This document shows, one piece after another, positions 1-64,000 of a DNA stretch of 64,000 nt (position 1 is the first letter of the stretch; the number at the start of each line of letters is the position of its first letter). Source of the stretch: Thalia democratica (Eukaryota); NCBI GenBank assembly GCA_965202585.1, contig OZ241827.1:49600001-49664000 (forward strand), given 5' to 3'. The notes beneath the pieces were generated by a model that saw only the letters and a program-made list of their open reading frames with translations, did not search any database and was not told where the DNA came from. The position numbers and the translations under genes are program-made.

Positions 1-3000
1 ATTTTTTAAATGAATGTTTGTTTTATGTTTTAGTGGATTTCATGTTTATTCATAACATTATTGCATATAACATATTGAAATTTGTCATTTTGTAAAAATA
101 AATCATAACGCATTTTTGAGTTCGCACTTTTTTGATTTTGTTCAAAGTGCGAACTTAAGCGGAAGTCTAATGAAACTTTTAAATGGTTTATGTTTTAAAG
201 TTGTTAATATTTTTTTTGACCTGGTTAATTTTGTAGTTTACATTTGTCGTTTTACATTACACTCAATGTTTTTAAAGCACAGTGATTAAAATATTTATTG
301 GAAAAATATTAATTTATTCTTGTTTAATCTGTATAAATAAAAAAATCTTGATAACCATTAAAGTTTTTATTTCAAATAAGATTTTTTTGGTTTTAAAAGA
401 GTATAGATTTAAGGTCTTTATTTGAGATGACTTAAAATTTTTTCATTAAAAAGGTTCTTAAACTCATTTTTATTTTCTAATTTGATTTATTAATGTTAAA
501 AAATCTATATATTGAGGTATTTTAAACTATTAATACAACCGTATTTTATTTTATCTTAATTCAAAATATCTTAGCAATTAGAACGTGTTGTTTATTTTTA
601 TAGTTCCACACTAGCTTTTAGTTTCTCACTATATTTCTCTGTTAAATTATTATAGGCTAATAGCTAGAAAAAAAAAACAATTAAATAAGCAATCAAAAAG
701 ACTGCTACAGTTACAAAACTAAATTTTAACCTGATTAATTTTTTTTTTAATTGATTACTTTCTGTTCAAAGAATTAACTGTAAAACATTAGATTTTTATT
801 CTGAATTTAAATTAGGAAAAAAAAAGTTGTTAGAATTAAGGTTTAGTTTCTCAAGGTTATTCCAAGTCAAATACTATTTCATGGTATTCTACTACAAAAC
901 ATATAGTTTAAATTGTTTAAAATTAAATTTTTAACTTTACAGCTAACTTGCTTATAATATATCTTCGCATTGAAATTAATAATTTTACTGCATTAACTGA
1001 AGCTGTTGATGAAACCACTTTTCATGTGAAATAATCAATCAGTCGGTCAAACTTCCTCAAACTAGATCAGAATTTATGTTTTAATAATTAATTCATTATG
1101 TGTAAAATAAACTGTTCATTCTTTTATAGTTTTTTATTCTTTGGTTTAGTATTTCTAAAATATGCCTATTTATAAAAAAAAATTAAGTATTTTGTGCGGC
1201 TTAAATAAGTTACTCAGTACTATTAAATTCTAAATGTACAAAATTCGTTATATGAGACATTGTTATAATGCCAGCTTTCAGTTAAGATCTTAGATGGGTA
1301 ACGTACGGTTCAGATCCAGTCAAATTTCGACCCGCTTAGTAACTTGAAAACTTCTTTCTGCAAAATAAATAAAATTCAGTTTTTTGATACTTAATGTTTT
1401 GAAATACGCTTTCAACTTGGGTTTCAGTTCACAATAGTATTTCCTCGATCACAATAATACTATCATTTTATTACAATTTCCCTCGAGTTTTTTTTATTTT
1501 TTATATGTTATTTTTTAAATTATGCAGCCCGAAATCACGTTTTTTAACGAGTTGAAATTAGAAAAGATTTTTTAGTAAATATAAGTTGTTTAAAACAATT
1601 CATATTTAAACAGGATTGATTACAAGTTACAAAAAGCTTTTTAATAATTAAGTATTTTAATATAATTTACTGGGCTTATAAGAAAATAACTGTAGATTAT
1701 TTTCTCAAGCCCTGTAAACTACTTTGAACATAGCCCAAAAGTGCGTGCAAAAGAAGTACCAGACTAAATTACATTTCGAACACAAATTTTTTGGCTTAAA
1801 ATTTTGTACTCAAGAGAAAAACTACTTTGTAAAATCGTGGGGGGCGATTTTTTTTAAATTTCTGAAAAGGGGGCGATTTAGTAAATGAGTTTGGGAAACC
1901 CTGCTTTAAATAATGTTTTTTTTATTACAGAAGTAAAACTACGAAAGAAAGTATTTTAAATAGCGGATAAAAGACATCTAGTATGCTTGTTGTATTGGCT
2001 TACCACTTATTTATGCTTATTAAACTTTTTATAATAGGTAAAAAACAGCAGAGAATAAAAAAATTTATCTAGACGTTTGTCTCAGCTACCAGAAAATTTA
2101 AACAGACTAACTTAGTTCTAATTGTTTTCGAGATATGAGAGCTCAAAGTCAGATAGCTTAATGATAACTTGTAGATATATGAAAAAGTATACGAAGAAAC
2201 ATTTTTTTATTCATGACATAACACAGTATACTTTAAAAAATTTTTAGTCTAGTTTTCTTAGTTGTTTAAGAGCACATGACCATTGTATTCGTTCTTGTTA
2301 GATATATCTAACAAAATTTAAGTTTCAATACTTTTTATTTAAGTTTAATAGTTAAACTTCCAAACTTGGGTTTAAGTATGTAAATACTTTATCTTGTAAT
2401 AAAAAGAATTTTGAAATTAAAATTTTTAAGGTTAAAGTTTCCTTAAATTCGTTGTTTTGCTACACAGCTTTTTTAAACAAATTAAGCTTATTTGAAGGTA
2501 TCAACTGGAGTATTGATTACAATTTAAGCTGTTGAATTAAACTTTTATTTTGCTGAACAAATCAATAAATTAACTTTCATTAAAAAATAACAACCTAGAT
2601 CTTGTCCGTTAATATATTTTGACATTAAATAAGATTAATAAGGTAAGTTTTAAACTATAAAAAAAACCTAAAAACTAAATTTTTACATTTTCTTAAAATA
2701 GCTATACTTTCAGCATTTTTATTTAGCATTTAATAAAGTCAACATCACTTGAAAACGACTATAAAAACAGACGGAAAAAATATATCGATCAAAAAAATTT
2801 GTACTTATAAGTAAAAACGTTAAAAACAGTTCAAAACACTCATCATGGAAAATTACAATTCATTAGAAGCTCAAGTAACAACAAAAAACATATTTTACAG
2901 GGTTATTACAAAAAACTGATTATAATCTGAATCATATTGTTAACTTATATACAAATAAAATAGTGCAAGTTTAAAAGTTGGCAGATGGCTGGAACGACCG

Positions 3001-3053
3001 ATATAATTGGTGCGTCGCAAACATTTGTTTACAAAAACTCAAACTGACACGCG

Positions 3054-6000
3054 TCAGTCGAACATGCCGCGCAGCGATTGGTGCAGATCCTTGTCACGTG
3101 ACTTCAACTGCTGCTGCATCGCTCTGAGTTGCTTCTCAACAGCATGTCGCACTTTAGGGTCGAGCTTTATTGCCTTGGTGAAGTCCTCGCAACATTCGCG
3201 CTCGTTCAATAGAATGGAGTGAGCCTTGCCTCGCTTAAAATACGCCTTCACGTTGTCCTGAAGATGAGACTAGTTTAAGGTGTTTTGAGTGTAAGTCAAG
3301 TCAAAACTTTTGTAATTTTCAAGCTAATTTTATTGGAAACAAGTAACAATTATTTCTTTTTTTTGATGTTTTATAAAGGTTTTTTTTTTTATACAGTATA
3401 AAACGCTAACTATTTTAAAGTTGTACTGGTTGCATAAAACAATTTTTTTAATAATAATAATCTTTAAAAGCGAATTTAGGTTATACTACTTTTTTATCTC
3501 TTATTTGTATTTTTTAACAAAAACTTTTAATACAACTAAACCATTTTTAAATTAACTCAGTTTATAAAAATACTTCTAATTAACAACCAGTTTTAATTTT
3601 GAGGACTGTTAAGGACTAAAGGGACAAATACATAAAAATTTTAAATTATAAAATAAATAATTTAATAGTTGATAACAGTGGCGTCGCGTGGTATTTTTTT
3701 TAGGTGGTGCAGAATTTAAAAAAAAATCAATTATTTTAATAAAAATTTATTTTTACTGTCAAGTTTGAAAACAACTGAACTTTTGCTACACCTGAAGATA
3801 AGCTTTGCTTTTAAGGGCATAGGGGGGATAAAACACTTTTTTACAATTTGATCTTATTTTATGTAGTTTTCACTAAGCTACAAGATGCTTTTTACAGATT
3901 TTAAAAATTCAGTACATGTTTTAAGATATAGCCGGTCAAAGTCAAAGGCAACAAAAGGTTCATAATGGGAGGCACAAACTAAAATAGTGTTTAAAAAAAT
4001 GTTTTAACCCCCCCCCCCCCCCCCTCCTCCCCTTTATGCCCTTAACATCTACTTTAGAATTATTTTACTGAAATTACTTTATACAGTTTTAATTTAACTA
4101 CAAGTCATCTTTTATCAATATTAAAAATTCATAAAAATTTTTGAGATATGGTAATTCACAGTCAGAGGTACAAATGAATCCTTATTTTTATAATATAAAC
4201 TCAAACAACAAATAAATCAAATCACTAAAATCATATCTTTTTTTTATAAGTTGGCCTCAAAATCTTTAGATGTTTCTTTTATAAAACAAAAAAAATTCCT
4301 AAATTAGATATTTAAAACACCAAAAAAAAAAGTTATAACAAAAGTTTTTTTTTTGTATACTTAAAAATATATATTGATACTTAAAAATTTAAAACTTCTC
4401 TTCATCAAAAGTATAAAATTTTATAAAAATTAGGATGAAAAAGTTTAATTAAAAATTGTTTTAAAAATGATGGAGAATATAGGTTTTCTGTAAAATTGTA
4501 TTTTTTGCTGTTTTGGTTTGCTCCTTGTATAATAAATCATTGTACTCTCTGGCTTTGACTGGTTGTAACTAAAAGTTTAATTGGAAATTTCAAGTTTATT
4601 AAAGAGTAACTATTAGCTTTCTGAAAAAGTTAAAATAAGGACAACATGTAAAAAAGTGCCTATACACCCTCCCCCCTTACCCCTCATTAATTTGCACATT
4701 TTTTTTACAAACATTAAAATTTTTATAAACTTTTTTTCTAACTTTAATGTTTTTTGTTGGAGTTTTAAAATTCAATAGTTTTTTAAGGGTATCTTTTCTT
4801 TACATAATTTTAATTTGTTTTTCATTTTGATGACAGTATTTTTGTCAGGAGCTCAACTTTTTTAAGTTTAGTTGTGAGGCTGTTGAACTTTTCATGAATT
4901 TTAAAGATAACTTATAAATATGTAACCATTATAGAAGTAAAAATTTGGTTAGTTAGTTTTCATGTGGCCATAGGAGTAAAACACTTATTTTTTAATTTTA
5001 AATAAGCTTGTTATTTTCAGAGTAAAAATTAAAACTGCTTTAGTCAGCCTGAATATTTTTCTAATTTGGTCTGTTTTAATTTATCTTGGGTCATCTTGAG
5101 TTTTTAACATTTCTAAGTTATCCTGATTATGAGGCAAGGCAACCATGTTTCAACAATTTTATCTAAATTTTTTGCTTTGTTTATGAAAAAATTAAACCAA
5201 AAGTCATATAAAGTAGAGGTTGACTAAATTTTCCTAAAATGTTAAACTACTCTAAGTAATCAAAGTTTCTAAGTTAAGGCTATTTACTTTATTTAAATAT
5301 GTGATTGTTTAAATAATACTATTTTTTATTTAATATAAACCTAAAATATTTTTCTGTAAGAGTGAACTAGAAGTTTATAATAAACTTCTTAATTCTTTTT
5401 TTTTCAGAACTTAAATTTTATTATTTATTTTATTAACTTTATGATAACAATAATCAGTTATAGTTAAGTTTATGTATGGAGATTAAAATAAAAAATCAAA
5501 TTTTTAAGACTTTGGTGATTTAGGGTTTTTATCTTTTTTTCAAAATATGCAATTTATGACAAATCTTTTAATAGAAGTGTTCTGTTAAATTTAAAAAATC
5601 ATGTGGGTACATAAACTCAAGTTTAATCCTTTGCAGTAGCTTAGCTTTGTTTTTATTTTATGCTTACAATAGCTTGTAGATGATACTTAAGCAGTCCTGT
5701 TTTAGGGAATTTTCAACTTAGCTTACTTACCGCAAGATATTGATTTTGCGGTAATTCTTGAAGAAATTTTGCTTTTTTGAGTTCATTTGCGGCAGTCAGC
5801 TAAGAGTTTGCGGCAGTGAAGTGGGCAAAATGGTCGTTTTCAAAACTGAAGTTTTAAAAGAGATTTCGTTCAAAAAAATAACGAAAACGTTATAGATACT
5901 TTTTTTTTTCTTACAAAATTTCAAGGTGGTGCAGTTGCGGCAGTGCAACACCCCACGCGACGCCCCTGGTTGATAACCTAAAGCAATATTTTCATCGCTT

Positions 6001-9000
6001 TATTATCTAATTAAACCATAATAAAAGTAAGTAATTAGTTTAACAACTACAAATACTTACTTTTATGCTGAGAAAAACTCAGTCAAATACTTAAATTAAG
6101 CACTAAAGAATAACACTTGCTTATTGAATGATAATAACAACACTAGTTAGCTTAAAAGGAATTATTCGAATGTCTTATAACTTTACAAAGCTAAAAACAA
6201 TTACAATTTAAAAAAAAATCAACTTCTAACTATATTTTCTGATGCATAAGTTTAATATTACATTATGTTAAAGTTACTTGTTCACAGTACAAAATCAAAT
6301 CTAATTGGCACATATTTTTCATCTACTTTTTCAAACACACCGATTTTTGAAAACTATTTAAAGCGACCTACTGCTATTACGCTTAAATTTTATCTCCTGT
6401 GAGAGTATGTGCCATAAAATACGCTAAAACAAAAAACTAACGGCTCCCTCAACTTTATCTAACACTTCGGTGCATATGTGTATGCAGGTGGTGCAATCGC
6501 CTCCGTTCAGTTTGCACTGCGCGTAGTTCAGCATCAGCGGTATCTGCTGCCGATCCATCGATACCCACTTTTCTGTGCCCGGTCGCTCCTGCGGTATATT
6601 TAATGTTGAAAACAATACTTTGGTAACATTTACTATTTTTGTTAAAGTTGTGAATTTGAAAAAAAACATGTTTAAATTATAAGATACTATTTAACTTTTT
6701 CTACACATGAACTATTGAATCAAGAAAAGTTAAATTTTAGTTAGTAAGTCTTTATCCCAGTGTTTAGCTTGAAAGCTGTTTTTTACAAGTTATAAAAACA
6801 TAAACAACTTAGTTAAGTAACTTTTACAGTTAATGTACTGTCAAACAAGATTGACTGGTTACAACTCGCAAGTTTTGACCCAAGCACCAGGGTTAATTTA
6901 GCAGGTTTTTTGAATCTTCACAAGCTTTATTTCAATATTGTAAATAGTTCAGTAGCTGAAAAGTGCAAAACTTATGATTACTTATATTTTTTTTTAATAA
7001 CCTTCATTTGTAGATGTTTTAAACAGCTGATAGCCTTCTTATAAAAATTTTCAGCTTCTTTTATATTTCCTTCTTTGAAATTTGTGTTTCCTTGTAGGTG
7101 AAAACTGTATTGTAAAAACTTTTTGAGAATTTCTTTTTACTAAGCGAAAAACAAGAAATTATTAAGCTTAAGACTACTTTGGAATGTTTTCGATCATCTC
7201 TGCTGTGTCCATCTGCCACAACTCTTTTTCGTATTCGTTGTTTTTGTGTACCTAAAACATTTGTTAATATTTATGACATGCGACGTTTTTTAGATTGAAA
7301 ATAACATGTGCAAAACATATAATTTATTAGAGTTAATTAAAAAAATTTCAACTTTTATTTTTAGTACACGGTCGTGCTTAATTCTCATTTAATAAAAGTT
7401 TTGCTTTAAAAAACTTTTTTAGGCTATTAAACTACTTTTAACTAGTGTTTTACAAAAAGATCCAAATCTTAGAACTTAAATTATCTAATAAAATAAAATT
7501 AACTACTAAGCGATTTTAATTAATTGTGAAAAAATCAAAACCAAACATTGTATTGAAGTTATAGTTTAAGTGCACTTTGTACATCTTCTAACGCTAAATA
7601 AAATCAATTATACTATTCAAAATTAACTTTTAATCTGTCTAACAAACCAACATTTTTTTACTATAATAGCTAAATTAAATTTTACAGATTATTAAAACGT
7701 CGTATACCTAACAATGATCTAACTTAAGTGAAAAACGTATTGAAAAAAGAACATTTTTTCTGTTTGAAAAATAATCCTAGTTTAATAATCCGTTCAGCAG
7801 TGAAACAAGTTACTATCTGAGTTTGTAATAAATATTTTTCAATGAAGAACACTCTTTAAAATTTTTATTATGATAATAGCTAGATAAAATATTAAACTAA
7901 AACATTTGAAATGGAAAAAAAAATTATCTAAGCTTTATAAGAATTATATAATTTCAAAAAGGGTGATAACCTGACATAAATATGTTTTAAGCATTAAGCA
8001 TAAAATTAACACTTTAGAACAGGGTTTCCAAATCAGGGGTGCTCGCACCCTTTGGGAGTGCGAGGCAGCATCAAAGGGGTGCGAGATGGCTTTAAATTTA
8101 GTTTGATAAATAAGGAGATTTTTATTCAAGTTGGGCGACTGTAAACCGAAATATTATTTACTAAACAAAACATAACTATCGATTTGTAAAGCTAACAAGC
8201 TATTCAAACCATATAAAAATGAGTTCAGGATGAGGAGCAGAAAAAAATATCTTAAGTGTTTTTAAAGCTAATTTTGAAATTTACACTAGTTATTATGTAC
8301 TTTACATGTACTACGAGGGGTACGAGAACAGATTAAATATTTTAGGGGTGCGGGGCATCAAAAAGGTTGGAAATTACTGCTTTAGAATAACAACAGTTTT
8401 ACTTAATAACAATCATCATAAAATATTTTAAATTAAAAACACCTACTTCAATAACTTCGAATTCAAAACAAAGGTCAGGTTGATTTTCTTTCATTTTATC
8501 GAGATCCGGGTATCCGCATGTTTTCAGCTTCAATGCGTTAAATCCACAAGTGTGCGACTTATGTTGATCTTTACCTGAAATATTTGCATCAGTTTGTGAA
8601 ACTAAGTTCAAGTATTAGTTTTACGTTTTAATTTAGCAGAAAATATTTTAAACTTTGGGCTGTTACTATTCGAAGCACAAAAAAGCCTGAGCTAACAGCT
8701 TTTGCTAGTATAATTTATAAACTATACTATACATCTATGTGTATATTTTTTAGAAAGATTAGTCTTTTTCTGTTTAAACGGCTTAGGTTTTGTTACTTGG
8801 TAGAAAGTTACACAAAAAACAAAAATTAATTGTCAAGTAGAAGCAACAAATTTTATTTATAGTTTATATTTGATACCATAACATATAGCTTTTAAGATTT
8901 TTAACTGGTCTGAATTATAAAATAATAGCTTGAGTGAGTAGTAATCATGTAAGTAAAACAAAATTTTATATGTAGACAACTTTAAAACAGGCCAACATTT

Positions 9001-12000
9001 ATTGTTTAAGCGTTTTTTTGTAGTGTGTGTCAGTTAATCTATTAAAATACAATTAACCGCCACATAACTAATAATTGACATTAGTTTTAGTAATCACAGC
9101 ACATTAATGACTTATAGCAATAATCATTAAATACTTGTTTGTTAGAACACCTTCAATCCTTAAATATAGTTGAGCAAACTAATTAAATTTTAACGATAAG
9201 CGAGTAAATTTTGTTAAACTATTTAAATTTTGATAAACTGTTGTTTAAAAATACTAAGCTATTTTCATGTAAAATATCTAAAATAGTCGTCATAAGTTTA
9301 GAAATATTTTTTAGTTGTTTAATTTGTTACCACAAATTAACCAGGTATTATTACTAAACAAAAAGTGAATTAGATAAAATTAGTTGTAAAACTTAATTGG
9401 TAAAGTAGCTATCAAAAAATAAAATAGAACAAGTTACAAGAAAAAAATACTATATGATGTGTTTTGTACTTTGAGCAGATGTTTTGAAACAATACTCTAA
9501 GAAAACGTCCTTTTAAATGCGGTCCGCTTTCTTCCATAAATGAATATAGATTGTAAGTCACAGTTAATTTATAATTTGAAAAATTATTCTAGATAAAACT
9601 AAAAATATGGTAAAATTGCTTTATTTTTTAAGAATATTAACAAAAAAGTGAATAAAACACAAATATTTTGTTATTATCAATGTTTATAATAGGTATATAA
9701 ACCTGAAATGATTAACAAACAATTCACAATGTTTCTTTTAAGAGCATAATTCTTTACTAAGTCATGTAAGTAAATGTTGACATTTTAAATGATTCTAAAT
9801 TAAACTTTAGCCTGTAATTTTTCCATGTGAGAAATAGGCTAAATAATAAGCACAAACCAGAGTGCATATCACGAAGGTTCTGTGATACCAAAGGATAGTC
9901 AATCACCTGTGATTTCGGACAGTAAAACCTGGAAACTTCGTTCAGTTGCATCGTTTTCACGCATGACTCCCAACATTGCAACTTGAAATTTTTTCCGATC
10001 AACAGCTCAAAAGCCTTCCCAAGGTTTTTGCTATCATCAACCAAATTCTCCTGCGTTTTTTTAGTTTTGAGTAATTAGTTTTCAAATACAGAGATAACAA
10101 TAAAGGTTGAAAAACTTTAGACAATAGTCATTTAGTTGATTTAGTTTATTCAGTGGTACAACACATGAAAAATATATTTGATTATAAAAATAACTGTTTT
10201 AAAAATAAACATTTTATTTTGTTGTATGTTTTATCATGTTATAAGAATCAAAATAGGTAAGTTCACACAATGGCTATACCAAAAATGTTTGAAAAATTAG
10301 GCAAACAGTTAAAAAGATTTAATCCATGGTGTTTTAAGGCAGTGTTTCTCAAAATATTCAGTGCACCCGTGCACAGAAGTGTGCAAGATTTTTTACACAA
10401 AAAAATTTTTGAATATTAAATAAATATAGGTAACTAAATAAAGTATTAAATTTTATTGAAACTTAATTCTTTTATTTTAAATATATAGTTTAAATACTGT
10501 TGTGTTTGGTGTTGAAGAAAATCTACAAGAATATTTTAAAGTCTTTAAAATAAATGTTTTATTTTAATTTGCAAAATGTGTTTTCAATGTAGCGGGCAAG
10601 AGATTTCCGCTTAACTGATCAGATCTAGCCCAAACGCTGCCCACCCCTTATATAAACCGTAGCTAGCTTTAAAAAGTTAAAGAACCAATGCTTTAAAGTG
10701 CAAGTTATTAAAATTTTGAATGGCTTTGTACATTTTGAAAGACTGAAGAAACGTTTTTTTTTAACTAGTTAAATATTAAACATTTTAAATATTACTAAGA
10801 CCAGGAACGTAGCTTTAGTGCTATTAACTTTTTCAAAAAAAATATTCTTATTTATTTTATGGTTTAATATATTCGTTTCTTTTAGTTATAGATACATTTT
10901 ACAAATCTAAACCAAATCCACTTTTTTAAGAAAACGACTAAAGTGTTGCAGATTCGTTTAAGCAATGTCACTTTTTCGAAATAAATTTAAACAGTTTTGA
11001 TAATTAAATCAGGTGGTTAGTATTTAACTAATTTGTGAATTTAATAAAAAACCTCTAAACCACGATTTAACTTTTGATTTTAGTTCAAAGTCTGATAGAA
11101 TTCTATTAACAATTTGTTTTTTCTTTATGTTTAAAATTTAAATTTTTGAAATCTTTTAACTAGATAAGTAATTTTTTTTTTTAATTTGGATTTCTAGTTC
11201 AAAAATTATGAAAGTAGATATTTTCTTAGTTTTTTTTTTTTAGTTGATGATAAAAATATTTTAATTTGTAAAATGTATTTTTTTGTCTCAAAAAAAAAAC
11301 ATATATGTTAAAAGTTAATTAAAATTTCACATTCTATATAAACAAACTGATAATTTATATTTATTTTAAAAGTTTCTTTTATTTAAATTTTAAACTTTAA
11401 CTTGTAAATCTTTATACATAAGTGTTTTAAAAGCAAAAAATAGTAACTTAATTTTTAAAAAGAAAAATTTATTAGGTAAAATTATTTTTTCTGGCATATT
11501 ATTGAATTTATGTAAAGACTAAAAAACTATACATCTAAAAAAAAGTAAAACCGAAGTTTCATTTTTGTTATTACTTAAAATTTTTAGTTTTTACTTTATT
11601 GCAATATAATTACAAATTTTAAATTATTACTTTTTAATAATTTAATTGAATTACAGTATTGGCCTAGCTACATATACTAAATGTGTATATTAATCATTAT
11701 ATTTATTCTGTTTAGATGTAAGTCATTTTTGATGTAGATAAATAAACTTATATCAATAAAAGTCTTATTAAGATTAAGTGATAATCAACTTAAATAAAGA
11801 ATTTAAGAATTTTCTGATTATAATAACGCTTGTTGTTATCAAGTTTAAATTAAGTCTAGGACCTTTAAATGTTAAATTCTATTAAATGAAGTTTTTATTA
11901 TTCAGTTTATGTAACTTCAATGATTCTTAAATTAAAATAAAGTTAGTTAATACAACTGTAATACATTTGAAGTTTTACAATAGTTTGCAATCATTAATAC

Positions 12001-12176
12001 TTTTATAACCTATTGTAAATAAAACCGTTAGAGATGTTTACCTCATTTTGTTCATTACTTATGTAAGTTTTGAAGTGAAATATTACTTTTGATCCATCAC
12101 ATAGTTGACTTACATTCAAATCACCACCTGTTTTTACTACTTCTTTTCTAATCTCAAGTTTTTTAAGGCTATTCAT
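3054..12176 (-). CDS. AIP: AH receptor-interacting protein (FKBP-like domain plus TPR co-chaperone), 7 coding exons, 327 aa
   Basis: Exons 12176-12042, 10050-9858, 8574-8447, 7251-7178, 7104-7002, 6588-6442, 3257-3054. All introns are GT-AG, phases are consistent, and the total is 984 nt. The translation matches AIP motifs: DGSKVIFHFKT, VDDSKNLGKAFELLIGKNFKLQCWE, YEKELWQM, GNTNFKEG, CLKHLQMKERPG, PLMLNYAQCKL, DNVKAYFKRGKAH, LDP. Confidence 0.95.
3676..5968. mobile_element. Non-autonomous hAT DNA transposon in AIP intron 6, with nested MITEs
   Basis: TIRs CAGTGGCGTCGCGTGG / CCACGCGACGCCCCTG (1 mismatch); perfect 8-bp TSD GTTGATAA at 3668-3675 and 5969-5976. Confidence 0.9.
3811..4045. mobile_element. 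TTAA-flanked MITE (Kolobok-like), internally deleted copy nested in the hAT element
   Basis: Begins TTAAGGGCATAG and ends TATGCCCTTAA; the body matches the left arm of the 15164-15850 element. Confidence 0.75.
8020..8379. mobile_element. hAT (Buster/Charlie-type) MITE in AIP intron 3
   Basis: Degenerate TIRs CAGGGTTTCCAA / TTGGAAATTACTG; perfect 8-bp TSD CTTTAGAA at 8012-8019 and 8380-8387. Confidence 0.85.
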
Positions 12177-12551
12177 TATTTTACAAAATTATACTGAAAA
12201 ATAACATGCACATCATTGGTTTTTATAACATAAATTTTTCTTTTTGAATGCTTTACAAAGTCATTGTAAAATTCTAAAAAGAGAACAATATTAAACATAA
12301 ATCAGCAGTATAAAACTATTCAAGTTAAGAAAAAAAAAGTACATTATTAAAAACAAAATTCTGACACACAAGTTAACACAAATCATACACTTCTTATAAG
12401 TATTTAAAACCAAAAAAAATTTCAAGAAACTTTAATAGAATTTTTATACTATATTTTTAAGACACACAACAGGAACATAACACAATGTGTTTCAAATATT
12501 TCCCTCTATTTCTAATAATTAATATAATTTTAATAAAAATGATTGCTTTAG

Positions 12552-13391
12552 TTAATCAAAATCCATGGACTCTTCATGTTCATAATATGGGTGAGGCCTA
12601 GAGTTGGAGTCAGTTGCTAACCGTACAGTAGGCGGAGGGACTGAGTCTTCAGCAATATCAACAAAAGAATCTTCAGAATCTGAGTCTTCATCACCCAGGT
12701 CCCTTTCCTCGTCTGTTGACTCATTGAAGTCCATTTCATCCAGGAAAACTTTAGGTGACCCTTTGCCTTTCTTCTTTTTAGGCTTCTCAGCTAGATCTGG
12801 GCTGGCAAAAGCAGCAGCAACACCTTCATTGACCTCATTTTCAAAACCACCCATTGCAGAGTCTAGTTCTGAGTTGCAGGCTTGTTGCACTTGCTGCATA
12901 TCTTCTTGCTGTTGGTTTTCATCCTGATCTCCCCAATTAATTTTGAACCTAGTGACTCTTGGGGCTGAATCTAGTATGTTTCTGTGCAACTTTTCAAGAA
13001 TAGGTTCCTGTGGAGGCTCTTCACGCAGCTCAGGCTCCTGGTATTCATTATTCACAAAATAACCAATTCTTACAAACTCATGTGAATGGTAAGAGCAGGT
13101 GATGATACACACTGTAACTCCAACAACTTCTTGTTTGGGAATTAAGTTGGGCTTTGGTGGATCTGCTGTAAAAACAAACTTGTGTCTCCCTGAAGGTACT
13201 GGGCCAACAAGAACAGAATCAAGTGTTTGATCAAATCTCTCATCTTTTGATGAGCCTACATAGATTATTTTCCATTCAAGATCGTCCTCTAGGTTCTCCA
13301 CACAATCAAAAGTAATTTGAAATTTTAAGGGATCAGAAAACATTGCAGGATTGTCTTGTACTTCAACACCAACAATTTGAATTTTTGCCAT
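12552..13391 (-). CDS. ASF1: Histone chaperone ASF1, single-exon CDS, 279 aa, with an acidic C-terminal tail
   Basis: The ORF has the conserved ASF1 core (MAKIQI...NPAMFSDPLKFQITFDC...DLEWKIIYVGSS...DQTLDSVLVGPVPSGRHKFVF...VGVTVCIITCSY...EFVRIGYFVNNEY...PRVTRFKINW), then a Gln run, KPKKKKGK and a D/E-rich tail. Confidence 0.97.
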   Translation of the reverse strand: MAKIQIVGVEVQDNPAMFSDPLKFQITFDCVENLEDDLEWKIIYVGSSKDERFDQTLDSVLVGPVPSGRHKFVFTADPPKPNLIPKQEVVGVTVCIITCSYHSHEFVRIGYFVNNEYQEPELREEPPQEPILEKLHRNILDSAPRVTRFKINWGDQDENQQQEDMQQVQQACNSELDSAMGGFENEVNEGVAAAFASPDLAEKPKKKKGKGSPKVFLDEMDFNESTDEERDLGDEDSDSEDSFVDIAEDSVPPPTVRLATDSNSRPHPYYEHEESMDFD

Positions 13392-14430
13392 GCTTTATTT
13401 TTTAAAGAAAACCTGAAACAATATTTTATACTTTTCACAAAAAAATATATTATAGTAATGATCATAAACATCTAAGAAATTTATTTAATTCTTTCTTAAG
13501 CTAACAATAATTAATAGTTAAATAATAAGTTATTTAGATATTAGATAAAATTCTTATTAAGCTATGTTGTCAGAATTAACACCAATAATTTTATGTGTTA
13601 AGGGAAAATAAAACAATATTTTATCATATTTATTTCTATCTAGACCATTTTATTATGTTATTAAGGTGCATTTTAAAAGAATTTTTAATGCAAGAAATTA
13701 GGCTTTGTTTGTTCTGCATATGATATTTTTTATATCTAACTAAAACATAAATTGATATAATATGATTGAAAATAGGTATAAAAGAAAATTTCTAAACAAT
13801 AAGATATATGTATTAATTAAAATATCATTTAGATGTTGATTTAGCTTGCATTCCAATTTGACAAAAAAACTTGCTATGCAAAACTTTACTACTAATTTTT
13901 AAATATAGTGATACTTGTAAAAAAAACAACCAATACATACACAAGTTGCAACTTTTTCATCTTTAATTTTCATGGAGCTTAAAATAAACTAGAAAAAATA
14001 TTTTATAAGGGTTGCCATTCTTTAAGACCCAAAATACCAGCCGGAGTGATCAAAAACTAGCTTTAGTTGGTTGTAGTTAATCAGAAAACTGGAAAATAAA
14101 GAATAGGAATCAAAAAACAAAAATAAAAAAATCATCAAGCTTAAATACCCAAAACACAAAAGCAACATCAGAAGAACAGTTGTGTAGAAAAAATATAGTT
14201 ATTACAAATAGCATGAGATTTAAGAAAAAACCCAAGCTAGCCTGAATTTTGCAAAAAAAAATCAAATGAGTCTGAGGTAACTTTTTTTTTATAAGTCATA
14301 CTAGACTGAGCTACCCTGTGTGTGTGTGTAACTATACTAAATAAAATATGGAGCTAAAAATTGTGGGAATCTGATTTAATTTTACCCTTTTTGTTTAAAT
14401 CCAATTATCAAAAGAAACTCAGAAAATCAA

Positions 14431-14720
14431 CAGGGTTGCCACTGGTTTGAAGGAAATTTTTTCCAGGTTTTTAAAAGTACATGTTTTTGGGTTTATTTTT
14501 AGTTTTAAGTTAAGTTTTAGGTTAAAAAATGTGTTAAGTAGTATAACACCATTGAAAAGATACTGTAAAGCTACTTTAATAAAGTAAATTATGATGATGA
14601 CAATAAATGTTATCTATTTAATTTTATGTTTTTTGTGTTAAATCAAATTTTGCTAGTTATCATGTAAAAATTGGTTTTCAATTCAAAATTTCAGGCTTTA
14701 GATTTTATATTAAAAAAAAT
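14431..14720. mobile_element. Left part of a CAGGGTTGCCA-terminal DNA transposon derivative
   Basis: Starts CAGGGTTGCCACT and aligns with the copy at 17894-18228 (TTCCAGGTTTT subterminal repeats); the right end is approximate. Confidence 0.55.
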
Positions 14721-15163
14721 AGGGATGCACAACAATTCAAATTCTGACAAACTCTTAATTTTTTTTTATAAATGGCCACAACTTATGAAAAAATTGTATT
14801 TAAAAAAATGAAAAATAAGCATGTAGGTATAATTGATACTTACTCACCATTTTTTTTTTGCAAAGTTTTGAATACTTTCAAAGATTCGCCTAAAATAAGT
14901 TTTAAAGTATACTCATTCTTAGTAATTTTTAAATTTCTCTTTTAATAATTTTTATTTTCAGTTTATTTTAAATATTATAATCTTATTAAAAGATCTACAA
15001 CTACTTTCTTTATTTAGAAAAATTCTTGATACTTTTCAAGATATGGCCTATTAAACATTTCTTAAGAATTTGAGTTGTCGGAGTTTGAATTGTCATGTAA
15101 CCAAAAAATAGATGGTTTTTAATAAAACTTAAGCTTTTTTTTTTATTTGTGTATTAAAAAGAT

Positions 15164-15850
15164 TTAAGGGCATAGGGGAGGATAAACACCCTTTTTTGGT
15201 TTTTGATCTTATTTTATATAGTTTTTACTAAGCTACAAAATGCTTTTTACAGATTTTAAAAACTCAAAATAGTTTTTGAGATATAGCCAGTCAAAGTCGA
15301 AGGCAACAATAGGTTCCTTATGGGAGGCGCAAACTAAAACAGCAAAAATAGACTATTTCACTAAAAATCTATCTTATCCTACTTTTTTTGAGATAACTAC
15401 CTCAAACTTTCAGGAAATGCTCATTGATATATTTAGAAAATTCTGTCAGAAGGATTTTTTTAAAAATAAAAAAATAATAATTTTATACAAAAAATAAACA
15501 AAAAAATAAACAGTTTTTTTTTGTTTTTTTGTTATAAAACTTTTACTTTTTAATTTTTTTAAATTCTGTTCCAACAGAATTTTCTAAATACTGCAAGGAA
15601 CATTTCCTGAAAATATGAGGTAGTTATCTCAAAAAACGTAGGAGAAGATAGATTTTTAGTGATTTCTAGTTATTAGCCGTTTTAGTTTACGCCTCCCATA
15701 AGGATCCTATTGTTGCCTCCGACTTTGACCAGCTATATCTCAAAATTTATTTGGAATTTTTAATCTCTAAAAAGCATCTTGTAGCTTAGTAAAAACTATA
15801 TAAAATAAAATCAAAAACCAAAAAAGGTGTTTACCCCCCTATGCCCTTAA
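15164..15850. mobile_element. Full-length foldback MITE with TTAA target site (Kolobok-like), 687 bp
   Basis: TTAA-GGGCATAGGGG ... CCCCCTATGCCC-TTAA; the two halves are long imperfect inverted repeats of each other. Confidence 0.85.
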
Positions 15851-16836
15851 ACACTATTTAAGGAAGAAATAATGTAAAAACTTGACAAAAGTTGATTAAA
15901 AAAATTAATTTAATCAATTAAACTATCTTTTTTTTTTGTTTGTGCCTTCTATAAAGAACCTATTGAGCTCACTGACTTTGATTGCTTACATCTCAAAAAT
16001 TAATTAGAATTGTGTTAAGTGGTTAAATAGTGGCCGCTGGTTTTATAAAATTACTTTAGTTTCTGATTTTCTTCCAAGTTTTCTTACTTAATTAACATTA
16101 CTGAAAAGATGCTTAGTGTTACTTTGTATGAGTTTTCAATAAAAATACAATTAAAAAAAATCTTTTTTTGTATTGCTTTCTAATCTAGAACTAATAATTT
16201 TAGTGTACAAATGATCAAATTCAAGGTTTTTTTAAAAAGAATAGTTCAAATTCAAGGTTTTCTATTGATTTTAGTTAAAAATGTCAGGTTTTTTTTTTTC
16301 AGAAAGAATCAAATACAAGGTTTTTTCAGATTATTTTTGCCTTATAATTTAAATTCAATGTTATTTTGGGTTAAATGAACAACCTGCTGATAGTTCAGGT
16401 AAAAATGTACAAAATACAATAAACTTATAAAAAATAACTTGGACCTCCTATGTCCTTAATCAACTTAAGGATTTTTATAAAAACATAATTTATAAGAGAT
16501 TATATCACAAAAACAATCCTTAAATTTAGAACAAATGCCCATACTAGCCTGTTTTTTGCAAAAATAAATTAAACAGGCCAGAGCTTTGAAAAAAATGCTG
16601 ATATTTTTAATTTAAGACTAGCCTGAGGTAATGAAGGATTAAATTTTAGGTAAAACAACTATGTACTCGTATTTTTTTAATTAAAAAGATTGAAAAATAC
16701 TAAATTAAAAATAAATATTTACAAATTTTCTTGTATTAAGCAGACCAAGAGATGGAAATTTCTAAAAAATACTAAACATTCATATGTTATATTTTTTTAT
16801 TTGAATAATAGTACTAACAACAATAAATTCAGCTCC

Positions 16837-17465
16837 TTAAGGGCATAGGGGGTTTTACTAAAAATAACATTGGATGTTATATGAAATCATACAAAGTACA
16901 AACTACAAGCCAGTTTTAATAAAATTAAAAAATCTTATTTAACTTTTGAGATATTGTACTTTTTATAAAAAGTTTCCAATACAAATCATTGGACCGCAAA
17001 TTTTTTGAGGTCAACTTTCTCGGAAATTTAAAAAATCACTAAAAATCTATTTTCTCCTTCATTTTTTGAGCTAGAGACCTCAAACTTTCAGAAAATGTTT
17101 CTTTTGTAATTTAAAAGACTTTGAATGTTGGAATTTGAAAAATATTAAAAAATTTAGACAAAAAAAAAGTTGTTTTTTTTTCAATAAAAATTTTATTTTT
17201 TTAAATTCCAAAAATTCCTGTACTCAATCTTTTTAAAATTTAATAATACACTTTCTGTGAAAATTTGATTGCTTAAAAAATGAAGGAGGAGATAGATTTT
17301 TAGTGAAATGGTCTTTTTTTTTGCGTTTTTAGTTTGCGCCTTCCATTAAGAACCTATTGAAGTCACAGACTATGATCGATTATATCTCAAAAAATACTTT
17401 GAATTTTTAAAAGCGGTTAAAAATGTCTGATAGCTCAGATAAAACCCTATAAAATAAGAACAACT
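16837..17465. mobile_element. Diverged copy of the TTAA foldback MITE family
   Basis: Starts TTAAGGGCATAGGGGG; the inverted arms share CACTAAAAATCTAT / ATAGATTTTTAGTG with the 15.2-kb copy; the right end is eroded. Confidence 0.65.
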
Positions 17466-17480
17466 TGTAAAAATCAAGGT

Positions 17481-17517
17481 TACACACCATGGTTACCTTT
17501 TAACATCTTGTCCAGGA
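17481..17517 (-). repeat. 5' fragment of the ~120-bp structured repeat
   Basis: The reverse complement reads TCCTGGACAAGATGTTAAAAGGTAACCATGGTGTGTA. Confidence 0.6.
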
Positions 17518-17893
17518 ATAACTGGTGAAGGGTAAAAAATTAAACCAGTAATTTATGAGTAAAAAGTAATATAAAAATAGGAAGAAATTACTTTTCAAAT
17601 TTTTGTCAAGTAAAAAATATTAGATTAGTTAAAGAGAAGCCCTGGCATAGATCATAAAATATTTTTTTCAATAGCTGCAAAACATTCTAGAAAATGTAAA
17701 ATAAGTTTGAACCTGGTATAAACTTGACTAATAATAGAATAATTGTGAAACAAAGTTATATACCTTCTTTGAAAATTAAAAGCTGTAAAATAGCTATAGA
17801 ACAAAATTTTAAGATTAAGAATTAAAGCTCAGTATGTGGTTGTAATAAAAATAGATGTAACAATAATTTTGTGTATAAGTATAATGTATATAA

Positions 17894-18228
17894 CAGGGTT
17901 GCCACTAGTTTTTTTTTCAAAAACTTTTCCAGGTTTTCCAAATTTCTTCCAGGTCTTTTAAAGTACACACTTTTTGGTCTACTTTAAGTTTAAGGTTTGA
18001 AGCTTTGTCAAATAGTATAAAAACATTGAAAAGATACTGTAACGCTACTTTAAATGTGTTTTTTAATAAGAAAGTTTTTGATGATGACAAAACTTTTTTA
18101 TTTATATGATGGATTTTTTGAGTTAAATCAAAATTTTGCGACTGAACATGTGACAAATGTTAAATTTCCAGGTTTTTTTTTTGTATAAATAGTCAAATTT
18201 CAGGTTTCCAAGTAAAGTGGCAACCATG
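17894..18228. mobile_element. CAGGGTTGCCA-terminal MITE (hAT-like)
   Basis: TIRs CAGGGTTGCCACT / AGTGGCAACCATG; no clear TSD. Confidence 0.65.
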
Positions 18229-18659
18229 TTATAAATAAAAAGAATTAATCCATCATACATATGTTACTTTCTGATATTTGTTTGAAAATAATGCTGGAAA
18301 CATTACTTAAGATAAAAAATTAGTTTATTTCAGAATCTGATAGAATTTTAGTAAAAATTTGTTATACTCAGGAAAACTGATGATAAAAAATTTCTATCAA
18401 TAATATTTGAATTTTTTTTAAACTATAAGGTTTACTTAGATGCTTTAAATCTTTTTTACACTCTACTAGTTAAATACTTTACATTATTATTTTTATTAGT
18501 TAGAAACTTATCAGTTAACTTTTTTTTGTTGATTATGCTTTAAATTCACTAGATTATATATTTAATAAAATATTTAAATAAAAAAAAAAAATTTAATAAA
18601 ATACTGTAGTTAAACAATAACTCATTAAAAATTCAAATTTGCTTAACATTTAGTATTAA

Positions 18660-18800
18660 GATTATTTGAATGATGTTTATTATTAAGTAAATTAAATGAA
18701 TAACCAATCAAATTTATGTAAACAACCTCTCTCTGGCGCTGCTAGGCTCTACTAAATGATTTCCCAGAAAAACGTCGCGCGCAACCATTTTATCCTTGGT
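18660..18800 (-). promoter_or_regulatory. Candidate promoter for the ASF1/AIP transcription unit
   Basis: Small non-repetitive CpG cluster (CGTCGCGCGC at 18773-18782), CCAAT at 18704-18708 and TTTGAA at 18665-18670. It sits at the edge of a CpG-poor stretch running down to ASF1. Inference only. Confidence 0.3.
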
Positions 18801-19918
18801 TTAAATATAAAAGAATATAGACCCTAATTATAAAAGCCTATATCGATTTTTTTTAATTGTTAGGTATAGTTTTCATTAATAATTTAAAAGATTGCAATTG
18901 AAGAACTGATTTTTATATTAAACTTAAATTATATGAACTATTCGTAAATACATTTTTTCTTGACATTTGTTTGTAATAGTTTTTTCAAATATATAAATTG
19001 CTATATGCTTTTATTTATTATTAAAGATTTTTTGTTTAGAAAACTTTCTTAGATTAAATTGTAAACTTATAAAATCTTAATAATTTTAGTAGACTTTTGT
19101 AAAATATCATAAAATCACATCATAAATAAAAAAATCAGTAGCTTAACTTTTACTTCAGAAAAATTAAAATAAGACAAAACGCGGATGAATATTTATAGCA
19201 CTGCACTCTGCAGTCTTCCAGAAACTAATATGCTTAAAAAAGCTAACTGTTTCTATGCTAATGATTTAATATGCACTTTTTTAAGCTCATTATGAAGTTT
19301 AAATTAAACTTAACAAGTTAACAAAGTATTAAAAACTTTCTTACTTTATAATTTTTTCCAATGGAAAACATTTCTTTAATAATGAAATATATAACTTATT
19401 TATTTTTAAAACATACACTGTTATATGACTTTATGTTTGGCAAGACTTAAAATAAACTTGTTACAAAAAAAAGTTATTAAAACTAAAACAAATTAAGCTT
19501 TAAGAAAATTTGTTTGTTTTACTTAAATTGTAAAAATACAAGCAAAACAAAAAGCATATTAAATTTTTCTAATTTAATAATAAAAAGATGTTTTTCTTAA
19601 TATTGTTTATGCTGTATTTTATTAGTTATTCAAATAAAAGCAATAAAATAACTTAAATAAAGTTGTTAATATTAAAAGTGTTCAAACTAAGCTTTTATTA
19701 TTTTGATTAACAATTCTATAAGATAGTTATCTTTTGAGTATCCTTATTTAAAATATTCAAATCTAAATAACCATTAAGAATTCATTATTTTTTAACACAA
19801 AGAACATATAGCTAATCTATTAAGTATCCTAAGCTATTTTGTGTTAAGCTATTCTGAAACATCTATTATCATAAACATAAGATATCAAATGAACAAGAAT
19901 TTTTTAATCATAAACAGT

Positions 19919-20040
19919 CTTGTCCTGGACAAGACGTTAAAAGGTAACCAAGTGGTGTGCGACACGATAGCCGAAAGGTTCTTCGAGCACTAGGTCTTAT
20001 GACCAAACATTTTGAGCGTTTTTATTTGTCGTTCAATAAA
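19919..20040 (+). repeat. Structured ~120-bp dispersed repeat (SINE/LINE-tail-like), reference copy
   Basis: CTTGTCCTGGACAAG...GGTGTGCGA...GCCGAAAGGTT...GGTCTTATGACC...TTGAGCG...CGTTCAATAAA; homologous copies are listed separately. Confidence 0.75.
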
Positions 20041-20479
20041 CAATATAAGTTTTAAACTTATGTTTTTTTAAGTTTTTATTGATTTTTAAAGGAAATGAAA
20101 AAACTGTTTAAGGCTACGCAAAGCTTAATTTGCTAAAGAAGTTGGTTTTTAATATTTTGACAGTTTTCTCACATTTTTAGTACATAGAGTAATGGTAAAA
20201 TTTAAGAAAAATTTATTTATTTAAGTATTTTACTTATTTAATTTTTAGCCAAAATTTATACTCTGATCAGGTAACTTTTTATTTTTCAATCTAAAATTAT
20301 GGCCAAATAAAGAATTTCGACTTAAAAAATATTCTGAAATTAGCTTATTTGTTTATGAAGAAGTTGTTTTCAAAATATTTAATAATAATAAACTTTTCAA
20401 TTGTTTTTAAAATTCAACATAATTTTCTTAGTTTTCACAAAATGTCTACTAAATTTAAAACGATGGTTTGCAAAAAAAG

Positions 20480-20700
20480 GTATACTATCAAATTCCACCC
20501 GCGTTCAAAATATCCCTGCTTTTTTTTGTTTTTTTTTTATTTATTAATTTTTATATATATTTTTTGCATTTTTTTATTTTAATTATATATTTTTTATTTT
20601 CTACTATCACTGTTACCCCTAACCTTTACCCTCGATCGGTAAGCGGTTCTCGAATTTGACTGGGTGGATTTTGATCGGGTGGATTTTGAATGTGTTCTGC
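20480..20700. mobile_element. Small element with inverted CCACCCG/CGGGTGG repeats and a CCCTAACC-TTACCCTCG(A/G)TCGGTAA core (Helentron/HINE-like, tentative)
   Basis: AATTCCACCCGCG on the left and GGGTGGATTTTGA twice on the right; the core is shared with the 23.2-kb element. The family assignment is inference. Confidence 0.45.
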
Positions 20701-21459
20701 AAAAAAGAATGGCTTGTATATATTTTGATCTTTAGATAAAAATATGTTGGTTCTTAAACTGAAAAAACATAACAGTTACCCTTCATCTAAAAACAAAAGT
20801 TATAAACTAAACTTAAGTAAAATATGCATTTGGTAAACTATTAGTTTTTTGTTTGTTTTGTACAGAGTTTTTCTCACTTTTTTATTATCTACCATATTTT
20901 TTAATCACTATAACGCATGAAATTTAACTTAAGCAACGAAACCTTAAGCAAAATGCATTTGTAACTGTTAGACACTTATTAATCAAAATGCATATTAAAT
21001 ATTTGCAGAGCCTTGCTCACTGAGGGTTCTTAATTTATTAAATGGCATATTTTTTATGCAACATTTAACATGACACACTTATAAAATACAAAACTAACCT
21101 TTATGTAAAACTTTATAACGTAAACTTTGTTTAGCCTATAGTAAAAAAAATTTTTAAACTAGATGAATGTTCTTTTATTCACTAAAAACAAAATTTTGTG
21201 AAAAAAAATGGATGTTAAGGTTAGTTGAAACGTTGTAAATACAGCTAGTAGTTAAAAGGTATTGGTTAAGATAATCTTAAGTGTTTAGGTCATGTAGTTA
21301 ACAATGTTTTAGTGATCTATCGGATCCTAACCTCATTGTGAAATCAGGATTCGGTCGGACCCGGACAAAACTACCCGAAAACACGCCTAAAACTTCTTTT
21401 TTTTATAAATAGTATAACTTTTTTTTTGCTCTTTATCATAAACTCCAGAGTTTTTAGTT

Positions 21460-21920
21460 TCATATTTTCTCGTAATATCTTGTGTAGTTTTTAAAGATTT
21501 TCTCGTAATATCTAGTGAAACTTTCAAAAATTTTTCCGTAATATCTAGTGTAACCTTTAAAACAACCCTTATATTCGCCAAAAACGTTTTTTTCGCTCTT
21601 TATCCTAAATTTAGAACATCTAGTGTAAATTTCATGTTTTCTCGTAATATCTAGTCTAGTGTAACTCTTAAAATTACCATTAAATACTCCTAAAACCTTT
21701 TTTTTTTCTTTATCACGAGCTCCAGAATATCTAGTGTAAGTTAAATGTTTTCATGTTTTCTCTTAATATCTAGTGTAAAATTTAAAGATTATCTTGTAAT
21801 ATCTAGTGTGATTTTCAAAATTTTTCCCGTAATATTTAGTGTAAGTTTACAAAACATCTTAAAACCGCATAAGATCTATTGTTTAGCTCTTTATCATGAC
21901 CTCCAGAATATATACTATAA
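21460..21920. repeat. Degenerate minisatellite, ~33-bp unit built on GTAATATCTAGTGTAA
   Basis: The motif AATATCTAGTG recurs roughly a dozen times at near-regular spacing. Confidence 0.75.
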
Positions 21921-22103
21921 CTTTTAAAACCCTAAAAGATTTCTCTACCGTTTTTGCTGAATAAATAAAACAAATAAAATATATTCAGTAACCTACCGGG
22001 TAACATTAGGATTCAGCCGGATCCGGTTAATATTTTTTAAATAAGATCAGGCCGAGTCAGGATAATTTTTTAAAACTAATTTCCGGCCAGATCGAATCTT
22101 TTT

Positions 22104-22175
22104 GGACAAAAAACGCGCTCAAAATGTTTGGTCCTAGGACCTGGTGCACGAAGAACCTTTCGGTTATCGAGTTAC
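22104..22175 (-). repeat. Partial copy of the ~120-bp structured repeat, nested in another element
   Basis: The reverse complement reads CTCGATAACCGAAAGGTTCTTCGTGCACCAGGTCCTAGGACCAAACATTTTGAGCG. Confidence 0.7.
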
Positions 22176-22559
22176 CGCTTGGATATATTTTAATGAATCA
22201 AATCCAGAAGACATTTTCCGGCCGGATCCGATTCTGAATACTAGGATCGGGTAGACTATTACGTTAAGTACTAAACTATTTTTTTAAATTGTTTTTTACA
22301 TAAAGCAAAGTACTACTTAAATAAAAAATTTTACTGTTCACTTTCTATAAGTCATGCTAAATACGGTTCGTTCATTTAAGGAAGAAAAATAAGGAATACT
22401 AGTCAAGTCTTAAAAAAAGTATACTATTTTTTAGTTTAGAGCACTTAAATTTACTCATTATAGAAAATATAATGAAAGTTTCAGCAGCGAAAAAATAGCA
22501 AAAGTAGTACTAAATATAAAAAAAAACTTTTAAAAAATACTAGTACAGTGTTTGCATTA

Positions 22560-23870
22560 CAGTCACCTCTCGCGAATCTACGCACTCGTTTGGTTACGCA
22601 CTCTAGTTTAGTTATGCATTTTAGAACTCTCAAAAAATATACAAACTTTCAAACTTTAAGTTTTAAGTTTTCTTGAGTATTGAGTTAGTAATATACTTAA
22701 CTTTTTATATACTATTTTAAATGCTAATATAGGAGGAGGTAGATTTTCAACAAAATTAAGATTTTTGTATTTTTAGTTTGTGAATTTCTAAAAAACCTAT
22801 TGAACTTTATACTTTTGCTCTTTATTTTATAGGTGTCCTAACCCAACTTTATACCTTTGAATCAAACAAGGTACAACTTTAGATTTACTTAAAATGTTTA
22901 TGGCATAAAGTTTCATTTCAACTCAATACATCTCTCATTTTTAGATAAGTTCTTTCCCTCCCCAGCTAAAAATAACCTTGTCTTACATATTATTGAATAA
23001 AGAACTTTATCTCTAATTCATGCAATATAAGCTTAATCTTAGATGGGCAAGGAACAAAGTAGAAAAAACACTTTGTATACACATAAACAATTTTAATTAA
23101 AGTACTTTTCACATATATTTACAACTTGAATAAAAACCATTATTATAAACAAAAAAAGTAGAAAATTTAACAAAATGTATTTAGTCAAATCCATTATAAA
23201 AAGACAGTTAATTTAGTAGGTATATTACTTGGGTGGGTGTCACTTTTGCACGAGGACACTTTATCACGGCGACTTTTTTACACGAGCGTAACTTTAGCCC
23301 GAGGGGACACTTTTGCACGGCGTCTTTTTTGAACGAAGACACTTTTGCACAGATAGATTTTTTTTTCTACTTTAATTAATTTTTTTTTGCTATCACTACC
23401 ACTCCTAACCCTTACCCTCGGTCGGTAAATTTTTTATTATATTTTATTTTGTTTTTTATAATTTATTTTTTATATTATTATTATTTTCCTGTGTTTTTTT
23501 TGATTAATAATTTTTGTTAGGTATATTCTTTTCTACTATCATTGTTACCATCAACCCTTACCCTCGGTCGGTAACTTTTTTTTTCTGTATTTTTATTAAT
23601 AATTTTGTTTTTTAACAATTACCATTATTATTAAAAAAATTTTAAAAACTCTGGTGCAAAAATGATCCTTTGTTTAAAAATGACCCTTCGTTTACAATTC
23701 CCTTTCGTGCAAAAGTGACGCCGTGCGAAAGTGTCCCCTCGTGCTAAAGTGACACCCGTGCAAAAGTGACTCGTTCCCATACTACCTACTTCTCGTTTAG
23801 TTACGTTCTCTCATTTAGTTACGCATTTTTGCTGTGGACACAATGTGCGTAGCTTCGCGAGAGGTGACTG
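22560..23870. mobile_element. Non-autonomous Tc1/mariner-superfamily (pogo/Tigger-like) element with nested insertions
   Basis: TIRs CAGTCACCTCTCGCGAATCTACGCAC / GTGCGTAGCTTCGCGAGAGGTGACTG (1 mismatch), flanked by TA at 22558-22559 and 23871-23872. Confidence 0.85.
23231..23780. mobile_element. Element with inverted arrays of CACTTTTGCACG subterminal repeats, nested in the Tc1/mariner element
   Basis: The left side has repeated (G)ACACTTTTGCACG and the right side repeated CGTGCAAAAGTG(A/T)C. There are two internal copies of CCCTTACCCTCGGTCGGTAA. Confidence 0.7.
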
Positions 23871-25365
23871 TAGTTTAAAAATAAACAGTTATTAGTTAAA
23901 ACTAAAAGTTATTATAAAATTTGTATTAAACACCACCTAACCATCTAACAACATCGTAAAAATGATATTTTACCACGGTTTTAATGGAATATAATATATT
24001 TTCTAGACTTCAATCAGCAAGTGACCACACAACTACTTAATCATTACGCTTTAAGTTAAAACAAACAAACATTTATTCAGTAACCAGAACTATTTATTTT
24101 TAAAACTCTGGCAACGCTAATAGTTGATATGATTTTATTTCATAGCTTATTGTGATAAAATAAAATTTTACTTAAAAGACAAGAACCATCTAGGTAGAAT
24201 TTTGGTTTGAAAACGAAAAATTAACTATAAAATAGTTGAATAAATGAAACAGGTAAAGGGAAAAAAAAAAAATTAGAATAGGGGTAGGCAGTGCAAAGCC
24301 GGCGAGCAAGATCTGGCCCCTAAACAGAAATTATTTTTACTCGTGTGTCACTTTTGCACGGAATTTAAGATTTCAACCTTTACACATATGTTATAACTCC
24401 AGGTTAAAAAAATAGGTAAAATTTTTGTATATTTTTATAAGCTTTCTTCGAAAATAAAAGTTTTAAAGTCTTTACTTAAACATGTTGTAAAAAAAAAGTT
24501 ATACCAAGTATAGTTTCTTAATTTTTATTATGTTATTAGTATGAAGATTTAATCAAAAACTTGTAGATATTAGTTTTTTTAGTCAAAAAACAAAACTTAA
24601 AAGTACCTAACTGAGTATTTTAACATATTTAAATGTATTCGTTTAAGATTTTATAAAAAAAAATTTTAAGTAAGTGTTCAGTAAAGTAATATTTAAAATT
24701 AGTTTTTATTAAAAGTTTAATTAAATAATTAAGTCATTGTCATAGCTTAATGGTATAAGTGTACTAAATTCAAGTTTTACTGTTATCTAAATTTAAAAAT
24801 ATGAAAACTGTTATAAAAAAGCCTTATTAAAAAAAAATTGTACTGTCCTTAATAATTAAAGTACAACTAGTTTATTGAATAATTTGAATTTAGATGTCAC
24901 TGGTGAATTTTTATATGTTAAAAAATCTTAGGGCTAACTTAACCAGTTTAATAGTAGCTAAGCAGCTTTCTCATAGAAAGTTGCTATACCAAAAATTTAG
25001 GAACTAGAATAACCTCTGCTAAATTCTGATAAAGTATTTTAACTAAGAATATTAAAAATAAGCAAAACTTAATTGGTCTTAACAAATTTGTGCTAACTTT
25101 TTTTAAAGTAAAAAAAAATCGTGTAAAATAAAAAAAAGTTGTAAGTCTTGGAAGCTGCAAGGTAGCAAAACTTTTTTTGTAAGATTTTCAAGCCAAAGAC
25201 TTTATTAGAAAACTAATTTTCACTTTTTTTTTTTCAATAAAAAAATATTGGGTTTAAGTTTTGATCTCATTTATTTTTGAACAAGTGGACTGATATTATT
25301 TGTTAATATCTTAGACTAAACATCTAACTATATTCATGGTGAATATCTATTCTATATAACATTCT

Positions 25366-25440
25366 AAACTCGATAACCGAACGATTTTTTTCTACACCAG
25401 GTCCTTGAACAAACTTTTTCAGTGCTTATTTTTTTGTCCT
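25366..25440 (+). repeat. Degenerate partial copy of the ~120-bp structured repeat
   Basis: CTCGATAACCGAACGATTTTTTTCTACACCAGGTCCTTGAAC. Confidence 0.55.
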
Positions 25441-26577
25441 TAAAACAAACTTAAATAAAAAATAAAAACAAAAAGGTCAGATAGTTATGTATGCTTTTAG
25501 TAACTTACTCTGAGTTTCCTTTCATTAGAATACGGAAGCTAGAAATAAAACAATACTTAAAAAGTTACAAACAAGTTATAAATTTGAAAAATTTTAATTT
25601 AAATAATACTTAATTAAAAAAAATCATTATATAAAAAAATTGTTACTTTTCAATACTCTATAATTAAACTTAAAATTAGTATACTATTATCTAGAATAGG
25701 GAAGACCAACATCTTTAGTGGATGAGTCAAATTTATCTAAAAAATTTTTTTGCGAGCAGCGTAATTAGAAAGAAAAAAAACTACACTACAAGATTTAGTA
25801 AAAAATATTTAAAAAACTTCAATTAAATTATCATTTAATAAACATTACTTGGTACTACAAACCAAGTTAAGTGCACAACTAAGAATATTATTATAAAAAA
25901 AGTTTTTTTTGTGTTACAAAAGTTGTTAGAATTCTATAAAAATAAGTCACGATCTAGAAGTTTCTTCATAATTTTTCAACCCCTATATACAAAGTTATGT
26001 AAAAGTACAAGCTACGGGAGCTTGAAACGTAGAACAACTAAAAAGTTATTTAGTAGCAACTATTAGTGTTCTGAGAAACAACTTTTATTACTTTCAAAAA
26101 ATTTTTTATTTGGTTTATAACCATTTCTAAGTTTAATGCTTTGTATACACCAACGCTAAGACATTCAAATATAATGTTGTAATTAAAGGTAATCTGCCAT
26201 GTGCATATTAAACTATTTTAGGCTAGGTGCTATATATGGCTATCCCTATTTTATTATATTTTATCTTATAAATAAGTTGTCACAGGATATTTATGTGTTT
26301 AAGTGATAGTGGTTTTTGATCGAATTAAAAAATGTGGCATACTTTAATTTATGTAATTTTATAAAGCTAAATAAGCTTATTGTGCTCTAAATCAGCAAAG
26401 AGTGGTATATATAATGTTTCTACACATAAAGAAAAGAAAAAATTTAAATTAAGCAGTCATAATCAAGAAATATATCTTGCCATTAGTAAAAAAAACGTTG
26501 ATACATTAGCTGCTACGTTAATACTTTAAGAAAACTTTATAGACATTATATAGTTTAAAATAAGTTCACATTTTCTT

Positions 26578-26686
26578 AGACATGACGTTAAACTGTATCC
26601 TGATGTATGACTCGATAACCGAAAGGTTTTTTCGTACACCAGTTCCTTGAACCAAATTTGTGTGCGCTTTTTTTTCGTTTAATAAA
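26578..26686 (+). repeat. Copy of the ~120-bp structured repeat
   Basis: GACTCGATAACCGAAAGGTTTTTTCGTACACCAGTTCCTTGAACC...CGTTTAATAAA. Confidence 0.65.
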
Positions 26687-26991
26687 CAATGTATATATAC
26701 ACTCATGACAAAGTTTCGACAAACAAAAACAAGTATTTTTATTATGCTGTACAATTTTATTGTCAGGAGATATAAATTACTGTGCTTCAAACCCCTTTAA
26801 ATTTTTAAATAGGCTGATTGTCTTTGAAAACAAGTAAATTAATTTCACAGAGATTTTTAGAGATTATAAGCTTTTAAATTTAAAGTTATTTGTTTAAGTA
26901 AACTGATAGTATTGAAAGTTTATGTTGGCTAAATAACTAATTAAGCTTGTCATTTAAGGTAACTAATTCTATATATTTATTCTTTCAAAAA

Positions 26992-27043
26992 TTTATTTTA
27001 CAAACTAAGTTTCGGTCAAAGACCTCTTCAGTGCTTAAATAAA
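26992..27043 (-). ncRNA. Mirror-image hammerhead ribozyme motif in the left arm of the palindrome
   Basis: Exact reverse-complement copy of 27075-27126. Confidence 0.75.
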
Positions 27044-27074
27044 TCTTATTCAAATAGAATCTATTTGAATAAGA

Positions 27075-27126
27075 TTTATTTAAGCACTGAAGAGGTCTTT
27101 GACCGAAACTTAGTTTGTAAAATAAA
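27075..27126 (+). ncRNA. Minimal type I hammerhead ribozyme motif (Penelope-like)
   Basis: Stem I TTTATTTAAGCA; core CTGAAGA (27087-27093); stem II GGTC-TTT-GACC; GAAA (27105-27108); stem III AC-TTA-GT; cleavage triplet GTT (27113-27115); stem I' TGTAAAATAAA. Confidence 0.75.
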
Positions 27127-29052
27127 TTTTTGAAAGAATAAATATATTACTTCTCCTCCAGCAGTTGAGATCTCTCTATTTGTTTTCTTAAAACCAAAAC
27201 ATATTATATGTAACTAATTCTATTGGAGTTTTTCATAAAGAAACACCAGTTTTTGGGGAAGTTTATTAACTTGTTTTAAATTTTTTTGTAAACTTTTTTG
27301 TATTTTTTTTGTTTTTTAATAAACTTTAAGTATTAAACTTAATTTTGTTATCTTTTTTAAAACTGTCTTGAAACAGAGTTATTAATTTGTCTCGCATCAA
27401 GTTATAACACAATAACAATAAATTAAAACTCCAGTTTAATCTTTTTTTCTATATCATAGTTTAAATTAATTGTTTTAACATATTTCTTTATATCTTTATT
27501 TAGTAGAAATTGTTGTCTTTGCAACTGAAGTTTTAGCTGTATTTTACCAGCAGGTCGTATGTTTTCCACCCTTATTTCACAACAAAGTTGGTTTAACTGA
27601 AAGTTAACAAACCAGAAATTGCTTATCTAACTTCTATTAATTATTAACCAGAACATAACAACTGGCTTTGGAACGGGTAACGTACAGCCCATTTGCTGGA
27701 CCTAGCCCGTCAAGCAGAAACCTCTGGCGTGAGACGTAGTTTTTATCTTAAAAACAAACTTGTCTAAACAATCAACTATGAGCTTTTCTTTTCAATAAAT
27801 GCACGATTAATTTGATTTTTTGTATGTGGTAGTAGTTAAAATTCAATACTTAAATATAGTTTTAAGTTAAAATTTAAAAAAAAGTAAAATCCCCAAAATC
27901 ACGCGGCCCACCAGAATTTATTTCCTAATATGTCCGGCCCGCAAAATATTTTTGCTGTAAATCTGACCCATGGACTTAAACATTTTCCTACAAATTATTA
28001 TAGGTTTCAAATGAATAAAAAAAGCTAAGAGGTCAAGTTCAACATCTAAATAAAAATTCTATTTTAACTGGATCCGGGTTTGGCCGGATCTTGATTTGAA
28101 AAGCAGGTCCGGATACGGATCAGTAAAATAAACCGTTTAGTGTTAGAATGAGAAATACTATAATAAAGTAATGTAGTTATAAAACCATTGCAATAATCAA
28201 CAACATAGTTATGTTTTAAAGGATGTTCTACCGCATATAAAAAGTTTAGTATAAAATTATAGACATAAAACATAAATTTGTAAAAATGTATCTTTTTATA
28301 AACACTTTAAAGTATGTTTATTTTAAACAATATGTACTTACTACTAAGGTTCAACGTAACTAATTATAGTAATTATGATATAAAAAATAAAAAGTTTTTA
28401 TTGATTCACATTCTGGTTTTCAATGTTTTTAAACTGAACTTTAAAAAATTTTCGCTATAAATTTTTTCTATTATATAGTTAAATCTAAATTAGTTTTCAA
28501 GACATTATTTCAGTATTTGAAATATGGTTTTACTTTGTTTAACAATAGTTATATTTGATTCAAATTTTATATAGTTAATTCTTATTTTAAATACTAACGT
28601 CTCTAAAATTTATTTTGAAGTGTGTGCAAAAAATCACTCAAAAAATAGTTTGATTGAAAAACATTTGAAGAAAAAGTAACTTTATACAAACGTTTTATAT
28701 TTTAAAAGATGTATACGTAACTTTTAGAGTGATTATTTTTAAAATGTTCTAATCTAACACGATAACTAACTAGGAGTAACACTTCAAAATGCTTGAGTAT
28801 ACTAAAATTCACACTCGATAATTGTAATGAAAAAATAAAAGACTTAGAAAAATAAGACAACTATTGAATATTCGGGTTTGGAAAATGATCGTTTTTTTTA
28901 TGAAAACTGGATAACAAACATACAAAAACTTTCATGACCCATTTATAGTAATTAAAAACTTATGATCGTTAATTAAAGTTAAGTTATTGTAAATACACAG
29001 TTATTCGTATTATATGTAGCTTTTACACGATTGGATTATACAGGTCTAATCA

Positions 29053-32000
29053 TCACACTCCGATCATTTTGCAGCTCCATATCTCTGCTGTGTTTTTGTA
29101 CATGTTTACTTGGCATTCATACCCATTGTTCTCCCAATTACTTTCACGAACGAGACGTTGAGGATTTACTATTACCTAAAAATAATAAAATATACTTAAA
29201 TACAAGTAATTTTTGAACATTAGTTTACCAAAACTAGCTATTGAAATTAATTTTTAAAACTTAAAATAATCTGAAATAATGTTAAGTAAGAGTCTTTAAA
29301 TATATTTAAACAAATCTTTATTCAAAAACTATTAAACATTATTTTTTGATAGTTTCAAATAAATTTGACAATTTTGTATGCAAAACATTATGTAATACCG
29401 GTATAAAACAAAGAGTTTATATTTTTACTGTCTATATAGAACATATATCGGTTTATATAGTATATTTGTTTTGACTAAACGAGTAAAATGTGCTTTACAG
29501 TTTTTCAGCTTTTAGGACCTATTAAATATAATTTTTTTTAAATATGAGTATTATAATTTTTTCACTTGTAATATGTATTCTCCATATGGTATACCAGTAA
29601 CATCAATCCATTGGCAGTCTAGACCTGCTTTGTATATATCCATACAACCAGGCGTGATTCCTTGGTGTCCCACTTTACAGTCGAACCTTAAATATGGAAG
29701 ATTTAGAAAAATATAGACATGTTTAAAAAAATTGTTATCTGTTGAGCTTTTCTAGTATTATCTATGTATTAATACAACCCAATAGATATAAGCTTATTTT
29801 TAGAAGAAAATAAAGGTTTAAATCAAAAGCAAGCGTCTAACTTTTTTCTAGCACCACCAGTACATTCGCTGTCCTCTAAACAGAACGACGCTTTGTGACC
29901 TTCAGCAACTTTGTTTCTGTTTGTATCCAGAAGGTCGTAGTGAGTAAAAACTGCCATGCTATGGTTATGGCTGTAATTTTTTGTAGTTTAGAGTAAATGT
30001 TAAAAACTGTTTATTAGTCTATAAAATCGAAAAACACAAAAAATAACAATAACAAAAGTTTGAATACATACTACGAATTTAATAGTATTACAAAAAACAT
30101 ATTATTAATGTAATTTTCTAAGATCCAAAACTTGTTTTTACAATTTTATTTTTACAACTGTAGTAAACGTTTGTAACTTTTTCACTTTAAGTTTTTGTTT
30201 AGATAAAAAAGTTTATTTTGTTTAGCTATTACTATAAAAAACGCGCTCGTAAAATATAATTTAAAAATTTGGTCGCGTATTAAAGCTAGTAAAATTTACA
30301 AAACTGTTTTTATTACTTTGACTTGCTTACTTGTGACAATCGTGCCAAATCCAGTCTTCTTTGGCCATAGAAGGATAGAAATCGGCTTCTCCGATGTTAT
30401 GAACTGTTGTTTCAAATCTCAGAAGTCTCCTTGAAAATTAATTGTTTTGTTTTTAAATCAAGACTAAAATATAAATTTAAAAAGTTTGTTATAGTTTGAA
30501 TCTATCTTAGTGTAAGTTATAGTTTCTTATATTGTAAATTAACAAAATAACAAAATATTGTTTTCAGGCTTAACAATTTAGTTGTAAGTTTTTTGTTTTA
30601 AACTAAGTTTAAAATTGTAGAACTGATGGTGTAAGAGTATTTCAAATGATTAAAAGAGATATTAAAGCTTTAAAACTTTAGTAAGATCTGCTTCAGTAAA
30701 GTTAAAGTTAAATGTGGGTAATTAACTATGCGAAAATAAGTATATTCGAAGTAGTTTTGAATATTATTAGAAACTTACATTAAAAAATGTTACAATTACT
30801 AAAATTCAAGAGAGAAAAAGTAAATTTTGTTAATTAAATGATGATAACCTTTACTACTACAGCTCTTCATTGTGGTGATTATTTGCGTTTACAGAGACAG
30901 TAATTAAAAATTAAAAAATTAAAACACAATTAAAATCAAAAGAAGCTAGCTACATACCGCATTGACGAGTATGGGGCGCTGTTTGCTGAAGAAGAAAGAC
31001 AACCTTCACCTCTGGCGCACAATAGCGACTCAACCGATTTTTTGTCGAGGAAAAAGTGACTGATTAACCTTCGTTTGTCAAGCTTGAGGTCTGGAAGCTT
31101 TTCTACAAAGTGTCTGTACTAGTATCATGTCAATCATAATAGTTTAGGTTTAAGACTTATTGTATTGTATGTTACGTGTTCTATAAGTAAGTTCATCTGC
31201 TGTATGATACAAACTAGTAACTTACTTAAAATTGACTGCTGTTTGGATTATCAAAACTTATTTTATATATAGTTTTTGCTTATCCTAAAAGTGTTTTGTA
31301 GCAAACTTAAGCAAATTTGATTATAATATAACTTAGTAAACAAGTTCACGCTACAAAGAAATTACCTTAAAATATTTTTGATCTTGTAATTTTATAGTAC
31401 TTATGGTCTACAAAATATTAAGAGACAATCTATCAAAACTTTACTTTAATTTAATCAAAATTGAACGTATCAAAAATGTAATTTATAGTAAACCAAGCTG
31501 TGTAGAGCTAGAATAGGGGTGGGCAACGTACGGCCCGCGGGCCGGATCCGGCCCCCGGAGTCAAAATGACCGGCCCCCAAACCTTTTTTAAATTTAAATG
31601 GAATCCGGCCCGCGGACGAAATCTATCCGGCCCGCGAGTGGATGATCCGGCCCGCTAAGCATTTTAAAAATTTATATAAAATCCTACAAGCCCATGTAAA
31701 CATTACAAAATTTGTACAAAACCTTTTTTATATTATTTTCACAAAATAAACTATAAGACTTTAACCTGAAAACGTTTTTAAAAGTGGCTTTTTTTTTGTA
31801 GTAATAAAAACACTCTTTTGTTATAGTACCTGATTCTGTTTTAAGTCAGTTGAATTAATTCTTCCTGAAATTATCTAAAAAAATTGTTTGCTGAACTAAC
31901 TTTGATGATTCTACCTACCATAACAATTTTCATGAAAATGACATGTAAAAATTTGTTGTATTTCTCAGATGTCTAGTGAGTTGTTCTTATAATGTTAAGA

Positions 32001-35000
32001 AAAGTAGTTTTTAATAACATTGACACCTACTTAAAGTAAAATTGCTCAACTCTACATCTTAATAGAACATTCCAAGTTGAGACTAAAATTTGCACTCTTT
32101 TCTGCTTTTGATATTTTAATTAAGGAATTTTTGATTACTTAAATGGTTAAGTTTAACTATGACCAACTGATGAAAATATTTCAAAACAATATCTTTTTAA
32201 CCTTAATTATGATTTGTTTAGGAATTTTTTTAGGTATGTTTGTAATACCAGTTTACAATCTAACAAACTTTTAAATGAATTTTTATTAGGTTTTTAAATT
32301 AAAAGATAGTAGTTTAATTTTGTAATGTTAGTTAACTTCTGAACAATTTTATTAATGCAGCCTCGAGCCAAGGATTACCAAAATTAGATAGTTTCGGATA
32401 GTTAAATTTTTTTAATATTTAGTTTGAAATCTTAGGCTCGAGTGACTTTTAATAATTAAATTACTGGTTTTATAAAACTAACTAGTATTAATTCGGTTTA
32501 GAGTTGTGTTAAATGTAGAATTATGAGTACTTACTAATAATTAACTTAAAATTTTATACTTGAGAACCTTGGTAATTAATAAATTGACTTAAAATTTTAA
32601 AATACCAGATTAATTAGCATCCAGCCGGATCCAAGTCTTTTAAAATTAGTTCTTTTGAATAGAATCTATTCGGATACAAAACCTTGTCTAAAATTAGTAT
32701 TTAGCCGGATCCGGATAACATTTTTGAATAAAGATCCGGATCTAAAATAAGGATCCAACTGAATTCGGTAGATCACTTACTCGAAATGCTCCGGCCCGCT
32801 AAGGAATGATTTTTTTTGGATCCGGCCCTTCAATTATTTACGTTGCCCACCCCTAAGCTAGAATAAACTCACTAAAACTTACTATTAAAAACTGAATAAA
32901 AAAATTAATTAGTGGTTTTATTTTTTCATGAGAAAAAGTTTATAATCGTACTTTTTTGGTTCTATAAAATTAGTCTTTTTTAGAATGATATCAAATGAAA
33001 TTAAAAGTCTTGAGTACTATTTTCGAAATTAAAAAACAACGTTATAAAATTGTTAAAATCAAAACTAGCGTTTATAGTAATACTCTGATCAAGATACATA
33101 TATCATTACTATGTATTGTAAACTTTAGAACTTAATAAACTAAACTTTAAAGTTTTAAGCTGTATTTAAGATAAGTTTAAATTAAGGTTTGTTAAGAAAG
33201 CTAGCAGAAAAAAAACAGTTGAATGATTTTGTTAAACATACATAATACTTATTTTTTAATGTATTTTCTTATAAAACTAACCTAATAACTTTTATGATAC
33301 TAATAATGATGAATGGCTATCTATGTTTTTACTGATGTAGTTTTGTTTTTCAAGGGTTATGTTTATTTTAAGGAAAACTTTTGAAAATATTAACTGTATT
33401 ACTTTTGAATACCAAAAATAAAAAAATGTATAAAGTTATACACTTTTTTTTTTTTAATTTAGTATAAATTTAGTATTTCTAACACAACGTAAACTAAAAA
33501 AAAATTATAGAACATTTCTAAATTAGTTATATTTTAACTTGTTAGTGTAATGTAAAAATAAAACTATATTGCTGTAATCTTATAGTATGTTGTTTTAGTT
33601 AAATCAATTAGTTTTCAAATTATAGTAATTATATATTTTTCGTTAATTCTTATTCGATGGTAATAACACGAAAATAATAAAGAATTTTTATTAAACTTTG
33701 TGATAAAATACCAAAAAGGTTATATTTCATAAGCACCAAAAAGTTTCAACTTGATCGTTTTGAAAGATTAACGGCTTGAAAAAAGAAAACATAGTTTTAA
33801 TAAGATATTTATAATCTTAGAGTCTTTTATTTTTTATTAAGAAATGTTAATTTACATAATCTTTTACTTATAAATGTTTCAATGTTTTTAAGAAATTTCT
33901 AGAAAATTTGAGAAAAAATGTTAGCTCCTATCATGCGGAAAAATAACGTTCTGGATGAATAAAGATCACACGTGGTTTTGTGTCTACTAAAAGAAACATA
34001 TTCTAGACTTGTCTAGCAACAAATCAGTCTGTCGGACTGAAGATTTTTTTTTATAAAAACTGTTTACACTTATTGTTTTTAACAAAAGCATCTCAAATTG
34101 CAAAAAATCAAACAGTTTTAAGGTTTATATTTAGAAAAAGGTATGATAAAGTTAGAAAATGTAGTTAAAAAGAGTACGTGGAAAAAAAATTGTAAAAATA
34201 AAAAGTTTATTTAAACTATAAAAGCTGCTTTTTTCACTTAACTACAACTTATGATTAGTGTTACAGAAGTTGATTAAAATGTTATTTGCAGTAACTATTT
34301 TTGAGACAGTTAACCTTCTCTCATGTACAACCTAATTGCAAATCAAAATCAACAAAAACAGCCCTTTTAATCAAAACAATTAAATTTAAAAAGTTTTTGC
34401 TTATTTTCTGTTCTTCTTTTTCAACCTTCGCATTTGCTTAATGCTTTTCTTGTTTCTAGCCAGACCGCTTTGCTTTGCTTTTCTTTTCGATGCGCCTTTT
34501 CGGTGTCTTGCTGACCGACGTCCTATAAATTATTCTTTATTTTGAAAATTTAGGTAAATTATTAAAAGTTCTGTTAAAAATCGTTTATACCTTGAAAATT
34601 AGTACCAGTTTTTTTTTTCTTTAATTTAACAAAAATGAAAAAGTAAACTTTCTAACGGATTAAAACTTAAATGCATTGCAAGCGGCCTGACTAAAAACTC
34701 TTAATAGACTATCTTTATATACACTTCTACATTTAAGACTACATCAAACATGATGAATTTTATGAATTTAAAAAGACATCACAGTGTTCCGAAAAGCACA
34801 AACTAAAAAAACCATTAGTTTTCCTTCAAATCGAAAAAATTTAACTGTGTTAAAGATAAAACCTACAACAGCTTAAAAGAATAAAAGAAGGGGCTAAGCA
34901 GTTAAAGAAATGCTTTTACAAACTTATACGTAGCAAACTAACCCTGAGATGGTTGGTTAACAGCTGGTTGTTGCGATTCTTGTGGTACTACTTCTCCTCC

Positions 35001-38000
35001 TGGATATTGATTTTGTACTGGTTCTGTTATTCAAACGCAATGTTTAAAAAAATATATTTGTATATAATTTTTTTTCTTTCTTAAGATCAGGATTTGTTTT
35101 TCTTCTATGGAACTTAAACTATGCGTGTTATATTTTTACGTTAAGTTTATAGCAAATAAAACGAACGTATTTAGTATTTTCAATACCTTTATAAAAACAT
35201 AACATAAACATACTGCTACAGTTTAAATTAACAATTCATAATCATAAAATACTAATTTTTGAAAAGTTTAATTGAGAAAGTTCTTTAACCCCTGGTATTG
35301 GTTTAAAAATATAAAATAAGATTTTTTTTTACTTAAACATTTTTGTACAGTCTATATTTCTAACTTAAGAGAAGTAAAAAAAAAAACACTAAATTTTTAA
35401 AACTGTTTCATAACTAGCCTTGAGGTGGGGGATATGAGTTGTCATCGGAATAAGCATCACCTCCTACAGGTTGCCATTCATCAGCACTGTTATCCTGGAA
35501 TATATTAATTCTTTGATATATGAACTCATAATGTTTTCATTTTAGTAAGAAGCAAAAAGTTGATAGAATTTAGCTATAAAACTTAAACATGTTTACTTGA
35601 AATATAACTAAAGTATTCGATAAAAAAAAGTTTAAAAACTAGTTAGTAAAACTTCTATTAAAGTCATTGAATAATAGAGGCCTAACTAGATAGATATTTA
35701 TAATGACTTGACTATAGTTTACGAAGGCTAGATAATAAACAAACAAAAAATGATTATATTTAAATTGTAAAAAGAAAAAAAAGCTATCATATACTACAAG
35801 TACTTATTTTGTCATATTTGATAAAAAATGTTTTTAGTGGTTTTGCCTTAAAAACTTATTTCACAGTCTTTGTACGTTGTTCTTAATTTGCATTTTAATC
35901 TTTACTGTTTTAAAATTTGTGAAAAAAGCTCATTATTACAGTTTGCTACTTTTAAGAACAAACTATTTGAAATATTTCAAGCTTTTTACAAAGGTTAAAA
36001 AATAAGACTTTTTACGACTACTTTGAAAATCGACAGTTAAAATTTTATAAGTAGTCGGTAAAAGGTCATTTGGTTGTATTAAAGAAAACTCGATCAAGTA
36101 AAAATTAATTTATAGTTATTTCAAAAGCTCTATTTTATAATTATCAAATAGTTTTGGTATTTAGTTTTAACATTGTTTTCATTTAATAATTTCTAAACAA
36201 TATAGTTTTGTAATGATGTTTTAGTTCGAAGATAATAGTTAACTGGGTAATTTGCTTTGATTAAAAGAATATTTTTATTTTGTTCTAAATATACAAAGTT
36301 TCTAGCTTAAATTGAAAAATTGCAAAAGTTTAATGCGGCAAACCTAAAAAAAAAACAACTAGTGATTGTTTTAAAGAAACTATTTTATAAGTATTATTCC
36401 TGTGTAGTTCTTTATATAGATTTTTCAATATGCTTGCTTGTTATTATTTTTGAACGAAGCGTTTGCTTTTGATTATTCTTAAATAACATAAAGTCCTAGT
36501 TTTGCTGAAAGTTGTTATCTGAACAAAGCCATTAAACAAAATAATTAAAAATAAATATATATGTCATCAGAAATATTACACAAAGTCACTAATTGATAGA
36601 TATTTATAATTTTAAAACTAACGTTTACATCATTGCCTGGGTTAGGGTTAAATGGCAGCACATATGGATTGGAATTTCCGCTTGCTCCAGAGCTGATAAA
36701 CGCATTTATTATTAAAGTCTTGTTCTTACATTAAATATTCAACATTGAAAGTATTTGTTAATTAAAAAAAAGTATTCAACACGAACATTTAACTAATGAT
36801 TTTACGTAGCTCCTTTAAATTAACAAAACTTATTTTTATTAACTAAATATCAATACTTATTTAGAAATAAATAAAAAGTTGGTAAGTTGTACACCAAAAG
36901 TAATCAACCTTTTACAGTTATTTATAGTAGTTGACAATTAATACATAATTAAAAAGCTCTTTTGGAAGAAGTTTCGTTAAAGTTTGCAAAAATTTTTCAA
37001 AACGTATTTTTTGCTTTAATAGTTTGTGATATCATTAAGTTAGTTAAAAACTTTATATACTAATAATTACATTTTTCCTAAGTTCAGTTATATACAGTTT
37101 GATATAACTTCAACTTTCGTATATGTTTAAGTTAATAGCTATTCTAATTTACTCAATCAAAACAACTAGTTAATTAGAAAAAAAACCTTGAAGAGTTTGA
37201 AACATCCCCCTCTGACGGATTATATATCGGCAACGTGTAGCTGTACGGTGAACTATTATCCGTTTCCCCGGCACCTTGGTTCTCGTAGTAACCGCCCCAT
37301 CCGTTCGAGCTGCCCACACCACCAGTACCTGTGTCACCCCAGTTGCTCGTTTCTCCATTGCTCGGGCTGCCACCCTGACTTCCGTAGCCGTAGCTTTCGC
37401 CCGAAGAGGGGTTCGATGGTGCGCTCTGGCCTCCGTTGTAGGGGTATATGGGCGGCGGAACGCTGTCTCCAGTGTTACTTTCGCCGTATCCTCCATATAT
37501 ATTCTGCTCGCTACTTGCCTGACCCCCGTAAGCACCATCACCGTTTGAACTGTCCGATCCGGGGACGGGGTAAGCGGGGAACGAATAAATCGATTCGCTC
37601 GAATCAGCGCCCGGCAATGCCGATCCAGAGTTTGAAAGGTAGGGATTGTTAGAAGCGTCGTCTGGCGAGGAAACGTAGTTGTTGTTCAAGTAAGGGTTGG
37701 ACAAGGTGTCTTGGTTTCCGTAATTGTACAATGATGACGGGCTCGCCGGCTCTTCTTCGCTACCTTGATTAGTGCTTCCGTAAGGATCTGTGTAACCGTA
37801 ATTGTTAGGAGAAGATGACCCTGTTGCGTCACTGGAACCGGCGGGGCCTGGTAAATAGTAGGAGTTGTAAGTGTTGCCAGAATTGCTTGAACCAGATTCA
37901 ACCCCAACATTTGCGTATGGGTTCGGTGCTCCGGTTTCAGTTTCCGCTGAAGGTATTGATGGCGAAGAGTCTCCGAAACCCTGCGATGATCCATAAGGAT

Positions 38001-40893
38001 AAGAATCTGCTCCGCCGTAGTCAGATGATTCTGAGTTTCCAAACTGCCCGTAAGATCCTCCTGACGTGTCTCCGTAGTTCGGTGTGAACTGAGACCCACC
38101 CGTGCTACCTCCGAAACTTGATCCTTGAGAATTTCCCAACGGGTAAGCACCAGCTGAGCTCGAAGAGTCACCATAGTCTGCAGGTTGTGAGTAAACACCC
38201 GCGCCACTCGTGTCGCCATAAGAACCGCCGGCGTTGCTTCCGCCACTCGGTCCATTTACTGAGCCCTGAGATCCACTTGAACCGTAAGGATAAGAACCAG
38301 ACAAACCAGAATTTTGCGAACCGCCGTAAGAGTTGCTTCCTCCGTATGAGTTGCTTGTTCCATAAGGATTGGATCCTGTGCTGCCAGAAGACCCGTAGCT
38401 TGTATCTGAATTACCACCATACGAATTATTTGTACCGTAAGGATTTGAACCTGTGCTACCAGAAGATCCATAGCCCGTATCTGAAGCACCGTTGTAAGGC
38501 GATGAAGCACCTGCTGAGTTTCCAGCACCGCCGTATGAAGGGTAAATATTTCCGTTGGAAGTTCCTCCAAAACTGTTTTCATTACCCGCTATTGGTGAAG
38601 AATTGGAAGAGTCATAAGGGTAAGATGAAGCTCCACTTTGGCCAACGTTTGATTGACTGTTTGTTGCTTGACTGTTATACGAATTGTAAGGATCAGAACT
38701 GCTACCTCCGCTGTATGCGGAGTTGTTATCTCCGTAGGAGCTACTCCCGCTATACGGATACCCTCCACTGCTTGCTGAACCTCCACCGTAGCTGTTAGAA
38801 GATCCCGAGGTTTGGCCGTACGGGTATGAACTACTGCTGGAAGAACCCCCTCCGTAAGAGGGTGCTGGTTGGTAACCACCACTGTTGGTAGAGCTACCAC
38901 CATATCCACTACTTCCGCTGTTAGACTGGCCTCCGTAAGGATTACTGCTTTGAGACGAACCTCCGCTACCATACGGGTCGTACGGATTGCTACCTCCTAC
39001 AGAGCTACCTGAATTAGACCCTCCTGACCCAGCTCCGTATTGGTTACCACTGTAAGCACCAGTATCACTCCCACCATACGGATAACCACCTGATGAGCTT
39101 CCGCCACCGTAAGAATTAGTGTTTGCCGTGTTGCCGTAGGGAGTTTGTGCGCTTGAACTACCGTATGGTGAGCCTCCATATCCTCCAGAACTTCCGTAAG
39201 GTGAACTACCTCCAGAACTTCCGTAAGGTGAACTGCCTCCAGAACTTCCGTAAAGCGAACTACCTCCAGAACTTCCGTAAGGTGAACTGCCTCCAGAACT
39301 GCCATAAGGTGAACTGCCTCCAGAACTGCCGTACCCTCCGTATCCTTGACTCGCTGTTGGTTGCCCTCCATAACTGCCTCCGTTTGAACCGTAGGAGTTG
39401 CTCATGTAAGGGTTGACGGAGCTTGTTGGACCCCCACCGTACTGAGAACCATAGCCACCGCCGTAAGGAGATCCACCTCCGTATTGGTTCATCCCGTGCA
39501 TACCACCGCTCATGTACGGGTTATTAGAGATGGAAGCTCCGCCGTAAGGACTGCCATACCCACCAGAAGGCGACCCGTATCCTCCATTTCCCCCTCCGTA
39601 GTTGTAACCGCCTCCGTGCATACCAGAAACGTACAGGTTACCGTAACCACCTGCCCCGTATCCGCCTGCGCCGTAGCCCTGAGTCGGCGACTGGTACCCT
39701 CCTGCGCCGTAACCCCCATATCCCCCACCGTAACCACTACCTATCGGTTGGTAAGCGTTCGAACCTCCGGTCGTTATAGACCCAAGTCCGTAGCGGCCCG
39801 ACGTGGGCGAGCTGTACCCGCCGCCGTAGCCTCCACCGTAACCGCTGTTGCCGTATCCTCCTCCGTACGAAGGTCCGCTCGGAGAAGACGACGGGTACTG
39901 GTATAAGCCGCCGTTGACACCCATGCCTCCTCCGCTGTAAGCGTTGTATCCGGGGTCGTTAGTGTAGCTCACTTGGTCGTCGTTGGGGTTGTACCTGGTT
40001 GAGGAGCTTCCGATTCTGATGTCTTGACCCGTTGAACCGCTGCTGTAGCTGTTGCTTCCACCTAAAAAAAATTGATGAAGTTTGTTAAATGGTTATTTTA
40101 ATCTGATTTTTTATATGGTTGTTTACTTTTTTACTTTTCAACTCAAGGAAGAGCAACATTAACTAAGAAACTCTACTGATAATTTAGCAGTACATAACTT
40201 ACGAATTGGAGAGTAAGCTGGCTGGTAAGGAGTTTGGTTTGAGCCGGACGTGCTTCCCGAAGAAGACCCGGAGTAAGGGTACGATCCCGACGTACCTCCG
40301 TAAGGCGACCCACCGTACTGAGACGAGCCTCCGTAACCTCCGGAACTTCCGTAAGGTGAGCTGCCCCCAGAACTTCCGTAACCTCCAGAGCTTCCGTAGG
40401 AAAGATAGTCGCTCGAAGAATCTGTTGACGAAGACTCGACGCTTGCCCTTCCCGGAGCGTCTTCCGTGGACGGATCGGAAAGCGAGGTGTACCTTATCTG
40501 CTCGGGAAAGGAATAATCAGCCGACTCCATGCTGAGCCCGACGTTGCTGTTGCTTCCGCCGCTGTTTCCACTATTACTAGAGTCGTAGCTGCCGAAGGTG
40601 TCCGAGTAGCCTCCCGAGTTGTAGCCGCCCGAGTCCGTCGGAATACCGTAGCCGTGATCGTTGTACGAACCCGGGGTTTCGTAGTAGGACGCGCTAGGGG
40701 TGTCGGAGGGGACGTCTGGTGACTGCCGCTTGGAGTGGTGGCGCCTCCGGTGGTGCTCCTTTATTCTTTGTAGGATCGGCTTTTGGAATTTTTCGAGAAC
40801 GGCCCGTTTTTTGGTTGCTCTCGATTGCACATCTTTGGTCAGCAAGTTTAGAAATATTGACAATATAATTATTGATAATATTTTCTTTCCCAT
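29053..40893 (-). CDS. LOX: Secreted lysyl oxidase (LOX/LOXL1-type, no SRCR domains) with a very long Gly/Ser/Tyr-rich pro-region; long isoform about 1,469 aa
   Basis: Exons 40893-40203 (signal peptide [18 protein letters not shown]), 40061-37187, 36692-36623, 35494-35419 (GC donor), 35023-34943, then catalytic exons 31102-30958, 30429-30331, 29970-29842, 29686-29566, 29175-29053. Total 4,410 nt, in frame. Catalytic motifs present: KLPDL, RLLRF, WIWHDCHNHNHSM (Cu histidines), [12 protein letters not shown] (LTQ Lys), [23 protein letters not shown] (LTQ Tyr), VIVNP. LOX identity is firm; linkage to the upstream exons is inferred from phase and from the lack of any other signal-peptide exon. 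Confidence 0.85.
31514..32855. mobile_element. Non-autonomous hAT (Buster-type) element in the LOX intron upstream of the catalytic exons
   Basis: Perfect 17-bp TIRs TAGGGGTGGGCAACGTA / TACGTTGCCCACCCCTA; perfect 8-bp TSD AGCTAGAA at 31506-31513 and 32856-32863; CCGGCCCGC subterminal repeats. Decayed relatives lie near 1297, 10630, 24278 and 27670-27960. Confidence 0.92.
34401..40893 (-). CDS. Alternative short isoform of the same locus: secreted Gly/Ser/Tyr-rich protein (about 1,304 aa) ending in a Lys/Arg-rich tail, without the LOX domain
   Basis: Exon 34522-34401 has an AG acceptor and continues the frame from the phase-1 exon 35023-34943. It encodes [40 protein letters not shown] then TAA, with a minus-strand AATAAA at 34211-34206. 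Total 3,915 nt, in frame. Confidence 0.6.
39182..39331 (-). repeat. Coding 27-bp tandem repeat (GGSSPYGSS, about 5.5 copies)
   Basis: Plus-strand unit CCTCCAGAACTTCCGTAAGGTGAACT(A/G); the same unit reappears in exon 1 at about 40330-40400. Confidence 0.9.
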
Positions 40894-43800
40894 TTCGATG
40901 TGGTTTGTTTATTGTTTACACCGAACTGTTTTAATGCATTTTTAAATGAGTAGCGAATAAAATTATCATATTATATTTTATTACATGACATAGACAGTTT
41001 ATGCCACTTAGAATTTTTGTGTTTTATTAAATATTTATGCAAAAACAAATCATTTTATAAAATGTTAAACTTTAATAAGGATTCCTTGTCTAAACGGATC
41101 CTTGTTGTAAATAGCTAACAATAAAACCATGCATATATTAAACAAACTTTCTTTATTCGGTCTAATTTTTTTATAAAATAAAAGAAGTTCATTAAGAATG
41201 TTGAGTTTATTTCAAGATAGAAAGTATGTATAACACGCCACGGTGTTTTATAAACTTAAAAGCTGTAAAGCTTTTATTAACGGAATTTTTGGTCTACTGT
41301 AAATATGTTTACTGACATATTTGTATGATTCATTATTTTTAATGAAATATAAATCAAGACGATTTAGATGAACTTGTATTTTTAAATATAGTAACAAAAA
41401 ACTAGTTCAACTAAACAGTAACTAAAACTGTTTTATGAAATAAAACACAACTGAAAAACAAACTAGATAACTTTTTCTAGCTGTACAAAGTTGTTCAAAC
41501 CCTAAAGCTTATGTATTTATACAAAAAAATTCACTGTTGCTTTGCGTAATGAATCTGAATTGCAAATGTTTACGCGAAACGAACAACAACTCAATTTATC
41601 CGTGCCTTCGACGCGGGTGATTGAGTTTGGGGCTGTAATGCAAGTCATGTATGAAATCACGAAATATGTTCTGCGCACCATACCCTTGTATTCAATTTGG
41701 ATCCTTTCCAAAATTACTTTTCAATGATTTGTTACCTAGTTTTAATATGTGTTTTTTTTTTGTTTTCAAGAAGCTGCATATTGTTCTGCTTTATGTAACA
41801 CTTGATAGAGTTAGATGCAAAATAAAAACAAGTTAACAAAAACAATAAATTAAAAGGTACTTTGAATAATTAAAGTAACGTGTAAATTACGAATGTATAA
41901 AAAATATCAGACTAAAATAACTCTTTAGTTGGTATAGTTTTAGTTTAAAAGCTCTGTATTATATGAATCAAAACTTTAGCTTTATTCAAAACATTGACTA
42001 GTTTAAACATAAATACGTTCGCAAAAATTAATTTTCGAGGAAGTCAATCTTTTTCTGAGTACTAAGTTTTAAACTTTATACACGGATATTTATTTTGAAA
42101 AACAAGACAACGGATTTTATGTAACAAATTTCATGAAATTTTTGTTGCTGTTTTTAAAAGTAATTAGATTAACAAAAGTTTGAAGCATATAAAGGTCTTT
42201 CAAGTTTATAAAATGTAATAAGTGTTTATTTAAGTTACTTTTAAAAACAAAATTATTTTTGATAAGTTGATTTGTTAATTACATAAGCATAAGCGAGTAA
42301 TTTTTAAAGTACTAACATAGATCAATTCTGATGTAAATTTTAATGTCTTCTATACTTTTTTCACGATCAGGAATACTTAAAAAAAACATTAAATGAAATA
42401 CGATCATGTTTATCAAATTTATAGCAAATCAAATAAATGTTGTTTTTAGTTAAAACGGTAAAAATTTATTTCTAATTAGTAGATAACTTATTGTAATATA
42501 ATGAATATTTAGATTAAAAAATTTCATTCTGAAGCTTATTGAAACAATTAAAAGTACATTTCCCATAATAAAATATAAAAATGACTAAAACAATAATAAA
42601 GCATGTACTTTTCGGAACAGTACATATAATGAACTTAATAGTTTTATAATAAAATATTTTTTAATAGTTTAGCCATGTAAGAAAATAGATAGGTCATTAA
42701 TATACTTAGACTATACATTTTGATAATTTTTGTTAATTTTAAACTTGCGTAAAAAAAACTAAAACTAAATTTTTTTTACACATTAAGAAAATTTTTTTTT
42801 GCCTTATTGTTATTAGTTCTATTTACAATATAAAATACTGTAAAATTTCTGAACATAGTTTTGTATTCACAGTAAATGCGGTAGATATTTAAAAACATAC
42901 ATTTTAGATTACTTTTTAAACATACTTTACTACTGATAAAAACGTTTTTGTATAAGTTTTCAAATTCCGTTTAAGGTATAAAAACAGGAAATACTTTTAT
43001 GTTAAACATTATTTAAAGTGTTTTTATTCTGATTGACGTAATTGGCAAGGGTTTATTTTATAGAATAATTAAGGCTATTTTTTTATGAAAATGACAAAAC
43101 AGCTAAAAATAGTTTTTTTTTAGTTTATCAGTTCTTTGTTTTTACACTAGATGAGAGAAATTTTATTAAAGTTTTGCAAAAATATAAATTTGAATAACAA
43201 AGATATTACAAATTAAAACAATTGCTAATAAGAGTAGTCAGTAAATTGGCAATTTTTAAATTACTTTAAGAAGTTATCTAATTAATAATTCTGTTAAAAC
43301 TAACATCATGCTAATAGAAAAATGTTTACATTTGTTTTACAAACTTTTAATAAATTAAATAATAAATAAAATTGCAAAAAAAAAATATTTGTACTGTTAA
43401 CAGGTAAACTGTGCATAAAATTAGTGAGTAGAAGTTTTTACCGATTGTATACTTTTTAATATAGCGATAAAAATTATCTTAAGTTTGTCAAGGATGTTTT
43501 AGCATACTTAAAACAAAACATAACTCTAAATAAAGTATAAACACGTTTAATTTTTTAAACTTGGTATCTTCGTACTTTTATTTCCATGCCGTCAGCGATC
43601 TGCAGGGTTACCGACGGTAAAATTTCCGGTTCTACGCAGTCGCTGTCCAGATAGAACTCAAATTTTCGCAACAAGTGCCCAATGACTACTCGCATTTGGT
43701 GCATAGCAAAGTTTTGACCTATGCAGTTTCTGCAAAATCGTATAAGTGTATTGATAGTAATGATACCCTGTTTTTATACAGATGCCTGTCTATTCAAACA

Positions 43801-44586
43801 GTAAGATGTTAGTTTAATAAATTTATGTTTTGTTCGTCTGTTTGTTTACTACGAGGTATAAAAAGTAATAAAAAAGACAAAAAAACTTAGTTTCACAAAA
43901 AAGATAAATTTTGAGATAACATATTTTAAATATTTATAACTTCTTTACCAACTTAAGCTAAGTAACAAAATTGTTGCTATAAAATTTTAGGTAAAATGAA
44001 ACATTTTTTCGTCTTAGAGCTGTAATTTACCATCAATTTATTATCATTTGTTTATGTATACTGTTTAATACTAAAGCTGTGATACGTAAAATAAAAAACT
44101 CTTTTTCCTTTGTTTAAAAACTACTTGTTTTGAAAGCTATTTGAAAAATGCATCGAGTAATATTATATAACAATTACAAAGCTTATTGTAAGAGTATTGT
44201 AAAAGTAATAAAATGTTGCTTGATGCGTTTTAAAAATTACTTTTAAATCAACTGATATCTACACAAAAGAAAAATAGTTTTCAATTTTTGTAACTGTAAG
44301 GCTTTTCTTGTTTTTAATTGTTTTTTAGCCTACTGGTTTTTGTTTTAAAGTTTGTTCTAGCAAAGTACCAAGGCGTTTTGAATTATAGGCTGGCGTAGTT
44401 AATTTTAATAGTAAATAAAGGTAACAAATACTACAGTTTAGTACTTTAGACAGTTTAGTCTTTAGAAGTTACATACTTCACTTTATCAATTTACTCCTTA
44501 TAGTTGTCTTAATTACTTTAAGAATGAACACCAGCTGTGCTACCGCTTATAGCTTTAGCCTACCTGCTAATAAAGTGGCAAGTTTA

Positions 44587-44685
<99 letters not shown>

Positions 44686-47600
44686 TTAGATACTTTTTGA
44701 GAAGTTATAAAGTAAACATTGAACAGATGACAGTTACTTCTAAGATATTTTCTTTAAAGTTTAAGCAAAAGTAGCAACTAAAACAAAAGTGTTTAGAACA
44801 CATAAACAAATGAAAATGATTAAAATACGTTTCAAGTTTGGTCGACTTTCTAAATACTCTTTCAGCCGGAAAAGCCAGTTTGTTTTAATTGCGATTAGTT
44901 TTAAGATGCGGTTTTAAGCTTTATATTGGTTGTGTGAAACTTGCAATTCCTTTGTATGCATATTATGACCTAACTTTTAAATGTGTGCATATTCTAATAC
45001 AAAAGGTAAAAGTTTGTAGGAATTTTAAGAAGCAGTTGTTACAACTGACCGCCGGGTCCCGCTTCCAAATGTTGCGGTTGCGGTGCATGGCGTACAAGTT
45101 GACGTTGACTGGCGTTCCTTTCAAAATAACAACGCTGTCGTTGTTGTCGTTGATGTTGGTGAACTTTACGTCCTCGTTGAGCTCCCTGCCGACAAAGTGG
45201 ATGATGGGGTACAACCTCATCGCCTCCTTGATGCACATCGTCACCGTCTTCATTCGAGATTCCTCGGCGCTGTCGCAAAAAAATCGTGGTTGAAGCTTGT
45301 TGTCGTGAAGGTTAAAGTTCGGTTGTAAATAAACAAAAAAACAAATTTGAAGCTTGCTTGATTTTTTTTAGAATTATATAGATTTAAGTTAAAAACTGGT
45401 TTTAATCAGAAAATAAACAATTTTGTAAAAAATACTATACTGAAATTTTAATCTTATAAAATGTAACAATAAACATGAAATTAGTTTTATATTAATAAAA
45501 AAAAAAATTAAGTTGAAACAAAGTTTAGAAAAAGACCTTTCTATAACTTCATTATCTCCTACTATCTCAAATATTTCTTCTCTACACTTTTCTTGCCATT
45601 CTGTACTTTTAGCAAGGTTGTATAAGGTCCAAGCCAATGCTATTAAGGTTATTCGAATTATTATTTTTAAAAAACTGCTTCTTTGAAGTTTTCTTATAAT
45701 AAAACAGATAGTAGTTGTTAAGTACAATTTAAATAAGTTCATATACTTTTAATCATAGTAAAAGCTAAAAAATAACCTAGAATCAGTTTTAGCTACAGTT
45801 GTTATTACAACGAAAAAAAGAATAATTTATAAAAACAAGATATAAACTATGAAAATTAATAAATTAATTGAGTATCCATGTGCTAAATAACCTACTGAGA
45901 GATTAATCATCATTAGCTTTAATAATGACAAATCTCTAGCTAAAAAAAGGAAGAACATAAAAAAAGTTTTTGGTAAAATTTAGGTAAAATTATATAAATA
46001 ACTAGTAAACTTAGGCTTAAATTATTAGATCTATCTATTTTAAAGTTGTATTTATAGTTTGATTGTTTTGGTATAAAAATGATAAAACTATTAAAAAAAT
46101 TCTAAATATTTACTTATTGTTAACCGTAAAAACAAAGCTTTTATTTGCAGCAGTTGTAACAATTTTACGAGTGTTTATATTTTCTAATCAAGGTTACACG
46201 TACCAAAATATTTTTTTATAACCAATTAAACCAACAACTAGCAACAGTTTCTTGACCAGCAGAGAAAAATGTTACTACTTCATCCATAACTTCTGCTTCT
46301 GATAATTTACCTTCGCTATCCTAAAAAAATGTTTTTTTTACCTATGTTTTAAGAGCTAAGTAAATATTTTCCCTACACTATGTTAAAAAAGCTGAAATTT
46401 TGATAAACATTATAGATTTTATCATTTTGAAGTAAATGTTATAAAACTGTATTAGGTTCTAATATAAATGTTTTCGCAAATAGCATAGATTGTTTTTAAA
46501 ATAGCAATTTCGTTTATTTTTTATTTTAAATGCTAATTGTAGTTTAAAGTATTCTAAATTATTTTAGGTCGACCTGATTAATAAAAGCTAGATAACTGAA
46601 AAAGTTTAAATTTTAAGTCTAGTAAAAAATGTGATAAAAAACTTAAAACATGATAAAAAGGTATACGTCTAAAAAAGACTTCTCACCTTTATTAAAGAAT
46701 TTTTTTTTTAAGTAAAAGTCTTATAAAGTTTATAAAGATTTATCATTAAAAAGACTTGGTTTGTTTAATACTTTTTAACACTAAATATAAATCACCATAA
46801 GTAATTTAAAAAAACTAAATTTGTGCTTATAAGCCTAGTGTAGAAAAATCTATTTAAACACCTAATGTGCACATTTTATCAAAATTAAAAAAAACGAAGT
46901 CAAAGTTATACCTTAAGAAAAATAATGAACTTAGTTAAAAATATTTAAGCTGTATGTAATATCTTTAGTGAAACTAAATATAAACTTGAGAAGAAACATA
47001 AATAAATTTTTGCAACCGTTAAACAAATAACCTCGCTGATGAGAAGCAAATTCAAAAAATCTATGTAGCCTTTTTTAGATTTCGACAAGACCTCTTTGAT
47101 CTCCCCTTGCTTTGATAGTTCTTTAAGCTGAGCTCTCCTTTCAGATATAATCTTTGAAAACGTTTTAAAATAAAGATTCTATTCAATTTAAAATTTACCA
47201 GACATTTTTGGTAGAAAATTTTCTAAACATACTGCAAAAGTTATTTAAGCACGCTCATACGAGAAATTAAGCTTGATTATGTTTTTGTTAGACTGTTTGA
47301 AAAACTTACTTTTTTGAGCATCTTATAAATTGCATTTTGAATGGTATCAAGCCTCTTACCGGCTGATGACAAGTTGTAGGTGAAGTCAGGGAACAAAAAG
47401 GGCTTGTTCAACCTGTTTATTAGCAGAAAGTTCACTTCTTTCAACATGTGGATGAACGAGGTGCTACTGTCTCCCCTGTAGTTTTTTAACTGATTAAACA
47501 AGTTTCCTTGTTTTACAAAACATGTGTATTCGTTTCTTTGGGTACTATTGAAATAAGTTTGAAAAAAATAATATATATAGGAACTATACTGTAGTAGCTT

Positions 47601-48910
47601 GTAAAATTAGCACAGTGCAAACAGTTTTATAAAAGTAAATGAATCAAAACAAACTGTTATAACAAGCATATCTTAAAATTTATTTGCTACAGTGTGACTA
47701 AAAATTTAAACTTAGTTTTATCTTTATATTACTTATGACATATATACAGTATTGAGAAAAACTAATTCTATTTAGAGAAAATAAATGAAGAATTAAAAAT
47801 TAATTAAGTATTAATATACAAAAACTTTAAAAAAATGTTAATATAACTTTGTTTAAAATTAACGTTTTTACGTCGTCTTGTGAAAATACGCAACGCATGA
47901 TGTTTTCGTATGAAAGGTTGCTGACAAGTTCTGCAATGTCGAACTTGTTGCCTGTGTCAGCAACGGAATCAATAGAATTTATCATTCTATGCACGGTCTG
48001 GTTGAAGACGGATATGTGACTGTTTTTATCAAGTATTAGTAGAGCATTTTAAATTACATCAGTAGTAAGAAAAATAAAAACTTTTAAAATGTATTTTTAT
48101 GTAGATTAAGGTAGACAGATTAAAATGTAGGTGATATTTCAATAAGTTTATAACATCATATATTAGAAATTGATTAAATATGGAATAAAATTTTTGTAAA
48201 AAAAAAAGTTCGGTAAATGATGTATGCATTAAAAAAAGTCCATTTTTGGTTATAACTTTAACTTTAATTCATAATATGCTCTATACTTAAAATTAATGTC
48301 TCAAAACACAACTTTAAACTTATATAAAAAAGATTTTTCTTTATATAAAATAATTACTCCTTAATAAAACTAAAATATAAGACCACGAACTTTTTAATTA
48401 TGTCAAAATGAAATACTGTTGTGAGTAATTTACGATGTCTCTTCCATAGAGCTCCGTGGGATGTTATAAGACCTTGCCTTTAAAATCTCGCAAGAAATTT
48501 ATATCCCCAAGTTTTTGGATCTATTAATTTTTAAACATGACGATAAAATTTAGTTTTTTGAAGTATATAAAATTTATTAATACTTAATTGACAAAACAAT
48601 AGTCTTAGTATTAAACAATAGACAACAAAAATTTTAACATAGTAAAAAATTTATAGTTCTTTGAATACTTTTATTAACTTAACAGATATCAAAGCCTTAG
48701 TCTATTTTTTCTCAAAAACTTATTTCCAGTTAATATTTTAAACTTAATTTTTCAAACAGTAAACTCTTTAGTTATTTCAACTGATAGATTAATCCAGAAT
48801 ATATTAAATACATTTTTGTTTACTAAAGTTTATAACTAGCTAAAAATAGTAAAATGCGACTTAAGTTTTGGTATTAAGATTTAATCATATTTTATTTTTA
48901 AAGTTTATTA

Positions 48911-48970
48911 CAAATAAGACAATGTTTCACTCTTATATTATTATGTATAAGAGATCATCAGTTGCTTAAA
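48911..48970 (-). ncRNA. Second, partly degenerate type I hammerhead motif in CYP intron 2
   Basis: The minus strand reads TAAGCAA-CTGATGA-T-CTCTTATA-(8-nt loop)-TATAAGAG-T-GAAA-C-ATT-GTC-TTATTTG. A partial tandem copy of TAAGCAACTGATGA lies at about 49090-49103. Confidence 0.55.
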
Positions 48971-50006
48971 TATTCTGAAAAAAGTTTTTGAAAAAATAAA
49001 TGGAAGGTATATATAAAAAAATAAAAAGCAAAACAAAATAAAAAAAACTAAATTATAGAAAAACTAATTATACTATTGTACATAAGAAGTCATCAGTTGC
49101 TTACTTAAAGCTACTTAAGTTGAGAACTTTCAATTGTTTAATTTAAATCAAGTTACAGTATCATTAAGATTTAATAAAAGTTTAATTTTGTAAATGTATT
49201 GAAAATAGTTTATACTGGTCTAGTGCCTAAACTAAGTTGTAAATAAGCCTGTTTTACTTTTATACAAACAACTTATGAATAATGCTACAAAACACCTTTT
49301 TTTTTCATATAATACTTTTTTTTTCATTTATATTAGTCAAAATAAACTTAAACAATTTTGTTAAACTAATTTTGAATTTCTATAGTTATTATATTTAATT
49401 TATATATTTTTCTATAACACTGATGGCTTAAAGATATTTTTTTAAATCTTTTATAAAAGAAGCGAAAAATACCTTAATTTTTTTTTAAATATATCTTTAC
49501 TGTCTGTTTATTTAAAAAGTTTAAATACTTGTAGTTTTTACTTAGTATGGAGTTAAGTGAAAAACTGTATTATTTTTTATTCTAACTTGGAAAAGAAACA
49601 CAATTCATCTTAATTAAGAGTAATAATTTTTATCGACCACTTCATTTTAATTGTTTTAAATAGTTTTATTAATGTCTTATTGTCTAAATAAGCATTATTA
49701 ACGTTTCTTTTATTTACTAGGTGCAAAAGTTTTGAAATAGTATGTGCTTACAAAAACTACGAAATTTTGGACTAAAAGAAGGGGAAAATTCTTAAATTTT
49801 AATACTAAATTTATCAGACTTAAAATTTTTTACAAATATTTTTAAACTAATAATATAGCCTAGGTATTTATTAATTTTATGAGTAAAATGTTGCTTTTTT
49901 ATTTATATGTTTATATAGTTTTTAATAGTAAACTTGTTTTTATACACTATTTAAAACAACTTGTTAGTTACTAAACTTGATCGTAAAAAGCCATATAAAA
50001 ATACAT

Positions 50007-50128
50007 CTGTCCTGGACAAAGCGTTAAAGGGTATCCATGGTGTGCGTCTCGATAGCCGAATGATTTTTTTTCGTACACCAGGTCCTAGGACCAATTATTT
50101 TGAGCGCTGTGTTTTGTCGCTCAATAAA
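50007..50128 (+). repeat. Copy of the ~120-bp structured repeat in CYP intron 2
   Basis: GTCCTGGACAAAGCGTTAAAGGG...CGTACACCAGGTCCTAGGACC...TTGAGCG...CGCTCAATAAA. Confidence 0.7.
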
Positions 50129-50943
50129 AAATATTTAAACAAAACTTGTTTATTCTTACTCATCTTTTGCAATGCAAGTAATTTTTTTGCAACTTGTGCG
50201 AATATTGTATTTAAAATAATAAACTTTTTTTATACAGCCTAAAAAAATTAAAACGTACAGGACTTTTTCAAAGCTAGTTGCACAACATCTGGATGGTAAA
50301 GGTGGACATTCATATGGGTCGGGCCCAACCACTGAACGGCCATCTTGGGATATTTTTCGCATCTTTCAATCATATTTGCTAATCCTTTCGCATTGATAGG
50401 GTACTTTAACAATATTGTTTTGTAAACAACCTCGCTTAAGTACTAATACTAAACAAAAATCAACGCTTATTTAAAAAATAAAAATGTTTGATGTAAATTT
50501 TGTTGTTTTTATAGTTTTATAGATATTTAAGATTTCAAAAAGTTAAAAGGATAATTTTTATTTGAGAACGTTATTTTTTACAATATAGCTAAAACTTTCT
50601 ATAGAAAAAATTTATTATAATAAATATTCAACTAGTAGTTTTTTTTTTGTTTTTCCCAACTCTTTTTGAATTCAAACAAAAATGTTTAAATATAAGCTTA
50701 TAATTCACGCTAAAAAGTAGATAAACTGCATCAGATAAACTTTTAAAGCTTTTTCTTTTATCTTACTTGATCTTAAACAAGATAACTTTTTTCTGAGTTT
50801 AATTTGAATTTTGTTAAAAACTTTTAGTTTTATATATATCTGAAATATTATTTTTGCAACAAAATATAATTAAGAAAATTCTATAACTATCCACAGTTTT
50901 TTCAATTGTACGTAAGCTAAATTCTTTGTTTTAAGAACTAGAG

Positions 50944-51350
50944 CAGGGTTTCATAATTTTTTTTTTCAAAAGGCCCCCTTCAAAGAAATTAAAAAAGTCA
51001 TGGTCCCCTGCAACAAGATTTCTTAAAAAACTACCATTAAAAACGCCTAAGACCTTTTTTTAACTTTTTGCTTTTCATCATCAATTCCAGAATATCTAGT
51101 TTTAGTTTCAAATTATGGCCTTGTGGCTCCCCCTCTTACGGCTTGTGGCCCCCTAGTTTCCTTTTTTTCTCCATTATATCTAATATAAGTTTAAAAACTA
51201 CCATTCAAAACGCTTAACACTTTTTTTTTCTTCATCATCAACTCCAGAATATCTAGTGTAAGTTTCAAATTATGGCCTTATGACCCCCTGTGGCCCCTTT
51301 ACTGCTAATGGCCCCCTAAATTTCAGTAATGGCCAAAAGGGGACCACTTT
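50944..51350. mobile_element. hAT-like MITE with an internal duplicated unit sharing the AATATCTAGTG module
   Basis: Starts CAGGGTTTC; GGCCCC subterminal motifs; two copies of AAAACGC(C/T)TAA...TCATCATCAA(T/C)TCCAGAATATCTAGT...GTTTCAAATTATGGCC; the right end is eroded. Confidence 0.55.
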
Positions 51351-53537
51351 GCTTACTTAGGATAATCCTGAACTTGAGTTAGAAAAAACAGGCATTACAA
51401 TTTAAATTAAACATTTTTTAAGCAAATTCAAAGCAATCAAAGTGTAAAATGAATATCAATAATAACTTTAAAATCTTAAATAAATCCCGCAACTTAATAC
51501 GTTGTATTTACAAAATTAAGTAAAGTTTATACCTCGTCTAAATGACCTTTTAGCCAATGTGCCTTTGGCCCTCCTATTTTTGCTTCCATATTTTTAAAAG
51601 CAAGGTAATCTTTCGTCTTTGGAACAACAATTTTGATAAAAACAATAAGAGAGAACAGAAGAAAAAAAACATCTGACAAAACAGTTTCCATCAAAAACCC
51701 TTCATTTGAAAGACTTTTAACAATGATTGAACTCATTTTAAAATTTATTTTAACAAAGCTTAAAAGTATAAAAATATTTAATTTTAGAAACATTTTGGTT
51801 TTAATTAAGTTAAAAATTTATGTAAGTTAAATGTAATTTAATTGATATGATTTTAATAATTAAATTACATAAAAAAACTACAAATAGCTAGTATATGTGT
51901 ACCTTATTAAACTTATGAAAATAAAAGTAGTAAAATAGTATTTAAAAAGTATTTGTTACAACCTTTAATCAAATATGCTTATCTTATATAATTCATTATT
52001 AAAGGTTGATTATACAAATTATTTAAATTGATAAAAATATAAGGTAAACTTTACAACTCTTATTATTAATAGTAAAGCCTATACTATTTCGTTAATCAAA
52101 AAATGCTGCTAATGATATTCAATTAAGATGTTCGTAAATGAAGATGCCAAGTAGAGTAACTTTTTTTTTTTAATTTCTATGAACTTTTTTTGAGGATATA
52201 TTTTAAAACTTTAGTTATATTTTTGTAAATAATATAAAAATAAGTCTGTATCGTTTTATATATACAACTTTCTACTGAATAGTAATCATTATAGCATTGT
52301 TAACTTGGGTATTTCTAAAAAAAAAATTTAAAACTGTATATTTCTATTGATACTCTTAACTACAATTTTTGTATTTTAGTTGTTGAATTATTTTTACAGG
52401 TATCATACCACTTAAAGATAAAAATTTGAAATTTAGTACTTTTTTAAAGATATATATTCAGTGATATTTTTCAATTAAATGAGTAATTTAATATAACTTC
52501 ATAAAAAACTATTAATGAATGATTTCTATAAAAATTATTTTTCTATAAATCAAAACTGTATGCTCAAAATCTAATTTAGTTAATTGAAATACTTAAAGCA
52601 AGAAAAAAGTTAAACTACATTTTCTTACTTACTTCTTATTTCCAATTACACAAAACTAGTTTTTGACTTTGATAATCAAGCGAATAATGTCTAGTTGATT
52701 ATTAACGTGTTTTGTTAATCTCCAAGCTGGTTTTAATGTTTGTTTATATTTTTTAGTAAACATCAACTAAAAATATATTCTTAGAACCGAATGTTAGTTT
52801 ACTTTTAAATAAACACTTAAACAAAATTTTCAAATTTACATTTATTAAAATTAAACGATAGTTTTAGTAAAGACTCATAGATTACAACAGTAAATATTAC
52901 TTTAAACTTTAACTATACAAACATGAAAATTATTTATTTTAAAAAATTCTGTTATAAAACAATTTTTTACTTTATTAGAGATCTTCAGTTATAATTGAAA
53001 TCTGTAAATTAAAACAAACATAAATGTGGACATCAATGCTAAATTTAAATTTACAAACTATGTTTAAAACTGGTAAGAACTAGTAGAAAATTTAAGTTTA
53101 CTTAAAAAACCTCTTAGAAAAAAATGTATTTCTTAATAAATTACTTAAAAATTATATCAAGTTTTGAATCTGTTAAAATATAAATTTATATTATTATAAA
53201 CTAGATTAATCAAGAAGGATTACAAACTAAGGTCTTAAAAAATATTTCAAACAAAAATTGATAAAGGTATTAGTTACTAGATGCATATTTATAATCCATT
53301 AAACTTCATTCAAGTTAATCTGTAATATGCTGTAACTTTAACATCACGACGTAACTCTAAATTATTTGGGTTAAAGTTTAATAATGCTGAAGCTTTGCTG
53401 ATTTCGAAAAACTCTTGTGTTGACTTCGGTGTACGACTATTCAAATTTGAACTATTCAAATTCTTAAAAAAATGTTCAAATTCTTAAAAAAATGTTAAAA
53501 AAAAGGGCAACAACTTAAAAAGTAATTCATAATAAGA

Positions 53538-53755
53538 AAATTGTAAACAGGTATTTAGATCTTATCAATATCTACAAGCTACTTTTTATTTTTTGCGAAC
53601 TTTTAAATATTTTTTGTGGTATTGCTAAGATAAGCTTTAAAAAATAATTATTTTTAACAATTTTTAATATTCGTTTTTAGTTATAGAAATTTTGCAAATA
53701 ATAAAAAATGGCTTGAAGATATTGTAAGATCTAAATATCTATTTATAACTTTTAA
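53538..53755. repeat. Imperfect inverted repeat (foldback MITE remnant)
   Basis: AGGTATTTAGATCTTATCAATATCTACAAGC pairs with GCTTGAAGATATTGTAAGATCTAAATATCT. Confidence 0.55.
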
Positions 53756-54530
53756 AAATATATTTTACTTTTGAGATACGGTCTCTTAAATATTTTTTTA
53801 AGAGCTTGAACTGTCATGTAACTCTTGTTTTATCTGTTTTTTACGATAAATTTTAGAAAGGCATATACATAAAATAAGTACATTACTTTAATTGTACATT
53901 CTTAGTTTCAATATAAAGTTTTCTAAAGTGAGAACAAACTCTGCAAACAAAATGTAGTTTTCAAGTTTAACATGACAAACCAATTTGAATATACCTAAAA
54001 AAATTAAGTTATTTTACTCATAGTTCTTAAAGATTTATATCAAAAGTTAAAAATGTGTTGCATTCTAACAACTAATACTTAATCAAATATTCTATTTTTT
54101 GTAAGTTTGAATGCTTCAAAATTTCGAACACAAGTCTTTACTCTTAATTAAGTAAAAATAAATAGCACTCTCTAAACTTTTGTGACAGTTTAATGTACTT
54201 CACTACTTGTTAGTAACTTACTTGTTGAAACTTACAGTAGAAACTAAACATAAAACTAAAAACAGATTTTCGTTGAAAACAACAAAGTTTGAAATAAATT
54301 AAGTGATCAATGAGATTTATAAACAACCAAAGTAAAGCAACTGTTAAATTAAACTAAGATACAATTAGAGAAAACAAATTAATTAATTTAACGAAATAGA
54401 AAAACATTATAATCAAAATCTGTTTGTGTGCACAAGTCTGAAATTTAGACAGTAGCAACCACAAACGCTGCTAAAAGATCTTCAATAGCTGAAAATTTAA
54501 GAAAATAATAGAACTGTGCTAAAAGTTAAT

Positions 54531-54541
54531 ACACACATATA

Positions 54542-54580
<39 letters not shown>
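54531..54580. repeat. (AT)n microsatellite
   Basis: About 50 bp of AT dinucleotide repeat with a short AC start and one AC interruption. Confidence 0.9.
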
Positions 54581-56207
54581 TTAAATTATTAATAATTGCA
54601 ATAAGATTTTTGACCTTAACCAGTAAAAAATTATTTCAGTATCAAAATCCAGAACTGTGGAAAAAAAAATTATGAAGTGTCTCTTTTTAGTAAAATTAAC
54701 TACTTTGTTTCCTTTAATTTTATTTTAGTCAGTTTTAATGATTGCTTTACATTGATTATTTACTACTCTCGTTGTTCACTTAACTAATTTCAAGTTATGT
54801 TTTTTTAGTGAAAAATTATCTTATGTTTAGTTAAAACTAAAAGTTTAAGACGACAAGTAGCGAAATATATTAAACTGTCACAAAAAAATTTAGAGAGTGT
54901 TATCTCTTTGTACTTAATAAAAAGCTCGAGTACTTTTATTTTTGATTAGTTTTAAAATTAGTTTTTAAAAGCTTTTAAATGTCTAAAAGTATACCACATA
55001 CATAAATAAATATAAAAACTGTTTTTCTTTAACATCTATTTAAATCACGTACAAAAGATAATTTAGACATAGTTTTTATACAAATTTGGTATAATAAAAT
55101 TAAGTTGATTATTAACTTATAGTTAGTAAGTTGTAAACAAAACCAAATACGTTTTGTGTTTGTATTGTTTTTTAGTAAAACCAAATTAAAGTTAAACTTA
55201 AAATTTTGTGAAAATGTGCAACATAGAAAACATTTTGTTGTTCTAAATAAGTTTAAAGTCTTTTAATTGCATAGAAAATTATATATTCAAAATAAAAACA
55301 CTAACAATAAAAAAATTTAAAACTTTGTTAAATAAACTACATTCTCTTGTATAAACTGGTTTACTTTTGTTATAGTTTCGTCAGTATTCAAGAACTTTGA
55401 TAAACAGAGAAAATAGGTTTTCAACAAACCACTAACTTTGATAAAAAAGCAAAATTTCTGTAAAAGATTTAACTAAAAACACAGGAACTGTTAAGTTTGA
55501 TATATCATTTATATATACACATACGAATTGACATTAATTTTGAATGCATATTCTTTTTAAGAAAAAAATCTTTATCATATCACCTTATATTAATTAAAAA
55601 TACTTTAAATAGTAAAAAATCACGATAAAATTTGAAATCTGTACAGGAAATTTATAGACAAACTGTATTCTTACATATGTATGTACTTATTGGCCAAGAA
55701 CAATCAATGTTTAAAAAAAAATCAATGCATTATATTAAACTTATACTTTTTTGAATAAGATTATATTTATTTTAAACTACGTTCATTACATTTAGTAGAA
55801 AAAAAAGTTGACACTTTGAAATATTAAGAAAAATGTTATCCGTTCTTATCAAAAACAGCTTTTGTGTTGCATATGAGTTTAAAGAACTTAAGTTATTATT
55901 ACTTTACTATTTCAAGTAAAAAGCTGTGTAGTTTATTTTATAGCAAAGGTTTTTTTTTTATTAAAACCATCGAGTATATGAAAGCACTTTGTTTCAACTT
56001 AAATACTTATTTTAAACGTTTCAAATCTGTAGCGAAAAAAATTTCAAGTAAGCTTTACTTCAAAAAGTTATTTTATGATAAGAACTTTTTTTGTAGCGTA
56101 AAAGATATAATTATAGTTAGTATTTCTAAAGTTGCGCCTTATATATCTAGGTAAAAATAAATTATATTAAGATACAAAAGAAAAACTTTCTAAACTATCA
56201 AGCAACT

Positions 56208-59200
56208 TTAGTAGCACGTTTTACAAACTATTGCAAATAAATAATATATAAACATAATATATAAACATAATATTTCCACCAACATATTCAGTGTTTTCAA
56301 GCTTATGGAAGTTGTAGAAGAAGTTTCTGTTAAAAAATCAAGTAAATAATTTGTTTATTTTCATTAAAACCTTAACTATTTTTTAGTACTTTTTATTTAA
56401 TTATCTATTTTTATTAGTTTTGTTAATTTTCACTTTATACTTGTAACATTAAAAATAAGGGCTTAACTTATTCGTCTTACTTTTTGAACAGCTAAAAAAA
56501 AAGCAAAAAAACCAAAGTAATTTCAATTTTATTTATCAAAGGTTGTACAGATACAGTTTTAAATATAGTCAAAACTATTTTTTAGAGTTAATTAAAGAAA
56601 GTACCAAGTTTCAAAATAACTTATTTGTGTTTAATTACCAGACTTCTAAATAACAAACTCTAAATAATAAAAATAAATAACAAATAAAAACTAAAAGTTC
56701 AATGTGTAATAAGACTTAAAACTATACCATATACATAAGCTAAATGTGTATTTTAAGAGTACTTTTATTTAAATTTTGTTCTAATTAAATTTGAATCTTG
56801 AGTTTTAAACAAAAATTAATGTTATTTGAAAAGTATTAAAGAAAATTATATCCTTAACACTTTTGGTTCAGTTCTTATGGAAGCGTTATAGAATTTTTTT
56901 TATACATCAATTTAAATTTTCTACTACCTGTTTTGATCCATTTGAAGAAGTGTTCGACTTTCGTATAAACGCCTGGTAGTTGGCTCCCGCAACCGAATCC
57001 CCAAGATGACAGCCCGAAAAGAACCCATATTTCACCATCGTAGCACATCAAAGGTCCCCCAGAATCCCCCTTGTAAAAAAATATTTCATTTGATTATGTT
57101 TTAATTTCCTCAATGTACTTATACATATATTTTACTTCAATTTAAAATATCTAAGAGTTATACTACAAACTGGCATGTGTATATATAGTTCATTGAACGA
57201 CAAAAAAAGACGCTCAAAACATTTGGTCTAAGGACCTGGTGTACGAAAAACCTTTTGGTTATCGAGTCACACATCACGGCTACTTTTTACGTCTTGTGTG
57301 TGTGTGTGTTTTTTAGTTCTAATAACAAAATATACAAAGTTAAGTTGAGTTACTTTAAGTTTTTAAGAAAAATTTAAATGTTATAAAATAATAACACTAA
57401 AATTAGTGGTTAAATTATGACATAACTCAACAATGTATAACATAACAACAATTTTCGATCATATATCTTCGATCATCAGACGAAAGCTTTCTTTGGTTAC
57501 GACTTGGCGAAGTTTCAATGCGAACAAAACTAGTGTCTCAATCTACCAAGATCTTTGGTCAGAAGATCGAAGTGATATTAACGAAACTTGTTATAAAATT
57601 ATGCATTGATAAATTGTTTTATAGTATAACCAAAACACTAAATAAAAATGTAAAATATCTGAAATGAGCAAAAATTTTTGTTAACAAGTTTCAAGACTGT
57701 ATCACGGCACATAAAAGTCCAGACTTTGGTTTGATGACCTTCGCCAAAGTTTTATTTTTTGAACTAAAACTTACATATAATATATTAAAGTTATATTAGA
57801 TTTTAGTTTTATTAAGTTGAGACATAGCATATTTTTAATTTTTCTCTAAAGTTAGAGTATAACATAAAACCTATAAACTAAGTAAAAATCCTACTATAAA
57901 AAAGGCCTGAAAATTGTTAAAACGACTTAAACTTGACAAAATACGAATAAAAACTCAACAAGCTAATGTTGTTTTAAATGTTTTTATAAGTAAAAAAGCT
58001 TAAAACTTTTTAACCAACATTAATTATAACTTGTATAGTTTTAAAAAACAATTTTAAAAATAGTATACATTGTGTATAACTTACCCTGTTAGTTAGCTAA
58101 TTCAAAAAATTGTTACAACAAAAATCATGAAAAAATAATAAAAAGGCACTTTATAAGAGATTGAAAGAGTTTTTTTAGTTATATAGTTGTTATTGACAAT
58201 ATATTTTAAATAATTTAATGATGAAAAAAATGCTTACAAAAGATTAACAACTGATATACACAAAGTTCATTATAAACTTGTTTAGTAATCAAAAAAAAAT
58301 ATATATATAGAAACTTATACAGCTACTTACGATACTTTCTAATAAAACAAAGTTACTGATTCCAAAACAAATCAAACAATTCACCTGACAAGTGTCTCTT
58401 CCTTGCTGACCGGCGCAAACATGGAACTCCCGTATACTCGCTTGGTACATGTACCTCCTCCTGCATTCGGAGTTGGTCACGACGGGAAGGAGAACCTGGT
58501 GGAGGTTTTCAGGTTGCCTGCCTCCTCCGTAACCTGAATAAAAACAATTGAATTTTTTATGCCTTTGTAATATTGCTTCGACAACTTGTTTAAGAAAAAA
58601 AAATTTATTGAAACCGGTTTCATTCTAGCCATTAAAAAACAGAAACCAGAACACTTCGTCGTAGAAAAAGTAGAAACAAAAAAACGTTTATAGTTTAAAC
58701 TAAAAACTTAAATATTTAACTTAAGTAAAAACTTAAAGTTTTTTTAATTTAAGAGTGCAGGAAGTTTAATCTTTATAAAACAACTTAATCTACTAAAACT
58801 TTTAATTTAAATGGTTACTTTCGTTCTAAGTTTAAAAAACTTTTAGTCCGTGTTAGAATTTTTGAAAATAAAAATTTTTACCAGTAAATTAACTATCGTA
58901 AAATGTATTTTTTTGTTTAGAGATAAACTTATGTGAATGCAATTATTTTAAGAACCTTAGTAGAAAATTTAAAAAACAATCTAGTTTAAAAAACTGAATA
59001 TCAATAATTGTAATTAAATATTGTAAAGAATAAAAAGTTAAAACTGTCCAAATATCTTATATTATTATGTAATTGTATTAATGAATGTGTTTTGTATTAT
59101 TATATAAATTACTTACTGAGTTGACCCCATCCAACAGCAAAACAGTTTGTCATGAGACTTTTGAGTGAAGTTATGCATATCGGTTGCACAAATTTGTTGA

Positions 59201-62200
59201 AATTTATTTCTTCCGAAACCCGAAGTAAAGCAATGTCGTAATCAAGTGTATTTCTATTAAGAAGAGTAAGTTTTTCAACGATTAAAGTAATACGTTTTAA
59301 TACAATTCAACAATACTTTTCAATTATCTCTGATAAGTTATTAAAGAAAAGTTTTTAGTCTAAGTATTTTGTTCATGTAGAAAAACTTTGTTGTGTTTAA
59401 AGTTTTTAATAAATTTTAAAACTTTAGATATTAAAAAAGTATATACAAATTTCATGAAAACTTTATTTGTTTTTATTTGGAACTGTACGTTTAACTAGAC
59501 GAAAAAACAAATTTAAACCAAGGTAAAGTATATTCAAAATTAAACAAACTGTTTAAAATTTGTGGAGTATTTTAAATTACAAACTAAAACTTTATAAAAA
59601 TACTTTTTTCATGAGCAAACCCAATTGTTACAATTAATATTGTACAGTAGTTATGACTCTGTTCGTATTATTGATTAATATGCATGCTACTTTTTAACTT
59701 TGTAATTATTGCAAAATTTTATTTAGAACATTTTTTGATTATGTTTGGACATAGTTCTGATCGTACCACTTGGATTGTCAGACCACAAGCCCTTGGTAAA
59801 CTGAGACATTGGTTTCGCTTTTATTGAAACTTGTTAGTCATTTGCAACTCAAAAAGCCTGTAGTCGTCAATCTACAAACGTTGTATCATGTTTTATCATA
59901 AAGCTACTGTTTTCTTTGCTTGTATGACCAGTGACGTCAGCGTTGTCAAACTGCGTGCAAGGCTTAATACATTGTCCACTTTACAAGACAGCTGGTACAC
60001 TCATTTAATACGATCAAAAAGCACCGTTTAAAGCCTAACAGAGCCGAAGCCTGGCCTTTTGTGTGTCGTGACACTTGTGTTTTAAATTAATAATACTTTG
60101 AAACCATTTTAATACAAACTGAAAAACTATAAAGTATTATTTTTAGGTAGTATGTTTGACAAAAAAAAGTTTTATATTTTGATAAATCGTCTTTAAAAAT
60201 TGTAACAACTCATGCGAAAAACAATTAGCATGTTCTTTTTGAAATTTGGCTAACAGTTTACATTTATCAAAACACATAGAATTATTATTGTCTAGTGAAC
60301 AGGTTTGTGCAAACTACTAAATTGTCTAAAATTCATCTGTACTTAAATATGATACTAAATATGTACTAGATAATCTATACAATTAAACACAAGCGTCAGT
60401 TTATTTAAGTTTGAATACAATCAAGCTTATAATAACTACCTCAAAAAAGTTAAAATAAAATAAGCAAAACTAACGGTTCGTAATAAGGATGAACTTTTGA
60501 TTCCTCAACGAGCAATCTTTGCTCAGATTTCGAATCACCAGACAAGTGATGCCTCCCGACAAACACGGTTTTACTTCTGCAAAAGCAAATAGTTTTATTT
60601 TCCTCAAAGTAACTTTTTTTGTTTTATCGAAAAATTTTACACTTCATTCACGATTTAGACAAAAAATATTACAGTAAAACTAGACTAATTAAAAGTTTAA
60701 GGAAATTTTCTACCCGATGAAATAGATGAAGATGGTAAATATTATGTGTTCTTATTAGCAAGCCTTTGTTTTTAAATTTGTTCAAAATTATAGTTTTTGA
60801 AAAATTACAATAATCTCGTTTATTTAAAACATATTAAAAAAAGAAAAGAGAGAGAGAGTATATTTTAACTCTAAATCTACAATAGTAACTTCAAACTTAT
60901 TTTAATTTTACAACAGCAAAACAATCTACAAACCTCCAATGTGCACCGACACAATGCGCAGCAGTCAATATATAATTGGAAGTTAAAACTGCCGCTCCAC
61001 AAAACTGAGTGTTTCCCTCCACAAGCATGGCTACCCATGGCCAGCTGTGTGGTTCGGAAGCAATACCTCCTACAATGCGCTGTTGCTGTATGTTTTGATA
61101 AGCTTCTACATTTTGAAAAAAAAAATTAACTTTTGAACAATTTTCTACCTTATTATTTTATAATGGGCAAAACTGTTTTTATATATGCTAGTTTAAAAAT
61201 TTTCTTTAGATGTTTTATTTTGCAAATAAGATAGTAGTGCCTTCTTAGCATGAAGCATATATTAATATTTTATTACAGTTTTTTTGCTAGTAATAAAAGT
61301 TATAAACTTTTGTTGACTTACGAAATTGTATTTAGGCTGAACTTGTTGTCGTCCACATTTGTTTTTATGGTAATCTGCAATAAAAATTTAAAAGTTATAT
61401 ATTGACTGTTTTTATAAGTCAACAGAGTTTTTATTATTTTAATTTGGCTCATATACTTTTAAAACATATTTTTTTGATAAATATATATTAACAAACTAAC
61501 TAAAGCAATAAGTACTGCAATGAGATTATTAATATAAAGTAAATAAAAAAATGTTCACGAGAGTATCAGTTACAATGTATAATAAAAATGTAATAAAGAA
61601 ATTTTTTTTAAATATATAACTTAAAAAAAAATGTTTTAGAAAATACTCTTGAAAATTAAGTAGTTACTTAGTTACAATTAACTTAGCCGATTATAATCAT
61701 AATTTTTCTATGGTATTATTTAAGTTTAGTCATTAAATGTTAATCAAGTCGGCACATAATTTTGAAAAACTATCACTTGCCATAATAAGTGTGTAAAACT
61801 TACAAAAGTTTAAATACGTGTTGTTTAAAAAAGTATTTATTTTTTTTTATACTAGTAGGCTTTAACTCACCGCACCTTTCTTCGTCGCTGCCATCAGAAC
61901 AGTGTTCTATGACGTCACACACAAACTTTTCATCTATGCACTCATCGTTCCAACATTCAAATTGTCCCTCTACACAAGCAGCTGTGATAATGCAACTATT
62001 TATACAAGTTTTACTCTTAGTATCTATTAAAACAAATATTTATCTTGAAGCTTGTATTAGTTATAAAATAAATCTAAAATATAAACTAATTTGCATAAGT
62101 GTTTATTAAGGTTTATTTCTTTTAATCAAAAAAGGCTTTGTACAAAAACATAGTACTTCTATTTTTTTTTAAACATACTTTATTGAACATTAACTTAATT

Positions 62201-63955
62201 CTGTATAGATAATCTTAAGTAATTTAAGTTTAACAGATTATATAAGATATTGTCCCAATATATAAATAAAAGCATATAACACTTTTAAAAAATATTTTTA
62301 TTTTAAGTTCTCACAAAAAGCTAAATTTTACAGGGTTTATGATTTTTAATTAATTCAAGTTTATTACCTACTGACGTCCAATCTAAGGAGAATTGAGAAA
62401 CTTGTATACTGTGGCTGCCGTATTCAAACTTTATTGTTATATCACTGCTGTAAATTGTTAAGTCGTGTGGTCTGTGTTTTCCACAATATAAATCGCCATA
62501 CTAAAAACACATTATGTTAAATTAAAAGTTAACAATTTTATATTACAATAAAATAAAAACTTAATAAAAATACTGAACAGTTCTACCTAATAAAATGTAA
62601 AAAATTATAGTTGTGGAAATTTTTATTTCCCTTATAATTTATTTTTTTAGACAATCTACAAAACTCACTTTTAGACAATATTTTAATAAATAATTCAGGT
62701 GTTACAGGTGAAATTTAATTTTTTAAATTTTTCATTTATTAATGTTTTTATAGTTCTTTCTAGATAATCAAAATAAGTTTAATACAATTAAGAATTTTTA
62801 ATAAGGTTTAATTTATTATAATACGAAAAATTATTTATTGAGTAAACAAGCTACAATAATTTAGTTCATAATTTCAAACTTGTTTGCTAAATTTTTTTAT
62901 TAACAGTTACAGAAACAAATTACCACAGGGTGTGGTATCGTGTGAGAGGGTAGATTTTCGCTTAAAACTAAAAAGATTTAGTTTAAATAGTATGAATATC
63001 AGTAAAATTCAGTAACTTTTCACAAAAACAATAAATAAATTAAATCTTTATAGTATTTATTTCATCTAGATTAACTAGTGCTTTCTTAATTTTTTTATTC
63101 GTAATATTGTTTAGTTTTATTTCCTTACGACTCCCCCCCCCCCCAATAGACTTTTAATTTACTTTTATTAGTTTTTTAAAAATGTGTTTGTATGTACTAA
63201 GTTATCGATTTTTATATCAAGCAAATAAGTTTAAATTTACTAATGAGTTTATAATAATTTTAACTTTGTCTGATGTTTGTTTATATTTGTTTTTAGTTTA
63301 TTAAATTTGTATTTTCTTTTCTTTTTTTCATTGTGTGTCCTGTTTAAGTGGCTCAGGTTTTGATGCCTGAGTCCAAAATTGCACAATAAACAATATAATA
63401 ATAAAAGTTTACAAATACATCTATACCTTGTCAGATTACTAATCTATGAAATATAAAACTTATTGACTTAAAAACTAGAGCTATTTTAAAATATTCCAAA
63501 TAGAACTGAAGGATGTTTTTCTAAAATGCCTGTAAAACAACCAAAAACTAATGTTTTATTTGGATAACATTTTTATATGTTTTATGATAGTATTTTATAC
63601 TTTTATATTAACATCGCTTAAAATAGCTAAAGTAAATTCGTGTTGTATAGCTCAACAACCGAAAGATCTCTTAAGTCTATTGACTATATCGGTGACTACC
63701 ATTAAATAAAAATATATATAGATAATTGTATACTAATGGCTTTATACTACAAACCTAAGAAGATTGTCATTAAGTAAATAATAATTTTACAAAATTATCG
63801 GAGACTGATAAAATCTTTCAAAAACATAATTACATTGTAAAGGACTTAATATAAAACATACCAACTTGTTTACCATCGACCAGAATTGACAATTTGTCAC
63901 ACTCACTACAAATGTTGCAATCTCCAAAATCAAACTCTACAAAGTCTAGTTTTAC
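56208..63955 (-). CDS. Modular trypsin-like serine protease (CUB, LDLa, S1 domain, hydrophobic GPI-like tail); 5' part is outside the window
   Basis: Exons 63955-63866 and 62500-62368 (CUB: [14 protein letters not shown]), 61981-61871 (LDLa: CVEGQFEC...[10 protein letters not shown]), 61374-61322, 61085-60934 (R-IVGG, LTAAHC), 60576-60475, 59253-59117 (DIALL), 58533-58385 (GRDTCQ, Asp at the S1 pocket), 57069-56928 (GDSGGP), 56326-56208 (hydrophobic tail and stop). The catalytic triad is intact. Confidence 0.9.
57189..57297 (-). repeat. Copy of the ~120-bp structured repeat in a protease intron
   Basis: The reverse complement reads CAAGACGTAAAAAG...GACTCGATAACCAAAAGGTTTTTCGTACACCAGGTCCTTAGACC...GTCGTTCAATGAA. 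Confidence 0.7.
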
Positions 63956-64000
63956 CTGTCAAATTTCGTTATTATATGTTATAGAAAATAAAAACAAAAA

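Follow-up and report, generated by a model that had tools for sequence, protein, structure and literature searches.

The minus strand between positions 40893 and 29053 of the window, the 64,000-nucleotide stretch of Thalia democratica DNA analysed here, carries a long Gly/Tyr-rich coding region followed by the exons of a lysyl oxidase (LOX) domain, and this raises the question of whether the two belong to one gene and whether such a gene yields one product or two. We consider it probable that the region holds a single 10-exon gene (40893-29053), whose product would be a secreted protein of 1,467 residues composed of a signal peptide, a basic stretch, a low-complexity arm and a C-terminal LOX domain. 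The splice junctions of the window species are those that we infer from the transcripts of related species, as described below.

All exons of the gene model lie on the minus strand. Exon 1 (40893-40203) contains the ATG and encodes MGKK followed by a 14-residue hydrophobic run, which by eye resembles a signal peptide (residues 1-24), then a basic stretch of 33 residues (25-57, with 6 Lys, 7 Arg and 4 His) and the start of the Gly/Ser/Tyr region; it ends in phase 1 at the donor C/GTAAGT (here and below a slash marks the splice site). Exon 2 (40061-37187, 2875 nt) carries most of the lysine-free Gly/Ser/Tyr-rich low-complexity region, including a 27-nt tandem repeat in 5.6 copies (GGSSPYGSS unit) at 39182-39333. 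Exon 3 (36692-36629, 64 nt) is also of low complexity and its boundaries are putative; exon 4 (35494-35419, 76 nt) contains a conserved D/E-W-Q-x-V motif; and exon 5 (35023-34943, 81 nt), the last before the LOX domain, ends in phase 1 at the donor AGG/GTTAGT. This chain of five exons adds up to 3787 nt. The sole in-frame donor of exon 4 is of the GC type (CAAG/GCTAGT), a requirement that counts as a point against the gene model.

The five downstream exons together encode a complete LOX domain of 205 residues, which covers positions 1-204 of the Pfam profile PF01186 with per-exon E values from 9e-4 to 4.5e-19. LOX exon 1 (31102-30958) is entered in phase 1 and matches profile positions 1-40; LOX exon 2 (30429-30331; positions 51-85) ends within the copper-binding motif W-I-W-H-D-C-H-N; LOX exon 3 (29970-29842; positions 84-129) holds H-N-H-S-M and the LTQ lysine (GHKASF); LOX exon 4 (29686-29566; positions 128-171) carries the LTQ tyrosine (CMDIY) together with the DCQWID motif; and LOX exon 5 (29175-29053; positions 170-204) encodes the C-terminus and ends at the stop TGA (29053-29055), which is followed by a second TGA. 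In the alignment, the copper histidines of the window domain (WIWHDCHNHNH) correspond to WEWHSCHNHFH of LOX and WIWHDCHRHYH of LOXL2, both LTQ precursors align with those of LOX and LOXL2/3 (K653 and Y689 in LOXL2 numbering), and all 10 Cys of the domain fall at conserved columns. The closest solved structure by sequence is that of human LOXL2 (PDB 5ZE3, E 1.2e-56). The initial annotation had described a LOX domain that opens with E-KLPDL at 31102 and keeps the copper histidines, the LTQ Lys/Tyr pair and 10 Cys, and both profile and alignment confirm this description. Every catalytic residue is intact, and oxidase activity on peptidyl lysine is predicted.

Analysis of two related species, referred to here as species 2 and species 3, indicates how the arm and the LOX domain are joined. 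For species 3, 11 RNA-seq runs yielded Logan contigs (L005-L013) with a single ORF of at least 711 codons, which runs from GSSG..SPY repeats through '...NIQTPEKLPDLRLDKRRL' into the LOX domain and then to a stop; the protein matches PF01186 over positions 1-204 with an E value of 2.6e-71. The spliced window model is collinear with this ORF across exons 2-5, exon 3 included, and the junction aligns as '...VNQPSQ/EKLPDL' in the window and '...VNIQTP/EKLPDL' in species 3. The metatranscriptome contigs of species 2 (L001 and L002) likewise run from repeats into LOX, and in its genomic contigs (L003 and L004) exon structure and intron phase agree with those of the window; the intron phase of LOX exon 1 recurs in a species-2 genomic contig with an offset of one codon, and the end of LOX exon 3 is common to the window and L004. 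The LOX domains of the three species form one clade, in which the relatives are 75-76% identical to the window sequence. When the species-2 protein (P0003) was used as a query, the only close relative recovered was the species-3 protein P0154, and no ORF of the window species was recovered. The combination of a Gly/Tyr-rich secreted region and a LOX domain in one gene, as initially proposed, is thus borne out by related mRNAs in two species, and a junction of the type predicted between 34943 and 31102 is found in their spliced transcripts. The arm-plus-LOX gene, supported by the related mRNAs, goes beyond chance.

The repeats upstream of LOX in species 2 are interrupted by three TAA codons in frame and by a slip of the frame, in genome and RNA contigs alike, which implies either that the long arm is not uniformly kept or that these contigs are not mature mRNA. 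A reading of TAA as Tyr in species 2 was considered and rejected, since the Tyr codons of the window arm are accompanied by no in-frame stop and the three LOX ORFs end at ordinary stops.

The arm, about 1,205 residues long, is a Gly/Ser/Tyr-rich sequence of low complexity that is devoid of lysine and cysteine and becomes acidic towards its end; the whole region upstream of LOX comprises about 1,240 residues. It contains 138 Tyr, mainly in G-Y-G, P-Y-G and S-Y-G contexts, and motifs of exon 2 are common to the window and the species-3 mRNA. The absence of lysine extends to the relatives (0 of 1,205 arm residues in the window; 0 of 506 and 0 of 371 in the other two species), while the LOX domains of the three species have 14-15 lysines per 205-residue domain. 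The suggestion that the Gly/Tyr-rich domain itself is an oxidisable substrate fails on this point, because an arm without lysine in three species cannot be a substrate of LOX. Neither exons 1 and 2 nor the pre-LOX part of the species-3 protein matched a Pfam domain, and a search with residues 600-932 of the exon-2 ORF against 5.8 billion proteins returned no match, not even the query itself, which shows that this database does not include the proteins of this genome or long transcripts of the window species. FUS-type Ser/Tyr/Gly-rich domains, resilin, shematrins and KRMPs have a similar composition, with many G-Y-G and S-Y-G motifs and nearly no lysine, and to our knowledge none of these proteins has a LOX domain. 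Homology of the arm to known Gly/Tyr-rich proteins was not detected, as Pfam gave no match and the look-alikes in the Atlas score at most 0.66.

The intron between exon 5 and LOX exon 1 is 3,840 nt long. It probably contains a DNA-transposon or MITE insertion, an element of about 1.35 kb at 31508-32861 with 23-nt inverted repeats at its ends and GC-rich GGGCCGGAT subterminal repeats. The same intron holds a purine-rich island on the minus strand (34522-34401; A57 G31 C20 T11), in which the initial annotation had placed an alternative terminal exon: intronic polyadenylation at this exon would give a Gly/Tyr-rich substrate with a K/R-rich tail, and splicing to the LOX exons would give an arm-bearing enzyme. 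The sequence features from which this was derived are all present. Exon 5 ends in phase 1 at 34943, the island read in phase 1 encodes a 40-residue K/R-rich peptide followed by TAA, and an AATAAA is located at 34211, about 190 nt downstream of the island. The fit of the phases and the stop after 40 codons speak for two products, as do the acceptor-like site at which the island begins (TAG/) and its exon-like GC content (42%, versus 26% for the intron), the third-highest GC peak in the intron; in addition, the tail would bring 11 Lys to an otherwise lysine-free arm, and mollusc shematrins and KRMPs are matrix proteins in which a Gly/Tyr-rich domain is combined with a short basic end, as it would be in the hypothetical tail isoform. 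Against this, purines make up 74% of the island and T 9%, and its openness most likely follows from this lack of T: open stretches of 26-42 codons are present in all three frames, the frame survives 15% of mononucleotide and 34% of dinucleotide shuffles, and 4 of the 214 AG sites of the same intron perform equally, each leading in phase 1 into 40 or more open codons. AATAAA occurs once per about 306 nt on the minus strand, and the polypyrimidine tract of the island is poor. The relatives also argue against a second product, since BLAST and tBLASTn searches with the tail found no match in any of the fetched related loci, the species-3 pre-LOX region used as a query recovered no ORF with a different C-terminus, and the species-3 RNA-seq contigs from all 11 runs cross the junction into LOX unbroken. 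Exact-pattern scans of metagenome_contigs with the end of window exon 5 and with the last pre-LOX exon of species 2 gave 0 matches; the second of these did not recover even L001, which indicates that the collection does not contain that sample.

An open frame and an AATAAA are therefore expected from base composition, and no tail is found in the transcripts of the relatives. The coding and poly(A) features of the proposed exon are at chance level, the tail isoform is unsupported, and we regard the production of both a lysine-tailed substrate and an enzyme through this exon as quite improbable. The island is most likely plain intron sequence, a reading against which its exon-like GC content counts. 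A BLAST comparison of the intron with the entire window detected no other copies of the island, and scans of 28.5-41.5 kb for Rfam families and tRNAs gave no relevant match, which indicates that it is not a known RNA gene. A decayed retrocopy of the ribosomal protein eL41, suggested by a likeness to 'MRRLKKK', was also considered and rejected; the island has no Met start, and the likeness was taken as a coincidence of low complexity.

The remaining explanations concern the relation between the arm and the enzyme within, or outside, a single gene. The arm may be cleaved from LOX after secretion, as in pro-LOX, so that the freed arm becomes a structural component of a matrix or gel, hardened by tyrosine chemistry or through the N-terminal lysine cluster, and the enzyme, once free, works close by. 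This reading, which shares ground with the explanation that we prefer and does not exclude it, is possible but less likely: proteolytic release of the pro-region is established for LOX and LOXL1 (PMC8951505), no known LOX pro-region comes near the arm in length, the 138 Tyr of the arm lie mainly in the contexts given above and the 6 Lys are clustered at residues 25-57, but the three species have no conserved cleavage motif before 'EKLPDL', and N-terminal dibasic sites could remove the lysine cluster instead. That the locus consists of two separate genes, a Gly/Tyr-rich gene ending upstream and a LOX gene transcribed from its own unseen 5' exon, is very improbable. The 3.8-kb gap between the two parts is compatible with such a division, as is the start of the species-2 transcripts in genome-collinear sequence just upstream of the repeat exon. 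However, LOX exon 1 starts in phase 1 and has neither a Met nor a signal peptide, mRNAs of two related species join low-complexity sequence to LOX in one frame, and the gap contains no candidate first exon; a scan between 34400 and 31103 found none with a credible signal peptide, confirming the earlier statement that no other signal-peptide exon separates the arm from LOX. Even less credence can be given to the use of an internal donor within the island (AGCG/GTCTGG, at 34466/34465), by which a convertase-type site (RRSAR) had been proposed to be kept in front of LOX. The GT is indeed present and the 57-nt segment retains phase 1, but the donor is weak, and neither a basic tail nor RRSAR is found ahead of 'EKLPDL' in the transcripts of species 2 and species 3.

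Comparison with known lysyl oxidases shows that, as in vertebrate LOX, LOXL1 and LOXL5, the LTQ/copper domain of the window protein is C-terminal, starts at 'LPDL' and is not accompanied by SRCR domains, and fish LOX also has a disordered Tyr/Pro/Gly/Asp-rich stretch directly before 'LPDL'. The upstream region differs in length (roughly 150-350 residues in vertebrate LOX/LOXL1/LOXL5 versus about 1,240 in the window protein) and in composition, since the vertebrate pro-regions are Arg-rich or Pro-rich whereas the window arm is Gly/Ser/Tyr-rich and lysine-free; unlike in vertebrate LOX/LOXL1, no BMP1-type site was recognised in the window protein. Deposition onto the matrix is guided by the pro-regions of LOX and LOXL1, which BMP1 or ADAMTS proteases cleave off (PMC8951505, PMC4448552). 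In human LOXL2, representing LOXL2/3/4, the His triad, the LTQ Lys/Tyr and the cysteine pattern are identical to those of the window, and the middle of the window domain resembles LOXL2-4, but the window protein has neither the SRCR repeats of LOXL2 nor a C-terminal extension past the last Cys. The catalytic domain is about 45-47% identical to vertebrate LOX/LOXL1/LOXL5, with an equal identity to LOXL2, and it falls outside the LOX/LOXL1/LOXL5 group in the LOX-domain tree, where a long branch (1.8) separates the sequences of the three species from both vertebrate groups, with 44-47% identity to each; the tree assigns them to neither subfamily. For the LOX/L1/L5-type proteins of tunicates and cephalochordates, 'no recognizable associated domains' were reported (Grau-Bove et al. 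2015, PMC4448552). Like the window protein, they combine a LOX domain with an N-terminal region for which no domain family gives a match, and a Gly/Ser/Tyr arm of more than 1,000 residues is not described in that study. We read the protein as a variant of a known enzyme family.

By analogy with the vertebrate enzymes, we prefer the explanation that the arm would fill the role of the LOX/LOXL1 pro-regions. It may place or hold the enzyme in the extracellular matrix, perhaps self-associating through its many Tyr-Gly motifs, and it might be cut off later. Lysines in other proteins of the matrix would be the targets of the enzyme, which the lack of lysine in the arm would keep from cross-linking its own arm. 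A further reading, which we consider unlikely, is that of a self-contained matrix-hardening module, in which the arm would self-assemble, perhaps as a condensate, and the tethered LOX would oxidise terminal lysines in trans, so that arms become welded end to end. Outside the enzyme, the lysines available to such a module are confined to the N-terminal stretch (6 Lys, residues 25-57), which is conserved in position, and possibly to a K/R tail isoform; lysine would in that case be kept out of the arm by design, so that cross-links are limited to the ends.

The more striking claim, that one gene provides both an enzyme and its lysine-tailed substrate through the choice of exon, has no computational support here. 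If the fusion works as proposed by analogy, it would extend what is known of vertebrate LOX and LOXL1, the guidance of a cross-linking enzyme to its matrix by a disordered pro-region, to an arm of about 1,200 residues that is like self-assembling Tyr/Gly/Ser-rich domains and is lysine-free in three species. It would also offer a natural case in which to study the tethering of an extracellular enzyme to the material that it hardens, or its incorporation into that material, which may be the tunic or some other gel of a pelagic tunicate.

The Gly/Ser/Tyr-rich low-complexity region that lies ahead of the lysyl oxidase (LOX) domain, here called the arm (~1,205 residues), is encoded on the minus strand in a very AT-rich genome (here 21–30% GC, except for a single 53% GC peak at 38–40 kb). 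Its exon chain, assembled from reading frames and splice sites, comprises 40893-40203, 40061-37187, 36692-36629, 35494-35419 and 35023-34943, and an ATG at 40893 starts a signal-peptide-like N-terminus followed by Gly/Ser/Tyr-rich sequence. These exons sum to 3787 nt and the chain therefore ends in phase 1, in agreement with the phase that the initial annotation had assigned to the exon ending at 34943. Exon 35494-35419 is in frame only via a GC donor (CAAG/GCTAGT, window 35413-35418), not a GT donor, and this choice is indirectly backed by collinearity with the mRNA of a relative (species 3). The complete LOX domain is encoded by the minus-strand exons 31102-30958, 30429-30331, 29970-29842, 29686-29566 and 29175-29053, which end in TGA; the first of them also depends on a single base supplied by an exon further upstream. 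The full model has 1,467 residues, or 1,302 when the proposed tail exon (34522-34401, minus strand) is used in place of the LOX exons.

The LOX domain has 205 residues and spans positions 1–204 of Pfam PF01186 over its five exons. Alignment with vertebrate LOX, LOXL2, LOXL3 and LOXL5 revealed that the copper motif W-x-W-H-x-C-H-x-H-x-H, the cofactor lysine, the cofactor tyrosine (CMDIY) and ten of ten cysteines are kept, and a search with the species-3 protein gave human LOXL2 (5ZE3) as the nearest solved structure. By every sequence criterion tested, the gene is a member of the lysyl oxidase family. The LOX domains of the window and of two relatives (75–76% identical to that of the window) form one clade, placed in the tree on a long branch with 44–47% identity to both vertebrate groups; the SRCR-less layout and the beginning at 'LPDL' are more in keeping with the LOX/L1/L5 type.

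The joining of arm and LOX domain was judged from the RNA of these relatives, species 2 and species 3. A query with LOX exon 3 against 1.84 billion representative proteins gave one close match, P0003 of species 2 (86% identity), encoded on the 2-kb metatranscriptome contig L001, which has a sister contig without introns, L002. In both contigs more than 330 codons of Ser/Gly/Tyr/Pro/Asp-rich low-complexity sequence precede LOX in the same, unbroken frame. The species-2 genomic contigs L003 and L004 (25–29% GC) have the same LOX exon boundaries as the window and a phase-1 intron before 'EKLPDL', offset by one codon. L002 also retains, at ~846-920, an in-frame 75-nt GT...AG segment that is spliced out of L001 and adds 25 arm residues (P0151 versus P0003).

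With P0003 as query we recovered P0154 of species 3, whose coding sequence is present on RNA-seq contigs of 11 separate runs. In every contig a single ORF of at least 711 codons, open at the 5' end, has the order GSSG..SPY repeats, '...VNIQTPEKLPDLRLDKRRL', LOX domain, stop and 3' UTR. The spliced window model is collinear with this ORF over exons 2 to 5; both have SPSSLY, D-T-x-SNPYL, an identical 18-residue stretch followed by x-x-LP, a lone W-Q-x-V and 'VN..(S/T)..EKLPDL'. No hydrophobic ORF that begins with ATG and has a usable donor in phase 1 lies within the 3.3 kb from the tail candidate to LOX exon 1. From the relatives' RNA, the collinearity and the lack of a separate signal-peptide exon, we conclude that a junction of the 34943 to 31102 type exists and that arm and LOX belong to one gene, as the initial annotation had proposed.

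The same annotation had proposed a Gly/Tyr-rich, Lys-tailed protein as the enzyme's own substrate, a role for which the arm itself lacks the composition. Residues 58–1262 contain G 282, S 289, Y 138, N 98 and P 96, with zero lysines and zero cysteines, and lysine is also absent from the sequence ahead of LOX in both relatives (0/506 and 0/371 residues), while each LOX domain has 14–15 lysines per 205 residues and the neighbouring ASF1-like ORF has 16 per 280. The arm therefore cannot itself be oxidised by LOX. Apart from those of the enzyme and the signal peptide, the protein has only six lysines, all in a basic stretch (residues 25–57) that also carries dibasic sites. The arm tyrosines lie mostly within G-Y-G, P-Y-G and S-Y-G, and the arm turns net acidic as it nears LOX. 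It matches no Pfam family, its look-alikes in the Atlas show compositional likeness only, and its DNA is mostly non-repetitive, with one array (27-nt x 5.6). In species 2, the repeats upstream of LOX have an in-frame TAA at three Tyr positions (CCATAAGGTTCT), in each case within CCATAAGG; sister repeats read CCATATGG or CCATATAG instead. The frame also slips by one base. The genomic contig and the RNA contigs agree exactly in both respects (L001:330-470, L003:1684-1822). Either this stretch lies outside the mature coding sequence, or the arm is shrinking in species 2.

Other elements were also detected in the window. The large intron holds a ~1.35 kb element (31508-32861), probably a DNA transposon or MITE. 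Inverted repeats of 23 nt (CTAGAATAGGGGTGGGCAACGTA, 91% complementary) bound it, and its subterminal GGGCCGGAT repeats have 60% GC. A 51-nt intron stretch (32689-32739) is 82% identical to 22001-22051, 10.7 kb off; the two are probably copies of a short dispersed repeat. ORF pieces scattered over 44889-51793 (minus strand), upstream of the LOX gene, resemble cytochrome P450 CYP4 (EAMRLYP..., WQEKCREEI...) and probably form a multi-exon P450 gene. A single-exon ORF at 12552-13391 (minus strand; 279 residues) resembles ASF1, a histone chaperone, with a long acidic tail.

The initial annotation further proposed that a switch to the terminal exon 34522-34401 yields a second product with a K/R-rich tail. 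The sequence is present exactly as quoted, and its GC content is exon-like (42% versus 26% for the intron), the third-highest peak of the intron; the two higher peaks are parts of the transposon-like element. However, the open frame, the K/R content and the AATAAA are all as expected from local base composition. The coding part (119 bases: A57 G31 C20 T11) has so little T that stop codons are rare: all three frames are open for 26–42 codons, and the required frame stays open in 15% of mononucleotide and 34% of dinucleotide shuffles of the segment. A K/R-rich peptide is the ordinary translation of A/G-rich DNA. At least 40 open phase-1 codons follow 4 of the 214 AG dinucleotides of the intron, which also contains nine copies of AATAAA; over the minus strand as a whole this hexamer is found once per ~306 nt. 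The tract ahead of the acceptor is A-rich. The segment has no Rfam or tRNA match, no second copy within the window and no match in the related loci. None of its features exceeds chance level.

The relatives' transcripts also speak against a tail isoform. No basic tail and no basic insert before 'EKLPDL' is present in either related mRNA, the species-3 contigs of all 11 runs continue through the junction into LOX, and a search with the species-3 pre-LOX region found no ORF joining it to a different end. The tail isoform is unsupported rather than refuted, and we consider it improbable; of the original observation the features and the arm–LOX fusion hold, whereas the two-product switch and the own-substrate reading are unsupported. 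The missing basic insert likewise argues against an internal donor at 34466/34465 that would keep RRSAR, a convertase-type site, ahead of LOX.

The window thus holds a single gene with an intact LOX domain, and its arm–LOX fusion is conserved at the RNA level in the relatives. Vertebrate LOX and LOXL1 have pro-regions that steer the enzyme onto its matrix; BMP1 or ADAMTS proteases trim these pro-regions (PMC8951505). The arm would act as their counterpart. The exclusion of lysine may shield the arm from its own enzyme, or may be no more than the composition typical of self-associating domains rich in Tyr, Gly and Ser. In a variant of this reading, the arm may be released proteolytically and serve as a matrix component in its own right; no conserved cleavage motif was seen ahead of 'EKLPDL' in the three species. 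According to Grau-Bove et al. (PMC4448552), LOX/L1/L5-type proteins of tunicates lack any recognisable accessory domain, and an arm without domain match fits this description. Fish LOX has a Tyr-rich disordered stretch immediately ahead of 'LPDL', and the arm may therefore be a greatly enlarged form of an ancient trait of lysyl oxidases without SRCR domains.
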